Below, in pieces: positions 1 to 64,000 of a stretch of 64,000 nt of DNA. Every line of letters starts with the position of its first letter. Position 1 is the stretch's first letter. A program made the position numbers and the translations under genes. Source of the DNA: Candidatus Lustribacter sp. (lineage in GTDB: Bacteria; Vulcanimicrobiota; Vulcanimicrobiia; Vulcanimicrobiales; Vulcanimicrobiaceae); contig OZ255842.1 of assembly GCA_965277805.1 (NCBI GenBank), forward strand, positions 5,280,001 through 5,344,000. Reading direction: 5' to 3'. The notes under the pieces are model-generated. The model was not told where the DNA came from and searched no databases. It worked only from the letters and a program-made list of their open reading frames with translations.

Positions 1-830
1 TGCTCTGGGCCGCATACGTGGCCGACGATGCGATGATCGAGACGCTGAAGATCGGCACGCGAAAGAGCTCGACCGCGAGCAGCGGGTGCGTGAGGCGCAA
101 CTGGCGGTGGACGAATAGGCCCATCGCGGCGATCCCGATCGCGCCGGCGGCAGCATCGCCGAGCCCGGGGTGCGGGCGCGCAAAGGCATCGAGCGCATAG
201 AACAACGCGCCGAACGCAAGCGCGGCGAGCCCGGCCGACGGGTAGTCGAGTTTGGCGCCCGACTGCGGAATGTGCGGAAGAAAGCGCCAGCCGAGCACGA
301 GCGCTGCGAGCGCAAACGGAATGATGAACGCAAAGATCCAGTGCCACGACGCGAAGGCCAGGATCAGGCCGCCGAGCGTCGGTCCGCTGACCGTGCCGAC
401 GGCGACGAACGTGGTGTTCACGGCGAGCGCGCGGCCGAGTTGTGACGGCGGAAACAGCGCGCGGTTGAGCGTGTTGACGGTGACGATCACGGCGGAGCCG
501 CCGAGACCTTGCAGCACGCGCAACAGCACGAGCACCGTGAAATTCGGCGCCAGCGCGCAGCCGAGCGTTGCGAGCGCGAACACGAACATCCCGCCGAGGT
601 AGAGCCGCTTCGAGCCGCGCGCGTCGCCGGGCCGCGCCGAAAAAGAGCAGCGTCATCGTCGTCGCGAGCTGCACGCCGTTGACGACCCAGATCGACTGGG
701 CCGACGTGATGTGGAAGCTCGTGACGATCGTCGGCAGCGCCGTGTTGGTGATCGAACTCGAGATCGACGTGATGAACGTCCCGAGCGCGGTTGCCGTGAG
801 CGCCAGCAGGCGCCCGGATGGGGCTTTAAG
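1..830 (-). pseudogene. DHA2-type MFS transporter, frameshifted near 630; 3' end runs off the window
   Basis: Manual minus-strand translation: ...TALPTIVTSFHITSAQSIWVVNGVQLATTMTLLFFGA, then in a shifted frame GDARGSKRLYLGGMFVFALATLGCALAPNFTVLVLLRVLQGLGG. Resembles the MFS at 61831-63270. Start codon unclear. Confidence 0.7.
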
Positions 831-1707
831 CGAAGGCTTGTTCCGCGTGGTAGGAACTGCGCGACAGCGGACTCGATACGACCTGACGGAAGCCCTTGGA
901 GACGCCGAGATCGCGCAGCCGCGCGAACTTCTCGGGCGTGACGAACTCGACGACCTTGAGATGCCGTTTGGTCGGCTGCAAATACTGTCCCATGGTGAAA
1001 ATGTCGACGCCGATCGCGCGCGCGTCGTCCATCGCTTGCTCGATCTCGGCTTCCGTTTCACCCAAGCCCAACATCAGCGATGTCTTCGTGTAGCGGACTT
1101 TGCCGCTCTTCTTCGCATGATCGAGGATCGCGAGCGACTGCTTGTACGTCGCGCGCCGATCGCGCACGCTCGCCTGCAGGCGGGAAACGGTTTCGAGGTT
1201 GTGCGCGAGCACTTCGGGCTGCGCGTCGAGCACGATGTCGAGTGCGGCGAGATCGCCGGCGAAATCACCGGTAAGACATTCGACTTTCGACCCCGGCGAT
1301 TTTTTGTGGATCTGCCGCACGGTGTTGGCGAAGATCGTGGCGCCGCCGTCGGCGAGATCGTCGCGGTCGACCGCCGTCAAGACGAGGTAGTTCCAACCCA
1401 GTTCGGCGACCGCTTCGGCTACGCGTCTGGGTTCGAGCCAATCGACCTCGCCCTTGGGCGAGCCCGTCTTCACGTTGCAGAAGTGGCAGCCGCGCGTGCA
1501 CGTGTCGCCGAGAATCATGATCGTGGCGGTGCCGGCGCCCCAGCACTCGCCGAGGTTCGGGCACATCGCCTCTTGGCACACCGTGTGCAGATCGAGCCGC
1601 TTCACGTTGGCCTTGACGTGCTCGTACGCTTCGCCGCGCGGCAGCTGCACCTTCAGCCACGGGGGCTTGCGCGCTGGTTGCGGGTTGATCAGGTCGATCG
1701 TTTCCAT
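826..1707 (-). CDS. lipA: Lipoyl synthase
   Basis: CQEAMCPNLGEC and CTRGCHFC motifs, C-terminal RSSYHA; start trimmed to METIDL. Confidence 0.95.
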   Translation of the reverse strand: METIDLINPQPARKPPWLKVQLPRGEAYEHVKANVKRLDLHTVCQEAMCPNLGECWGAGTATIMILGDTCTRGCHFCNVKTGSPKGEVDWLEPRRVAEAVAELGWNYLVLTAVDRDDLADGGATIFANTVRQIHKKSPGSKVECLTGDFAGDLAALDIVLDAQPEVLAHNLETVSRLQASVRDRRATYKQSLAILDHAKKSGKVRYTKTSLMLGLGETEAEIEQAMDDARAIGVDIFTMGQYLQPTKRHLKVVEFVTPEKFARLRDLGVSKGFRQVVSSPLSRSSYHAEQAFA

Positions 1708-1714
1708 GACTCTT

Positions 1715-2389
1715 TTATCTCGACGCTGCGAGCAGCGGCGCGGTTGCGGAAGCGTCCTCGAAGCGCAGGTTGAATTCGGCTTCGAGCGCCGGCAGCAGCG
1801 CATCGCGCGCTTCGGCCCAGCTGACGTCGCGGCCGAGTTCGCGGGTGATCGACGTAATGCCGAACTCGGGCGTTCCACACGGCGTGATCAGGCGGTCGTA
1901 GTCGAGCACGGTGTTCGCGTTGAGCGCGAGCCCGTGTAGCGACGTCATCTTTTGCACGGCGAGGCCGACGGCGCAAATCGCCTTGTCGCCGACGTACACG
2001 CCGCGATGTTCCTTACGCCCAGCCGCGCTTATCCCGAAGGTCGCGAGCGCCGCAATCACCGCGCGCTCGAGTGCCGAGACGAAGGGCACAACTTCGCGAA
2101 AGCGCGGCAGCTTGCGAATCGGGTAGACGACCAGCTGCCCCGGCCCGTGATAGGTCACGTCGCCGCCGCGTTCGACGTCGACGACGTCGACGCCGCGGGC
2201 GGCCAGCAGTGGGCGCGCGACGAGCACGTTCTCGTCTTTCGCCCGGCGTCCGAGCGTGATGACCGGATCGTGTTCGACGACGAGCCACGTATCGGGCTCG
2301 CGCCCTTCGGCGACGGCTGCGTGCAGCGAACGTTGCAGCGCCCATACCTCACGGTACGGGCGCCGGCCGAGATCGAGCAGCCGGGCCAT
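1715..2389 (-). CDS. lipB: Lipoyl(octanoyl) transferase
   Basis: RGGDVTYHGPGQLVVYP, HGLALN, ITPCG. Confidence 0.93.
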   Translation of the reverse strand: MARLLDLGRRPYREVWALQRSLHAAVAEGREPDTWLVVEHDPVITLGRRAKDENVLVARPLLAARGVDVVDVERGGDVTYHGPGQLVVYPIRKLPRFREVVPFVSALERAVIAALATFGISAAGRKEHRGVYVGDKAICAVGLAVQKMTSLHGLALNANTVLDYDRLITPCGTPEFGITSITRELGRDVSWAEARDALLPALEAEFNLRFEDASATAPLLAASR

Positions 2390-2401
2390 CGCCGTTTGCG
2401 C

Positions 2402-3850
2402 TTAGACCGCCGCGGGTTGCTTGGCGGGCTTGGGGTTGGGGATGTGGATCGCTTTACCGTGCATCGCTTCGGCCGCGTCCATGATGGACTCGGTGAGCGT
2501 CGGATGCGGATGGATCGAAAGGCCGATGTCTTCGACCGTCGCGCCCATCTCGAGCGCGATGAGGCCTTCGCCGATCAACGATTCGGCTTGCGGCGCGACG
2601 ATGTGCATGCCGAGCAAGAGATCGGTTTTCGCATCGCCGATCAGCTTGATCAACCCGTCGGTCTCGTTCATCGTGCGCGCGCGCCCCGATGCCAAGAGCG
2701 GGAACTTCCCGATCTTGATCGTGTAGCCGGCGGCTTTGGCTTCCTCTTCCGAGAGGCCGACGGTGGCGACTTCGGGATCGGTGTAGACGCAGTTCGGAAT
2801 CGCGACCGGATCGAACGCCGAGGCCTTGTCGCCGGCGATGACTTCCGCCGCCACGACGCCCTCTTTCATCGCCTTGTGCGCGAGCAGCGGGCCGCCGGTA
2901 ATGTCGCCGATCGCGTAGATGCCGTCGACGGCGGTCTTGCGCTGCGCATCGACGTCGATGAAGCCTTTCTCGTTGATCTTGAGACCGGCCGCTTCGAGGT
3001 TCAGCCCGTCGGTTACCGGACGTCGGCCGACGGCGACGAGCACCATGTCGAACTCGCGCGTTTCGGGCTTGCCGCTCGTATACTCGCCGTTGAAGGTGGC
3101 TTTGACTTTCTGGTCGCCGGTTTTCTCGATCGTCTCAACCTTGGTCGAGAGCGCGATCTCGATGCCTTGCTTTTTGAGGATGCGGCCGAGCGTTTTCGAG
3201 ATCTCGAGATCGGTGCCGGTCAAAATGTTGGCCAGCGCTTCGACCACGAGCACGTTCGCGCCGAAGCGCGTATAAACAGTCGCGAACTCGAGACCGATCA
3301 CGCCGCCGCCGACGATCAGCAAGTTCTTCGGAATGCGTTTGAGCTGCACGGCGTCATCGGAGTTGATGATCGTGTCGCCGTCGTGCGGCCACGCCTTGAC
3401 GTCGATCGGTGCGCCGCCGGTGGCAATCACGATCGCTTGCGCGGTGTACTCGTCGGTCGTGCCGTCTTTCTTCTTGAGCGAAACCGTGTTCTTGCCGGTG
3501 AACGACGCCTGGCCGTACGCAAACGTCACGTTGTTCGCCTTGAACAGCGAATTGACGCCGCCGACGTTGCCCTTCACGACCTTGTCTTTGAACCCGACCA
3601 CGCCTTCGCGGTCGACTTCGGCCTTCGGCACCTTGATACCGATTTCGGCGGCGTGATCGATCTGGCGCGTGATCTCGCCGACGTGCAGCAGCGCCTTCGT
3701 CGGAATGCAGCCCCAGTTGAGGCAAACGCCCCCGACTTCGTCGCGGTCGAAGCACACGACGTTCTTGCCCAGCTGACCGAGGCGGATCGCTGCGTGATAG
3801 CCGCCCGGGCCTGCGCCGATCACGAGTGCGTCGACGTTAATTGATGCCAT
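2402..3850 (-). CDS. lpdA: Dihydrolipoyl dehydrogenase (E3)
   Basis: [27 protein letters not shown]. Confidence 0.96.
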
Positions 3851-3889
3851 AACTCTCCTAGAACCTAGTGAAAACGAACGTTGGTTTCG

Positions 3890-5587
3890 TTAAAGAAGTG
3901 AGCGGCGCATATCGGCGAGCACGCCCGACAAGAAGGTGACGAACCGGGCCGCTTGCGCGCCGTCGATGACCCGGTGATCGTATGAGAACGAGAGCGGCAA
4001 GATCAGCCGCGGGTTGAAGGCCTTGCCGTCCCAGACCGGCTTCATCGACGTGCGCGATGCCCCGAGGATCGCGACTTCGGGCGCGTTGATGATCGGCGTG
4101 AAATACGTGCCGCCGATGCCGCCGAGACTCGAGATCGTGAACGTGGCGCCGATCATGTCGCCCATGCCGAGCTTGCCGTCACGCGCCTTCTTCGAGAGAT
4201 CCGTCATGTCGCGCGCGATATCGAACACGCCTTTCTTGTCGGCGTCCTTGACGACCGGAACGACGAGACCGTTCGGGGTGTCGGCCGCGAAGCCGATGTT
4301 GTAGTACTGCTTGAGCACCAGCTCCTCGCCGTCGAGCGAGCTGTTGACGGCGGGGTACTTCTTGAGCGCGGCGACCGATGCTTTGATGATCAACGCCAGC
4401 ATCGTGAGCTTGACGTCCTTTTGCTCGTTGTTCATCGCGACGCGGAACGCTTCGAGATCGGTCACGTCGGCGTCTTCGCACTGCGTGACGTGCGGGATCA
4501 TCGCCCAGTTGCGCGCCAGGTTGGGCCCCGAGAGCTTCTGGATGCGCGTCAGCGGGACGCGTTCGATCGGCCCGAATTTTGTGAAATCGACTTTCGGCCA
4601 CGGCAGCAACTGCAAACCCGTTCCGCCGGCGACGCCGTTGGACGGGGTGGCCGGCGGATTCGCCAGCGTTTGTTTGACGAAGCCTTGCACGTCTTCGCGT
4701 GTGATCCGGCCATTGGGTCCGCTGCCGCGCACGGCGCCGAGCGTGACGCCGAGTTCGCGCGCAAAGCGCCGGATCGCCGGGCTCGCGTGAACGATCAGTC
4801 CGTTGCCGGCGTGCCCGTTGGTTGCCGCAGGCGTTGCGGGCGCTGTAGCCGCGGGCGCTGCAGCGGCGGCGGGTGCCGGTGCCGGAGTTGCGGGTGCTGC
4901 AGCGGCGGGCGCGGGCGCGGTGGGCGCCGCTGCGGGTGCGGCAGCAGAGGCCGCCGTCTCGACGATGGCCAGCACGTCGCCTTGCGAGACTTTGTCGCCG
5001 ACGCGCACTTTAACGTCACGAATTTTCCCCGCGCTCGTCGCGGGAACTTCCATGGTGGCTTTTTCGCTCTCGAGTTCGACCAGCGGCGCGTCTTTCTCGA
5101 TCGTATCACCGGTGTTGATGAACACCGTGATCACCGGTACGCCGGTGAAGCCGCCGATATCGGGAACCGTCAGTTCCGTCACGGTCGCGGGGCCGGGTGC
5201 CGCAGCACCATTTGGCGCGGGAGCCGCGGCTGGTGCAGATGCTGGTGCCGGTGCGGCTGCGGGTGCCGGCGCCGAAGCGGGTGCGGCGGCTTGCGGTGCT
5301 GCCGCGGCCGGCGCGGGAGCTGCCGCGGGTGCCGGAGCGCCGGCAGCGTCGGCCGTCTCAACGCTGATCAGCACGCTGCCTTCGCTGACTTTATCGCCGA
5401 CCTTCACCTTGATGTCTTTGACCACGCCGGCCAGCGTCGACGGAACCTCCATCGTCGCTTTGTCCGACTCGAGCGTCACGAGCGGCGCGTCTTTCGCGAT
5501 CGTGTCGCCCGCCGCAACGAGTACCTCGATCACGGGCACATCGTTGAAGCCGCCAATATCGGGAACCTTGACCTCGGCTAGAGCCAT
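3890..5587 (-). CDS. aceF: Dihydrolipoyllysine acetyltransferase (E2) with two lipoyl domains
   Basis: ESDKATMEVP and ESEKATMEVP lipoyl sites, ASPAIRRFARE E3-binding domain, DHRVIDG. Confidence 0.95.
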   Translation of the reverse strand: MALAEVKVPDIGGFNDVPVIEVLVAAGDTIAKDAPLVTLESDKATMEVPSTLAGVVKDIKVKVGDKVSEGSVLISVETADAAGAPAPAAAPAPAAAAPQAAAPASAPAPAAAPAPASAPAAAPAPNGAAAPGPATVTELTVPDIGGFTGVPVITVFINTGDTIEKDAPLVELESEKATMEVPATSAGKIRDVKVRVGDKVSQGDVLAIVETAASAAAPAAAPTAPAPAAAAPATPAPAPAAAAAPAATAPATPAATNGHAGNGLIVHASPAIRRFARELGVTLGAVRGSGPNGRITREDVQGFVKQTLANPPATPSNGVAGGTGLQLLPWPKVDFTKFGPIERVPLTRIQKLSGPNLARNWAMIPHVTQCEDADVTDLEAFRVAMNNEQKDVKLTMLALIIKASVAALKKYPAVNSSLDGEELVLKQYYNIGFAADTPNGLVVPVVKDADKKGVFDIARDMTDLSKKARDGKLGMGDMIGATFTISSLGGIGGTYFTPIINAPEVAILGASRTSMKPVWDGKAFNPRLILPLSFSYDHRVIDGAQAARFVTFLSGVLADMRRSLL

Positions 5588-5590
5588 GCT

Positions 5591-8287
5591 TTACACCGTC
5601 ATCGGATTGGGCTTCTCAACGTCGAGGCCGAAGGCCGCGATCGCTTTGCCGAGCACGTCCGTTTGGATCGTCCCGGCATCTGCCAGAGCTTTGAGTGCCG
5701 CAAGCGCGACCCAGCGGCGATCGACTTCGAAGAACGAGCGCAACTGCTCGCGCGTGTCACTGCGGCCGTAGCCGTCGGTGCCGAGCGCAACGAACGGTCC
5801 TTTGACGAACTGCCGGATCTGATCGCTGTACGTCTTCATGTAGTCCGTCGAGCAGATGACCGGATCGTTCGTGCCGTTGAGCATGTCGGCAACCCACGAT
5901 GACCGCGGCTTCTCGGTGGGGTGCAGAAGGTTCCAGCGTTCGGCGGCGAGGCCGTCGCGACGCAGTTCGTTCATGCTCGTCGCGCTGTACACGTCCGCGA
6001 CGACGCCGTAGTCCTTGAGCAGCCCCACGGCGGCCTCGACTTCGCGCAAGATCGTGCCCGAGCCGAGCAGGCGCACGCGCGGCGCGCCTTTCTTGCCCTC
6101 GCCCTTGGCGAGCAGGTAGAGGCCTTTGAGGATGCCTTCCTCCACGCCGGCCGGCATCGCCGGATGGTGGTAGTTCTCGTTCATCACCGTGAGGTAGTAG
6201 AACACGTCTTCTTGCTCGCCGATCATACGGCGCAGACCGTCCTGGATGATCACGGCAAGTTCGTAGGCGTAGGTCGGATCGTAGGAGACGCAGTTCGGGA
6301 TAAACGAGGCCATAATGTGGCTCTGTCCGTCCTCGTGCTGCAGGCCTTCACCGTTGAGCGTCGTGCGGCCGGCGGTGCCGCCCATCAGGAAACCGCGCGA
6401 ACGCAAGTCGCCGGCGGCCCAGATGAAATCGCCGATGCGCTGGAACCCGAACATCGAGTAGAAGATGAAGAACGGGATCATCTGCTTGCCGTGCGTCGAG
6501 TACGACGTTGCGGCGGCCATCCACGACGAAACCGCGCCGGCCTCGTTGATGCCCTCTTGCAGAATCTGACCGGTCTTGTCTTCGCGGTACCACATCAACT
6601 GATCCGCGTCTTGAGGACGGTAGAGCTGTCCGAGCGGCTGATACATGCCGACTTGGCGGAACATGCCTTCCATGCCGAACGTGCGCGTTTCATCGGAGAC
6701 GATCGGCACCAAACGCGGTCCGACGACTTTGTCGCGGATCAGCGCGCTGAGCGCGCGCGAGTACGCCATCGTGGTCGAGAACTCGCGCTCGCCGCTGTCT
6801 TCGAGCAGCGCCTTGAACGCATCGAGCTTCGGCACCGGCAGCGGCGCTTCGACGTTGCGGCGGCGTACCGGATACTGTCCGCCGAGCGCGGCTTCGCGCT
6901 CGCGCAGATACTCCATCTCGGGACTCTTCTCGTCCGGCCGGATATAGGGGATGTTTTCGATCTCCTTATCCGAGATCGGAATCGAAAAGCGGTCGCGGAA
7001 CATGCGCAGCTGATCTTCGGCCAGCTTCTTCGTGTTGTGCGCGATGTTCATGCCTTCGCCGGCCGTACCGAGGCCGTAGCCCTTGACGGTTTTGGCGAGG
7101 ATCACCGTGGGGCCGCCGGTGTGTTCGACCGCGGCTTTGTAGGCAGCGTAGACTTTGTAGGGATCGTGTCCGCCGCGATTGAGCTTCCAGACGTCCTCGT
7201 CGGACCAATCGGCGACGAGCGCGCGCGTTTCGGGATACTTGCCGAAGAAGTTCTCGCGCACGTAGGCGCCGTCGCGCGATTTGTACGTTTGATAATCGCC
7301 GTCGAGCGTTTCGCCCATCAAGCGCACGAGCGCGCCGGTGGGGTCGTTCGCCAAGAGCGGATCCCAGCGCCGGCCCCAAATCACTTTAAGCACGTTCCAG
7401 CCGGAGCCGCGGAAGTGCGCTTCGAGTTCTTGGATGATCTTGCCGTTGCCGCGTACCGGACCGTCGAGCCGCTGCAAGTTGCAGTTGATCACGAAGATCA
7501 GGTTGTCGAGGTTCTCGCGCGAAGCGATGCCGAGACCGGCCAGCGTTTCGGGCTCGTCGACTTCACCGTCGCCGATGAAGCACCAGACCTTGCGGCCGCT
7601 CGTATCTTCGATACCGCGATCGTGTAGGTACTTCATGAAGCGCGCTTGGTACACGGCCTGCAGCGGCCCGAGGCCCATCGACACGGTCGGGAAGTTCCAG
7701 AAATCCGGCAGCAGCCACGGATGCGGATACGAACTCAGACCGTTGCCGTCGACTTCGCGCCGGAACGAATCGAGTTTCTCTTCCGAAAGCCGCCCGTCGA
7801 CGAATGCCCGCGCGTAAACGCCGGGCGAGGCATGGCCTTGGAAGTAAACGAGATCGCCGCCGTGATTCGCCGACGGCGGATGCCAGAAGTGATTGAAGCC
7901 GACGTCCATCAGCGTTGCCGACGATTGGAACGTCGCAACGTGGCCGCCAAGTCCGTCGAAATGTTTGTTCGCGCGCACGACCATCGCCATCGCGTTCCAG
8001 CGCGAGTAGTGACGCAGTTTTTCTTCGATGTCGTGATTGCCCGGAAACGTCGGCTGCGCGTGAACCGGGATCGTGTTCACGTACGGCGTCGTCAGCGTGA
8101 TCGGGATGTCGGCGCCGCGCGTGCGTGCGCGCACCGTCAACGCTTCGATGATTTCGCGCGCGCGCTGCGGGCCCTCAGCAGAAATGACGCCGTCGAGGGC
8201 CTCGATCCACTCGTCCGTTTCGCGGGGGTCGGGCTCGGCCGCGGACTTTCCGTTCACGGCGATGGTGGGGGTCGTCACATCTAGCAT
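5591..8287 (-). CDS. aceE: Pyruvate dehydrogenase E1, homodimeric type
   Basis: FPTVSMGLGP, GDGE ThDP motif, NCNLQRLDGPVRGNGKIIQELE. Confidence 0.96.
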   Translation of the reverse strand: MLDVTTPTIAVNGKSAAEPDPRETDEWIEALDGVISAEGPQRAREIIEALTVRARTRGADIPITLTTPYVNTIPVHAQPTFPGNHDIEEKLRHYSRWNAMAMVVRANKHFDGLGGHVATFQSSATLMDVGFNHFWHPPSANHGGDLVYFQGHASPGVYARAFVDGRLSEEKLDSFRREVDGNGLSSYPHPWLLPDFWNFPTVSMGLGPLQAVYQARFMKYLHDRGIEDTSGRKVWCFIGDGEVDEPETLAGLGIASRENLDNLIFVINCNLQRLDGPVRGNGKIIQELEAHFRGSGWNVLKVIWGRRWDPLLANDPTGALVRLMGETLDGDYQTYKSRDGAYVRENFFGKYPETRALVADWSDEDVWKLNRGGHDPYKVYAAYKAAVEHTGGPTVILAKTVKGYGLGTAGEGMNIAHNTKKLAEDQLRMFRDRFSIPISDKEIENIPYIRPDEKSPEMEYLREREAALGGQYPVRRRNVEAPLPVPKLDAFKALLEDSGEREFSTTMAYSRALSALIRDKVVGPRLVPIVSDETRTFGMEGMFRQVGMYQPLGQLYRPQDADQLMWYREDKTGQILQEGINEAGAVSSWMAAATSYSTHGKQMIPFFIFYSMFGFQRIGDFIWAAGDLRSRGFLMGGTAGRTTLNGEGLQHEDGQSHIMASFIPNCVSYDPTYAYELAVIIQDGLRRMIGEQEDVFYYLTVMNENYHHPAMPAGVEEGILKGLYLLAKGEGKKGAPRVRLLGSGTILREVEAAVGLLKDYGVVADVYSATSMNELRRDGLAAERWNLLHPTEKPRSSWVADMLNGTNDPVICSTDYMKTYSDQIRQFVKGPFVALGTDGYGRSDTREQLRSFFEVDRRWVALAALKALADAGTIQTDVLGKAIAAFGLDVEKPNPMTV

Positions 8288-8341
8288 AAATCTGTCCTCG
8301 ACGGCCTCTTCGCTGACGTGCGAAGCATTTCTGCAAGACCG

Positions 8342-8451
8342 TAGCAGCCCGGGACAAGTCGTGTACCGTCCAAACGGGCTGCTAGGCCATCCAATTCAGC
8401 AGGCGGACTGCCCTTTATAGGGGATTGGCTCGTTAGCGGCCCGAATTGGAT
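8342..8451. promoter_or_regulatory. Divergent aceE/MocR intergenic region with inverted repeats
   Basis: TAGCAGCCCG (8342-8351) / CGGGCTGCTA (8375-8384); ATCCAATTC (8389-8397) / GAATTGGAT (8443-8451). Confidence 0.55.
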
Positions 8452-8456
8452 CGCTC

Positions 8457-9911
8457 GTGACGTCAAATGGCTGGGCTCCCGAGGCCCTCGTCATCGACCG
8501 CGAGAGCATCGTGCCGATCTATCGGCAGCTCTACGAGCGGCTGCGCGAGCAAATCCTTACCGGCGCCCTGCCCGAGGGCACGCGGCTCCCGCCCGAACGG
8601 GCGCTGGCCGACCGGCTCGGGGTCAACCGCAGCACGATCGTCCACGGATACCGGGAGCTGGTGGCCGACGGCCTGATCGAGCAGCGCGTCGGCTCGGGCT
8701 CGCGCGTTGCGCCCTTGCGCGATGGGGTGCCGGAGCGAAGCGCCGCCGGCGTGCCGTGGTGGGTCACGCTGCCGTCGTGGCGGGTGGGACAGTACCCGGC
8801 GGTGCTGGGCGAGCTCGCGGCCTCGGAGCATGGTGAGCAGATCGCGTTCGTGCAGGGCGTGCCGCCGGCGGAGCCGTCGCCCTTGGCAGAGCTCTCGGCG
8901 TCGTTCGCCCGCGTCGGCGGCAACGTCAACTACGTTCTCACGTACGGCGATAGCGAAGGGTACGCGCCGCTGCGCGAAGCGGTCGCCGCCCGGATGCGCG
9001 GGCGCGGCGCCGCGATCGACGCGCGCGACGTGATGATGCTGACCGGCTCGACGCAGGGGATCAGCCTGGTCGCGCAATCGCTCGCGGAACCGGGTGATGA
9101 GATCGTCGTCGAAGCGCCGACCTATCCGGGCGCGCTGCAGATCTTCCAGATCCACGGCTTGCGCGCGATCCCCGTCCCGGTCGACGAGCAGGGCGTGCGC
9201 GTCGATCACATCGAGGCGATCCTGCGCACGCGGCGCCCGCGCTTCATTTACACGATGCCCTCGCTGCACAATCCCACCGGCGTGACGCTCAGCGAAGAGC
9301 GCCGCGAGCGGCTCGTCATGCTAGCGCGGCGCTGGGGCGTGCCGATCGTGGAAGACGATCCGTACGGCGAACTCGCGCAGTCGTCGCTCGCGCCGCTCAT
9401 TGCGCGCGGCAGCGACGACGTCATCTATCTCTCGAGCTTCAGCAAAACGATCGCGCCGTCGCTGCGGCTGGGCTGGATGGTCGCGCCGCGCACGATCTAC
9501 GATCGCCTGCTGTTGCGCAAACAATCGTACGACATGGCGACCAGCATGTACATCCAAGCCGGTGTCGACGACTTCATGCGCACCGCGTACGACGCGCACA
9601 TGCGCGCGCTGCGCACGGAGCTGGCGACGCGCCGCGCGATCGCGAACGCGGCGATCGCGAAGTACTGGCCGCCGACCTTGCGTGTCGATCCGAACGCCGA
9701 CGGCTATTACGTATGGGCCGGCGCACCGCGCGAATTTCGCGCTCGCGCGCTGTTGGCCAGCGCGGAACGGCTGGGCGTGTCGTTTCTGTTCGGTGAAGCG
9801 TTCTTCGCGCAGGGCGGCGGCGACCACCACATCCGCCTCGCGCTGACCCCGGTGCCGCGCGAGGCGATCGAAGAAGGTATCGCGCGGATCGGCCGGGTCG
9901 TTTCGGCATGA
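8457..9911 (+). CDS. GntR/MocR-family regulator (wHTH + PLP aminotransferase-like domain)
   Basis: N-terminal LPPERALADRLGVNRSTI HTH; HNPTG, EDDPY, SFSKTIAPSLRLGW. Confidence 0.92.
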   Translation: MTSNGWAPEALVIDRESIVPIYRQLYERLREQILTGALPEGTRLPPERALADRLGVNRSTIVHGYRELVADGLIEQRVGSGSRVAPLRDGVPERSAAGVPWWVTLPSWRVGQYPAVLGELAASEHGEQIAFVQGVPPAEPSPLAELSASFARVGGNVNYVLTYGDSEGYAPLREAVAARMRGRGAAIDARDVMMLTGSTQGISLVAQSLAEPGDEIVVEAPTYPGALQIFQIHGLRAIPVPVDEQGVRVDHIEAILRTRRPRFIYTMPSLHNPTGVTLSEERRERLVMLARRWGVPIVEDDPYGELAQSSLAPLIARGSDDVIYLSSFSKTIAPSLRLGWMVAPRTIYDRLLLRKQSYDMATSMYIQAGVDDFMRTAYDAHMRALRTELATRRAIANAAIAKYWPPTLRVDPNADGYYVWAGAPREFRARALLASAERLGVSFLFGEAFFAQGGGDHHIRLALTPVPREAIEEGIARIGRVVSA

Positions 9912-10810
9912 CCCCCGGTTCGCTGCTCGACTGGTACCGCGTGCACGGCCGAGCGCATCTGCCCTGGCGGCAGACGCGCGATCCGTATCGCATCGTGGTC
10001 AGCGAATTCATGCTGCAGCAAACGCAAGTCGATCGCGTGATCCCGCTCTACGAAGCGTTCATCGCGGCCTTTCCGGATTTTGCAACGCTCGCCGCGGCCG
10101 AGGCCGGCGACGCCATGCGAATGTGGCGTGGGCTCGGCTATAATTCGCGCGCGATCAGGTTGCATGCGCTGGCGCGCGCCGTCGTCGAACGGCACGGCGG
10201 TGCGTTGCCGAGCGATCGCGTCGCGTTGCTCGCGCTACCCGGCATCGGACCGTATACGGCGTCGGCCGTGCGAGCGTTCGCGTTCGAACTCGACGACGTC
10301 GCGCTCGATACGAACATCCGCCGGATCGCGCACCGTACCGGCTTCGGCCTCGAATATCCGGCGTCGCTCGCCTCCGACGCCGAACTCGACGCCCGCGCCC
10401 GCGCCGCGCTCGAACCCGGCACGGCGCACGACTGGAACTCCGCCATGATGGACGTCGGCGCCACGATCTGCACCGCTCGCGCGCCCAAGTGCCTGCTATG
10501 CCCCCTGCGCCCCGGCTGCGTCGCGGCGCCCGTCGATGCGGCCGCACTAGCCGTGCTGGCGCGCGCAAACAGCCGCCGCTCGCCACAAGAGTCGATCCCG
10601 TTCGAACGCACCACGCGCTTCCTGCGCGGCCGCATCATCGACCGCCTACGCGACGTCCCCCGCGGCGATTCACTGCGCGTGGACGAACTGATTGCCTCGC
10701 TCGCTACGATCGTCCCCGCCGACCGCATCACCGAAATCCCCGTCATCGCCGACGCCCTCGAACGCGACGGCATCATCGAACAAACCGCCGGCACCCTAAG
10801 GCTGCGCTAA
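9908..10810 (+). CDS. mutY: A/G-specific adenine glycosylase, short form
   Basis: LPWRQTRDPYRIVVSEFMLQQTQV, GLGYNSRA, LPGIGPYTA, CX6CX2CX5C. Confidence 0.9.
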   Translation: MTPGSLLDWYRVHGRAHLPWRQTRDPYRIVVSEFMLQQTQVDRVIPLYEAFIAAFPDFATLAAAEAGDAMRMWRGLGYNSRAIRLHALARAVVERHGGALPSDRVALLALPGIGPYTASAVRAFAFELDDVALDTNIRRIAHRTGFGLEYPASLASDAELDARARAALEPGTAHDWNSAMMDVGATICTARAPKCLLCPLRPGCVAAPVDAAALAVLARANSRRSPQESIPFERTTRFLRGRIIDRLRDVPRGDSLRVDELIASLATIVPADRITEIPVIADALERDGIIEQTAGTLRLR

Positions 10811-10816
10811 CAACAA

Positions 10817-10948
10817 TTGTCATCCTGAGCGAAGCGTCACTCACCGTTGGGGCATTGCCCTGGCGCGTTGCCAACATCGTGGCTCGTTCCTCGTCGGCGC
10901 GCCCTACGGCGCTTCGCTCGACAATGACAATGACAAAGACAATGACAG
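10817..10948. repeat. REP-like palindromic element followed by a short GACAAT tandem repeat
   Basis: TTGTCATCCTGAGCGAAGCG ... CGCTTCGCTCGACAATGACAA; right arm closely matches 39301-39352 in reverse orientation. Confidence 0.75.
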
Positions 10949-10956
10949 TGAAGAAT

Positions 10957-11595
10957 TTACGGCTTTTTTTGAACGATTTTGCCGAGGCCGTTGACGCGGT
11001 CCATCCAGCGGGGGAGGTCGGCGTAGCGTTCTTCTTTCCAGGGGTCGGCGTTGTTGTTGTAGCCGCGCGTTTCCCAGAAGCCGGGTTCGTCGTGATCGGT
11101 GAACACGATGCGGTGTAGCCACTTCGCGCTCTTCCAGAAATAGAGTTTGGGCACGAGCATGCGCACCGGTCCGCCGTGCACCGGCTCGATCGGCTGCCCG
11201 TCGTACTCCCACGCCACCAAGACGTCGTCGTCAAGCATCGCCGAGAGCGGAAGATTCGTCGTGTAGTCGTTGTCGGCGACTTGAATGACGTGCGTGACTT
11301 CCGGTGCGGGATTGGCGCGTTCGACCAACGTGCGGAAGAGCGTGCCGCGCCAGTACGTCGCTTTCTTCGACCAGCGCGTGACGCAGTGAATGTCGCCGCG
11401 ATATTCGGTCGACGGCAGAGCACGCAATTCATCGTACGAAAGCTCGAACCGGTTCTCGACAAGACCGGTGAAACTGAGCCGGTACGTCTTCGGATCGATC
11501 TCCGGTACGCTGCCGACGTGAAGCACCGGAAACTTCTGGGTCAAGACCTGACCGGGCGGAAGCGTCGGGTCTTTCTGTTTCATGAACGGCGCCAT
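10957..11595 (-). CDS. Sulfite oxidase-like molybdopterin-dependent oxidoreductase (YuiH-like)
   Basis: LPPGQ, DIHCVTRWS, HGGPVRMLVPKLYFWKSAKW, GFWETRGY; start 11595 or 11583. Confidence 0.88.
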   Translation of the reverse strand: MAPFMKQKDPTLPPGQVLTQKFPVLHVGSVPEIDPKTYRLSFTGLVENRFELSYDELRALPSTEYRGDIHCVTRWSKKATYWRGTLFRTLVERANPAPEVTHVIQVADNDYTTNLPLSAMLDDDVLVAWEYDGQPIEPVHGGPVRMLVPKLYFWKSAKWLHRIVFTDHDEPGFWETRGYNNNADPWKEERYADLPRWMDRVNGLGKIVQKKP

Positions 11596-11630
11596 GGAGT
11601 CTGTGACCGGCCCGATGGCATAATTGGTGG

Positions 11631-11656
11631 CGGTCCCTCGCCAAGCTCGGGATGAC
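11631..11656. repeat. Short REP-like unit
   Basis: GTCCCTCGCCAAGCTCGGGATGAC, near-identical to the unit at 36097-36125. Confidence 0.6.
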
Positions 11657-11684
11657 GGAGGGGTGAGGGCGAACGGGGGGTCGG

Positions 11685-12449
11685 GTGACGATTCCGTTTC
11701 CCAAGCGTAAGGTGACCCGTGCGGTCGCTGAGGCCGAGCTGGCAATTCTCGAAGCGACCTACCCGCATGCGCAGACGGAGCTGGAATTCGGCAACCCGTT
11801 CGAGCTGCTGATCGCGGTGATACTCTCCGCCCAATGCACCGACAAGCGCGTCAACCTGACGACGCCGTTCTTGTTCGCGCGCTATCCCGATGCGGCGGCC
11901 CTAGCTGCGGCGAAGCAAGAAGACGTTGAAGGGATCATCAAATCGTGCGGCTTCTTCCGGACCAAAGCGAAGAACATCATCGCTGCCGCGCGCGGTCTGG
12001 TCGAGGTGCACGGCGGCGAGGTTCCGAGCGACCGGGCCGAACTCGAAGCGCTGCCCGGCGTCGGCCGCAAGACCGCCAACGTCGTGATGTCGGTCGTCTT
12101 CGAAGCCGCGGCCTTTGCCGTCGACACCCACGTGTTTCGCGTTTCGCACCGGCTGGGACTTACGCTCGGCACCACGCCGCGCGCGGTTGAAACCGACGTC
12201 ACCAAACTCGTGCCGCCCGAGAAGTGGCGCCATGCGCATCACTGGCTGATATTGCACGGGCGCGCCATCTGCAAAGCACCGACGCCCTTATGCGCGCAGT
12301 GTCCGGTGACGATGTGCCCGTCGCGACCGCTCGTGGCGCGCGCGTTTGCGGCGAAGCTTAAAAGCGCATCGGGCCGGGCGCGTCCAAGTGCGCCGGCCGC
12401 GGCAGCTCCGCGTCGGCGGAAATCGCCTTCAGCAACGCGGAGCCGGTGA
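11685..12449 (+). CDS. nth: Endonuclease III
   Basis: LLIAVILSAQCTDKRVN, LPGVGRKTANVV, VDTHVFRV, Fe-S cysteines. Confidence 0.94.
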   Translation: MTIPFPKRKVTRAVAEAELAILEATYPHAQTELEFGNPFELLIAVILSAQCTDKRVNLTTPFLFARYPDAAALAAAKQEDVEGIIKSCGFFRTKAKNIIAAARGLVEVHGGEVPSDRAELEALPGVGRKTANVVMSVVFEAAAFAVDTHVFRVSHRLGLTLGTTPRAVETDVTKLVPPEKWRHAHHWLILHGRAICKAPTPLCAQCPVTMCPSRPLVARAFAAKLKSASGRARPSAPAAAAPRRRKSPSATRSR

Positions 12450-12867
12450 GCGCGTCGCCGTACCCTTCCTCGGTGGAGAGTTTTGAGAGGTTGATCAACG
12501 CCGGCACGCTCGCCGAGGTGTCGAATTGATATTCGCCGTCGAGGTCGAGGCCCGCGACGATCACCAGTTGCCGTTCGCGGTCGAGGTCGAGGCTGATTCG
12601 CTTGGGCCCGAACCGCAAGCGCAGTCGCAGGGGCTTTTCCAGCCGCACGAACGTCACGCCGTTTTTGCCGAGGATCGAGTTCAAGCGCTTCGCGCCGACG
12701 GCCAGTACGTCGGCCAGCGCGGCAAAGCGCGACTCGTCATCGTCGCCGGCCGGCTGTGCGCCGTCGGCGGTGGCGGAGTCGATCGCCGCGCCCAAATCGC
12801 GGCGCGCGCGAATGCGTGTCGCCATCGCCACGATCGGGTTTTGGAGGGGTTCGTCGTGCTCGGCCAT
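12358..12867 (-). CDS. Hypothetical protein
   Basis: 169-aa ORF with normal globular composition; 3' end overlaps nth convergently. Confidence 0.6.
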   Translation of the reverse strand: MAEHDEPLQNPIVAMATRIRARRDLGAAIDSATADGAQPAGDDDESRFAALADVLAVGAKRLNSILGKNGVTFVRLEKPLRLRLRFGPKRISLDLDRERQLVIVAGLDLDGEYQFDTSASVPALINLSKLSTEEGYGDALTGSALLKAISADAELPRPAHLDAPGPMRF

Positions 12868-12878
12868 TGCCGGTCATA

Positions 12879-13313
12879 ATGGAGTTGATTGCGACGTCGG
12901 TTGCGCGTTCGGCAGCCGGGCCCGAACGCGTGTGGGCGGTTTTGATCGACGGCCTCCGGTGCCGGCATTGGAGCCCGGCGACGGAGTGGATGCTCATCGA
13001 GGGGCCGCTCGCGCCCGGAACGGTCGTCACCATCAAGCGCAAGCGCGCCCGCCAGACGGCGTATCGCATCGTAGCGGCCGAGGCGCCGCAGCGGCTGGCG
13101 ATCGCGCTGACCTTCGGCCCGGCGGCATCGATGCACATTACGTGGACGCTCGAGCCCGACGGCACCGGAACCCTGATCCGTCAGACGATCGAAACCGCAG
13201 GCGGCTTGCGGCGCTGGCTGACGAACCCGCAGGCACGGCGCGGAGCCGTCGCGTGGAACGACGATCCCCTCCGGCTCGCCGAAATCGCTAGCGTGGGTAC
13301 AGGCGTGACGTAG
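12879..13313 (+). CDS. SRPBCC/polyketide cyclase-like protein
   Basis: AGPERVWAVL..HWSP and TWTLEPDGTGTLIRQT pattern. Confidence 0.7.
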   Translation: MELIATSVARSAAGPERVWAVLIDGLRCRHWSPATEWMLIEGPLAPGTVVTIKRKRARQTAYRIVAAEAPQRLAIALTFGPAASMHITWTLEPDGTGTLIRQTIETAGGLRRWLTNPQARRGAVAWNDDPLRLAEIASVGTGVT

Positions 13314-15073
13314 TGGATTCGCAATCGGCATCGCTTCCGAAGGTCCAGCTGAACCGCTGGCAGACGCTACGACTTACGGTCGTCGGCATCGTCGTCGCGT
13401 TCATGGTGCTCCGGGTGGTGCCGGACGTCTACCGCTTCATCGTGCCGCTGGGCACCTTCAACTACGCGACCGACGATAACGGCGTCGTCATCAAGGTGGC
13501 GCCCACGCGGGAGAAAGGCACCGACCCGCTGCTGGTGGGCGACAAGGTGCGCATCGATCGCATCCGGCCCTTCGACCGCAAGCCGGGCATTGCGCGCATC
13601 GGCTTCACGCAGTACAACTTCGACCGCTGGCTGCCGATCGAGCGCAACGGCGTCGAGCGCGTCGTTCATCTCAAGGCGATCACGGAGACGATGGCGGCCC
13701 GCGCGGTCGTGGGCTTGCGCATCCTTCTCTACGTGACGGCCGTGTGCTCCGCTGCGCTGCTGCTGATCGTCAACCCGCGGCTAGCGACGTTCGCGTTCTT
13801 CGTGTTCTGCTTGGGCGGCGCCGAGCCGACGACGTTTACCGATACGCTGTTCGATCCGCCATGGCGTGAGATCCCCGCTTGGATCGGCGACACGATTTCG
13901 GGGCAAGCTCCGTTCGCGCTGCTGCTCTTCGCGCTGTGCCTGGCCGTTCGCAGTCATCGCGCGCGCTTCGCGATCGCCGCGGTCGTCGGCGTCCTCGCGC
14001 TCGCGTTCGGCACATTACACGCCTACGACTCGTGGCGCGTCACGTACGGCGCGCTGCCGGCCGAGACGTATCGCTTCATTTACGCGCGCGCCGAGACGAT
14101 CACGAACGTGTTCACGGCGCTCGCTTTTGCCGCCGCGTTCATCCGCGCGCGCGGTGCGGAACGGCAGCGCGCCGCCTGGATCATCGCTGCGTTTGCCGTG
14201 GCGGGCGCGGGCCGGATTCTCTCCGAGCGGTTCTTCCCGGCGTACTTGAACTTCTGGGAAAATGGCACGCTGCTCTCGCTCTCGATCATCCCGGTCGTGG
14301 TGGTCTGGATCGCGGTCGTCAAACACCATTTCTTCGACGTCGATTTCATGGTCAGCCGCGCACTCGTCTACACCGCGATCACGGCGGCGGTGCTGTTCAT
14401 CGTCGGCGGCGCGGAAGAACTGCTGACATATCTCTTTTACAACAATACCAACCTCGCTTACGGGTTCACGATCGCCGTGTCGCTGGTGGTCGGTTCCACC
14501 TTCGGCCGCGTTCGCGATTTCCTCGAGGGCTTCGTCGACCGGTTCATCTTCCGCGAGCGGCACGCGCAGCGCAAGTCGCTCGAGCGGGTCGCGGCCCAGT
14601 TGCTCGATGCCGATGACGCCGCCGCGGTCTACAGCGTGCTATTGCACGAAGTCCCGAGCATCCTCGACCTCTCGTTCAGCGGTATCATGATGCGGCTGGC
14701 CGACGGAGGCTATACGCTCGCTCACGAGTGGAATTGGCCGCCCGAATGCGTGAACGAGCTGAGCCCCGACCATCCGCTAACTCGCGACATTTACAAGTCG
14801 CGTGGCGTGCTGCCCGAAGACGCGGTGCGGTCGACGATGGTGAAGGCGCTCTTTCCGAACGACCGCCTGACCTACGCGGCGCCGCTCTACTTCGACCGCA
14901 ACGTGTCGGCGCTCGTCCTCTACGGCCATAGCGTGTCCGGGCTCGACATCGATCCGCAAGAGCGCATCACGCTGATTCGGCTGATGTCCAACGCCTCGAT
15001 CGCGCTGAACGCGATCGAACTGGCGATGTACCGCGACGCGTTCACCGAGGAAGCGGCGCTACACCGTCAGTGA
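13313..15073 (+). CDS. Multi-pass membrane protein with PDZ-like N-terminal loop and C-terminal GAF-like domain
   Basis: Many TM segments; LLVGDKVRI...IERNGVER loop; VDRFIFRER linker then a GAF-like region. Confidence 0.7.
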   Translation: MDSQSASLPKVQLNRWQTLRLTVVGIVVAFMVLRVVPDVYRFIVPLGTFNYATDDNGVVIKVAPTREKGTDPLLVGDKVRIDRIRPFDRKPGIARIGFTQYNFDRWLPIERNGVERVVHLKAITETMAARAVVGLRILLYVTAVCSAALLLIVNPRLATFAFFVFCLGGAEPTTFTDTLFDPPWREIPAWIGDTISGQAPFALLLFALCLAVRSHRARFAIAAVVGVLALAFGTLHAYDSWRVTYGALPAETYRFIYARAETITNVFTALAFAAAFIRARGAERQRAAWIIAAFAVAGAGRILSERFFPAYLNFWENGTLLSLSIIPVVVVWIAVVKHHFFDVDFMVSRALVYTAITAAVLFIVGGAEELLTYLFYNNTNLAYGFTIAVSLVVGSTFGRVRDFLEGFVDRFIFRERHAQRKSLERVAAQLLDADDAAAVYSVLLHEVPSILDLSFSGIMMRLADGGYTLAHEWNWPPECVNELSPDHPLTRDIYKSRGVLPEDAVRSTMVKALFPNDRLTYAAPLYFDRNVSALVLYGHSVSGLDIDPQERITLIRLMSNASIALNAIELAMYRDAFTEEAALHRQ

Positions 15074-15861
15074 CCGACGCCCTGGTAGCGCTGCAGCCCT
15101 AAACGCCAGAACAGGTAGGCAACGATCAGGAAGACGACGCCGATCAGCGGCGTGAGCATCCCGACCGCGAGCGGGAGGCCTAAGCCGTTGTCCGTCTTGT
15201 GCAAGAAGTACGATGCCGGGAAGTAGTTCATGAATCCGAACGGGATCACGAACGCCAGCAGCAGCCGAACGCCTTTGCCGTAGATGCTGAGCGGATAGCG
15301 CGTGAACTCTTGCTCCAGTTGCAACACGATCCAGCGCAGCGCGTCGACCTGCACGAACCAGAACGCGACGGTCGAGATCAGCAGCGCGATGCTCAGGTCG
15401 ATCAGCGCGCCGCCGGTCACAACGAGCGCGATCAGCGCCACGAAACCGGCCGTTACCGCCAGGTGATTGGCCGCGATCGCCACCACGAGGAACGCGATCG
15501 CGAGGACGAGCTCGTCGGGAAAGATCGCGCCGGGGGTAGAGATCACCTGAAAGAGTTCGTCGAGCGGGCGCACCAGCAGCCGGTCGAACTCGCCGTCGCG
15601 AATCCACTGCGGGATCTCGCCGACGGTCGAAAAGAACGTTGCGTTGAGCGCGTGGGCCGTCATCCACAGCCCGTAGAGAAACGCCATGTTGCGAAAGTCC
15701 CAGCCGTTCATCGACGGGAACGTCGTCAGCATCACCCACAACGCCGCAATCGCGGTCGCGTGGTAGACGATCGTGAAGCCGAACCACAGCAGAAAGTTCG
15801 TGCGGTATTCGAGCGTCGTGAGCAAGTTGATGCGCCAGTACTGGCGATAGACTTCTCGCAT
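15067..15861 (-). CDS. ABC-2 family permease
   Basis: IRDGEFDRLLVRPL, YPLSIY, hydrophobic; start MREVYR. Confidence 0.85.
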   Translation of the reverse strand: MREVYRQYWRINLLTTLEYRTNFLLWFGFTIVYHATAIAALWVMLTTFPSMNGWDFRNMAFLYGLWMTAHALNATFFSTVGEIPQWIRDGEFDRLLVRPLDELFQVISTPGAIFPDELVLAIAFLVVAIAANHLAVTAGFVALIALVVTGGALIDLSIALLISTVAFWFVQVDALRWIVLQLEQEFTRYPLSIYGKGVRLLLAFVIPFGFMNYFPASYFLHKTDNGLGLPLAVGMLTPLIGVVFLIVAYLFWRLGLQRYQGVGH

Positions 15862-16658
15862 CAGCCGCCCTGCACGATCACGCGCCGGGCGCCCGCGCGC
15901 CAGATCACGGTCGCGATCAACGCAAGCACGGCGATCCAAAGCACCTGCAGGCTCATGTATTGAACGTACTGTTCGGGCTTGATTTGGCCGATGTAAATCA
16001 GCAGCGGCGTCGAAAACATCGAGGCGAACGGCAGCGCCACGATCGCTTGCTGGATGCCGGCCGGAAAGAACAGCAGCGGCACGATGCCGCCGCCGAGCAG
16101 ATCGGTCACCCAGGTGAGCATCAGCTGTACGGCGCTGATCTCGAGCGTCCAGAACGCGATGCAATTCAGGGTGAAGTTCAGGAAGAAGCCAACGAAGTAC
16201 GCGAGGAAAAAGCTGACGAGGAAGGCACCGAAGACCGCCGCGCTCGGCACGTCGATGTGGACGATCAAGAGCGCGAGCGCGAGCGACGGCACGATCAGCG
16301 CGGCGTGGAAGAGCACTTCGCCCGTGCCGTCGGCGAAGAGGTAGAGCGGAACGCTGATCGGTTTCATGAAGTCGACCACGATGCTGCCGTCGTGCAGCTT
16401 GTCGTGCAAGAGGCTCGTCTGATCGATGTCGAGGATCATGCCCATCAACAGCGCGACGGCCGAATACGTGATGATCGCGTGCAGCGGGACGCCGTGGGGC
16501 GCCGCGTTGCGCGCGTAGAGTGCCACCCACACGACGCGCAGCAGGTAGACGCGCACGGCGAGCGAGCCGATGCTGGTGAAAACTTCGAAGCGATAGGTCG
16601 CTTCGCGCGCGATCGCCTTCAGCATGAATTGGAAGTACGGTTCGAGCGCGAGCAGCAT
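15861..16658 (-). CDS. ABC-2 family permease
   Basis: DGSIVVDFMKPIS, LGGGIVPL, C-terminal VQGG. Confidence 0.85.
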   Translation of the reverse strand: MLLALEPYFQFMLKAIAREATYRFEVFTSIGSLAVRVYLLRVVWVALYARNAAPHGVPLHAIITYSAVALLMGMILDIDQTSLLHDKLHDGSIVVDFMKPISVPLYLFADGTGEVLFHAALIVPSLALALLIVHIDVPSAAVFGAFLVSFFLAYFVGFFLNFTLNCIAFWTLEISAVQLMLTWVTDLLGGGIVPLLFFPAGIQQAIVALPFASMFSTPLLIYIGQIKPEQYVQYMSLQVLWIAVLALIATVIWRAGARRVIVQGG

Positions 16659-17668
16659 CAGGCTTCCGGCACGTGGGCGGGCGGCTTGGCGTAGCCCTCG
16701 AGATAGAGCCGGCGCACGATTTCTTCCATCTCCGGTTCGACGATGGCGACGTCGGTGATCGCGTAGCGTTCGGTTACGCGGCGAATCAGCGCTTCGGCCG
16801 TGGTCGCGCGGCGATCGAAACGAAGCCAGACGATCGGCGCCTCGCGGTGTTCGATTTCGACGCCGGGCAGCGTGAAGCCGGGCTGCGGGTCTTTGAAGTG
16901 AACGACGAGCGTGCGGTGGGTACCGTACTCATCACGCAAACGTTCGAGCTTGCCGTCGTAGATCACCGTGCCCTCATCGATGAGGACGATGCGCTTGCAG
17001 AGGCGCTCGACATCGGCGAGATCGTGGGTCGTGAGGATCACCGTGGTACCGAGCCGTTTGTTGATGTCGGCGATGAATGCACGGATCGCTTCTTTGGCCA
17101 CCACGTCCAGTCCGATCGTCGGCTCGTCGAGGTAGACGATCTTCGGATCGTGCAGCAGAGCCGCGGCGAAGTCGCCGCGCATACGCTCGCCAAGCGAGAG
17201 CTGACGCACCGGCGTTGCCATGAACCGGTCGAGATCGAGGATCTCGACGAAGTGCGCGAGGTTCTCGCGGTAGCGGTCGCGCGGCACGCGGTAGATCGCG
17301 CGCAGCAGTTCGAACGACTCGCGCAGCGGCAGATCCCAATACAGCTGGCTGCGCTGGCCGAATACGACCCCGATGTTGCGGGCGTTCTGGCGGCGCTTCT
17401 CGTGGGGCACGATGCCGGCCACCTCGATCGAGCCGGAGGTCGGGACGAGGATCCCGGTCAGCATTTTGATCGTGGTCGACTTGCCCGCCCCATTGGGACC
17501 GATGTAGCCGACCACCTCGCCTTGCTCGACGGACATGCTCACGTCCTCAACGGCGACTTTTTCCTCGTACTCCCGCGAGAAAAGCGCCCCGATGGCTCCC
17601 CCCAGACCCTCGCCGCGGACAACCGAGCGGAACGTTTTCCGCAGAGCCCGCGTTTCGATGATTGGCAT
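16658..17668 (-). CDS. ABC transporter ATP-binding protein
   Basis: GPNGAGKST, LSLGERMR, LDEPTIGLD. Confidence 0.93.
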   Translation of the reverse strand: MPIIETRALRKTFRSVVRGEGLGGAIGALFSREYEEKVAVEDVSMSVEQGEVVGYIGPNGAGKSTTIKMLTGILVPTSGSIEVAGIVPHEKRRQNARNIGVVFGQRSQLYWDLPLRESFELLRAIYRVPRDRYRENLAHFVEILDLDRFMATPVRQLSLGERMRGDFAAALLHDPKIVYLDEPTIGLDVVAKEAIRAFIADINKRLGTTVILTTHDLADVERLCKRIVLIDEGTVIYDGKLERLRDEYGTHRTLVVHFKDPQPGFTLPGVEIEHREAPIVWLRFDRRATTAEALIRRVTERYAITDVAIVEPEMEEIVRRLYLEGYAKPPAHVPEA

Positions 17669-17845
17669 CAGGGAGCGATTCCCTGAGGCGGCGAAGCCTC
17701 CCGGCACACCGGCTCACCGTTTGTGTCCGGTTCCTTTTCTACGGAAAAGGTCCGGGTTGCGCGGCAGAGAAGCGACGCCGAGGGAACTTTCGTTCTTTGA
17801 GCGGAGGACTTCGCGACATTATTTACCGGAAGGGGGTGAGGTTCC

Positions 17846-17908
17846 ATGGCCGCTAAGAAAAAAGCAATGAAGAAAAAGACGATGAAGAAGACCCCGAAAA
17901 AGAAGTAA
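17846..17908 (+). CDS. 20-aa lysine-rich microprotein MAAKKKAMKKKTMKKTPKKK
   Basis: SD-like GGAAGGGGGTGAGG before ATG, TAA stop, downstream plus-strand terminator; below the ORF-track size cutoff. Confidence 0.65.
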   Translation: MAAKKKAMKKKTMKKTPKKK

Positions 17909-17943
17909 ATACCGATCCGTTTTTTAGCTCTTATTCGAGAACC

Positions 17944-17975
17944 GAGCACGTGGCGTAAGCCGCGTGCTCATTTTT
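17944..17975 (+). terminator. Intrinsic terminator
   Basis: GAGCACGTGGC-GTAA-GCCGCGTGCTC followed by ATTTTT; the G-U pair and T-run favour the plus strand. Confidence 0.7.
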
Positions 17976-19135
17976 CATTTGCCGCGGCCGACCATCGAGC
18001 GGGCGATCACGATGCGCTGGATCTGCTGAGTTCCCTCGTAAATTTGCGTAATTTTGGCGTCGCGCATCATTCGCTCCACGGGGTATTCGGTTGAATAGCC
18101 AAACCCGCCGAGTAACTGCACGGCATCCGTCGTAACGCTCATCGCTACATCGCCGCATTTGAGCTTTGCGATCGCCGACCACGTCGTGAGATCGTCGTCG
18201 CCGGCGTCGCACTTGCGCGCCGCTTCGTAGAGCAAGAGCCGGGCCGCCTCGACCTCGGTCTTCATGTCGGCCAGCATGAATTGCAGGCCCTGTTGCTGTG
18301 AGAGCGGCTTGCCGAAGGCGACCCGTCCCTTGAGGTACTCGGTCGCGTATTCGAGCGCGCCGGTGGCGATGCCGAGCGCTTGCGCCGCGATGCCGGGGCG
18401 CGATTTGTCGAGCACTTTCATGGCGATCTTGAAGCCGCCCCCTTCGGGGCCGAGCATGTTCGCGGCCGGCACGCGGCACTCGGTGAAGACGAGTTCGACC
18501 GTCGGCGAACCCCGGATGCCCATCTTTTTCTCGAGCTTCCCGACCGCGAAGCCCGGCGTGCCCCTCTCGACGACGAACGCGCTGATGCCGTTCGCGCCTT
18601 TCTCGGGATCGGTGACGGCGAAGACGGTCACGATGTCGGCGATGCTGCCCTGGGTGATCCAGATCTTCGTTCCGTCGAGCACGTAGTCGTCGCCGTCGCG
18701 GCCCGCACGCATGCGCATCGAGCCGGCCGCGTCGGAGCCTGAGCCCGCCTCGGTGAGCGCATACGCCGCCACCCATTCACCGCTCGCGAGTTTGGGCACG
18801 AAGCGCTGCTTTTGTTCTTCGCTGCCGCCGATGAGGATCGGCAGCGCGCCCAGCTCTTGCACGGCGATGATTAGGGCGCTCGACGCGCACGCCTTCGCCA
18901 CTTCTTCGACGACCTTAACGTAGGTCGCGAACGTGCCGCCGAGGCCGCCGTATTCCACCGGAAACGGAATCCCGAAGAGGTCGTTCTGCGCGAACAGCTT
19001 CTGGATGTCCCACGGGAACTCGCCGGTCGCATCGATCTCGGCCGCACGCGGTGCAACCTTCTCGCGCACGAGCTCGCGCACGGCATCGAGGATTAGCGCC
19101 TCCTCGTCGTCGTTCGGACCGCTGGTTAGTGCCAT
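17975..19135 (-). CDS. Acyl-CoA dehydrogenase
   Basis: ALTEAGSGSDA, KMGIRGSPT, RDAKITQIYEGTQQIQR. Confidence 0.94.
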   Translation of the reverse strand: MALTSGPNDDEEALILDAVRELVREKVAPRAAEIDATGEFPWDIQKLFAQNDLFGIPFPVEYGGLGGTFATYVKVVEEVAKACASSALIIAVQELGALPILIGGSEEQKQRFVPKLASGEWVAAYALTEAGSGSDAAGSMRMRAGRDGDDYVLDGTKIWITQGSIADIVTVFAVTDPEKGANGISAFVVERGTPGFAVGKLEKKMGIRGSPTVELVFTECRVPAANMLGPEGGGFKIAMKVLDKSRPGIAAQALGIATGALEYATEYLKGRVAFGKPLSQQQGLQFMLADMKTEVEAARLLLYEAARKCDAGDDDLTTWSAIAKLKCGDVAMSVTTDAVQLLGGFGYSTEYPVERMMRDAKITQIYEGTQQIQRIVIARSMVGRGK

Positions 19136-19288
19136 GCCCGCGTCGATTCGACCGTCAGCTTGCGCCGGCATGCCGTAAGGAGGGCAAGCATGCCAGCGTT
19201 AGTGTATAAACAAATCGAGCTTGAGAACCGAAGGGCTCTTAAAGCATGCACGGGGGGTGAGGGTGCTCCCTGCGGATAGGGTTCCAAC

Positions 19289-21931
19289 GTGACAGCTTTC
19301 GTCGGGTGGCGATCTGTTTTTGCTACGCTCGCGGCTCTGACCGTCGTTACGGGGCTCGGGTTAGCTTTCGCGCGGGGGCATAACGAAACGGTCAACGCGT
19401 TCGTGCCCGCGACCCTGTTTTTGGCGGCGCTGTTCGATTTCGCGACGTTTGCGATTTTAACGGCGTCGGAGCGCGTCGACGACGATCGGCCCAACCTGAT
19501 CCTCGCCGCCGCATTCATGGCAGCGGGCACATTTGCGCTCGTGAGTCTCGCGGTCGTCCCACCGCTTCCGGGCGTCCCGGCGCTGGTACCGGCGCCGGCG
19601 GGCTTTTCGCTGTGGATCTACTGGCTCGGCCACACCTACGTCGGCATCGCCGCACTCGTTTACGCCCAACTCCGTTCCATCGGACCCCGCCACCGCGACG
19701 CGCGCTTTACCAGTGCCGTAGCTGCGGGCGCCTTGGCTCTGTTCGCGGCCGCTGTGGCCGCGGCACTCACCGGCAGCGCGCTCGCACCCCTCGGAGCGTT
19801 GTTCGCCGCTCTCCTAGCAGGGGCGGTCTGCGCCGCGGGATGCGTCCGCCTGGCCTTGCTGCCGGAAAAGAACGCCGTCGAACGCGCGGTCGCAACGATG
19901 CTGTTGGCCATGACGCTCGACGTTGGAGTCGCGTGGGTGGCCGGCCATCGATTCACGTTTGGCTGGAGCGCGTCGCGGGTGTTGCTGCTTTTGGGCTCGG
20001 CCCTCGTCTTCTCTGCCGTGCTGCGGCGGCTCCTCGCCGAGCACGCACGCCTGCGGGACGTCGAGCAGGCGTTCGCGTCTGCGAGCCGCCGCGCAGCGCG
20101 TATTCGCGCGCTGTGGCATGTGTCGTCGAGCGACGCGCTCAACGATGCCGAGCACCTGCAGGCCGTCCTCGATGCCGGCCGCACTGCACTGCGCGTCGAT
20201 CACCCGATTTTCGGCATGATCTACCAAATCGAAGGTGACGAGGTCGTCGTGAACGCGATCTCCTGGTCGGGAGATGCCGAAGCGCATGCGGCGGCGCTGG
20301 CGGTCTTCGCTCCTTCCGTGCGCTTCCCGATCGGTCAAACGGCAGCGACGGAGCTCGTTTCGAGCGGCCGCACGCGTCACTGGAACGACATCGATCCACA
20401 CGATCCGCCATCCGGGTTGATCGGATTCGCGCAATGGACGAACGTTGTCGCCGCCACGTTCCAGATTGGGCGCGTAACGTATATTCTCGCGTTTGGAACG
20501 AGCGTTCCACTCGCGTCCGAGCCGTTCGCTGAAGACGATCTCGCCTTCGTCGACGTACTCGCATCGCAACTCTCGCATCGTTTCTATGAACGCGAGCAGC
20601 TGGCGCGGATTCGCTACCAAATGGAGCACGACGCGCTTACGGGCCTGTGTAATCGGACCGAGTTCCGTAAAGCAGTACGCGAACGGGTAAGCGCCGGGAG
20701 CCCGTTTGCCGTAGTTATGCTCGACTTAGACGGCTTTCGCTTTATCAACGAGACTGCCGGCCATCTCATTGGTGACGAGATTTTGGTTGAAGTCGCGGCA
20801 ACGCTCTCCGGCTTGCGCGAAGGCGACGTCGTGGCGCGTTTGGCCGGCGACGATTTCGGCATCGTCATGAATGACATCGGGAAGAACGGCACGCTCGCCG
20901 CCGGACTGCAGCGCTACGCAGCGGTGTTCGACCGTCCGTTTCATACCGGCGATCGCGAAGGGAAACGCTTCCTGCCGGTTGCGGCCTCGATCGGAGCAGC
21001 GGTCTTTCCCAACGACGGGAAGACGGTAGACGACTTGGTGCGATGCGCCGACGTTGCGCTCGATGCCGCAAAGCAGCGCGGCGGGGGAACGACGGTTCTC
21101 TATGCCGATTCGATGGCGGCGACGAGCAACGACCTCTACCGGTTCCGGGGCGAACTGGTGGAGGCGTTTCAAACCGACGCCTTCATTTTGGAATACCAAC
21201 CGACGTTCGATCTGAGCACTGGCCGTACGGTGGGAGCAGAAGCACTAGTACGCTGGGATCATCCGCGGCGGGGCCGGCTACAACCGGCGGAGTTCGTCGA
21301 GTTCGCGGAGCGGTCGGGGCTCGGCGGCCGTCTCGCACGATGGGTGCTGAGACGGGTGTGCGATGACCTGGGACCACTCGAACTGCCGCCGGGATTCCGG
21401 TGCTATTTTAACCTCCCGGCGCATCTCTTGGACGATCCGGCGTTTTTAACCGAGTTGGAAACCCAGCTCGAGGGCGTTCCGAGCCTGGCGCGGCATCTCG
21501 GGGTCGAGATCACCGAGAGCGAAGCGATGCAAAACGCGGAGCGAACCGTTCAGGCACTGCGGAACATCCAGGAAATCGGCCTACGAGTCGCGATCGACGA
21601 TTTCGGTACGGGCTACTCGTCGATGGCGTATCTCAAGCGTTTTCCGATCGACGTCGTCAAGATCGACCGCTCGTTCATATCCGGTTTACCGGACGACGAG
21701 AAGGACGCCGCTCTCGACGAGATGTTTCTTCAGCTGACTCGGCAATTCGGATTCGTGAGTCTGGCTGAAGGCATCGAAACCGAGAACCAAGCGGCTTGGC
21801 TGCGCGGTCACGGATGCATGCTCGGGCAAGGCTTCCTCATGTCTCGGCCGCTGCCGGTCGAGGCCTTTGTAAACCACATGCAAGCCGAGAAAATGCTCGA
21901 TTCGCTTTCGATCGAGTCGGCAACGTTATAG
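19289..21931 (+). CDS. MASE4-like membrane sensor + GAF + GGDEF + EAL protein
   Basis: N-terminal TM block; HDALTGLCNR, RLAGDDF; AEALVRW, DDFGTGYSS, AEGIET. Confidence 0.88.
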   Translation: MTAFVGWRSVFATLAALTVVTGLGLAFARGHNETVNAFVPATLFLAALFDFATFAILTASERVDDDRPNLILAAAFMAAGTFALVSLAVVPPLPGVPALVPAPAGFSLWIYWLGHTYVGIAALVYAQLRSIGPRHRDARFTSAVAAGALALFAAAVAAALTGSALAPLGALFAALLAGAVCAAGCVRLALLPEKNAVERAVATMLLAMTLDVGVAWVAGHRFTFGWSASRVLLLLGSALVFSAVLRRLLAEHARLRDVEQAFASASRRAARIRALWHVSSSDALNDAEHLQAVLDAGRTALRVDHPIFGMIYQIEGDEVVVNAISWSGDAEAHAAALAVFAPSVRFPIGQTAATELVSSGRTRHWNDIDPHDPPSGLIGFAQWTNVVAATFQIGRVTYILAFGTSVPLASEPFAEDDLAFVDVLASQLSHRFYEREQLARIRYQMEHDALTGLCNRTEFRKAVRERVSAGSPFAVVMLDLDGFRFINETAGHLIGDEILVEVAATLSGLREGDVVARLAGDDFGIVMNDIGKNGTLAAGLQRYAAVFDRPFHTGDREGKRFLPVAASIGAAVFPNDGKTVDDLVRCADVALDAAKQRGGGTTVLYADSMAATSNDLYRFRGELVEAFQTDAFILEYQPTFDLSTGRTVGAEALVRWDHPRRGRLQPAEFVEFAERSGLGGRLARWVLRRVCDDLGPLELPPGFRCYFNLPAHLLDDPAFLTELETQLEGVPSLARHLGVEITESEAMQNAERTVQALRNIQEIGLRVAIDDFGTGYSSMAYLKRFPIDVVKIDRSFISGLPDDEKDAALDEMFLQLTRQFGFVSLAEGIETENQAAWLRGHGCMLGQGFLMSRPLPVEAFVNHMQAEKMLDSLSIESATL

Positions 21932-21955
21932 GGAGCTAATTTCGGAGCAACGACG

Positions 21956-22240
21956 ATGTCTTCAAGCGAGAGACGTTTTCAGCTGTTCATTTCCGGGCGT
22001 TCGCCGAATTCGCAATCGGCGGTCGCCAACATTCGGCGCACGATGCAACGTGCAAAGTTCGCGTCGATCGAACTCGAGACGATCGACGTCAACCAGCGTC
22101 CCGAACTCGCCGAGGACGCCCACGTCGTCCGAACGCCGACGCTGATCTGTTACGAAGGCGCAGTGGAGCGCCGGCTGATCGGCGACTTGAGTTCGGAGGC
22201 GGAGCTCATGTCCTTTTTGGAGGGCGATGAGGCCGGCTAG
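21956..22240 (+). CDS. kaiB: KaiB-like protein
   Basis: [40 protein letters not shown]. Confidence 0.82.
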
Positions 22241-22905
22241 ATACCGTCCGGAACGCTCATCACGATCGGCGTGCCGGGGACGGTCAGCTTCGCGCCGGTC
22301 GCCGCGCGTACGTCGTCGACGCTGACGCCGGGCGCGACTTCGCGCAGCACGAGGCCGTCCGGCGTGATGTCGATCAGCGCGAGGTCGGTCGCGATCTGCT
22401 GCACGACGCCCTTCCCCGTAAGCGGCAGGTCGCAGCGCTCGAGGATCTTGTGCGCGCCGCCTTTTGCGGTATGCTCCATCATCACGATCACGCGCTTCGC
22501 ACCGTGCACGAGATCCATCGCGCCGCCCATGCCCTTGACGACTTTGCCCGGGATGACCCAATTTGCCAAGTCGCCGTTGCTCGCAACCTGCATCGCACCC
22601 AATACGGCGATGTCGACTTTGCCGCCGCGGATCATGCCGAATGATGTGGCCGAATCGAAGAACGACGCGCCCGGCAGCACGGTCACGGTTTCCTTGCCGG
22701 CATTGATCAAATCGGGATCTTCCTCGCCCGCGTACGGGTAGGGGCCGAAGCCGAGAATACCGTTCTCGCTCTGCAGTACCACGGTAACGCCGGCCGGAAT
22801 GTAATTCGGAATCAGCGTCGGCAAACCGATGCCTAGGTTGACGTAGGCACCGTCGCGCAGTTCGCGCGCCACGCGCGCGGCGAGTTGGTTTCGCGTGAGC
22901 GCCAC
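22237..22905 (-). CDS. scoB: 3-oxoacid CoA-transferase subunit B
   Basis: [27 protein letters not shown] start. Confidence 0.92.
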
Positions 22906-22906
22906 G

Positions 22907-23677
22907 CTATGCTCCTTGGCTCTGGCCGGGACGGGGGCGCGTCGTGACGCGCTCGATGCTCTTGCCGGCGCTGCCCACTTCCACGACGCGCTGGATGAAG
23001 ATGCCGGGCAGATGCACCGCTTCGGGATCGATCTCGCCCGGCTCGACGAGCTGCTCGACTTCCGCGATCGCGATCTTCCCGGCCATCGCGCACAGCGGGT
23101 TGAAGTTGCGCGTGGCTTTGTGAAACACGAGGTTGCCGTGACGGTCGCCGATGCTGGCCCGCACGAGCGCGAAGTCGCAGACGATGCCCTCTTCGAGCAC
23201 GTACTCACGGCCGTCGAAGACGCGCGTTTCTTTCTTCGGCGACGCCACCGCGACGCTGCCGCCGGAACCGTAGCGCCACGGCAAGCCGCCGTCAGCGACC
23301 AGCGTGCCGACGCCGGCCGGCGTGTAGAACGCCGGAATGCCCGAACCGCCGGCGCGCATGCGTTCGGCGAGCGTGCCTTGCGGCACGAGTTCGACTTCGA
23401 TTTCCCCGCCCAGATACTGGCGTTCGAACTCTTTGTTCTCGCCGACGTACGAACTGATCGTGCGGCGAATGCGCTTTGCGCCGAGCAGTACCCCGAGGCC
23501 CTTGCCGTCGACGCCGCAGTTGTTCGACACCGTGACGAAATCGGTCGCACCGGTTGCGTAGAGGGCCTCGATCAGGTTGAACGGGATGCCGTTTAGTCCG
23601 AATCCGCCCACGGCGAGCGAAGCGCCGCTGGGGATATCCCGCACCGCTTCGGCGCACGTTGCAATGACCTTGTCCAT
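22907..23677 (-). CDS. scoA: 3-oxoacid CoA-transferase subunit A
   Basis: [36 protein letters not shown]. Confidence 0.92.
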
Positions 23678-23689
23678 ATCACGCGACCT

Positions 23690-25273
23690 TCAACGCAACG
23701 CGATCGACATCCGGTCGAGCCGCCATGCGGCAAATCCGGCTAAGACGGCGGCTTCGAGCAACGTCGCCGCGCCGGCCACGAGCAGCGCGACCGTGACGGT
23801 GTGTTCGAAAATCCCGAACACCAAGCCCGCCGCCAGCGGCGGGAGGATCAGCACGTACCCGAGCAGCAGGCGCACGAACAGCAACGGGCCGCGCTGATCG
23901 ATGTCGTTCGGCAGCAACGCGTAGGATGCGTAACCGATCGCGCCGGCCAGCAAGATCGTGCACGGTCCGATCACGAGCGCGGCGACGACGAGCGGCACGC
24001 CGCCGCGTCCGGCCGCAAGTCCGATTCCCGCGAGCACGCACCAGCCGATCAGCCGCCAGCCTTGCGCGAAGCCGAGCGCGCACAAACGTTCGAACAGCGT
24101 CGCATCCGAAAGCCAAAAGAGCGGCCGGCGCAGCTCGGCTGCGAGCGACGCCGCGCGCATCACGGCCAGGATGAACACGATGTTCACCAGCGGCGACGCG
24201 AAGGCGATCAGCGTTTCCGGGCTGTTCGAGCGCACGAGCAACGCGATCGCGTAACCGCCGAAGAGCGCGAGCGCCGTTTCGATGCTCGTCGAACGCACGC
24301 TGGTGGTGCGGCGGTATTCGGTCCAGGCCCGCCAGATGAAGATCGCGACGCCGCCCGGCGCTCCGCGCACGGTCGACTCCACCCGCACGGTGGGCGGCGC
24401 CGGCGGTGTGCGCATCGCCCAGCCGAACGGCCGCGAACGCAACCGCTCGGTGCGCGCGAAGCGCTTCATCGACAGCTCGTAGAGCTCGGGATACGCGTCG
24501 CGCGCGGCGTGGGCGACGTAGGTGAACAGCACCGCGGTGGCAACGAGCAGCAGCGCGATCGCGGCGCCCCCTTCACGCCCTCCGGCGGCCAGAATCGTGC
24601 CCGGCTGCCAGGCCGGCAGGCCGCGCGCGAACGCGACCGCTCCCGGCACGCTCGCGAAAAACGTATCGGCGGCATCGCGGACGATGACCAGCACGCCGGC
24701 AGCGATGCACGCTGCGCCCGCAGCGATCGCAAGCGGGATCACGCGCGGCGGAAGAAGCTGGCGCGCCAGAGGCACCGCCGCGATGAACGCGAGCGCGACG
24801 CAGAGCAGCACGAGGTCGCGCACGAGGGCGGCTGCCGGCAGCGCGGACGGCAGATAGACCACGGCGATGTACAGGAGCCCGATCGCTTGGCGCGCGCCGC
24901 CGCGTACGATCTGCCGCGTCTGCACGTAGAGCGTCGCGATGAACGGCTCGGCCGGGGAGTCGATGATGAACCGGGCCTCGGCCGGATGGGCGAAGAGACC
25001 GGCGTAGCGATCGCCGAACGCGAGGACCGCACCGAAAGCCAAGATGATGATGCTGACGATCGTATCGAGGACGGAGCGATTGCCGATCAAAGGTCCGTGG
25101 CCGGCGATGCCGTTGGCGTGCGCGGCGTTGAAGATGCGCAATCCGATCAGTGCGGCGACCAGCGCCGCGAACAGCAGCCAGATGAGCGCGCGCGCCGGCG
25201 ACTGCCGGATCTCGCGCAGCTGGTTCACGAACGATCGCACATCCGCGTAGAACAGCGCGCGCAGCGTCGTCAT
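23690..25273 (-). CDS. Putative ABC exporter membrane subunit
   Basis: Large polytopic membrane protein with ATGA overlap to the ABC ATPase. Confidence 0.75.
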   Translation of the reverse strand: MTTLRALFYADVRSFVNQLREIRQSPARALIWLLFAALVAALIGLRIFNAAHANGIAGHGPLIGNRSVLDTIVSIIILAFGAVLAFGDRYAGLFAHPAEARFIIDSPAEPFIATLYVQTRQIVRGGARQAIGLLYIAVVYLPSALPAAALVRDLVLLCVALAFIAAVPLARQLLPPRVIPLAIAAGAACIAAGVLVIVRDAADTFFASVPGAVAFARGLPAWQPGTILAAGGREGGAAIALLLVATAVLFTYVAHAARDAYPELYELSMKRFARTERLRSRPFGWAMRTPPAPPTVRVESTVRGAPGGVAIFIWRAWTEYRRTTSVRSTSIETALALFGGYAIALLVRSNSPETLIAFASPLVNIVFILAVMRAASLAAELRRPLFWLSDATLFERLCALGFAQGWRLIGWCVLAGIGLAAGRGGVPLVVAALVIGPCTILLAGAIGYASYALLPNDIDQRGPLLFVRLLLGYVLILPPLAAGLVFGIFEHTVTVALLVAGAATLLEAAVLAGFAAWRLDRMSIALR

Positions 25274-25995
25274 GAGCCGGTGAGGTCCAGAAAGATATCT
25301 TCCAGCGAACCGGCATGCTCGGCCCGCAGTTCTCCGATCGTTCCGCTGGCCACGACGCGGCCGTGGTTGAGCACGATGATCCGGTCGCTCAGCACTTCGG
25401 CCGATCCGAGCTGGTGCGTGCTGATCATCAGCGCGGTACCGGCGGTGCGCAGCTCGGCGAGCATTTCGCGCAACTCGCGCTGCCCGCGCGGATCGAGTCC
25501 GATCATCGGTTCGTCGAGCAGCAGCACCGGAGTTCCGGCCAGCACCGTCGCGGCGATCAGCGTTTTTTGACGCATGCCCTTGGAGAGCGCATTGCCGATG
25601 GTGTCGCGTTCGCCGATCATGCCGAAGCGTGCCAGCAGTGCCTCACCCCGCGCTTCCCAGCTCGCATCGAGCCGGCATAGCCGAGCGACGAAAACGAGGT
25701 GCTCCCAAACCGTGAGCAGCGGATAGACGTCGGGCGTTTCGGGGATGACGGCCACCGTGCGGCCGCGATCGCTTTCGAGCAATCGACCGTCGAAGCGAAT
25801 CGTTCCGGCGTTCGGGCGCGCGAGGCCGGCCAGGCACGCGAACGTCGTCGATTTTCCGGCGCCGTTGGGTCCGAGCAGCGCGACGATCTCGCCGCTGGCC
25901 ACCGAAAACGAGATATCCTCGATCGCGGTCTTTGCGCCGAAGCGTTTGGTGAGGCCCGAAACGTTGAGGCTCGCGCTGGGTGGACCGGAGCTCAT
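25270..25995 (-). CDS. ABC transporter ATP-binding protein
   Basis: GPNGAGKST, LSKGMRQK, LDEP. Confidence 0.92.
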   Translation of the reverse strand: MSSGPPSASLNVSGLTKRFGAKTAIEDISFSVASGEIVALLGPNGAGKSTTFACLAGLARPNAGTIRFDGRLLESDRGRTVAVIPETPDVYPLLTVWEHLVFVARLCRLDASWEARGEALLARFGMIGERDTIGNALSKGMRQKTLIAATVLAGTPVLLLDEPMIGLDPRGQRELREMLAELRTAGTALMISTHQLGSAEVLSDRIIVLNHGRVVASGTIGELRAEHAGSLEDIFLDLTGS

Positions 25996-26029
25996 CGTAG
26001 CGCAGCGGAGAGCAGTCGAGGACCACCCA

Positions 26030-27856
26030 TCATGCGGGGGTGGCTTCTTCTTCGCGCTCGCGAAATTGCGTCAGGTAGAGCTGGGCGTAGGCGCCGTCGC
26101 GCGCGAGCAAGTCGTGATGGGTGCCCGATTCGACGATGCGGCCGTGCTCGACGACGAAGATCACGTCGGCGTTGAGGATCGTCGAGAGACGATGGGCGAT
26201 GACGAGGCTCGTGCGGCCCTGCATCAGCGGCACGAGGGCGGCCTGGATCAGCGCTTCGTTGTTGGAATCGAGCGCGCTCGTGGCCTCATCGAGAATGAGG
26301 ATGCACGGGTTCTTGAGCAGCACGCGCGCGATCGCCAATCGTTGGCGCTCGCCGCCCGAGAGCTTGTGTCCGCGTTCGCCGACGACGGTTTCGTAGCCGA
26401 GCGGCTGGCGCATGATGAAGTCGTGGATGTTGGCCGCTTTCGCCGCCGCGATCATCTGCTCGTCGGTCGCGTCCTGGCGCGCATAGCGCAGATTGGCCGC
26501 GATCGTGTCGTGGAAGAGATACGTCTCTTGCGTGACGATCCCGATGTTTTCGCGCAGCGACGCGAGCGTCACATCGCGTACGTCGATGCCGTCGATCCGC
26601 ACGCTGCCGCGCTGCGGGTCGTAGAAGCGCGGCACGAGCTGGGTGATCGTCGTCTTGCCGGCCCCGGACGGGCCGACGAAGGCCGCCATCTGACCGGGCT
26701 CGATGTGGAAGCTGACGCCGTCGAGGGCCGTGCGGTCTTCGCTGTAGTTGAAGTAGACGTCGTCGAAGCGCACGTCGCCGTTGACGTTTTTGAGGACGAG
26801 CGCGTCGGGCTTCTCTTCACCTTCGGGCTTCATGTCCAAGTAGTTGAAGATGCGCTCGAACACGGCCAGCGCCGACACGATCTGCACTTGGACGCCGGCC
26901 AGCGACGAGGCGGGCGTATACAGGCGCCCGAGATACCCGACGAACGCCACGATCGTTCCGACCGTTACGCCGCCGTTGATCGCGAGCCATGCGCCCGCCA
27001 GCCACACCAATGCGGGCCCGATGATGATCATGGCGTTGATCGAGGCCATGAACCACCGGCCGACCATTGCGAGCCGGATCTCGAGGTCCATCAAGTCGGT
27101 GCCGGTCTTATAGAAGCGCGCGCGCTCGAACGGTTCCCGGACGAACGACTTGATCAGCGTGATGCCCGAGATCGAGAGCGTCTCTTGCGTAATCGACTCG
27201 ATCTCATCGCGTTTGCGGCGAGTCAGCTTGCGGATGTCGTACATGCGCCGGCCCACCGGCGAGAGGGGGACGATCATCAGCGGAATGATCGCGAGCGACA
27301 CCAGCGCCAGGCGCCAGTCCAAAATAAAGATCGTGACGACGGTCGTGATCATCGTCGCGATATTGGTCACGATTGACACCAGCGTACCGGTCACCACGTT
27401 GTCGATGTTGTCGACGTCGGAGGAGACGCGGTTCATGATCTCGCCCGTCTTCGTGCCGGTGAAGAACGAGAGCGGCATGTGGTGCAGGTGCGCGACGAGG
27501 GTCGTGCGGATGTCGCGCATGATCCCCTCGCCCACGAGCGAGTTGAGATACCCTTGATACACGCCGATGACGCCGCTCGTAATCGCGCTGACGGCCATGC
27601 CGCCGACGTTGAAGGCCACCAGGCTCATCGAGTGCTGGGGGATCGCGTCGTCGATGATCCACTTTGCGAACAGGGGCGGCAAGAGGCCGATCACCGACCC
27701 GACCACGATGCAGATCAGGGTCAGGACTTCTTGCTTCCAATACGGCAAGAAGAACGACCCGAGTCGCTTCCAATCGACCTTACGTTCGATCTTCGGCTTG
27801 TCGGGACTGAACATCGACGACCACATCATGTGGCTCGGACCACCACCACCTAGCAC
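26030..27856 (-). CDS. ABC exporter, fused permease/ATPase (MsbA/MdlB-like)
   Basis: TM domain plus GPSGAGKTT, LSGGERQR, LDEATSALD. Confidence 0.93.
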   Translation of the reverse strand: MLGGGGPSHMMWSSMFSPDKPKIERKVDWKRLGSFFLPYWKQEVLTLICIVVGSVIGLLPPLFAKWIIDDAIPQHSMSLVAFNVGGMAVSAITSGVIGVYQGYLNSLVGEGIMRDIRTTLVAHLHHMPLSFFTGTKTGEIMNRVSSDVDNIDNVVTGTLVSIVTNIATMITTVVTIFILDWRLALVSLAIIPLMIVPLSPVGRRMYDIRKLTRRKRDEIESITQETLSISGITLIKSFVREPFERARFYKTGTDLMDLEIRLAMVGRWFMASINAMIIIGPALVWLAGAWLAINGGVTVGTIVAFVGYLGRLYTPASSLAGVQVQIVSALAVFERIFNYLDMKPEGEEKPDALVLKNVNGDVRFDDVYFNYSEDRTALDGVSFHIEPGQMAAFVGPSGAGKTTITQLVPRFYDPQRGSVRIDGIDVRDVTLASLRENIGIVTQETYLFHDTIAANLRYARQDATDEQMIAAAKAANIHDFIMRQPLGYETVVGERGHKLSGGERQRLAIARVLLKNPCILILDEATSALDSNNEALIQAALVPLMQGRTSLVIAHRLSTILNADVIFVVEHGRIVESGTHHDLLARDGAYAQLYLTQFREREEEATPA

Positions 27857-27940
27857 GTCCGTTACAACCCCCGAAGCTTCCTAACGGTTCACGCTCCGGT
27901 AAAGGGGCAAGGCGGGTGCACCGGGGAAATGGGGCGCGGA

Positions 27941-28957
27941 ATGACGCCGCTCGCCGAGACGCCCGACTCCGCGGGCGCACACGCGATCCGCTGCATCGTC
28001 TATAACACGGGCGAAGCGCCGCGGACCCTCGACGACCTCGACGCGATCAGCGACGTGATTGCCGCTCGCAGCGGCTTCGTCTGGCTCGATATCGCGGAGC
28101 CCACGCCCCACAATCTCGAGCTGCTCCAGCGCGAGTTCGAGATCCATCCGATCGCGATCGAAGATGCGAGCCTCTGGCACGAGCGGCCCAAGATCGAGTT
28201 CTTCGAGCACTACGTGCTGGTCATCGCGCACGCTGCGGCCCCGGACGCCGAGGGCGAGCTGGTCACCCACGAGGTCGCCGTGCTGGCCGGGGACCAGTAC
28301 GTGGTCACGCTGCGCGCGGCGCCCGTGTACCCGCTCGCCGAGGTCGAGCGCCGCTTCCGGACCACGGTGTCGATCCCGCACGACGCGACCGGCCTGCTCT
28401 ACGTTATACTCGACACGATCGTCGACGGGTTCTTTCCGATCACGGAGAGCTTCGATGACCGGCTGGTGCGGCTCGAGGACCGTCTCTTCGATAATGACAA
28501 GTTCAGCGAGCGCACCGAACACGAGATCTTCCTGTTCAAACGCGCGCTCGTGCTGTTCCGCTCGATCGTGGCGCCGATGCGCGACATCCTACTGCGGCTG
28601 ACGCACAACGAGATCGCACCCTTGAAGCCCGGTCTCGGGCTCTATTTCCGCGACGTGCACGATCACATTTTGCGCGCGCTCGAGCAGATCGACATCACCC
28701 GCGATCTGGTCAACAGCACGCTCGACATCCATTTGGCGTCGCAGTCGCACCGCCAGAACGAAGTCTCCAAACAACTGACGATCATCGCGACGATCTTCTT
28801 GCCGCTGACCTACATTACGGGGTTCTTCGGTCAAAACTTCGGCTGGATGGTCAACAACGTCGTCAGCCCGCAGATCTTCTGGTATCTCGGCGTCGGCTCG
28901 CAAGTCGCCACCGTGATCATCCTGTTCTGGTACTTCCGCTACAAAAAGTGGTTTTAG
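27941..28957 (+). CDS. corA: CorA-family divalent cation transporter
   Basis: IHPIAIEDA, RDVHDH, LTIIATIFLPLTYITGFFGQNF, KKWF end; alternative start 27929. Confidence 0.9.
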   Translation: MTPLAETPDSAGAHAIRCIVYNTGEAPRTLDDLDAISDVIAARSGFVWLDIAEPTPHNLELLQREFEIHPIAIEDASLWHERPKIEFFEHYVLVIAHAAAPDAEGELVTHEVAVLAGDQYVVTLRAAPVYPLAEVERRFRTTVSIPHDATGLLYVILDTIVDGFFPITESFDDRLVRLEDRLFDNDKFSERTEHEIFLFKRALVLFRSIVAPMRDILLRLTHNEIAPLKPGLGLYFRDVHDHILRALEQIDITRDLVNSTLDIHLASQSHRQNEVSKQLTIIATIFLPLTYITGFFGQNFGWMVNNVVSPQIFWYLGVGSQVATVIILFWYFRYKKWF

Positions 28958-29980
28958 TTACTTTTTGCCGTTTCGAATGCTCGCGAGTTCGCGGAAGAGT
29001 TTCTTTTCTTTGTCGCTGAGGTCGGTCGGCAGCGTGCCGATCAGCCGCACGTACTCATCGCCGTGTGCGTCACTCTTGAGCTTGGGCATGCCTTTGCCGC
29101 CCAGGCGCATGAATTTGTTGCTCGGCGTGCCGGCCGGAACGGTCATGCTGACTTCGCCGTCCATCGTCGGCACCGCGACGTCGCCGCCGAGGACGAGATC
29201 GTAGATGCTTACGGGCAAATCGATGTAGAGGTCGTCGCCGCGCCGTTCCCACTTTTTGTCTTCGGGAAAGTGCGCGATGAGGTAGAGGTCGCCGCGCGGT
29301 CCGTTGTTGATGCCAGCTCCGCCTTGACCGGCGAGCCGGATCCGCTGGCCCTCGCGCACGCCCTTCGGAATCGAGACGTCGAAGCGTTTCGTCTGCACGA
29401 TCTTGCCGCGGCCGCCGCACTCGGGGCACACGCGGGCGTTTTTCGTCCCGCTGCCGCCGCACGTCGGGCACGGCTCTTCGATCTGCAATGCCACGCTTTT
29501 CTTGCCGCCGGAGTACGCTTCGGGGAGCGTGAGATCGAGCGTCGTTTCGAGATCCTCGCCCTGTTGCGGTCGCGTGCGCGTCCGCGGCTCGGGCCCGGTC
29601 GGACGCTTTCCGATGTTCTGAAAGAACGCGTCGAAAAAGTCCGAGAAGCCGCTGCCGTCGCCGAAGTTCGCGCTGCTGAATCCGCTCGCGCCCGCCCCAC
29701 CGGCCGGCCGGCCGGCGGAACGTTGCTGCGCACTCTCTTGCGCGGCGCGCTGCCAATCGCTGCCGAGAACGTCGTACTTGCTGCGCTTTTCGGGATCCCC
29801 GAGCACCTCGTAGGCCTCTTGGATATCCTTGAATTTTTCCTCGGCCGCTTTTTGGTTATCCGGATTTGCATCCGGATGCCACTTGCGCGCGAGTTTGCGG
29901 TAGGCCGACTTGATGTCTTTGGCCGCCGCGGTTTTCGGCACGCCGAGGATCGCGTAGTAGTCCTTGTAATTCACGGCCAT
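28958..29980 (-). CDS. dnaJ: DnaJ/CbpA-type co-chaperone
   Basis: J-domain with HPD, G/F region, two CxxCxGxG repeats, C-terminal domain. Confidence 0.9.
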   Translation of the reverse strand: MAVNYKDYYAILGVPKTAAAKDIKSAYRKLARKWHPDANPDNQKAAEEKFKDIQEAYEVLGDPEKRSKYDVLGSDWQRAAQESAQQRSAGRPAGGAGASGFSSANFGDGSGFSDFFDAFFQNIGKRPTGPEPRTRTRPQQGEDLETTLDLTLPEAYSGGKKSVALQIEEPCPTCGGSGTKNARVCPECGGRGKIVQTKRFDVSIPKGVREGQRIRLAGQGGAGINNGPRGDLYLIAHFPEDKKWERRGDDLYIDLPVSIYDLVLGGDVAVPTMDGEVSMTVPAGTPSNKFMRLGGKGMPKLKSDAHGDEYVRLIGTLPTDLSDKEKKLFRELASIRNGKK

Positions 29981-29986
29981 ACGCGG

Positions 29987-30508
29987 CTACTCAGACTTTG
30001 CGACGATGACTTGTCCCACGCGTAGCACGTCGTCGCCCAGCACGTACGCACGTGCGGCTTCGTCGAGCACGGTTTCTTCCGGCACGCTCGAATCCGGACG
30101 CGTGCCGATCGCCTCGGCGAATTTCGGATCGAACCGCGCGCCCTTGAGCGGCACGGCTTTCACGCCTTCGCTTTCGAGGACCGACTCGAATCCGCGCAAC
30201 GTCGCTGCGAGGCCGGTCTGTAGTCCGTCACTGGCCGGAGCGTAGGTCAACGCGCGTTCGAGATTGTCGAGCACCGGCAAAATCTTCTTGAGGACCGACT
30301 TCTTGCCGGCCAAGGAGATCTCGCCGAGCTGACGCTCGACGCGCTTCTTGTAGTTTTCGAAATCGGCCATGGCGAGGAGAAACTTGTTGTAGTTCTCGTC
30401 GGCCTTGGCTTTCGCCGCAGCGAGTTCGTCGGCGCCGTTGTCCAATGACGAGCCGTTCGTGATGAACGGCTCGTCGGTGGGAACGCGCATCTCTGCATCG
30501 TCGTTCAT
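29987..30508 (-). CDS. grpE: Nucleotide exchange factor
   Basis: ADFENYKKR, LPVLDNLERAL, FDP; position between dnaK and dnaJ. Confidence 0.92.
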   Translation of the reverse strand: MNDDAEMRVPTDEPFITNGSSLDNGADELAAAKAKADENYNKFLLAMADFENYKKRVERQLGEISLAGKKSVLKKILPVLDNLERALTYAPASDGLQTGLAATLRGFESVLESEGVKAVPLKGARFDPKFAEAIGTRPDSSVPEETVLDEAARAYVLGDDVLRVGQVIVAKSE

Positions 30509-30517
30509 GGCGAAGCC

Positions 30518-32380
30518 TTACTTGGCTTCTTTGAACTCGGCGTCGATCACGTCGTCGCTGGCGTGAGCGTGGTCCTCGTGCGGCGCGCCATCGTGCGCGG
30601 CGCCGTTGGACGAAGCCCCGTTTTGCTCGGCCGCACCCTCAGGTCCACCCGTGGTCTTGTAGAGTGCTTCAGCCAGTTTGTACGAGGCGGCTTGCAGCGC
30701 TTCGGTGGCCGCTTTGATTTCGGCGGCGGTGCCGTTGTCGCTCTTGGCCTTGAGCTCGGTCAGCGCGGCTTCGACGTCGGCACGGGTTTGCGCCTCAGCC
30801 TTGTCGCCGACTTCCTTGAGCGATTTCTCGGTCGAGTAGATCAGCGAAGTTGCGTTGTTGCGAATCTCAGCCTCTTCGCGTTTGGCCTTGTCATCCGCGG
30901 CCATCGCTTCGGCATCCCGGACCATGCGATCGACTTCGTCTTTGGAGAGGTTGGTCGATGCGGTGATCGTGATCTGCTGTTCCTTGCCCGTGCCGAGATC
31001 CTTCGCCGAAACGTTCACGATGCCGTTGGCGTCGATGTTGAACGTGACTTCGACTTGCGGAACTCCGCGCGGCGCGGCCGGCAGACCTTCGAGACGGAAC
31101 CGTCCCAGCGACTTGTTGTCGGCGGCCATCTCGCGTTCGCCTTGGAGAACGTTGATGTCGACCGACGTCTGGCCGTCTTCGGCCGTCGTGAAGACTTGCG
31201 TCTTGCGCGTCGGGATCGTCGTGTTGCGCTCGATCAGTTTCGTCGCCACGCCGCCGAGGGTTTCGAGGCCCAGCGAGAGCGGGGTTACGTCGAGCAGCAC
31301 GACGTCGTGCACTTCACCGGAGAGAACACCGGCTTGAATCGCAGCACCGATGGCCACGACTTCGTCGGGGTTCACCGACTGGTTGAGCTCTTTGCCCGTC
31401 AGCTTGCGCACGAGTTCTTGGATCACGGGCATGCGGGTCGAACCGCCGACCATGACGATCTCATCGATCTTCGAAACGTCGAGCTTCGCATCGGCGAGCG
31501 CGTTCTTGAACGGCTGCACGCAGCGCTGGGTGAGGTCGTCGGTCAGTTCTTCGAACTTCGCGCGCGTCACCGTGACGTCGAGGTGCTTGGGACCGTTCGC
31601 ATCGGCCGTGATGAAGGGCAGGTTGATGTTGGTCTGGACCGTGCTCGAGAGCTCGATCTTCGCCTTTTCGGCGGCTTCGGTGAGCCGCTGCATCGCTTGG
31701 CGGTCGCCGCTGAGGTCGATGCCTTGTTCTTTGCGGAATTCCGAGACGAGATAGTCGACGAGGCGCAAGTCGTAGTCGTCGCCGCCCAGATGGGTGTCGC
31801 CGTTGGTCGACTTCACTTCGAAGACGCCGTCGCCGACTTCCAGCACGGACACGTCGAACGTGCCGCCGCCGAGGTCGAATACGAGGATCGTTTCGTTGCC
31901 TTTTTTGTCGAGACCGTACGCCAGCGCCGCTGCCGTCGGCTCGTTGATGATGCGCAGCACTTCGAGGCCCGCGATCTTCCCCGCGTCCTTCGTTGCTTGC
32001 CGCTGCGCGTCGTTGAAGTACGCCGGCACCGTGATGACCGCTTTGGTCACGCGTTCACCGAGGTACGACGATGCGTCGTTCACCAGTTTCTGGAGAACCA
32101 TCGCGCTGATCTCTTGCGGCGTGTAATCCTTACCGTCGATCTTGACGGTGAAGTCCGTGCCCATGTGCCGCTTGATCGAAGAGATCGTGCGATCCGGGTT
32201 CGTGACGGCCTGGCGCTTTGCCAGTTGCCCGACGAGCCGCTCGCCGGTCTTGGTGAAAGCCACAACCGAAGGCGTCGTGCGATTGCCTTCGGCGTTGGCG
32301 ATGACGGTGGGGCTCTGCCCCTCCATCACGGCGACGACGGAGTTGGTCGTGCCGAGGTCGATGCCGACCACTTTAGCCAT
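30518..32380 (-). CDS. dnaK: Hsp70 chaperone
   Basis: [33 protein letters not shown]. Confidence 0.98.
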
Positions 32381-32594
32381 GTTGAATTGTTCTCGCTTTC
32401 CGAGCCGCGTGGACCATCCGTCGCAAGATTGCTCTCACTCGGGCCTTGCCGCTTATCGTGGCTCAAGGACTGTAAGTAACGCTGCCGTCTTAACGCGGCG
32501 TACCGACTATGATACGCCACCGGGGCGGTTTTGTTCCACTCACTGTGACAGCTTTTCTGGCACAATGGTTTCGCCTTGGGCGTCCGGGCGGATG

Positions 32595-32636
32595 AAAAAA
32601 GGGCTCGCCCGGGATGGTATCCCCCGGGCGAGCCCT
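32595..32636 (-). terminator. Intrinsic terminator of htrA
   Basis: 14-bp stem AGGGCTCGCCCGGG/CCCGGGCGAGCCCT followed by a T-run on the minus strand. Confidence 0.85.
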
Positions 32637-32668
32637 CGCAAACCAATGTCTGGGTTACTGTGACCGGG

Positions 32669-33910
32669 TTACTGGTTCTCTTGCTGTTGCTGCTGGTTGA
32701 GGTAGAGGTCGGCCGGTTGCTCGCCGAGGGTCAGAATCACGAGCTTCTTGGTGCCCGCGCTCCAGACTTGGAGCTTCACCGATTGGCCTGGCTTCATGCC
32801 CTTGACCACGCTGATGATGTCATCCGGCTTGGTCACGTCCTTGTCGTTGATCTTCTGGATCACGTCGCCGGGCGAGAGGTCGGACTTGGCCGCCGGGCCG
32901 TTGGGCGGGATCTGGGCCACGACGACGCCGTTGCCGGCCGTGGTCGGGTAGTTGATCTGGGCGCGGACGTTGTTGTCGAGGGCCTGAAGGGCGACGCCGA
33001 GGTAACCGACGCCGGTGCCGGTGCCGTTGGCGTCGATCGTCTTGCCTTGGTTGGCAACGAGATCGGCGGCCGTGGTCCGCACGATGTTCGACGGGATTGC
33101 GAAGCCGATGCCTTGCGCTCCGGCTTGGGGGTTGGCCGTCGACTGGTTCACGCCGATGAGCCGGCCCTGGTCGTCGACCAGCGGGCCGCCCGAGTTACCC
33201 GGGTTAATCGGCGCCGAGGTCTGGAGCATGCCGCGGAAGAGGTGCGCGTTGCCCTGCTCGTCCTGGATCGGTTCGTCGCGGTTGAAGCCCGAGACGACGC
33301 CGACCGACACCGATTGCTTCAGTTCGAACGGTTCGCCGACGGCGATCGCCCACTGACCGGCGTTGAGCTTCGAACTGTCGCCGAATTCGACCGGCGGCGG
33401 GAGCTTCGCGTAGTTGTCGACCTTCACGAGCGCCAGGTCGACGCCCGGGTTCTGGGAGTAGACGTGTCCCGGCACGTGATCGCCGTTCGCGAACACGACC
33501 GTGATCTTCGAAACGCCCTTCGGCACGACGTGGTTGTTCGTGAGGATCAAACCGTCGCTGCGATAGACGAAGCCCGAGCCCGAGGCGCGCTCTTGGAAGC
33601 GCTGCTGCGTACCGCCCTGGGCGCCGCCGCCGCCGAAGAACTGCTGGAACGGATCGTTCGGCACGACGCGCGTGCCGTTGACGGTGACGAGCAGCGAAAC
33701 GACCGAGGGTTCGACGCGCTTGACGGCGTCGACGATGCGTTGCTGATCGCTACCGCCGCTAACCGGCAGCGGCGCGGCGCTGACGACCGGTGGGGTGTTG
33801 CCGGGTCCGGCGACGTTCGTGAAGTGGGTACTCGCGAAGAGCATCATCGAGAAACTCCCGAGGATTGCTCCGATGAGTCCAACTACCGCCGTCCCGAAGA
33901 ATCTCTTCAT
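32669..33910 (-). CDS. htrA: HtrA/DegP-family serine protease with one PDZ domain
   Basis: TNNHVV, DLALVK, INPGNSGGPL, C-terminal PDZ. Confidence 0.92.
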   Translation of the reverse strand: MKRFFGTAVVGLIGAILGSFSMMLFASTHFTNVAGPGNTPPVVSAAPLPVSGGSDQQRIVDAVKRVEPSVVSLLVTVNGTRVVPNDPFQQFFGGGGAQGGTQQRFQERASGSGFVYRSDGLILTNNHVVPKGVSKITVVFANGDHVPGHVYSQNPGVDLALVKVDNYAKLPPPVEFGDSSKLNAGQWAIAVGEPFELKQSVSVGVVSGFNRDEPIQDEQGNAHLFRGMLQTSAPINPGNSGGPLVDDQGRLIGVNQSTANPQAGAQGIGFAIPSNIVRTTAADLVANQGKTIDANGTGTGVGYLGVALQALDNNVRAQINYPTTAGNGVVVAQIPPNGPAAKSDLSPGDVIQKINDKDVTKPDDIISVVKGMKPGQSVKLQVWSAGTKKLVILTLGEQPADLYLNQQQQQENQ

Positions 33911-34013
33911 TGGGGCTGTCTCCTGTTTCGTTACGCCAGGGCGTCTGGTTGGGATTTCGTTGCGCTACTACTAACGATAAAGCCCCGGTGTGTCGTTCCG
34001 TCCGGAGGAAGAT

Positions 34014-34340
34014 TTATCGACCAGCACCCCGATTGCCCGCTTGTACCGGAGGGGGCGAGAAGAGGCTGTCTAGGGCTAGTTTACCCTCAATCACGGCTTG
34101 CACGCGCTCCAGCTCCGCTTTTCGCAGTTCCAGCAGCTGCAGGCGCAAGAACGTCCGGACGAGCCGCCGGGCGTGCGGAGAATAGAGCTCGCGCGCCGTA
34201 CCGGGGCTCAGAACCGGCGGCGCAACGATTGCCCTGTGTACGGTGGTTGCGCTGGATGTCGCGCTTGGTGCAGCCCACGCCGGCCCGGAACCCAGGGCCA
34301 GGCTCAGGACCACGGCGGCGCCGCGCGATCGAAACGTCAT
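34014..34340 (-). CDS. Small hypothetical secreted protein
   Basis: Signal-peptide-like N-terminus ending AWA-A; amphipathic helix; fills the gap between htrA and rnj. Confidence 0.45.
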   Translation of the reverse strand: MTFRSRGAAVVLSLALGSGPAWAAPSATSSATTVHRAIVAPPVLSPGTARELYSPHARRLVRTFLRLQLLELRKAELERVQAVIEGKLALDSLFSPPPVQAGNRGAGR

Positions 34341-34389
34341 ACCGGGGCTTCACGCCCGCCCCACCTTTCAGCAAGGACTCTCCGCGAAT

Positions 34390-36096
34390 TTGAACGGTCA
34401 ACCCTACGCCGACACGCTCGTCGTCCCGCCGCCGCCGGACGAACCGTACGTGCGCGTAATCCCACTCGGCGGATGCGGCGAAATCGGCCGCAACATGACC
34501 CTGTTCGAAACGAAGGACGACATCGTCGCCGTCGATTGCGGACTGATGTTCCCCGATGAAGAGATGTACGGCGTCGACATCGTCATCAACGATTTCAGCT
34601 ATTTGCGCGACCGGCGCGACAAGCTGCGCGCGCTGCTCGTCACCCACGGTCACGAAGATCACATCGGCGGTATTCCGTACTTCTTGCGCGAATTTCCGAA
34701 ATGTCCGATCGTCGGCACGCCGCTGACGCTGGCGCTGATCAAGGCCAAGCTCAAGGAACATAAACCGAGCGATCTCGACCTGGTCAAGGTCGAGCCCGGC
34801 GATAAAGTCACCTATGGCGCGTTCACGGCCGAGTTCATCCATATCAATCACTCGCTGGCCGGCGCTTGCGCGATCGCGATCCGCACGCCCCTCGGCGCGT
34901 TCTTTCACACCGGCGATTTCAAGTTCGATCAGACGCCGATCGACGGCGACCCGGCCGACTTCGCCGCGATCGCGCGCGTCGGTGATGCGGGCGTGCTGTG
35001 CATGCTCGCCGATTCGACCAACGCCGAACGGCCCGGGCACACGCTCTCGGAACGTATCGTCGGCGAAGCGTTCTCGAACATCTTCGCCCGCGCGGCGGGA
35101 CGCATCATCGTCACGTCGTTTGCCTCGAACGTGCCGCGCATCCAGCAAGTCGTCGACCAGTGCAAACGCTTCAACCGGCGGCTGGCCTTTCTCGGCCGTT
35201 CGCTGACGAACGTGGTGCAGTACGCGAGCGAACTCAAGTACCTCGACATTCCCGACGGCTTGGTGATCAAGCTCAGCGACGTCGAGTCGTATCCGCCCGA
35301 ACAGGTCGTCGTGATGACGACGGGCTCGCAAGGCGAGCCGATGTCGGCGCTCACGCGGCTCTCGGTGCGCGATCACAAGCTGCTGCGCATCATTCCGGGC
35401 GACACCGTCGTGATCAGCGCAACGCCGATTCCCGGTAACGAGAAGAGCGTCGGCAAGACGATCAACAACCTCTACCGACTCGGCGCGAAAGTGATCCACG
35501 GCTCGAGCGGCAACGCGCACGTGTCGGGACATGCCTCGCAAGAAGAGCTCTTTTTGATGCTCAATCTCGTGCGGCCGAAGCACTTCATTCCCGTGCACGG
35601 TGAATACCGGATGCTCGTGACGCATGCGGGGCTGGCCGAGAAGACCGGCGTCGCCGCCGAGAACACGCACGTCATCGAGGACGGCGACGTCCTCGAATTC
35701 ACGGCCGGCGGCTGCGCGCAAGTCGGCCGCACATACGGCGGCAACGTGATGGTCGACGGCTCGGGTGTCGGCGACGTCGGCGAGGCCGTGCTGCGCGACC
35801 GCAAGCATCTCTCGGCCGACGGTATCATCATGGTCGTCGTCACGGTCGACTCCGAAGAAGCGCGCATCGTCGCAGGGCCCGACCTGATCTCGCGCGGCGT
35901 ATTCTATCTGCCCGAATCGGGCGGCGTGCTGGACGAGCTGAAGGCCACGCTCAACACGATCCTGGCAGGCTGCTCGGCGGAGGGCTTGCGCGACGTCGGC
36001 AACGTGAAAGAACACATCCGCGCCGGCCTCTCCAAAGCCGTCTTCGCCCGCAGCAAACGCCGCCCCATCGTGATCCCCGTCGTCATGGAAGTCTAG
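34390..36096 (+). CDS. rnj: Ribonuclease J
   Basis: PLGGCGEIGRNM, THGHEDHIG, HVSGHAS, PVHGEYRM; probable TTG start after AAGGA. Confidence 0.95.
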   Translation: MNGQPYADTLVVPPPPDEPYVRVIPLGGCGEIGRNMTLFETKDDIVAVDCGLMFPDEEMYGVDIVINDFSYLRDRRDKLRALLVTHGHEDHIGGIPYFLREFPKCPIVGTPLTLALIKAKLKEHKPSDLDLVKVEPGDKVTYGAFTAEFIHINHSLAGACAIAIRTPLGAFFHTGDFKFDQTPIDGDPADFAAIARVGDAGVLCMLADSTNAERPGHTLSERIVGEAFSNIFARAAGRIIVTSFASNVPRIQQVVDQCKRFNRRLAFLGRSLTNVVQYASELKYLDIPDGLVIKLSDVESYPPEQVVVMTTGSQGEPMSALTRLSVRDHKLLRIIPGDTVVISATPIPGNEKSVGKTINNLYRLGAKVIHGSSGNAHVSGHASQEELFLMLNLVRPKHFIPVHGEYRMLVTHAGLAEKTGVAAENTHVIEDGDVLEFTAGGCAQVGRTYGGNVMVDGSGVGDVGEAVLRDRKHLSADGIIMVVVTVDSEEARIVAGPDLISRGVFYLPESGGVLDELKATLNTILAGCSAEGLRDVGNVKEHIRAGLSKAVFARSKRRPIVIPVVMEV

Positions 36097-36125
36097 TGTC
36101 GTCCCTAGACAAGCTCGGGATGACA
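36097..36125. repeat. Short REP-like palindrome directly after the rnj stop
   Basis: TGTCGTCCC-TAGACAAGCTC-GGGATGACA. Confidence 0.65.
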
Positions 36126-36154
36126 TAAAGGCAACCGGGACGTAGAAATCGCCG

Positions 36155-36481
36155 ATGAAGAGTCGGCGGTCGTTTTTAGCTTCCGTGGCGTCGGGTGGCA
36201 TTGGGATTGCGCTGGCGAAGGCGGATCCGGCAGTTGCGCAATCGGCGACGCCCTCCCCGGCTCCCTCGGCATCGGGTAAACCCGCGAGTGCGGCCGCGGT
36301 GGCGTTTGCGTTGACGATGCGGCGCTTCGATCCGGCACTCTCCGATAACGACGTGCAGACGATTGCGAAGGCGATCGATGCGAACAACGATGCGGCGCGC
36401 ACGCTGAATCCGAAGAACAAACGGCTGAAGAACGTCGATGCGCCGATCGTGCGCTTCGCCGTCGCCGGCGGTGAGGCGTGA
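36155..36481 (+). CDS. Small Tat-signal protein, possibly a GatC/AtzG-like amidase partner
   Basis: MKSRRSFL twin-arginine motif; GTGA overlap with the amidase. Confidence 0.7.
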   Translation: MKSRRSFLASVASGGIGIALAKADPAVAQSATPSPAPSASGKPASAAAVAFALTMRRFDPALSDNDVQTIAKAIDANNDAARTLNPKNKRLKNVDAPIVRFAVAGGEA

Positions 36482-37884
36482 ACGCTGACGACGTCGCGTA
36501 TTCCGACATCGTCGACTTGCAGCGGCTGCTCACCGCCAAAACGATCTCGTCGGTCGAACTGACGCAGCTCTACCTCGACCGCCTCGAAAAATACGGCCCC
36601 GTGTACAACGCCGTTATCACGGTATTGCACGAACGCGCGCTGCGCGAAGCGCGGCGCGCCGACCGCGAACGCGCCGCCGGCCGCGTGCGCGGCCCGCTGC
36701 ACGGCATCCCGTACGGCGTGAAAGATCTGCTCGCGACGCCCGATGCGCCGACGACCTGGGGCGCGCAGCCGTATCGCCGGCAGCGCTTCGATTACGATGC
36801 GACGGTCGTGACAAAGCTTACCGATGCGGGTGCGGTGCTACTCGCGAAGCTCGCGATGATCGAACTCGCGGGCGGCTTCGGCTACAACGACGCCGACGCG
36901 TCGTTCACCGGCCCCGCGCGCACGCCGTGGAATCCGGCATTTTGGGCCGGCGGTTCGTCGAGTGGTTCGGGCATCGCGGTCGCCGCGGGTTTGGTCGGTT
37001 TTGCGATCGGTTCGGAAACCGCGGGCTCGATCGTGTTTCCGTCGATGGCGAACGGCGTCACGGGTTTGCGGCCGACCTTCGGACGCGTGAGCCGGCACGG
37101 CGCGATGGCGCTGTGCTGGACGCTCGACAAACTCGGTCCGCTCGGCCGCAGCGCCCGCGACGGCGAGATCGTGTTACGCGCGATCGCCGGGGCGGACGAC
37201 AACGATCCGACGGCCGTCGACCGCAGCTTTCCCGCGCCGCGCCGCCGGCCGCGCATCGCGGTGTTGAAGAACGCGACGAAAGGCTGCATGCCGGCGGTCG
37301 CGCGCAATTTTCGCGCCACGCTGGCGCAGCTTGCGACGTTCTGCGATCTCGTGCAGAACGTCGCGCTGCCCGATCTGCCCTACGGCGCCGCGGTCGGCAC
37401 GATCGTCAACGCCGAAGGCGCGGCCGCGTTTCGCGATCTGATCGAATCCGGCAAGTCGCGCACGCTGCGGCAAAAGGACGACCGCTACGGCGGTTACGTC
37501 GCATACGCGACGCCGGCCGTCGATTACATCGACGCCCAACGGCAACGCACGCTGATGGTGCACGCGCTGCACGAGGCGTTCGGGGCCTACGACGCGGTCG
37601 CCGGACCGACGACGCCGACGATTACGTACCCGATCGGTAAGCCGTTCGACAAAACGTATACGGAGTACAGCGGCGCCCCCGACCTGATCGCGCCCGGAAA
37701 TTTGGCCGGCCTGCCGGCACTCGCGATGCCCAACGGGTTCGGCGATCACGGTTTGCCGACGAGCATCACGCTGCAGGGTACCGCCTTCAACGAGACGCGC
37801 TTGACCGCAATCGGTAAGCGGTACCAGATGCTGACCGATTTCCATCGCCGCCGTCCGCCGCTGGTCACCAAGCTGCGCGCGTGA
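36478..37884 (+). CDS. Amidase-signature family enzyme
   Basis: GPLHGIPYGVKDL, GGSSSGS, GSETAGSI (Lys/Ser/Ser triad). Confidence 0.92.
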   Translation: MNADDVAYSDIVDLQRLLTAKTISSVELTQLYLDRLEKYGPVYNAVITVLHERALREARRADRERAAGRVRGPLHGIPYGVKDLLATPDAPTTWGAQPYRRQRFDYDATVVTKLTDAGAVLLAKLAMIELAGGFGYNDADASFTGPARTPWNPAFWAGGSSSGSGIAVAAGLVGFAIGSETAGSIVFPSMANGVTGLRPTFGRVSRHGAMALCWTLDKLGPLGRSARDGEIVLRAIAGADDNDPTAVDRSFPAPRRRPRIAVLKNATKGCMPAVARNFRATLAQLATFCDLVQNVALPDLPYGAAVGTIVNAEGAAAFRDLIESGKSRTLRQKDDRYGGYVAYATPAVDYIDAQRQRTLMVHALHEAFGAYDAVAGPTTPTITYPIGKPFDKTYTEYSGAPDLIAPGNLAGLPALAMPNGFGDHGLPTSITLQGTAFNETRLTAIGKRYQMLTDFHRRRPPLVTKLRA

Positions 37885-39326
37885 TCGCCGCAGCCGCGAT
37901 TCTCGTTGCGTTGACGGTGCTGCGCGCGTACGCCGCGTTCAATGTACCGCTGACCGCGGATGAGGCGTACTACTGGACATGGAGCCTGCACCCGGCGTAC
38001 GGCTACACCGATCATCCGCCGATGGTCGCGTGGCTGATTTGGCTCGGCACGTTGTTCGGGCAAGGGCCGGGATTCGTGCGCTTGCCGTTCGTGTTATGCG
38101 AAGCGGTTGCGGCTGCGGCCGTGGGACGCGCGGCGCTGCTTATAACGAACAGCACGCGGGCCGGCGCGATCGCGCTGCTGCTGTTCGCGCTGATTCCGCA
38201 AACGAAGTTGTCGCTCGGCGAAGCATTGCCCGATGGCGCGTACATGGCGGCGTGGGCGCTCGCGCTGTGGGGCGCGGTTGCGCTCGACCGCCGGCCGTCG
38301 CTGCGCAACGCCGTGGGGTTGGGACTCGCGCTCGCCGCTGCCGTGCTCTCGCGCACGTTCGGCTGGGCGCTCGTCGTGGGTGTGGTCGCGTGGTCGTTCG
38401 AACCGTCGCGGCGCGCGCGCCTGTGGCCGCTGCTGACCTGTAGCGCAGCGATCGTCGCGGCGTTCTACGCGCCGTTCATCGGCTGGAACGCCGCGCACAA
38501 CTGGGAGAACTTCGCGTTCAGCTTCCAGACGCGCCAGCACTTCGGTCTCGCCGCAACGCATCTGGTCGATGTCTCGACCGTGCGTTTCGTAATCTACGCG
38601 GCGTTGCTGGCCGGGCTGACGTGGTGGATTGCATTGCGCCGCGAACCGCGCGTCACGCTCGTCGCCTGGACCGCGCTTCCGCTGCCCGCCGCGCTGCTCG
38701 CGCTCTCGTTCGTGACGACGACCGAATCGTATTGGATCATCGGCCCCGCCGCCTCGCTCGCGCTCGGCGCCGGTATCGCACTCGACAAAGCAGCCGCCGT
38801 CTGGCGACGCTCGATCTTGGCAGTTCTCGGCATCGGCACAGCCTACACCACGGCAGCCGCGCTGTTTCTCACGTTGCCGGAAGCAGCCCAAGCCGCGGCG
38901 TTTACCGCGATGCCGTCGTTGCGCGCCCCGTTCGCATCGGGCGTCTACGCCTTCGCCCCACTCGCCGATCGCCTGCGCACGCTCGCCGCAGCAGACAACA
39001 ACGCCGTCATCCTCACCGATCGCTACGAAACCTCAGCCGAACTCCTCCGCTACGGCTTCGACTCCCGCCTCGCCCGCGCTTTGCCGCAACAAGCACAATG
39101 GGAACGCTGGCACGCCGGCGAGCGACCCATACAACACGCCCTCATGGTAACCTACGCTGCGCCGCTGAGCGCCGATCCCGAACTCGATCAGCAGATCCAC
39201 GCCGCATTCGCACGCGTTACACCGCTACCGGACATCACCCTAGCGCATGCGGGAGTTCCCGAAGACACCTATTACGTGATGCAACTCGACGACCCACGCA
39301 TTGTCATCCCGAGCAAAGCGCCGTAG
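37881..39326 (+). CDS. GT-C (ArnT/PMT, family 39-like) glycosyltransferase
   Basis: DEAYYWTWS..GYTDHPP motif, many TM segments. Confidence 0.85.
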   Translation: MIAAAAILVALTVLRAYAAFNVPLTADEAYYWTWSLHPAYGYTDHPPMVAWLIWLGTLFGQGPGFVRLPFVLCEAVAAAAVGRAALLITNSTRAGAIALLLFALIPQTKLSLGEALPDGAYMAAWALALWGAVALDRRPSLRNAVGLGLALAAAVLSRTFGWALVVGVVAWSFEPSRRARLWPLLTCSAAIVAAFYAPFIGWNAAHNWENFAFSFQTRQHFGLAATHLVDVSTVRFVIYAALLAGLTWWIALRREPRVTLVAWTALPLPAALLALSFVTTTESYWIIGPAASLALGAGIALDKAAAVWRRSILAVLGIGTAYTTAAALFLTLPEAAQAAAFTAMPSLRAPFASGVYAFAPLADRLRTLAAADNNAVILTDRYETSAELLRYGFDSRLARALPQQAQWERWHAGERPIQHALMVTYAAPLSADPELDQQIHAAFARVTPLPDITLAHAGVPEDTYYVMQLDDPRIVIPSKAP

Positions 39327-39454
39327 GCGCGGCGACGAGGGACCGCCACGATCTTTGCTACTGAGTGCGATGCGCGAAGGCGGTCGGACTCCGAATACCA
39401 AGATGCTCTCGGGTTCCTCGTTTACGTGCCTTCGGCACTTCGCTCGGAATGACA
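39301..39454. repeat. REP-like palindromic element (two inverted units)
   Basis: TTGTCATCCCGAGCAAAGCG ... CACTTCGCTCGGAATGACA between convergent genes. Confidence 0.78.
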
Positions 39455-39463
39455 GGAAGAAGA

Positions 39464-39868
39464 CTATGGTTCGTTCGTGAGGGCGGCGATGCCGGCTGAG
39501 GCTAGTTCTTCGTCGCGGTTTTTGGCGTTGCCGGTTACGCCGATGGCGGCGACGGTTCGGCCTGATGTGTCGCGTACGGGGACGCCGCCGGGGAGTGCGC
39601 AGAGCATGGGGTCGCCGTAGTAGGCGATTTGCCGGTGCGCCGTGTCCAGTTCTTCGTGGAAAGCGCTGGTGTTGCGGTCCATGATTGCGGCGGTGTAGGC
39701 TTTGCGCTGCGTCATCCGCATCGAGCGCGGACGGCAGCCGTCCATGCGCTGCGCGGCGATGAGGTCGCCATGATCGTCGACGATCGCGACCGCAACGGTG
39801 AAGCCGGCGGCTTCTGCGGCAGCAACCACCGCATCAATCGCCGCTCGGGCACTAGCAACGGAAATCAT
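39464..39868 (-). CDS. GlcG/HbpS-family heme-binding protein
   Basis: VAIVDDHGDLIAAQRMDG, RKAYTA, PGGVPV, AIGVTG. Confidence 0.85.
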   Translation of the reverse strand: MISVASARAAIDAVVAAAEAAGFTVAVAIVDDHGDLIAAQRMDGCRPRSMRMTQRKAYTAAIMDRNTSAFHEELDTAHRQIAYYGDPMLCALPGGVPVRDTSGRTVAAIGVTGNAKNRDEELASAGIAALTNEP

Positions 39869-39884
39869 CTAGCGATTCTCCCGG

Positions 39885-40508
39885 TCATCGTACGGTTCTC
39901 CCCAAGCGTGGAATGCCTCCGGCGATTGCGGCGGCGATGCCGAGCATCGTGATGCCGAACAATACGCCGCCGGTCAGGTCGGTGACGAAGTGGGCGCCGA
40001 GCGCGAGGCGCGACCAGATGATGCCGATCGCCCACAGCGCGAGCACCGCGGATAGTGCGCGCCGCAGCGGCAACGGCATGTCGCTGGTCGCGGCGTAGTA
40101 ACTCCACAAGCCGTAGACGACGATCGCGAACATCGCGTGGCCGCTCGGATACGACCACGTCGTTTCGTGAATGATGTGCCAGTAGTCCGGGCGCGTGCGC
40201 ATGAAGAGGTTCTTCACCGCGTCGCTGGCTTGCCACGCGACGAGCGTCGTCGCAATGGAAAATATTACGCGCGCGCGCCAAGCCGGGCGAAGCACGGCCA
40301 GCACGATCCCCGCGATGCCCAACGCAACGAGCACGTACCACCAGCACGATGCGGTGAACACGAGCGCGACGTGCGTCCAATGCCCGGCGAGCGCGCGTCC
40401 GGCGACGTCGATGCCCTCGGGCGGCTTTTCCGAGACGGTGCTGCCGAGCAGTCCGCAGCCGAGCGCGGCGATGAGCGCAACGATCGCGGCGCCGAGCCGC
40501 GCGGTCAC
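39885..40508 (-). CDS. PAP2-family membrane phosphatase
   Basis: KNLFMRTRP, YPSGH, SRLALGAHFVTD. Confidence 0.9.
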   Translation of the reverse strand: MTARLGAAIVALIAALGCGLLGSTVSEKPPEGIDVAGRALAGHWTHVALVFTASCWWYVLVALGIAGIVLAVLRPAWRARVIFSIATTLVAWQASDAVKNLFMRTRPDYWHIIHETTWSYPSGHAMFAIVVYGLWSYYAATSDMPLPLRRALSAVLALWAIGIIWSRLALGAHFVTDLTGGVLFGITMLGIAAAIAGGIPRLGRTVR

Positions 40509-42898
40509 GCGAAGAGGTCTTGCTGCTGGTCGTTCTTGCCGAGCCGGCCGGCGATCTGTTCGAGTTCGGCGAGGCCGATCAGGATGCGGCGCGGCTTCGT
40601 GCCCTCGTGCGGTCCGACGACTTTGAAATCTTCGAGCTGCTTCATCAGCCGCACGGCGCGCGGGTGACCGATCGCGAACTGCGACTGCAGCGCCGCCGTC
40701 GACGCATACTTGGTGTCGATGATGAATTGCGCGGCATCGTAGCAGAGCGGATCGATGTTCTTGCGGTCTTTGCCGTCGTCGTCATCGATCGGCTCGACGT
40801 CCATCTCGATCAAGTTGTCGGGCCGCGCTTGCGCCGACCAGAACTCGACGAGGCGATTCACCTCGGCGCCGGTAATCAGCGCGCCTTGCGAACGCACCGG
40901 CTTCGGCGCGTCGATCGGTAGATAGAGCATGTCGCCGCGGCCGAGCAGGCGTTCCGCGCCGCCCATGTCGAGGATCGTCCGCGAATCGACTTGTGACGAC
41001 ACCGCGAACGCGATGCGCGAGGGGATGTTGGCTTTGATGATGCCGGTGATCACGTCGACCGACGGCCGCTGCGTCGCGACGATCAGGTGAATGCCGGTCG
41101 CGCGGGCGAGTTGTGCGAGCCGGCAGATCAGCGTTTCAACTTTGCCCGGCGCCACGAGCATCAGGTCGGCAAGCTCGTCGATGATGATCACGATGTAGGG
41201 GAGCTGATCGTTGGGATACTTGGCGTTCCACTCTTCGATCTTGCGCACGCCGGCCTTGGCGAAGCGTTCGTAGCGCTGATCCATCTCTTTGGTCATCTCG
41301 AACAGCGCGCCGGCGGCCATACGCGGATCGGTGATGACGGGGTTCTTGAGATGCGGGATGCCGTTGTAGACGCTCAGCTCCACGCGTTTGGGATCGATCA
41401 TCACCATCTGGACTTGATCGGGGGTGGCGCTGACCAAGAGCGAGGCGATGATGCAGTTCAGGCAGACGGACTTACCGCTGCCGGTCGCGCCGGCGACGAG
41501 CAGATGCGGCATTTTGCCGAGGTCGCCGTAGATCGGCCGCCCGGTGATGTCTTTGCCGAGTGCCATGTTGAGCGGCGGGATCGTTCCGCGCGCCGGCATC
41601 GCTTCCATGATCTCGCGCACCGCGACGACCGACACCGTGGCGTTGGGAATTTCGATGCCGACTGCCGACTTGCCGGGGATCGGCGCTTCGATGCGCACCG
41701 ACGTGGCGGCGAGCGCCAGCGCGAGGTCGTCGGCGAGCGCGCTGATGCGCGCGATCTTTACGCCGCGTTCGGGCTTGAGCTCGTAGCGCGTAATCGACGG
41801 ACCGCGCTCGATGTGCGTGACCTTGGCGCCCACGCCGAACGACGCGAGCGTGTCTTCGAGCACCGCCGAACGGCTCGAGTCGTCGAGCTTTTGCAGCTGC
41901 GGCGGATCGAACAGGGCGAGATCGGGCAGCCGGTACGTGCGCTGCGCCGGCTCGTAGGTGCCGCCGATCGCCGGCTCGGCAACGGCGGTAACGGGAACCG
42001 GAACGGCTACGGCAGCGGCTTCATCGAGGTCGTCGTCGTCCTCGCCGTCTTCCTCCTCGTCGGCTTCCTCTTCGTCGTCGTCCTCGAATTCGTCGTCTTC
42101 GTCCTCATCCTCATCGTCGTCATACTCGTCATCGTCGTCTTCATCGGCGTCCTCGTCGACGAGTTCCAACTCTTCGGCGTCCTCGATCTCGTCTTCGTCT
42201 TCGTCCGCGTCGATCGTTTCGGTCGCTTCGGCGACGTCATAGATGACGCGCGCGGGAGCGGCCGGCGGTGCGACGGCGACGGCCGTGCCCGCCGTTGCGG
42301 CGGCCATGCGCGGCAAGAGTGCCGGTAAATGAAACGCTTCGCGCAGCGAACGCGGACCCGGGGCGCGTGCGGGTTCTTCGGCGATCACGCGGGGCGTGCG
42401 TTCCGACGGCGGCGGACGGAGCGCCGCGAGGCGCGCGATGCACCAGCCGATGACTTTCTTGACCGACACGTTGGTGATCCACACGGTGATCCCGAGCGCT
42501 GCGACGATCAGCACGATCACCGCGCCGACGTCGCCGAGCAGCGCGCGCATGCCGGCGTCGAGCGAACGGCCGATGAAACCGCCGTTGGTGCCGAAGGCCG
42601 CGTCGACGATCAGAAAATACGCGCACGCCGCGCCGCCCAGCGTCGCGATCATGCGCGGCACGTTGATCTCGAGAAACACGATCGTTGCAAGCAGCGCAAC
42701 CAGCAACGGAAACCAGCCGGCGGCGCGCCCGAACAGCGCGTGCAGCGCGGCAGCCGTGTAGAAACCGAACAAACCGGTGTGCGCGGGTGGGACGATGAGC
42801 GAGACGGCGAGCAGAAGCGCAATGCCGAGCGCAATGATCCCGGCGATCTCGTAGTTCCAACGCGTCGTCACGCTCGGCTTCCGGCGAACGCGAGCCAT
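40505..42898 (-). CDS. ftsK: DNA translocase FtsK/SpoIIIE
   Basis: N-terminal TM domain, GATGSGKS, IDELADLM, ATQRPSVD, gamma domain; start MARVRR. Confidence 0.95.
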   Translation of the reverse strand: MARVRRKPSVTTRWNYEIAGIIALGIALLLAVSLIVPPAHTGLFGFYTAAALHALFGRAAGWFPLLVALLATIVFLEINVPRMIATLGGAACAYFLIVDAAFGTNGGFIGRSLDAGMRALLGDVGAVIVLIVAALGITVWITNVSVKKVIGWCIARLAALRPPPSERTPRVIAEEPARAPGPRSLREAFHLPALLPRMAAATAGTAVAVAPPAAPARVIYDVAEATETIDADEDEDEIEDAEELELVDEDADEDDDDEYDDDEDEDEDDEFEDDDEEEADEEEDGEDDDDLDEAAAVAVPVPVTAVAEPAIGGTYEPAQRTYRLPDLALFDPPQLQKLDDSSRSAVLEDTLASFGVGAKVTHIERGPSITRYELKPERGVKIARISALADDLALALAATSVRIEAPIPGKSAVGIEIPNATVSVVAVREIMEAMPARGTIPPLNMALGKDITGRPIYGDLGKMPHLLVAGATGSGKSVCLNCIIASLLVSATPDQVQMVMIDPKRVELSVYNGIPHLKNPVITDPRMAAGALFEMTKEMDQRYERFAKAGVRKIEEWNAKYPNDQLPYIVIIIDELADLMLVAPGKVETLICRLAQLARATGIHLIVATQRPSVDVITGIIKANIPSRIAFAVSSQVDSRTILDMGGAERLLGRGDMLYLPIDAPKPVRSQGALITGAEVNRLVEFWSAQARPDNLIEMDVEPIDDDDGKDRKNIDPLCYDAAQFIIDTKYASTAALQSQFAIGHPRAVRLMKQLEDFKVVGPHEGTKPRRILIGLAELEQIAGRLGKNDQQQDLFA

Positions 42899-42961
42899 TG
42901 TAACGACACGTTGGCGACCGCGCAGCGGAGTCCCCGCCGGGATCGCGGAACCGTGATCGCC

Positions 42962-44035
42962 GTGGCACCCCCAACAATCGTCGTTCTCGGCGGCGACCAA
43001 ACCGGTCAAGAACTCTTAATCGAAGCACTGCGCGTGATCGCGCCCGAGGTGATCGGGCTGCCGATCATTCTCGAACACTTCGATCTCTCGCTCGAGAAGC
43101 GCCGCGCGACGAAGAACGCGATCGTGCTCGAAGCCGCCGATGCGATGAAGCGCGCAAAGCTCGGCCTCAAAGCTGCGACGATTACGCCCGAAGGCAAGGG
43201 CGACGTGGGCTCGCCCAACGCGATCGTGCGCCAAGCGATCGACGGCAAGGTGATCGTCCGCACCGGGCGCCGCATTCCGGGGGTCCGGCCGGTCGCCGGC
43301 ATCCACGCCCCGATTTCGGTCGTGCGGATGGCCGTCGGCGATGCCTACGGTGCCAAGGAGTGGCGCGAGGGCTCGGGGGACGACGAGGTCGCGTTCCGGA
43401 CCGAACGGATCGAGCGCGGCACCTGCCGCATGGTCGCCGAGTACGCTTTTCTCCACGCGAAGAAGACCAACTCGAAAGTCTTCGGCGGCCCCAAGTACAC
43501 CGTCAGCCCGGTCTACGAGGGGATGCTGAAGGAAGAGATGGACGCCGCGGCCGCCCGCTACCCGGACGTGCCCTACGAGCCCCAGCTGATCGATGCGACG
43601 TACGCGCTGCTGATCTCGACCTCTGGCGACCCGCTGGTGATCCCCTCGCTAAACCGCGACGGCGACTGCCTCTCGGATCTGGTCATGCAGCTCTTCGGCT
43701 CGATCGCCGGAGCCGAGTCGGTCCTGATGTCGTTCGACGCCGACCACCGCCCCGACGTCGTCATGGCGGAGGCCCCGCACGGGACGGCCCCGCGCCTCTT
43801 CGGTAAGAACGTCGCCAATCCGATGGCCATGATCCTGGCCTGCGGCGCGCTGCTCTCCCATATCGACGACCGCCGGGCCGTCAGCGCCTCGCGAGCGATC
43901 TACGAAGGAACGCTTGAAACGGTCCGCGAGGGAACCTCGACCAGTGACCTCGGCGGACATGCCTCGACGACCGAATTCACCGACGCCGTCATCGCGAAGA
44001 TTAAAGCTAAATTGGACGTTTGGGCAACTCTTTAA
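42962..44035 (+). CDS. Isocitrate/isopropylmalate dehydrogenase family, probably IDH
   Basis: KAATITPE, SPNAIVR, NRDGDCLSD, EAPHGTAP. Confidence 0.85.
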   Translation: MAPPTIVVLGGDQTGQELLIEALRVIAPEVIGLPIILEHFDLSLEKRRATKNAIVLEAADAMKRAKLGLKAATITPEGKGDVGSPNAIVRQAIDGKVIVRTGRRIPGVRPVAGIHAPISVVRMAVGDAYGAKEWREGSGDDEVAFRTERIERGTCRMVAEYAFLHAKKTNSKVFGGPKYTVSPVYEGMLKEEMDAAAARYPDVPYEPQLIDATYALLISTSGDPLVIPSLNRDGDCLSDLVMQLFGSIAGAESVLMSFDADHRPDVVMAEAPHGTAPRLFGKNVANPMAMILACGALLSHIDDRRAVSASRAIYEGTLETVREGTSTSDLGGHASTTEFTDAVIAKIKAKLDVWATL

Positions 44036-44056
44036 GGAAGAAAGTTTCGGCGCTCC

Positions 44057-44100
44057 CTTAGACGGTTCTTAGGGAGGCCTTAAGCCTGCCTGAGGATAAT
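44057..44100 (+). promoter_or_regulatory. 11-bp-period direct repeats plus a -10-like GATAAT
   Basis: CTTAG 44057, CTTAG 44068, CTTAA 44079, CTGAG 44090; GATAAT 44095. Confidence 0.55.
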
Positions 44101-44222
44101 GCCGCCCCCATCTACCCTCGCTTTGCGTTATGTAAGCTTAGCAAAGAGAGGCATCCCTAGGACAGCAAGTTCTTGGGCTTGATCCAGTGCTTGCTTTACC
44201 AATCTCTAACGAGGTGCCATCT

Positions 44223-47200
44223 ATGGTCGGAGCGGTCGCTTTACGGCGAATCCACTCGGGTCTTCGCGCGCTTCTCGCGTGCGTTATTTTTGCTGGCATG
44301 GTTTGCTCGCTCGTTTCCCCGGCGTTCGCCGCCGGCGGCCAGGTCGGTATCATTCAAGGTACCGTCACCGACACGAACGGCAATCCAGTCAGCGGTGCCG
44401 CAATCAGTGCGGCTTCACCAACCGGATCGTATTCGGCCACCACGGCTGCGAACGGTTCGTTCACCATCGTCGGTGTCAACGTCGACACCTACGCGATTTC
44501 GGTTTCCGCGCCGGGCTACGACACGTACGTGTTGCGCGGCGCCACCGTTACCGGCGACCAAACGCTCACCCTTCCGCTGAAGCTTTCGAAGGCACAGGCC
44601 GTCATCGGCCGCGTCGGCGCGCGCTCGGCATCGGGCGCGTTTCAGCCGAGCCAAACGGTGGATTCGTACACGATCACCGGTGCGCGCGTAGCGCAGACCA
44701 CCGGCAGTCCCGCGAACACGAGCCTCAACGACGTCGTGCTCTCTGCTCCCGGCGTCTCGATTACCGAAAACGGTAACCCGACGATCCGCGGCGGTTCGCA
44801 GCGCGAGGTCAGCTACCAACTGGACGGCGTCAGCTTCGACGAACCGTTCCTCGGCGACAACGGATCGGCCGGTCTTTTCAACGGCCTCAACTCCGTGCAG
44901 GTCGTGGAAGGCGGCGGCGACGCGAGCCAAGGCGGGCTCGGTTCCGGCGTGATCAACGCGATCCCCAAACGCGGTACCTACCCCGCAACCGGAAGCCTCA
45001 CGGCGCAGATCTCCGGACCGAACTTCGGCAATTTCGGTGGTATCGAATACGGGTTCGCAACGCCGGACAACTCCATCTCGGATTACTTCTCGATGGTGAA
45101 CAACCGGTTCGTTCCGTACTACGGTTTCCACAATCAGGATGCTTCGACGTACGGCAACTACTTCTCGCTGGGAATGCGCAATCAAACGCAGTTGGTCAAC
45201 AACTTCGTGTTCAAGTTCGGCCCCAATAAGAACCAGTCACTACAAGTGCTGTACGACAATGTCTCCGAACTGGATCATGGCAACTATGGAGGCTTTCCGT
45301 CGGGCGGCCTGCCGAGCTACAACTACGATCCCTTCCAGCCGGCAATCTTCGGCGTGCCGCTGAGCCTGAACCAGTACCTTCAGCCGTTGCCGTATACGCC
45401 GTCATCGAACGTTCCGTATACGACACCCGAGCTGCAAAAAGACATTCAGACGCGGTTCCTGAAATTCGAATATGACAACAGCATCAACTCGACCACGTAC
45501 CTTGCCGTACGCTACTACAATTGGGAACGTCTCGAGACCGATATGCAGGAGTACGAGCTCGGACCGTTCCAGCAAGGCACGTCGCTCTGGCAGGCCGAGG
45601 GCGGCAGCACGACCGGCTTCAGCGGCGAAATCACGCACCAGTTCGGCGACAAGCTGACCGTGACGCTGCAGGGTCAGTACAACGTACTGCACCCGGTGTG
45701 GAACCAAGAGTTCACGCCGGTGTATGCGCTCTTCGGGCCGCTCGGTGGTGACTTCACGCCGCCCACTGCTCCCTGCGCGGGCATCCCGGCCGGTGCAGGC
45801 TACGTGAGCTGCGCCTACGGTGCGGGCGTGGTTCCGGCGCCGATTCTGTACATCGACGAGAACAACTCGTTCTTCCAGAACTACGGCTTCGGTCTGCGCT
45901 TCCAGTATGCGATCAGCGACAAACTGCACGCCGACTTCGGCGTCCGGTATGAAGGCCAGAACCAGCACTGGAACAACCCCTACAACCCCAACGACGTTGA
46001 AAACCCGTTCGACGTTCCGACCCAAATCTGGGGCGCGAACGTCACCAACCCGAAGGAATTGACGCCGCGTATCGCACTCGATTATCAGTTCGATCGCAAC
46101 GACGCGCTGCGTGCTTCATTCGGCCGGTCGGTCGTGTTCCAGAACTCGCAGAACGCGGGTACTCCGCTCGGCATCTACGGGAACCTGCCCGCATTGGCCG
46201 CGCTTCCGCCGGATCTCGTCGGCGTTAAGCCCATCGTGGCGGGCGCACCGGTGGCAAACCAGTGCGGTACTTCGCTCAACGGCATTGCGGGAACGTTCCC
46301 GTGCCAAAACTACTTGCAACAGTACTACTGGTCGCTCGATCGTAACTTCGATGCGCCGGACGCCGGTGGCGCCCAGCCCTCGATCTACAACAACTACGAC
46401 GCGAGCTTCTCGCACCAATTCGCCGGCGGTGTGGCCCTCAAGCTCACGCCGTTCTACAAGTTCGGCACGGGCCTCCCGACGGCGAGCTTGCTGGCAACGC
46501 TTCCCGGTGGATCGCAGATCTTCTCGGAATCATCGAAGGGCTTCAACCGCACGACGGGCGTTGAGTTCAACGTCACGACGGCGGATCGCCCGGTCGGTGT
46601 GTCCGGATTCCTCGCCGCGACCTATCAGAACGTGCTGCAATCGGCGCCGCCGCTCTCCAACGGTGAGTTCAACGGCGTTCCGCAACTCTCACCGGCCGAC
46701 ATCGCCTTGCAGAACGTCTACCGCGCGGGCTACGTCTCACCGGTCTCCATCCGCATCGGCGGCACGGTCAACTTCGGCGGCGGCTTCAGCCTCGTGCCGA
46801 TCGTGCAAATCGATTCGGGCTTCCCCTACAACGTCGGCGATACGATCGCATCGACGTTACCCGACGGATCGTATGCCAACATTCCGCAGGTCAACTTCGG
46901 TGCCGGCACCCCGATTCTGCTCGGTTATCAAAACGCGGGCGGAACTCAGCTGAACACCAACTACTACGATCCCGCATACTCGGGTTCGCAACTCGCCCCG
47001 AACGTCGCGGCGACGCGCGGCACGCCGACGTCGTCGCATAGCGGCGGCGTGACGTGGACCCCGAACGCGGAGTTCAATCTGACGCTTCAGTACAAGCACG
47101 GCCGCGACACCATCGGTATACAAGCCGTCAATCTCTTCACGAACGGTTACAACGGCACGACCCCTGCGGTCAATCCGTTCTACCAGCCGGTCGCGAACGG

Positions 47201-47396
47201 CGTGTCCGGTCCGCAAACGGGCCAAAACACGTGTACGGCGATCTACGGAACCGCACGCGGTTGCGCGGCGATTCCGGCGAACTCCTACGCGTTCTCGAAC
47301 GGCGCTTACATCCTCACCAACGGCAACGTTGGTACCTGGCAACTCGCGCCGCTCGCGCCAACGTCGTTCAACGTATTCTACCGGCGGCAGCTCTAG
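44223..47396 (+). CDS. TonB-dependent-receptor-like outer-membrane protein with carboxypeptidase-regulatory-like N-terminal domain
   Basis: GAGGTG SD, signal peptide, GIIQGTVTD..G.PVSGAAIS, plug motif IRGG..YQLDG, aromatic-rich beta strands. Confidence 0.85.
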   Translation: MVGAVALRRIHSGLRALLACVIFAGMVCSLVSPAFAAGGQVGIIQGTVTDTNGNPVSGAAISAASPTGSYSATTAANGSFTIVGVNVDTYAISVSAPGYDTYVLRGATVTGDQTLTLPLKLSKAQAVIGRVGARSASGAFQPSQTVDSYTITGARVAQTTGSPANTSLNDVVLSAPGVSITENGNPTIRGGSQREVSYQLDGVSFDEPFLGDNGSAGLFNGLNSVQVVEGGGDASQGGLGSGVINAIPKRGTYPATGSLTAQISGPNFGNFGGIEYGFATPDNSISDYFSMVNNRFVPYYGFHNQDASTYGNYFSLGMRNQTQLVNNFVFKFGPNKNQSLQVLYDNVSELDHGNYGGFPSGGLPSYNYDPFQPAIFGVPLSLNQYLQPLPYTPSSNVPYTTPELQKDIQTRFLKFEYDNSINSTTYLAVRYYNWERLETDMQEYELGPFQQGTSLWQAEGGSTTGFSGEITHQFGDKLTVTLQGQYNVLHPVWNQEFTPVYALFGPLGGDFTPPTAPCAGIPAGAGYVSCAYGAGVVPAPILYIDENNSFFQNYGFGLRFQYAISDKLHADFGVRYEGQNQHWNNPYNPNDVENPFDVPTQIWGANVTNPKELTPRIALDYQFDRNDALRASFGRSVVFQNSQNAGTPLGIYGNLPALAALPPDLVGVKPIVAGAPVANQCGTSLNGIAGTFPCQNYLQQYYWSLDRNFDAPDAGGAQPSIYNNYDASFSHQFAGGVALKLTPFYKFGTGLPTASLLATLPGGSQIFSESSKGFNRTTGVEFNVTTADRPVGVSGFLAATYQNVLQSAPPLSNGEFNGVPQLSPADIALQNVYRAGYVSPVSIRIGGTVNFGGGFSLVPIVQIDSGFPYNVGDTIASTLPDGSYANIPQVNFGAGTPILLGYQNAGGTQLNTNYYDPAYSGSQLAPNVAATRGTPTSSHSGGVTWTPNAEFNLTLQYKHGRDTIGIQAVNLFTNGYNGTTPAVNPFYQPVANGVSGPQTGQNTCTAIYGTARGCAAIPANSYAFSNGAYILTNGNVGTWQLAPLAPTSFNVFYRRQL

Positions 47397-47408
47397 GTGA
47401 TATGCACA

Positions 47409-48752
47409 ATGCAAAAGATAGCAACACTAACCCTAACCTGTGCAGCAGCACTTGGTCTCGCCGCTTGTAGTTCGTCGGGCTCGAGTCCGGTCGCGCCGTC
47501 ACACGTCGCGAACCTGACCTCGAACGTTCTGCAGATGAACGTCGGCACGGCGAATCTCTTCGGAGATACGCCGGCTGCCGCGGTCGTCGGCACGAACGTC
47601 GCGGTCACGTACCGGCAACCGTCGGGGGCGCTCAATCCGGGCGCCAGCGCCGTCCTCGTCAGTACGCCGACGCTCACCCTGCCGCACGCCCTCGGTGGTG
47701 TGGCCGGGACGCCGGATGCCTTCAACGCCACGATTGCCGGAGGTCCGGCACCGGCCGAGATCGGCACGACCTCAATGACGGCCACATCGCAATCCCCGAC
47801 GGCCAATAACGTCACGACCTTCGGGAATGACGGCGGCGCGTTCGGCCTCGGTCTCGAGCCGTTCAACTACGCGGCGCCGATCGGCAACGCCGGCGTAACC
47901 GGCGCACCCGCGAACGTCTTCCCGTACGCCGTTCCGCTTTACGACGCGATCGTCGCGGCCGGCGGCACGGATCCCAATGCGTTCATCCCCGGCGGCGGCT
48001 CGCCGGCGTTCAATGTCGCGAACAATCAGGCAGCGGTATTGGGCGGATTCAACGGCATCTCGGAAGGCCTCGATGTTTTCGAGGTCGCGCCGGCTGTCGG
48101 AACCTACTCACTCTCCGTCCTCGTTCCGGCGAACAGCGGGGCGATAACGCAAACTGCGACGGCGGCGATCAGCTCCGTTGCGGTGCTGCCGCCCTTCGTT
48201 TCACCGGTGCCGGTCGTCACGGCTGCGGGCGGCGTAACCGCCGCGGTCGCGCTGCCGGCAGGCGTCACCGAAGCCTACATCCAGCTCACCGACTACGGCC
48301 CCACGGCCGTGGACGGGTCCGGCAACCAGCTTTCGAGCTGCGTCGGCGCGGGATCGGGTTCGAAGACAGGCAACGGCGGTACGCCGATCTACTACACGGT
48401 GGTGATCCGTGCGTCGGGTACGGCGACGTTCCCGGCCGGCACGATTTGCACCGCCGCGCAGAATACCACCGCGAACGGCGGCGCCAGCGACGGTGACGTC
48501 TTCACGGTGCAAGCGATCGGGTTTGACTACGGCGCGTACGAGGCGTCCTACACCGGCATCAGCGGTGTCGGCGGTCTCGGCGTCCCGGCGCCTTCATTGA
48601 CGGGTGCCGGCGCTTCGCACCAAGCGGACGTCACGGTCTCGAGCCAAGGCCTCTTCAACCAGCCGGTTGGTGGCGGTCTCCTCAACGGCCCCGGTGGCGC
48701 CGTGCTGCCGGCCAGCGCGAAACGCGTCGGCCGCAGCGTGATTCGCCGCTAA
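47409..48752 (+). CDS. Gly/Ala/Thr-rich lipoprotein
   Basis: Lipobox LAAC; directly follows the receptor. Confidence 0.8.
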   Translation: MQKIATLTLTCAAALGLAACSSSGSSPVAPSHVANLTSNVLQMNVGTANLFGDTPAAAVVGTNVAVTYRQPSGALNPGASAVLVSTPTLTLPHALGGVAGTPDAFNATIAGGPAPAEIGTTSMTATSQSPTANNVTTFGNDGGAFGLGLEPFNYAAPIGNAGVTGAPANVFPYAVPLYDAIVAAGGTDPNAFIPGGGSPAFNVANNQAAVLGGFNGISEGLDVFEVAPAVGTYSLSVLVPANSGAITQTATAAISSVAVLPPFVSPVPVVTAAGGVTAAVALPAGVTEAYIQLTDYGPTAVDGSGNQLSSCVGAGSGSKTGNGGTPIYYTVVIRASGTATFPAGTICTAAQNTTANGGASDGDVFTVQAIGFDYGAYEASYTGISGVGGLGVPAPSLTGAGASHQADVTVSSQGLFNQPVGGGLLNGPGGAVLPASAKRVGRSVIRR

Positions 48753-48774
48753 CACTCCCGCGTAGCGAAACGAT

Positions 48775-48809
48775 AGGGCGTCGGCTTCGGCCGGCGCCCT
48801 TTCTTTTTT
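48775..48809 (+). terminator. Intrinsic terminator
   Basis: AGGGCGTCGGC-TTCG-GCCGGCGCCCT followed by TTCTTTTTT. Confidence 0.88.
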
Positions 48810-49659
48810 ATGGTGCGGCGCTGATTGCAACTGCGCCGCCGAGCGCGAGCGCGACGCCGATCCACTGCAGACGTCCCAAGCGCTCGCGCAAAACGATCGC
48901 CGCGAGTGCGACCGTTGCGGCGGGATACAGCGACGTCAGCACCGCGACGAGCGAGAGCAAACCGTGATGCGCTGCCACGACGTAGAGCACGTTCGCCGTC
49001 ACGTCGAGAACGCCGCAGAGCGCCGTGAGAACGAGTGCGGGCCGCGCAAGACGCAGGTTTTTGCCACCGCCGAACGCGAGCCCGCCGGCAATCAGCAGCA
49101 CCACCGATGTGGCGCGCGCGGCGAGCAACGGCACCATGCCGGCGTCACTGCGCGTTTGCGCGAGCGCGATGAAGTAGGCGCCGAAGCCGATGCCGGCGAC
49201 GATGGCTTCGAGCAAGCCCGGCGGAAAATGCGTGGTGCGCTGCGCGCGTTCGCCCGGCGCGGCGCTGACGAACACGACCGCGGCAATCGCCGCTACGATG
49301 CCGGCGTATGCGATGATACTCGGGTGCTCGCCGCGGAAGAGCAATCCGTAGAGCAGCGGAATCGATGCGCCGAGCACGGCGCTGATCGGCGAGACGACTC
49401 CCATCGTCCCGATGGCGAGCCCGCGATACAATGCCGCGATCGCAATTGCGCCGGCGACGCCGCACAGGGCGCCCCACGCAACGTCCGCGGGCAGCGCGTG
49501 CCCGCCGAAGAGCGGCAAGATGCCGGCCAGCAATACGAAACCGACGGCTTGCGACCAGATGACGGCGCTGACCGTCGACGTGCGGCGGCTCGCGAGACCG
49601 CCGAGAAAGTCCGACGATCCGTAAACGATTGCCGCGACTAGCGCGATCGCTACGGACAT
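48808..49659 (-). CDS. DMT/EamA-family transporter
   Basis: About 10 TM segments, YGSSDFLGG, SLYPAATVALAAIVLRERL. Confidence 0.88.
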   Translation of the reverse strand: MSVAIALVAAIVYGSSDFLGGLASRRTSTVSAVIWSQAVGFVLLAGILPLFGGHALPADVAWGALCGVAGAIAIAALYRGLAIGTMGVVSPISAVLGASIPLLYGLLFRGEHPSIIAYAGIVAAIAAVVFVSAAPGERAQRTTHFPPGLLEAIVAGIGFGAYFIALAQTRSDAGMVPLLAARATSVVLLIAGGLAFGGGKNLRLARPALVLTALCGVLDVTANVLYVVAAHHGLLSLVAVLTSLYPAATVALAAIVLRERLGRLQWIGVALALGGAVAISAAP

Positions 49660-49662
49660 CGG

Positions 49663-50517
49663 TCAGCGCGCGTTCGGATCGAGCGCTTCGCGCAGTCCGT
49701 CGCCGAGCAAGTTGAAACCGAGTACGAGCGCCGTGATGGCGAGGCCCGGAAAGATCAGCGCCCACGGCGCCGAGACCCAGTAGTCGCGCGCATCGTTGAG
49801 CATCGCGCCCCACTCGGGCGCCGGCGGGCGCGCGCCCAAGCCCAGATACGATAATCCGGCCGCTTCCAGCTCGGCCGTGGCGATACCGAGCGTCCCCTGG
49901 ATCAGCAGCGGCGCGAGGATGTTGGGCAGCACGTGGCGCGCTAGAATGCGCGGCACGCCGGCGCCGATCGCGCGTGCCGCCTCGACGTATTCCGTTTCTT
50001 TGACGCCCAGCACCGACGCTCGCGCGAGGCGCGCATACTGCGGGATGTATACGATGCCGACCGCGATCATCAGGTTGGTGATGCTGGGCCCGAGAATCGT
50101 CGTGATCGCGATTGCCAAGATGATCGAGGGAAACGCGAGGATGATGTCCATCGCGCCCATCAGTGCGTTCTCGACGCGTCCGCCGGCATAGCCCGCGATG
50201 AGGCCGATCAGCGTGCCGAGCGAGATCGCGAGGCCGACCGCGACGAAGCCGATCGCGATCGACGTGCGCGCGCCGTAGACGATGCGCGAGAAGACGTCGC
50301 GGCCGAGCTTATCCGTGCCGAGCCAATGTGCGAACGAGGGCGGCCGCGATTGCTGCGTGAGCGCTTGGCCCAGCGGATCGTGCGGGGCGACGACCGGCGC
50401 GAAGATCGCGACGGCAAGAATCAGCGCCACGATCAGCGCGCCGATGAGCGAGCCCGGCGAACGGCGGAATTTCCGCCACGTGTCGGTCGCGAAGGAGCGC
50501 GACGTTACTGCGGTGAC
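49663..50517 (-). CDS. DppC/OppC-type ABC permease; true start uncertain, upstream of 50430
   Basis: HWLGTDKLGRDVFSR, EYVEAARAIGA, GDGLREALDP; the OppC N-terminal motif continues in frame upstream of 50430. Confidence 0.88.
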   Translation of the reverse strand, partial: VTAVTSRSFATDTWRKFRRSPGSLIGALIVALILAVAIFAPVVAPHDPLGQALTQQSRPPSFAHWLGTDKLGRDVFSRIVYGARTSIAIGFVAVGLAISLGTLIGLIAGYAGGRVENALMGAMDIILAFPSIILAIAITTILGPSITNLMIAVGIVYIPQYARLARASVLGVKETEYVEAARAIGAGVPRILARHVLPNILAPLLIQGTLGIATAELEAAGLSYLGLGARPPAPEWGAMLNDARDYWVSAPWALIFPGLAITALVLGFNLLGDGLREALDPNAR

Positions 50518-50711
50518 GTGCGCGTCCTCATCATGCGCAACAGCTTCTCCAAGTGCGCGATGTACTCGCGGCTATGGGTGAAGGTCCACATCTCGAGCAG
50601 TTTGGGATCGAGATCGTGCTCGGCCGCGTATTTGTCGCGGTCGCCGCTCATCGCGGCGCGGAAGAGGATCGCGACGATCTCGTCGGCGGACGGCTCGGGA
50701 GCCTCGGACAT
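50505..50711 (-). CDS. Small hypothetical protein
   Basis: TGATG coupling to the mnmA stop; helical composition. Confidence 0.55.
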   Translation of the reverse strand: MSEAPEPSADEIVAILFRAAMSGDRDKYAAEHDLDPKLLEMWTFTHSREYIAHLEKLLRMMRTRTSPQ

Positions 50712-51793
50712 CAACGAACCTCGCGAATGGTCGCGGCGCCGAGTACTTCCTCGCCGCTGGTATCGAAGAGCGCGACGAGCTGGCCCGGTGCGATCGCTTG
50801 ATGCAGCGCATCGAAGCGCACGGTCAGCGTGTCGCCGTCGAGCGCGGCGTGCGCGAGCGCCGGCGTTTGGCGGTAGCGCGTCATCGCGAGCACGCGCGCT
50901 GCGCCGTTCGCGAAGCGTTCGGGCTGGATCAAGTTGACCTCGTCGGCGACCAGTTCGTAAGCGCCGAGCTCTTCTTCACGCCCGACGACGATCGTGTTCG
51001 TCGCCGGATCGATGCGCGTCACGTAACGCGGACCCTCGCCGATGTTGGCGGGCAGGCCGCGCCGCTGACCGACGGTATAGTTCGCGATGCCGGCGTGCGC
51101 GCCGACCAGCTCGCCCTCCGACGTACGAATCTCGCCGGCCGTCATCGTGCTGGGAGCGACGCGCGCGAGGATGTCGCGATAGTCGCCGCCTTCGACGAAG
51201 CAGATGTCCTGGGACTCGGTCTTATCGGCGACCAGCAGACGCAGGCGTTCGGCATGGCCGCGGGTCGCGGACTTGTCGAGCTCGCCGAGCGGCAGCAGCA
51301 ATCCGGCGAGCTGCTCGCGGTCAAGTTGGGCCAGGGCGTAGGCTTGGTCCTTGGCGCGGGTACCGCGAAAGAGGTGCGGTCCGTCAGGCCGCTGTTCCAA
51401 GCGCGCGTAGTGGCCGGTGGCGATGTACGGGGCGCCGATGCGGCGTGCATAGGTGCGCAGCGTACCGAGCTTCACGAAGTTGTTGCAGGCGACGCACGGG
51501 TTGGGGGTGCGGCCGGTAGCGTAGTCGCTTGCAAAACGCTCGATCACGTTGCGCCGGAACGTTTCTTCGAAGTCGAGAACGTAATGCGGGATGCCGAGCG
51601 TCTGCGCGCTGCGCCGCGCGTCGTCGAAATCGTCGGCGCCGCAGCATGACTTCGCATGCGCCGGTTTCGTCGGCGCATACATCTTCATTGTGATCCCGAC
51701 GACATCGTAACCGGCCTCTACCAAGAGCCCCGCTGCGACCGCCGAATCGACGCCGCCGCTCATTGCTGCGACGACGCGTTTCCCGCGTGACAT
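50711..51793 (-). CDS. mnmA: tRNA 2-thiouridylase
   Basis: [39 protein letters not shown]. Confidence 0.96.
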
Positions 51794-51849
51794 TGCATTC
51801 GTATGACTCGGCCACAGGAGAACGGGATGCGCCCGCAAACCGGTTTATT

Positions 51850-52665
51850 GTGTCAGCGCTCGGCGAGGAGTTCCGCAGCGCGCGTGAAGCGCGCGGCCTT
51901 TCGCTCTCGGACGTTGCGGAACGGCTGCACATCCGCAGCGTCTATCTCGCTGCGATCGAAGATGAGGATTGGCACGTTATCGGGGCACCGGTTTACGTCC
52001 GGGGCTTCATGCGAACGTATGCTCGATTTCTCGGGCTCGACCCCGAGGCGGCCGTCGCGAGGTTCGCCGCCGTGATCCCGGCCAACGCCCCGCCCGCTCC
52101 CGCCCCGCGCCAGGCTGCGGCGGCGAACGCGGCCGAAAAGCGCGCCGCCGGGGAGCGCAGCAGCCCCTCTCTCGCCGCGGTGCTCTCGATTGTGGTCGCG
52201 GTGCTGGTCGTACTATTCGTGGGCTACGAGTTCTACCAGTACCGGGCCGGAGGGCCGGCGGCCCCGGTCGCCGATGCCTCAGCGGTGCCTGCCGGCCCGG
52301 ACGTGGCCGCCGCGCCCCCGGCCGCCGGTTCCAATACGCCCGCCCTCGCCGGCGCCGCTGCCGGGGGCGACTCCCTCGCCGCGGTCCCGTCGCTAGCCTC
52401 GCCGGCGGCGGCACCCAAGGCCGTCAAGCGGGGTCTGAACCTTCATGTGACGGAGACGTCGTGGCTGCGAGTAACCGTCGATGGTACCGTAGTCCTCGAA
52501 GGGACGCTCCCGACCGGCGCGTCTAAGACGTTTACGGGAAAGGTCGCCGACGTTCGGGTCGGCAATGCCGGCGGCGTCAAAATCGCGGTCAACGGGCGCG
52601 CGCTCGGACCGCTCGGCGCGTCCGGTGACGTCGTGGAGCGGCGCTTCGTCCTCTCCGGAGAGTAA
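51850..52665 (+). CDS. RodZ-like protein (HTH + TM + DUF4115)
   Basis: AREARGLSLSDVA, YVRGFMRTYARFLGLD, one TM, VGNAGGV. Confidence 0.85.
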   Translation: MSALGEEFRSAREARGLSLSDVAERLHIRSVYLAAIEDEDWHVIGAPVYVRGFMRTYARFLGLDPEAAVARFAAVIPANAPPAPAPRQAAAANAAEKRAAGERSSPSLAAVLSIVVAVLVVLFVGYEFYQYRAGGPAAPVADASAVPAGPDVAAAPPAAGSNTPALAGAAAGGDSLAAVPSLASPAAAPKAVKRGLNLHVTETSWLRVTVDGTVVLEGTLPTGASKTFTGKVADVRVGNAGGVKIAVNGRALGPLGASGDVVERRFVLSGE

Positions 52666-52671
52666 TTACCT

Positions 52672-53160
52672 ATGGCCGACTTCTCGTTTGATGTCGTTTC
52701 GAAAATCGACCCGCAAGAATTAGACAACGCCCTCAACCAAGCGCGGAAAGAAATTGCCGGCCGCTTCGATTTCAAGCATTCCATCGCGTCCATCGAGAAC
52801 ACCGACAAAGAGATCACCGTCCTCGCCGACGACGAAATGAAGCTCAAGAACGTTGTCGATATCATCCAGAGCAAAGCCGTCAAGCGTGGCATCGATCTCA
52901 AAGCCTTTGATTTGAAGGAAGCGGAACCGGCAAGCGGTAGCACGCTTCGTCAGAAGATCGTTTTGCGAGCGGGTATTCCGAAGGACAAGAGCAAGCCGCT
53001 GATCGAGGCGATCAAAGCCTCGAAGCTCAAGGTGAACGCGCAGTACCAGGACGAGCAGATCCGCGTCTCAGGTAAATCCAAGGACGATCTGCAAAAAGTA
53101 CAGTCGCTTCTGACCGGCTTGACCTACGAGTTGCCGCTGCAATTCACGAACTACCGCTGA
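52672..53160 (+). CDS. yajQ: YajQ-family nucleotide/c-di-GMP-binding protein
   Basis: SFDVVSK, RFDFK, RVSGKSKDDLQ, LQFTNYR. Confidence 0.95.
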   Translation: MADFSFDVVSKIDPQELDNALNQARKEIAGRFDFKHSIASIENTDKEITVLADDEMKLKNVVDIIQSKAVKRGIDLKAFDLKEAEPASGSTLRQKIVLRAGIPKDKSKPLIEAIKASKLKVNAQYQDEQIRVSGKSKDDLQKVQSLLTGLTYELPLQFTNYR

Positions 53161-53180
53161 CCGCGGTAGCATAAACGAGG

Positions 53181-54599
53181 GTGACCATCAACGTGCCAAC
53201 CGCCCCATCGACCGGCTCGGGGCAGCGAGTCTCATTCGTGTCCCTCGGCTGCGCCAAGAACCTCGTCGACTCCGAGGTGATGATCGGCAAGCTGGGTGCT
53301 GCCGGCTGGGAGCTGGTTCCGGACGCCGCCGATGCCGACGCGATCGTGGTCAACACGTGTGCCTTCATCGATCCGGCGAAGGCTGAATCGACCGATGTCA
53401 TCCTCGAGCACGCGCAGCGCAAACGTCCGGGCCAGCAGCTGATCGTCGCCGGCTGTCTCTCACAACGCTTCGGCGCCGAACTGCAGTCGCTGATCCCCGA
53501 AATCGACGGGGTCGTCGGCACCGGCGCGTACGCCGGGATCGTCGAGCTGCTCGAAGACGCGCAGGCCGGCAAACGGCCCGTGCGGCTCGATTTCGAAGCC
53601 GAGCCCGAACACGATTTCTTGCCGCGGCTGATTACGACGCCGTCGGCCACGGCCTACCTGAAGATCGCCGAAGGCTGCGATCACCCGTGCACGTTCTGCA
53701 TCATCCCGCAACTGCGCGGCGCGTTCCGTTCGCGTTCGGAAGAGTCGATCCTGATGGAAGCGCGTGCGCTGGCGGCCGGCGGCACGAAAGAACTGATCCT
53801 CATCGCGCAAGACACCTCGATGTACGGCCGCGATCGCGGCGCACGCCGCGGCGGTTTGGCGCGGCTGCTCGAAAAGCTCAACGCGATCGAGGAGCTCACC
53901 TGGATCCGCTTGCTCTACCTTTATCCGGCCACGGTCGACAGCGAGTTGATCGACGCGATGGGCGCGCTCGACAAAGTCTGCGCGTACATGGATATGCCGC
54001 TGCAGCATGCGCACCCCGACGTCTTGCGCGCGATGCGCCGGCCCTCCAACGGCGAACGCTATCTCGAGATCATCGATGAGTTCCGGCGCCGCATTCCGGG
54101 CGTGACGATGCGCTCGACGTTCATCGTCGGGTTCCCCGGCGAGACCGACGAGCACGTCGCTTATCTCGAAGAATTCATCGCTAAGGCGCAGCTCGATCGC
54201 GTCGGTTTCTTCACGTACTCGCGCGAAGACGGAACTCCCGGCGCACTGCTCGGCAATCAAGTGCCGGCGGCGGCCAAACGCAAACGGCTCGTGCGCCTGC
54301 GCGAAGCGCAACGTTTGGCCTCGGAGCGCGCGCGCGCGACGCGCATCGGATCGACCGTGCGCGTGCTGATCGAAGAACGCCGCCGCTTGCGGCGCACGGA
54401 TCCGCTGGCGGTTGCGCTCGGCGGCGTCGACGTCACCGTCGGCCGCTCCGAGGGCGAAGCGCCGGGCGTCGACGGCGGCATCTACCTGCGCGAAGACCTA
54501 CCGATCGGTTCGTTCGCGGATGTCCGTCTCGACGGTCACGGCGCGTTTGATTTCTACGGCGCGGCGATTGCGGATCGGCACGTGGCGGTCGGCGTTTGA
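53181..54599 (+). CDS. rimO: Ribosomal protein S12 methylthiotransferase
   Basis: SLGCAKNLVDSE, YLKIAEGCDHPCTFC, APGVDG. Confidence 0.94.
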   Translation: MTINVPTAPSTGSGQRVSFVSLGCAKNLVDSEVMIGKLGAAGWELVPDAADADAIVVNTCAFIDPAKAESTDVILEHAQRKRPGQQLIVAGCLSQRFGAELQSLIPEIDGVVGTGAYAGIVELLEDAQAGKRPVRLDFEAEPEHDFLPRLITTPSATAYLKIAEGCDHPCTFCIIPQLRGAFRSRSEESILMEARALAAGGTKELILIAQDTSMYGRDRGARRGGLARLLEKLNAIEELTWIRLLYLYPATVDSELIDAMGALDKVCAYMDMPLQHAHPDVLRAMRRPSNGERYLEIIDEFRRRIPGVTMRSTFIVGFPGETDEHVAYLEEFIAKAQLDRVGFFTYSREDGTPGALLGNQVPAAAKRKRLVRLREAQRLASERARATRIGSTVRVLIEERRRLRRTDPLAVALGGVDVTVGRSEGEAPGVDGGIYLREDLPIGSFADVRLDGHGAFDFYGAAIADRHVAVGV

Positions 54600-56026
54600 G
54601 TAAGCGGATCGAGGCGGGACCGCCGGGCGATCGCGAGGTCCGGCACCGCCGCAGCGAACCGGTTCGTGCCGAGACGGACTACGCGCGACATGACCGGCTG
54701 GCGTATATCCTGGGCGCGCTGCTGATCGTTTTCGGATTGTTCACCTCCGCCGTCGCGTATACGATGGTGCGTTCGCATACCTATAACCCGGTCGTCGGCA
54801 TCGTGAACTACTTCGTGCCCTCGCCCGAATCGATGTTCGGCAAGGAGCGTATCTTCATTCTCCTCACCGGGCTCGACTACGACTACAACAACCTCGATGA
54901 GCCGACGTCGAAAGACTCGCGCACCGACAAGATCGAGGCCTATGCGATCGACTTCCCGACCAAGGTCGTCAAGAGCATCGCGGTGCCGCGCGACATGGAT
55001 GCAGTCGTCGCCGGCCACGAAGACAAGATCAACGATGCCTATCACTTCGGCGGCGAGAAAAACACCGACGCGGTCGTCGGAGCCTTTCTCGGGCTGCCGA
55101 AAACCGATAGCGGCAGCTACTTCGACCGGTACCTGACGTTCCGCATCAACACCGCCAAAGACTTGATCAACGCGATCGGCGGGGTCGACGTGCCGGTCAC
55201 CGAGACGTTGAATTACGACGACACGTGGGGCCATCTCCACATCCATTTCAAGCCGGGCCTCACGCACATGGACGGCGACATGGCCGTGTCCTACATGCGC
55301 TTCCGTCATGACGCGTGCAGCGATCCGTGCCGCATCAAGCGTCAGCAGTCCGTCGAAAAAATCACGATGGAGAAGCTCAAGAGCGACAAGTTCAACGACC
55401 TCACGCACATCGCGCAACTGATCGACGTACTGCACCGCGACGTCGACACGAACCTGACGCCCGACGAGATGAAGAGCGTCGCGTGGGCGTTCCGCGACAT
55501 GAACCTCACCGACGTGCACCAGACGCAAGTCCCGTTTATCGGCGACAAGGAGCTCAATTGCTGCGGTGACGTGCTCGTCGCCGACACTGCCGGTTTGTCG
55601 AAGATCGTCTCCGACTTCGTCGGCCCCTACGTCGCGGCCACGCCGCCGCCGTCGGTCGACGCGCTCGCCGCGGTGAAGCCCTCCGAGCTGCGCATCGACG
55701 TGCGCAACGGCAGCGGCGTGCCCGGGCTCGGCGCAAAGCTGGCCGCCGTCTTGCGCAAAGACGGCTACGTGATCAACAGCATCGGGAACGCCGATAACTT
55801 CGATTACGACACGACGCAGATCCGCGCGACGGCGAAGACGCCGCTGGCCGGCGAGCGCGTGCGCAACGATATCCACCTCGCCGCGGCGACGGTGACGCCG
55901 GTGCCCAATCCCACCGTTGCGGCAACGGCCGCGGCGTCGAGCAAGACGACCGCGCTGGCCGACGTGACGGTCGTCGTCGGGCGCGACTATCTCAACGTGC
56001 CGGCGGAGCCCGTCGCGCCGAAGTGA
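54596..56026 (+). CDS. LCP (LytR-CpsA-Psr) protein with LytR_C domain
   Basis: RTD, VPRD, KINDAY, RFRHD..RIKRQQ, VRNGSGVPGLG. Confidence 0.88.
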   Translation: MSKRIEAGPPGDREVRHRRSEPVRAETDYARHDRLAYILGALLIVFGLFTSAVAYTMVRSHTYNPVVGIVNYFVPSPESMFGKERIFILLTGLDYDYNNLDEPTSKDSRTDKIEAYAIDFPTKVVKSIAVPRDMDAVVAGHEDKINDAYHFGGEKNTDAVVGAFLGLPKTDSGSYFDRYLTFRINTAKDLINAIGGVDVPVTETLNYDDTWGHLHIHFKPGLTHMDGDMAVSYMRFRHDACSDPCRIKRQQSVEKITMEKLKSDKFNDLTHIAQLIDVLHRDVDTNLTPDEMKSVAWAFRDMNLTDVHQTQVPFIGDKELNCCGDVLVADTAGLSKIVSDFVGPYVAATPPPSVDALAAVKPSELRIDVRNGSGVPGLGAKLAAVLRKDGYVINSIGNADNFDYDTTQIRATAKTPLAGERVRNDIHLAAATVTPVPNPTVAATAAASSKTTALADVTVVVGRDYLNVPAEPVAPK

Positions 56027-56856
56027 AGCGCCTCGCGGCGGTCGCCGTCATCGTGGCCGTCGCGATCGGTCTCACTTACGGCGGGTACCGCGTGTACCGG
56101 CGGTCGCTGCCGCCGCTGCCGGCGGTCGTGATGCACGACGCGCCGCTAGCGCCGTTGCTGGAAGCCTCGCTCGGCGCTCGCCTCCGGCATGCGGTGCTCG
56201 GCAGCGCGGCCGACCGGCACGTCGCCGGCCCGAAGCTGATCGCGCTGACGTTCGATGACGGTCCCTATCCGGTCGACACCCCGATGCTGCTCTCGGTGCT
56301 CCACGCCGCGCGCGTTCCGGCCACGTTTTTCCTGATCGGCCGCGACGCAGAGCAATATCCGGGGCTCGTTCGGGCGATCGCTGCGGGCGGCAACGAGATC
56401 GCCAACCACACCGAGACCCACCCCGATTTGACCACGCTCGACGGCCCGGCCGTGACCCGCGAGCTCACGGAGGGCGCCGCGACGCTGTCCGGGCTGACCC
56501 CGGGCCCCGAGATCCGGCACGAGTTCCGGCCGCCGCATGGGCGCTTCCGCGAGGCCACGCTGGCCGCCGCCCAGAGCGCCGGCTACGACACGATCCTCTG
56601 GACCGACGATCCGGGCGACTGGCGGAATGTCACGCGCATGGTCATCGGGGACCACATCGCGCGCTACGCGACGAGCCCGGAGATCCTGTTACTGCACAAC
56701 GGGCGGCCGGAGACGGTCGCGTTGCTGCCCGGCATAATCCAACGCTTCCGCAGCGCCGGGTATACCTTCACCACGGTGAGCGAAATCGTACGGCGGCTTG
56801 GTCCCGGACCGCTCAACCACGCCGCCCGGACGCCGCTCCCGCTCACGAACGACTAA
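56023..56856 (+). CDS. Polysaccharide deacetylase (CE4)
   Basis: [24 protein letters not shown]. Confidence 0.92.
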
Positions 56857-56902
56857 CCCTCCAAGAGGAACCGGGCGGCGCGCCGAACGGTTATACACCT
56901 GT

Positions 56903-59557
56903 ATGGCTTTCCTCAAGACGCTCTTCGACGGCAACGAGCGTGAAGTAATCCGGCTGCGGAAGACCGCCGATCGCGTCAACGCGCTCGAACCCGCAACAGC
57001 CGCCCTCTCTGACGAAGCGCTGGCCGCCAAAACGGTCGAGTTCCGCGAACGGCTGGCGGGCGGCGCGACCGTCGACGAACTGCTCGTCGAGGCATTCGCA
57101 GTCGTGCGCGAGGCCGGCAAACGGGTCCTGGGGATGCGGCATTTCGACGTGCAGCTGATGGGCGGTCACGCCCTGCACGAAGGCAACGTTGCCGAGATGC
57201 GCACCGGTGAGGGCAAGACGCTCGTCGCCACGCTCCCCGTCTACCTCAACGCGCTCACCGGTGAGGGCGTGCACGTCGTCACGGTCAACGACTACCTCGC
57301 CAAACGCGACGCGGAATGGATGGGGCCGCTCTACAACGCGCTCGGCCTCACCGTCGGCATCATCCAGCACGATCTCGATTCCGCCGCGCGCCGCGAAGCG
57401 TACAACTGCGACATCACCTACGTCACGAACAACGAAGTCGGCTTCGACTACCTGCGCGATAACATGGCGTGGAGTCTCGATCAGATGGTGCAGCGCAAAC
57501 TGCACTTCGCGATCGTCGACGAAGTCGACTCGATCCTCATCGACGAGGCGCGCACGCCGCTGATCATCAGCGGTCAGGGTCACGATGCGACCGAGCTGTA
57601 CGGCTCGTTCGCCAAGATTCTTCCCCGCCTCGTGAAGGACGAAGACTTCACCGTCGATGAGAAATCGCACGCCGTGCCGATCACGGAAAAGGGCGTCGCG
57701 AAGGTCGAGAAGATCCTCGGCGTCACGAACCTCTACGACCAGCGTAACCTCGAGCTGACGCACCAGCTCAACGCCGCGCTGAAGGCATGGCATCTCTTCC
57801 ACAAGGACCAGCAGTACATCGTCAAGGACGGCGAAGTCGTCATCGTCGATGAATTCACCGGCCGCTTGATGTACGGACGCCGCTATTCCGAAGGCATCCA
57901 TCAGGCGATCGAGGCGAAAGAAGGCCTGGCGGTTCGCAGCGAGGATCAGACGCTCGCAACGATCACGTTCCAGAATTACTTCCGCCTCTACAAGAAACTC
58001 GCCGGCATGACCGGTACCGCGAAGACGGAAGAACGCGAGTTCCGCGACATTTACGGCCTCAACGTCGTCGTCATGCCGACGAACCAAGCCGTCGCGCGCA
58101 AAGACCAGCCCGATATCGTCTACCGCACCGAGAACGCGAAGTTTGAAGCGGTCGTCGACGAGATCATTGCCGAACACGAAAAGGGCCGCCCGGTACTGGT
58201 GGGCACGCGTTCGATCGAAAAATCCGAGCGCCTTGCGATGCTCTTGCGCCGGCGCGGCGTCGAGTGCAACGTGCTCAACGCGAAGTATCACGAGCAAGAA
58301 GCGCAGATCATCAAAGACGCCGGTTTTTGGGGCGCGGTGACGATCGCGACCAACATGGCCGGCCGCGGCGTCGACATCAAACTCGGCGAAGGCGTGGCCG
58401 CGATCGGCGGCCTGCACATCATCGGCACGGAGCGCCACGAGTCGCGGCGTATCGACAACCAGCTGCGCGGCCGCGCCGGCCGTCAGGGCGATCCGGGCTC
58501 GACGCGCTTCTACATCGCGCTCGACGATGAGCTGATGCGCCTTTTCGGCGCCGAGCGCATTCAGAAGATGATGGACTTCGTCAAGTTCACCGACGAAACG
58601 CCGATCGAAGCCGGCATCCTGTCGAAATCGATCGAGAACGCGCAGTCGAAGGTCGAGAACCACAACTACGAGATCCGCAAACAGGTACTCGAGTACGACG
58701 ACGTCATGAACAAGCAGCGCGAGGTGATTTACGCCGAGCGCCGCCGAGTGCTCGAAGGCCAGCCGTTGCGCGACTTCTTCATCGAGACGCTGCAAACCAA
58801 AGTCAGCGACGCCGTCAACAGCGGCGCGCCGCCGGAAGAACATCCGAGCGAGTGGGATCTCGAGGCGATTCTCGACGAGCTGCAGCTGATCGTTCCGATC
58901 AAAGACCGCATCACCGTCGCCGAACTCGAATCGATGGACCGCGACGCGATGAAGGAGCGCTTGAGCGAGATCGCCGTCAGCTTCTACGAGGCCAAGGAAG
59001 CTGAAGTCACGCCCGAAATCATGCGCATGGTCGAGTCGCAGTACATCATGCTGCCGATCATCGACCGGCTGTGGGTCGATCATCTCTACATCATGGACGC
59101 GCTTAAGGCCGGCATCGGCTTGCGCGGCTACGGTCAGAAAGACCCGCGCGTCGAGTACGAAAAAGAAGCTTACGAGATCTTCGAAGACCTCAAGAGCAAC
59201 ATCGCCGACGAGGCGATCAAGGCCGTGTTCTCGGTGCGCATCGAGATCGAGCCCGAAGCTGCGCCGCAACCGGTGGCCGTGGGCGCCAACGGCAACGGTG
59301 CCGCACCGGCGTTCGAACCGCTGCCGACGGGCCAACTGATTCCGCAGGCCGCGCCGCACATGGACCCGGTCGCTGCGGAACGTCTGCTCGGACCCGCCCC
59401 GCGCGGGCCGGCCGAAAACGTCCGCACCAACCGCGACGATGCGACGGCTCCCGCGGCAAAATCGAACGGCTCACAGCCGGATAAAGTCGGCCGCAACGAT
59501 ATGTGTCCGTGCGGCTCAGGTAAGAAGTACAAGCGCTGTCACGGAGCCGCTGCTTAG
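56903..59557 (+). CDS. secA: Preprotein translocase ATPase
   Basis: [41 protein letters not shown]. Confidence 0.98.
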
Positions 59558-59612
59558 CGCTTGCTCTTTTTGGGTACAGCGTGCGCCGCCACCCGGCAAG
59601 CAAGGCTCACGC

Positions 59613-61022
59613 ATGTTCCGCAGTACTAGGGTCGACGAAGTCGCGCTTCCGAAGTTGGCGACGGCTACGGCCTCCCGCAGTCAGCGGTTTAGCGCTGCCA
59701 TCGTCGCGCTGCTCCTGATTGCCGCCGCGCTCGCCGCAACGCGTGCCAGCAGCACCGTTGGGCCGGTGCTGCCGACGCTCATCCCGCTGACGGCCGGAAT
59801 CGCGTGCTTCTCCGAACTTCTCGCCGCCTTTCTCTTGATCAGCCAGTACCGCGTTACCGGCGTTACACTGCTCGTTACGGCGGGCGCGGCGTTCACGCTG
59901 AGCGCGCTCTTGATGCTGCCGTACATCGTTAGCTTTCCGGGAGTGCTGGTCGCGGGCACGTTCGGAGGAAATGAACAAACGGCGATTTGGCTCTGGGTTG
60001 CATGGCATCTCGTCTTTCCGGCGGTCATTGCATCTTATGCGGTCCTTGACGCCGGCTTGTGCGGCGTCACGCCTGCGGCGCGCATAACGAGAACGCTCTG
60101 CACGTACGTCGGCGCGGCTACGCTCGCAGCGGCTGCCTTGACGGCCGTCGCATTCGTCAGCGCCCCGCTGCTGCCGACGCTGATCGTGCGCGGGCACTTT
60201 CAACCTTTGTTCATAATGGTTATCGGGCCGGCGATCATCGCCGCCGATGTGCTGACCTTGGCATTACTCGCGCGCAATGCGAAGAACGCGACGACGCTGC
60301 AGGTGGCTCTCGCCCTTTCGCTGCTGACGGCCGCACTCGACGCCCTACTCAACGCGGTTTCGGGCGCACGCTATACGCCGACGTGGTACGTCGGCAAGAT
60401 TGAAATGCTGATGACGGCTTCGATCGTGGGCGTGACGCTACTGGCCGAAGTCGCGGATCTCTACCGGCGTGCGGCGTCGCTAGCAACGATCGACCCGCTG
60501 ACGGGTCTCGGAAACCGGCGTTCGCTCGAGGAACGCTTCAGTTGGGCGCTAGGCTATGCGCGGCGCTAACGGCACTTCATTGCGATGATCGTTATCGATA
60601 TCGACGAATTCAAGAAGTACAATGACGCCTTCGGGCACGCTGCCGGCGATGAATGCTTGATTCGTGTCGCTGCCACCCTGCGGGATCAACTGAAACGGCC
60701 CAACGACCTCGTCATCCGATTCGGCGGCGAAGAGTTCGTCGTGCTTCTCGTCGACTGCAACGAGGCCGCCACGCAAGCGATTGGAGAACGCTTGCGTACG
60801 GCGATCGAGGGACTGCAAATCGCGCACGCGCCGGCCGCGTCCGGGCCGGTCGTAACCATCAGCCTCGGTTGCAGCGCTGCGAAGGCGTTATCGCTTCGCG
60901 ACAACGACCTCTTCGAGGCGGCCGATCGTGCGCTCTACATTGCAAAGGCGGCCGGACGAAACCGGTGCAGCTTCGACGTCGAGGCCGCAGCCCCGGTCGC
61001 ACTCGACCCCGCGACCGCATAA
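59613..61022 (+). pseudogene. MASE4-GGDEF diguanylate cyclase interrupted by an in-frame TAA at 60567-60569
   Basis: Both ORFs share a frame: DPLTGLGNRR..YARR*RHFIAMIVIDIDEFKKYND..RFGGEEF. Confidence 0.82.
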
Positions 61023-61030
61023 GACGACCG

Positions 61031-61786
61031 CTAGGTGAAATAACCAACGACTTGCACGAGCGTATAACTCGTCGGCGCCGAGACCGTGGTTCCTGTGCAC
61101 GAGCCGGGCGGCGTGCAGAGATACGTCGGAAGGGAGAGCGTGTTCGGCGGGTTCACGGTGAGCGCCGCGTCGAGCGGATTCGTTACGCTGTTGTTGTTTG
61201 ACCACCCGATGAAGCTCGTCGCAGACACCGACGGCGGATTCGTACCGGCCGTGTTCGTCGACCAGCTGCCGATGAAGAAGTTCGAGCTGTTTGTCGACGT
61301 GGCGATCGAATTCACGGTCATGTTGATGCTCGGGTTGTCGCCGCTGATGCTTCCCTGGTAGCCGATCAGCTGGAGCGTGACGTAGAAGAGCGGCACGAAG
61401 TTTGACGTAGCGAAACCCGGCGGCGCGTTCGCGAGCGCGGGGAGCCCGGCGGGCGGGGCGAGCGAAATCGAGCCTGCGTACGTTCCGGCGGTTGCGCCGC
61501 TCGCGACGGTCGCGAAGTTATTCGCATAGGAGCAGCCGCCGACGAGCGGCGTCGTAATCGTGGTCACGCCGACGATGTTGCCGGGCGTGATGTTCGCCGA
61601 CGTGGGGCCCGACGTGTTGCAGGTGGCGGTCGTGAACGATGCCGGGGGCAGCGTCGTGACGGTCGCTGTCGGCGTCGGCGCCGGGGCCGACGCTCCCGTG
61701 TTGTTTCCGCCGCAAGCTGCCAGCGAAATTCCCAGAATTGTCAGCAGCGCGCACAACGCGCCGGTATGGGATCTGTATTTCCGCAT
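61031..61786 (-). CDS. Thr/Ser/Pro-rich lipoprotein
   Basis: Lipobox LAAC, PTPT linker, paired Cys. Confidence 0.75.
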   Translation of the reverse strand: MRKYRSHTGALCALLTILGISLAACGGNNTGASAPAPTPTATVTTLPPASFTTATCNTSGPTSANITPGNIVGVTTITTPLVGGCSYANNFATVASGATAGTYAGSISLAPPAGLPALANAPPGFATSNFVPLFYVTLQLIGYQGSISGDNPSINMTVNSIATSTNSSNFFIGSWSTNTAGTNPPSVSATSFIGWSNNNSVTNPLDAALTVNPPNTLSLPTYLCTPPGSCTGTTVSAPTSYTLVQVVGYFT

Positions 61787-61830
61787 CGGGCGTGCTTCTC
61801 GCTGCGCTTCGTGAGCCCTCGGGCCGCGAG

Positions 61831-63270
61831 CTAGCCGGCGGTTACCGTGAATTTCGCGCGCGGAAAACCAAAACGCACGCTGCTTGCGATCGCGCCCGCG
61901 AAGGCAATGCTCGAGGCGACGAACAGCGCGGCCGAGATCGCGTTATGCGCGTGCGCGAGCGCTCCAACGGCTTGTACGTTGAGGCTGATCGAGAACGCGG
62001 CAAAGATGATCGCTGCACCCGCGACGCCGGTGGTTTGTCCGCCCACGCGCGTCGCAGCCATGATCGCCGAGGCGGAGGCCGTCTTATCGCGCGGTACGTT
62101 GGCCATCAGTTCGCGGCTGTTGGGCGCCTGAAACAATCCGAACCCGAAGCCGCAGAGCGCGCCGTGCAGGACGATCTCCCATACCGTGGCGTGCGCCGGC
62201 AGCAGCGCGTAGAGCACGAGCCCCGTGCCGAGCATGCCGAGCCCGAGGGTGGAGAGAATCGCGGCCGGATAACGGTCGGAGAGGCGTCCGGCGAAGTTCG
62301 CGGTCAGCCCCATCGTCAGCGGCCACGACGTCATCAGCAAACCGGATTGCAACGGCGTCACATTCATCACGACTTGAAAGAGAAACGGCAGCGAGACGAC
62401 GGCCAGCGCCGAGGCGGTATAACCGAAAATGCCTGCCAGCGATGCGAGCGCGAAGAGCGGGCGCTCGAAGAGGTCCACGGCGAACATCGGCCGTTCGAGT
62501 CGGCGCTGGCGCAAGAGAAACCAGCCGAATGCGCTGCCGCCGGCGATCAACTCGAGGGCAATCAGCGGGCGCGGATCGCCGTGTCCGAAGCCGTCGATGC
62601 CGCGCACGATCAGCGCAAAGCCGAGCGCGCTCGCGACGATGCTCGGAACGTGCACGGGTTCGCCGTGTCCGGGCACGAGCGGAATTGCGGTACGCGTTGC
62701 AAACCAGATCGCGATTCCGAGCGGCACGTTGATCAAGAAGAGCCACGGCCACGGCGCGATGGCCAGGATCAGGCCGCCGATCGTCGGGCCCGATGCAACC
62801 GCCGTCCCGATGACCATTGCGTTGATGCCGAGCGCGCGGCCAAGCTGGTCGCGCGGAAACACGGTGCGCAAGATCGCCGACGTCAGCGAGAGGATCGCGG
62901 CCGCACCGACGCCCTGCAGCATGCGCGAGGCAACGAGCAGCGTGAGATTTTGCGAGAGCGCGCAGAGCAGCGAGCCCACGGTGAAGATCGCGATGCCGTA
63001 GCGCCAGGTGCGCGCCAGGCCGTGCGACTGACCGAAGGACGACCAGGTGAACAGTGCGGCGGTGACCGCCACTTGAAACCCGTTGACCACCCAGATCGAC
63101 AGCGCGGGCGAGACGTGCATTTCGCGCCCGATCGTCGGGAGGGCGACATTGGCGATGGTGCCGTCGAGGACCGACATCGTCGTTGCGGCAGCCAGCGCGA
63201 GATATGCGCGCCGCCGCTGCCCGATCGGCAGCCCGTCCGACTCGAGCGTGTTCTCCAGGTCGTCCATCAT
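61831..63270 (-). CDS. DHA2-type MFS efflux transporter
   Basis: LDGTIANVALPTI, RMLQGVGAA, GPTIGG, about 14 TM segments. Confidence 0.92.
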   Translation of the reverse strand: MMDDLENTLESDGLPIGQRRRAYLALAAATTMSVLDGTIANVALPTIGREMHVSPALSIWVVNGFQVAVTAALFTWSSFGQSHGLARTWRYGIAIFTVGSLLCALSQNLTLLVASRMLQGVGAAAILSLTSAILRTVFPRDQLGRALGINAMVIGTAVASGPTIGGLILAIAPWPWLFLINVPLGIAIWFATRTAIPLVPGHGEPVHVPSIVASALGFALIVRGIDGFGHGDPRPLIALELIAGGSAFGWFLLRQRRLERPMFAVDLFERPLFALASLAGIFGYTASALAVVSLPFLFQVVMNVTPLQSGLLMTSWPLTMGLTANFAGRLSDRYPAAILSTLGLGMLGTGLVLYALLPAHATVWEIVLHGALCGFGFGLFQAPNSRELMANVPRDKTASASAIMAATRVGGQTTGVAGAAIIFAAFSISLNVQAVGALAHAHNAISAALFVASSIAFAGAIASSVRFGFPRAKFTVTAG

Positions 63271-63362
63271 CCGAGCTTCAGCTTTGCCGCGGGCCGTATG
63301 TTACCATCGCGCCGCGCGCGTCTCGGCGTTTCGGGCCGGGCAAGCGCGGGAAGAAGCCCCGC

Positions 63363-63782
63363 ATGGATCTCACTAAAGAAGTTCCGCGTAGCCCCAATGA
63401 CATGCTCGCGGGCATCGTCTCGCTGCCGCGCATGATCGACAAGACGCAAGCCGATAGCGAAGGTACCCTGGGTGAATACGACGTCGACTGCCCGCACGAT
63501 AAACCGGTGCTCCAGTTTCTCGGCGTCGACTATCCGACGTTTAAGGCGAAGCTCCAAGACCTGAAGTTCGACACCAACGCGGTCGGCGCGTGGGCGAAAC
63601 CGCTCGTCGACAAGCACAGCGCGGCCGAGATTGCGGCGTTCAACGACGCGCGTCGTGCGTGGGCTCCCGACGGCCACTCGCAGCAATATTTCGACAAGTT
63701 GAAAGCCCAAGTCGCGCCCAATCGCCCCGATGTGACGACCTGGTTCAAGCTGCTCGATCTCGACGAGAAGCGCGCCGCCTAG
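63363..63782 (+). CDS. DUF5069-like protein
   Basis: MDLTKEVPRSP..LPRMIDK..GEY..C..D..FLG, ending LDLDE. Confidence 0.75.
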   Translation: MDLTKEVPRSPNDMLAGIVSLPRMIDKTQADSEGTLGEYDVDCPHDKPVLQFLGVDYPTFKAKLQDLKFDTNAVGAWAKPLVDKHSAAEIAAFNDARRAWAPDGHSQQYFDKLKAQVAPNRPDVTTWFKLLDLDEKRAA

Positions 63783-63833
63783 CGCGTCCCGCTTCCCAGA
63801 ATTGGCCAAGTAAGCGGCCGTACGCTCCGGCCG

Positions 63834-64000
63834 ATGAACAAACGCTTAGCTGCCGCCCTAGCGCTCACGCTCACGCTTACGTTTGCGGGTTGCGGCGGTT
63901 CCGGGGCTTCCGGCAGTTCTGTGCCGGCGGCAACCGCCACGCCGGTCACGGCCACAACGCTCATCGGTTCCTACACGTGCCCGGCGGCGGCTACATCGTC
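63834..64000 (+). CDS. Lipoprotein (partial)
   Basis: MNKRLAAALALTLTLTFAGCGGSG, open to the window end. Confidence 0.7.
   Translation, partial: MNKRLAAALALTLTLTFAGCGGSGASGSSVPAATATPVTATTLIGSYTCPAAATS

Follow-up and report, generated by a model that had tools for sequence, protein, structure and literature searches.

A conserved, very probably stand-alone micro-gene for a lysine-rich peptide in a group of uncultured bacteria from soil and peat

The window analysed here, a stretch of 64,000 nucleotides from the genome of a Candidatus Lustribacter species, contains a very short lysine-rich reading frame between two genes of the opposite strand, which raises the question of whether so small a frame is a gene and, if so, what its product would do. 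The micro-ORF (17846..17908, + strand) consists of an ATG and 20 codons in all followed by TAA, and translates to MAAKKKAMKKKTMKKTPKKK*, with lysine encoded by 11 of the 20 codons. It is located in a local A-rich dip, in which G+C content falls to 0.40-0.48 (17800-17949) compared with 0.58-0.73 on either side (100-nt windows). Sequence, translation and G+C profile thereby confirm the A-rich island with a 20-residue, 11-lysine frame described in an earlier, sequence-only reading of this locus. Among all ORFs of 8-40 codons in the whole 5.53-Mb genome (64.3% G+C), no other exceeds 40% lysine, which places the micro-ORF far beyond chance; the top three entries of the genome-wide lysine ranking are nested starts of this same frame, and the runner-up reaches 38%. 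The micro-ORF is single-copy and unique in its own genome. Both flanking genes are on the minus strand and encode an ABC ATPase and, on the downstream side, a convergent acyl-CoA dehydrogenase (17975-19171, - strand), beyond which lies a gene (19289-21931, + strand) whose product is a membrane protein of 880 residues carrying GGDEF and EAL domains (cyclic-di-GMP turnover). Elsewhere in the genome, outside the window, a longer ORF (approximately 1679030-1679146, - strand) ends in a Lys/Thr/Pro/Ala-rich tail resembling the KKTPKKK motif of the micro-peptide and perhaps encodes a nucleoid protein with an H1-like tail.

An extended Shine-Dalgarno sequence, a purine run 6 nt upstream of the ATG (17829..17839, + strand), pairs over 11 bp, including one G-U pair, with the 3' end of the genome's own 16S rRNA. 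The calculated duplex energy of -17.3 kcal/mol was matched by none of 3000 random genomic 20-mers, which bears out the strong SD-like site noted earlier, and the site is kept in all seven genus sequences and likewise in other genera. Downstream, an intrinsic terminator (17944..17979, + strand) comprises a stem-loop (17944-17969) with an 11-pair stem (8 G-C pairs) and a 4-nt loop, followed by a T-rich tail (17970-17979; ATTTTTCATT) that overlaps the end of the convergent acyl-CoA dehydrogenase gene at its stop codon. It thus contains the G+C-rich hairpin and U-run typical of Rho-independent terminators, and the same build is present 3' of the ORF in other genera. The terminator scan alone is weak evidence, as its two terminator-like sites compare with an average of 1.3 in shuffled sequences. 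In one relative, compensatory GC-to-AU changes affect two of the stem pairs, and on the minus strand the hairpin lacks a subsequent T-run; the proposal of a plus-strand terminator between minus-strand neighbours is upheld by the hairpin, its T-rich tail and these compensatory changes.

The earlier reading had made its case for a gene dependent in part on conservation of the frame in relatives. A 320-nt region including the micro-gene is present in six of the seven other congeneric genomes, and ATG, Shine-Dalgarno sequence, frame and stop are kept in all seven aligned genus sequences. The seventh congener, a complete 3.9-Mb genome, lacks the micro-gene, which is therefore dispensable. Within the genus, 14 of the 63 ORF columns are variable (4, 2 and 8 at codon positions 1, 2 and 3, respectively), and the codon differences comprise 11 synonymous versus 7 non-synonymous changes, so that the pattern of synonymous change, which had been suggested as a check, also favours a coding frame. 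Most differences are exchanges between AAA and AAG or between ACG and ACC, the stop codon is TAA in some sequences and TAG in others without moving, and a 3-nt insertion in one congener (G001) preserves the frame. Variability of the ORF resembles that of the neighbouring ABC coding DNA (14/63 vs 15/69 variable columns); the flanking UTRs vary in 19 of 29 columns (remainder of the 5'UTR) and in all of the first 15 nt past the stop. Judged from these alignments, the reading frame is under purifying selection.

The search for this short ORF in related genomes, likewise suggested earlier, was extended to 151 sampled genomes of the class (Eremiobacterota/Vulcanimicrobiota). A MAAKKK pattern matched 37 places in 28 of these genomes, compared with 4 places for the reversed control. 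Twenty-seven of the 37 places, distributed over 22 genomes, are Lys-rich ORFs of 16-26 codons, all of which have a GGGGGTGA- or GGAGGTGA-type Shine-Dalgarno sequence upstream and a hairpin with a T-run downstream; the other ten are either the starts of longer, unrelated ORFs or very short frames. A looser pattern matched 24 of the 151 genomes (4 control matches) and added nine ORFs starting with MAKKK, MPAKKK or MAMKKK as well as six genomes; it also yielded one 51-codon variant and one unrelated ORF, and the looser-pattern counts leave out two further matches. In total, at least one copy of the micro-gene was identified in 28 of the 151 genomes, some of which encode two paralogue types or tandem copies. 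With these patterns it was not found in one genus sampled by 44 species, which is not equivalent to absence. A profile built from 23 peptides (A4) was rejected as a counting tool, since it recovered only 11 of the 151 genomes and was less sensitive than the DNA patterns. By sequence comparison, the micro-gene is conserved among a group of uncultured bacteria from soil and peat. Family sequences drift freely and retain charge alone. One locus (L197, genome G017) contains three tandem micro-ORFs on the minus strand beside the ABC operon (starts 1309, 987 and 625), one copy being His/Lys-alternating and another Arg-rich, a pattern read as duplication with residue change in which charge rather than A-richness is retained. 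The 51-codon relative (L179, genome G033; + strand from 216) shares its Shine-Dalgarno context and its first and last residues with its 16-codon neighbours and contains inserted Arg-rich and hydrophobic Val/Ala stretches.

Similar frames occur far beyond the class. An all-prokaryote scan of one genome per species, using the Shine-Dalgarno core together with the MAAKKK pattern, returned at least 120 stretches, of which 80 loci were listed; among the matches listed, 69 of 88 starts belong to ORFs no longer than 35 codons in which lysine makes up at least 40%. The bacterial titles listed include Nitrospirota (often as tandem pairs), Methylomirabilota, Verrucomicrobiota, Elusimicrobia, Margulisiibacteriota, Saccharimonadales, Phycisphaerae, Myxococcota, Fibrobacterota and Bifidobacterium MAGs, and several DPANN archaea are also represented. 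This sample is biased, because the pattern fixes the first six residues, and for peptides of such low complexity homology and convergence of the multi-phylum look-alikes are indistinguishable at the level of sequence. Four loci titled Nitrospirota (L074, L075, L099 and L124) contain two differing Lys-rich micro-ORFs in tandem, approximately 200-240 nt apart, and a strongly conserved region upstream of the first ORF is common to many Nitrospirota records. None of ten family peptides (20-26 residues) was found in a collection of 15 billion proteins, from which it follows that these genes are not called. To our knowledge, the length limit of every gene caller exceeds 16-26 codons, and the family is missing from protein databases because genes of this size fall under such limits. 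No published description of the N-terminal word, of lysine-rich small ORFs or of polylysine microproteins was found in our literature search, which did not extend to subscription journals and supplements.

In addition to its translation and termination signals, the micro-gene is preceded by a promoter-like motif of the type associated with ECF sigma factors (extracytoplasmic function; 17769..17794, + strand), consisting of GAAGC (17769-17773), a 17-nt spacer and CGTT (17791-17794). In 23 of 24 copies from Baltobacteraceae, a motif of the form G(G/A)A(A/G)C-N17/18-CGTT ends 38-70 nt upstream of the ATG. The promoter criteria applied were a -35 GGAAC element with its AAC core, a spacer of 16-18 nt, a -10 CGTT element and a start 6-8 nt after the -10 element. 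In the window, the 17-nt spacer and CGTT agree with this consensus and the -35 element, GAAGC, does not preserve the AAC core; in relatives the element reads GAAAC (as in four congeners) or GGAAC. In C. glutamicum, sigH/sigE promoters follow GGAAC-N17-18-cGTT and envelope stress is a typical trigger of ECF sigma factors (PMC10012870), and alphaproteobacterial EcfG promoters follow GGAAC-N16-CGTT with a nearly invariant AAC triplet (PMC7083833). The micro-gene motif is like these promoters in its -35/-10 core and spacing in the same 23 of 24 copies, and differs in its occurrence in another phylum and in the GAAGC element of the window, the corresponding sigma factor being a candidate of the ECF class. 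A related search expression, which also allowed variant -35 and -10 letters, was applied to the all-prokaryote matches; among the matches listed, 10 of the 69 copies contained it, of which nine have titles of this phylum and the tenth is an 'uncultured bacterium', and it was missing from all 58 copies of other phyla and from one Elarobacter copy. A sigma-70 promoter scan returned no sites. No clear copy of the motif was identified before the 16 sigma-70-family genes of the genome itself. A genome-wide search for GGAAC-N16-18-CGTT gave 209 matches versus 100 for the reversed control, and an ECF regulon in this genome was dropped as too noisy, the regulon being undefinable because the motif count is only twice that of the control. 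An ECF-type sigma factor is the likely candidate for driving the micro-gene, with a predicted transcript start near 17800-17803. Given that its frame, Shine-Dalgarno sequence, stop and terminator are conserved, that it has its own promoter-like motif and that none of ten peptides is in the protein collection, the micro-ORF is very probably a real, stand-alone gene that gene callers have overlooked, as had been proposed.

The micro-gene is also present in RNA libraries. Six metatranscriptome runs contain 0.17 of the sampled words, and mapping included three metatranscriptome runs from three studies and one run of unknown kind. Contigs of 174-202 nt from relatives, approximately 90-93% alike, span 17719-17940; four were placed, namely at 17751-17940 (191 nt), 17719-17892 (174 nt), 17744-17907 (part of a 202-nt contig) and 17773-17909 (part of a 176-nt contig). 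No RNA contigs from the three studies covered 17524-17709 or 17958-17988, although uncovered stretches are only a weak hint. This coverage fits a short separate transcript, from contigs that carry no information on strand, ends or level and for which DNA carry-over is possible. Relative to the start that the ECF-like motif predicts, all four contigs reach 30-80 nt further upstream, which implies either another start or a motif located inside the transcript. X5 was rejected as evidence of expression, as its depth is 2 throughout and it behaves like DNA of the window organism itself. Within the spacer that the micro-gene shares with the ABC operon there is also an inverted repeat (hairpin; 17726-17755). 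One congener (G007) has a deletion of this stretch, others show variation in it, and the RNA contigs begin around it.

On balance, we hold it somewhat probable that the micro-gene encodes a stress-induced, translated and soluble polycation that binds cellular polyanions. An ECF-type alternative sigma factor would most likely start a short mRNA approximately 45 nt before the ATG, the unusually long Shine-Dalgarno sequence would load ribosomes onto this mRNA, and the hairpin and U-run would terminate it. The predicted product is a peptide of 20 residues with 11 lysines and a charge of about +11, probably starting with AAKKK after removal of the methionine. Lacking a hydrophobic core, such a peptide cannot fold and would therefore most likely act via its charge, potentially binding and neutralising polyanions under stress, with DNA, rRNA/ribosomes, mRNA and polyphosphate as candidate targets, none of them favoured. 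Translation of the micro-ORF, like its binding target, is inferred.

The likeliest alternative starts from the neighbouring operon and proposes that the peptide is exported by, or tied to, a divergent ABC-2 exporter and serves as a secreted or surface-bound polycation. This three-gene operon (15067..17668, - strand; Pfam assignments) encodes an ABC ATPase with ABC_tran and DrrA1-3_C domains (16658-17668) and two ABC2_membrane_6 permeases (15861-16658 and 15067-15864), all on the minus strand. Sampled at one genome per genus, the family has ATPase homologues in 56 of 61 genomes, and these fall into two identity grades. Thirty fetched ATPase loci, one genome per genus, were scanned for any tiny Lys-rich ORF with an unconstrained N-terminus; the micro-gene divergently adjoins the ATPase in ten of them, in each case the higher-identity copy (72-100%), and adjoins none of the lower-identity copies among these 30 loci. 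These counts include unpublished genomes, namely G177 (L202) among the ten positives and G172, G168 and G181 among the twenty negatives, and an eleventh genus (G108) shows the pairing by coordinates. The other flank differs by genus, with the acyl-CoA dehydrogenase gene in the window and SRPBCC genes elsewhere. The congener without the micro-gene carries only a 67% ATPase copy and thus also lacks the higher-identity paralogue. A second ABC paralogue in the window organism's own genome (approximately 2974223-2975224) belongs to a type that the micro-gene never adjoins (loci compared, L189-L204). This association with one paralogue, the joint absence of both from the complete congener and the envelope stress typical for ECF sigma factors (PMC10012870) argue for a link to export. 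Against it, the peptide has no signal peptide, leader or hydrophobic stretch, an ECF-like motif does not recur consistently in the part of the shared spacer that faces the ABC operon, the copies of G020, G040 and G100 are located away from the ABC operon and other phyla show no such link. Moreover, the gene order may be merely inherited, as the genera are kin and not independent. We therefore treat the pairing as conserved gene order and a putative functional tie with the ABC-2 exporter as a lead, and consider export rather unlikely.

A second alternative is a dedicated ribosome-bound microprotein. Polybasic ribosomal microproteins such as bTHX, bS22, bL37 and eL41 are similarly small (approximately 20-35 residues), very basic and often encoded by single genes with strong translation signals. 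By analogy, a small, highly charged peptide from a stand-alone gene with a very strong Shine-Dalgarno sequence would suit such a role, and the RNA-library contigs suggest expression in situ. The known proteins, however, combine Arg and Lys with fixed motifs, whereas the micro-peptide is Lys-only and has no sequence match to them. Searches of Pfam and NCBIfam with the window peptide and a 21-aa form (L007) gave no match at E values up to 10 and covered the Hc1/Hc2, bTHX, bS22, bL37 and eL41 models contained in those libraries, and neither the peptide nor the 23-row profile (A4) matched a PDB chain at E values up to 10. The promoter motif is of a stress type and not a housekeeping one, the distribution is patchy (28 of 151 genomes, none found in the genus of 44 species), unlike that of the ribosomal microproteins, and the sequence drifts freely while charge alone is kept. 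A ribosomal role of this kind is thus quite improbable. The same searches bear on the likeness to histone H1 proposed in the sequence-only reading, which holds for composition only. Chlamydial Hc1 and Hc2/HctB, AlgP and the C-terminal tail of HupB are H1-like Lys/Ala-rich bacterial proteins that share with the micro-peptide an extreme lysine content with Ala/Pro/Thr spacers and presumably disorder, and polyanion binding by charge would, by analogy, be expected in both. In contrast to the stand-alone, unannotated micro-peptide of 16-26 residues, these proteins are five to ten times longer and built of repeats.

It could also be argued that the RNA itself is the product, an A/G-rich small RNA that binds Hfq-like proteins or the 30S anti-Shine-Dalgarno sequence, with the reading frame incidental. 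The Shine-Dalgarno match is unusually long, synonymous AAA codons are conserved, and a box with TTATTC (17927..17940, + strand), located past the stop codon and ahead of the terminator, is nearly invariant in the genus, so that some constraint at the RNA level is indicated by the codons and the box. TTATTC is present in 8 of 18 3'-UTR windows (one per genus or paralogue), with the top 6-mer reaching at most 5 in 300 shuffles, and was seen at the same position in L003-L007, L031, L033, L034, L040, L182 and L193. The coding features do not fit this view: indels are exclusively in-frame, the stop position is kept, third positions vary in the two Ala codons and the Lys codons across genera, and paralogous copies are His- or Arg-rich. 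Furthermore, the fold of the whole transcript is no better than that of shuffles (z = -1.25; 24 of 200 equally stable), and the best Rfam 15 matches reach 12.6-20.7 bits where the gathering thresholds are 37-114 bits, with none on the ORF strand over the ORF. A closed-loop mRNA joining the end of the ORF with the 3'-UTR box, as proposed by RNAalifold, was rejected, every proposed pair being invariant, as was UTR pairing over 27 copies, which is no better than shuffles (mean z of -0.18 for ORF/3'UTR and +0.06 for 5'UTR/3'UTR). An RNA-only function is very improbable. That the micro-ORF is a regulatory leader or sensor ORF for a neighbouring gene, in which runs of Lys codons might sense Lys-tRNA or stall ribosomes, is exceedingly improbable: the ORF runs directly into a terminator, genera differ in the gene located downstream, no RNA fold exceeds shuffles, and the micro-ORF can neither act as a leader peptide for the next gene, because that gene is convergent, nor attenuate the ABC operon, because the operon is divergent.

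The Eremiobacterota micro-gene family, its ECF-type motif and its ABC-2 pairing are new here; the sequence-only reading had noted neither the motif nor the pairing, nor the spread through the class and into many phyla. The family recurs across the whole class and has look-alikes in many phyla, yet is absent from protein databases. A broader interpretation, which we think unlikely, is that many phyla and some DPANN archaea make ribosomal oligolysines ('protein polyamines'), of which the Baltobacteraceae form would be ECF-induced, ABC-2-coupled and maybe exported. Epsilon-poly-lysine is a non-ribosomal, antimicrobial polymer; if this interpretation were true, the ABC-2 coupling would make possible export as its ribosomal counterpart. 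The ECF-type motif and the conserved pairing with one ABC-2 paralogue provide two concrete, testable handles. If the peptides are made, cells would own a genetically encoded and regulated polycation beside polyamines and nucleoid proteins, which would bear on the protection or compaction of nucleic acids under stress in uncultured soil and peat bacteria.
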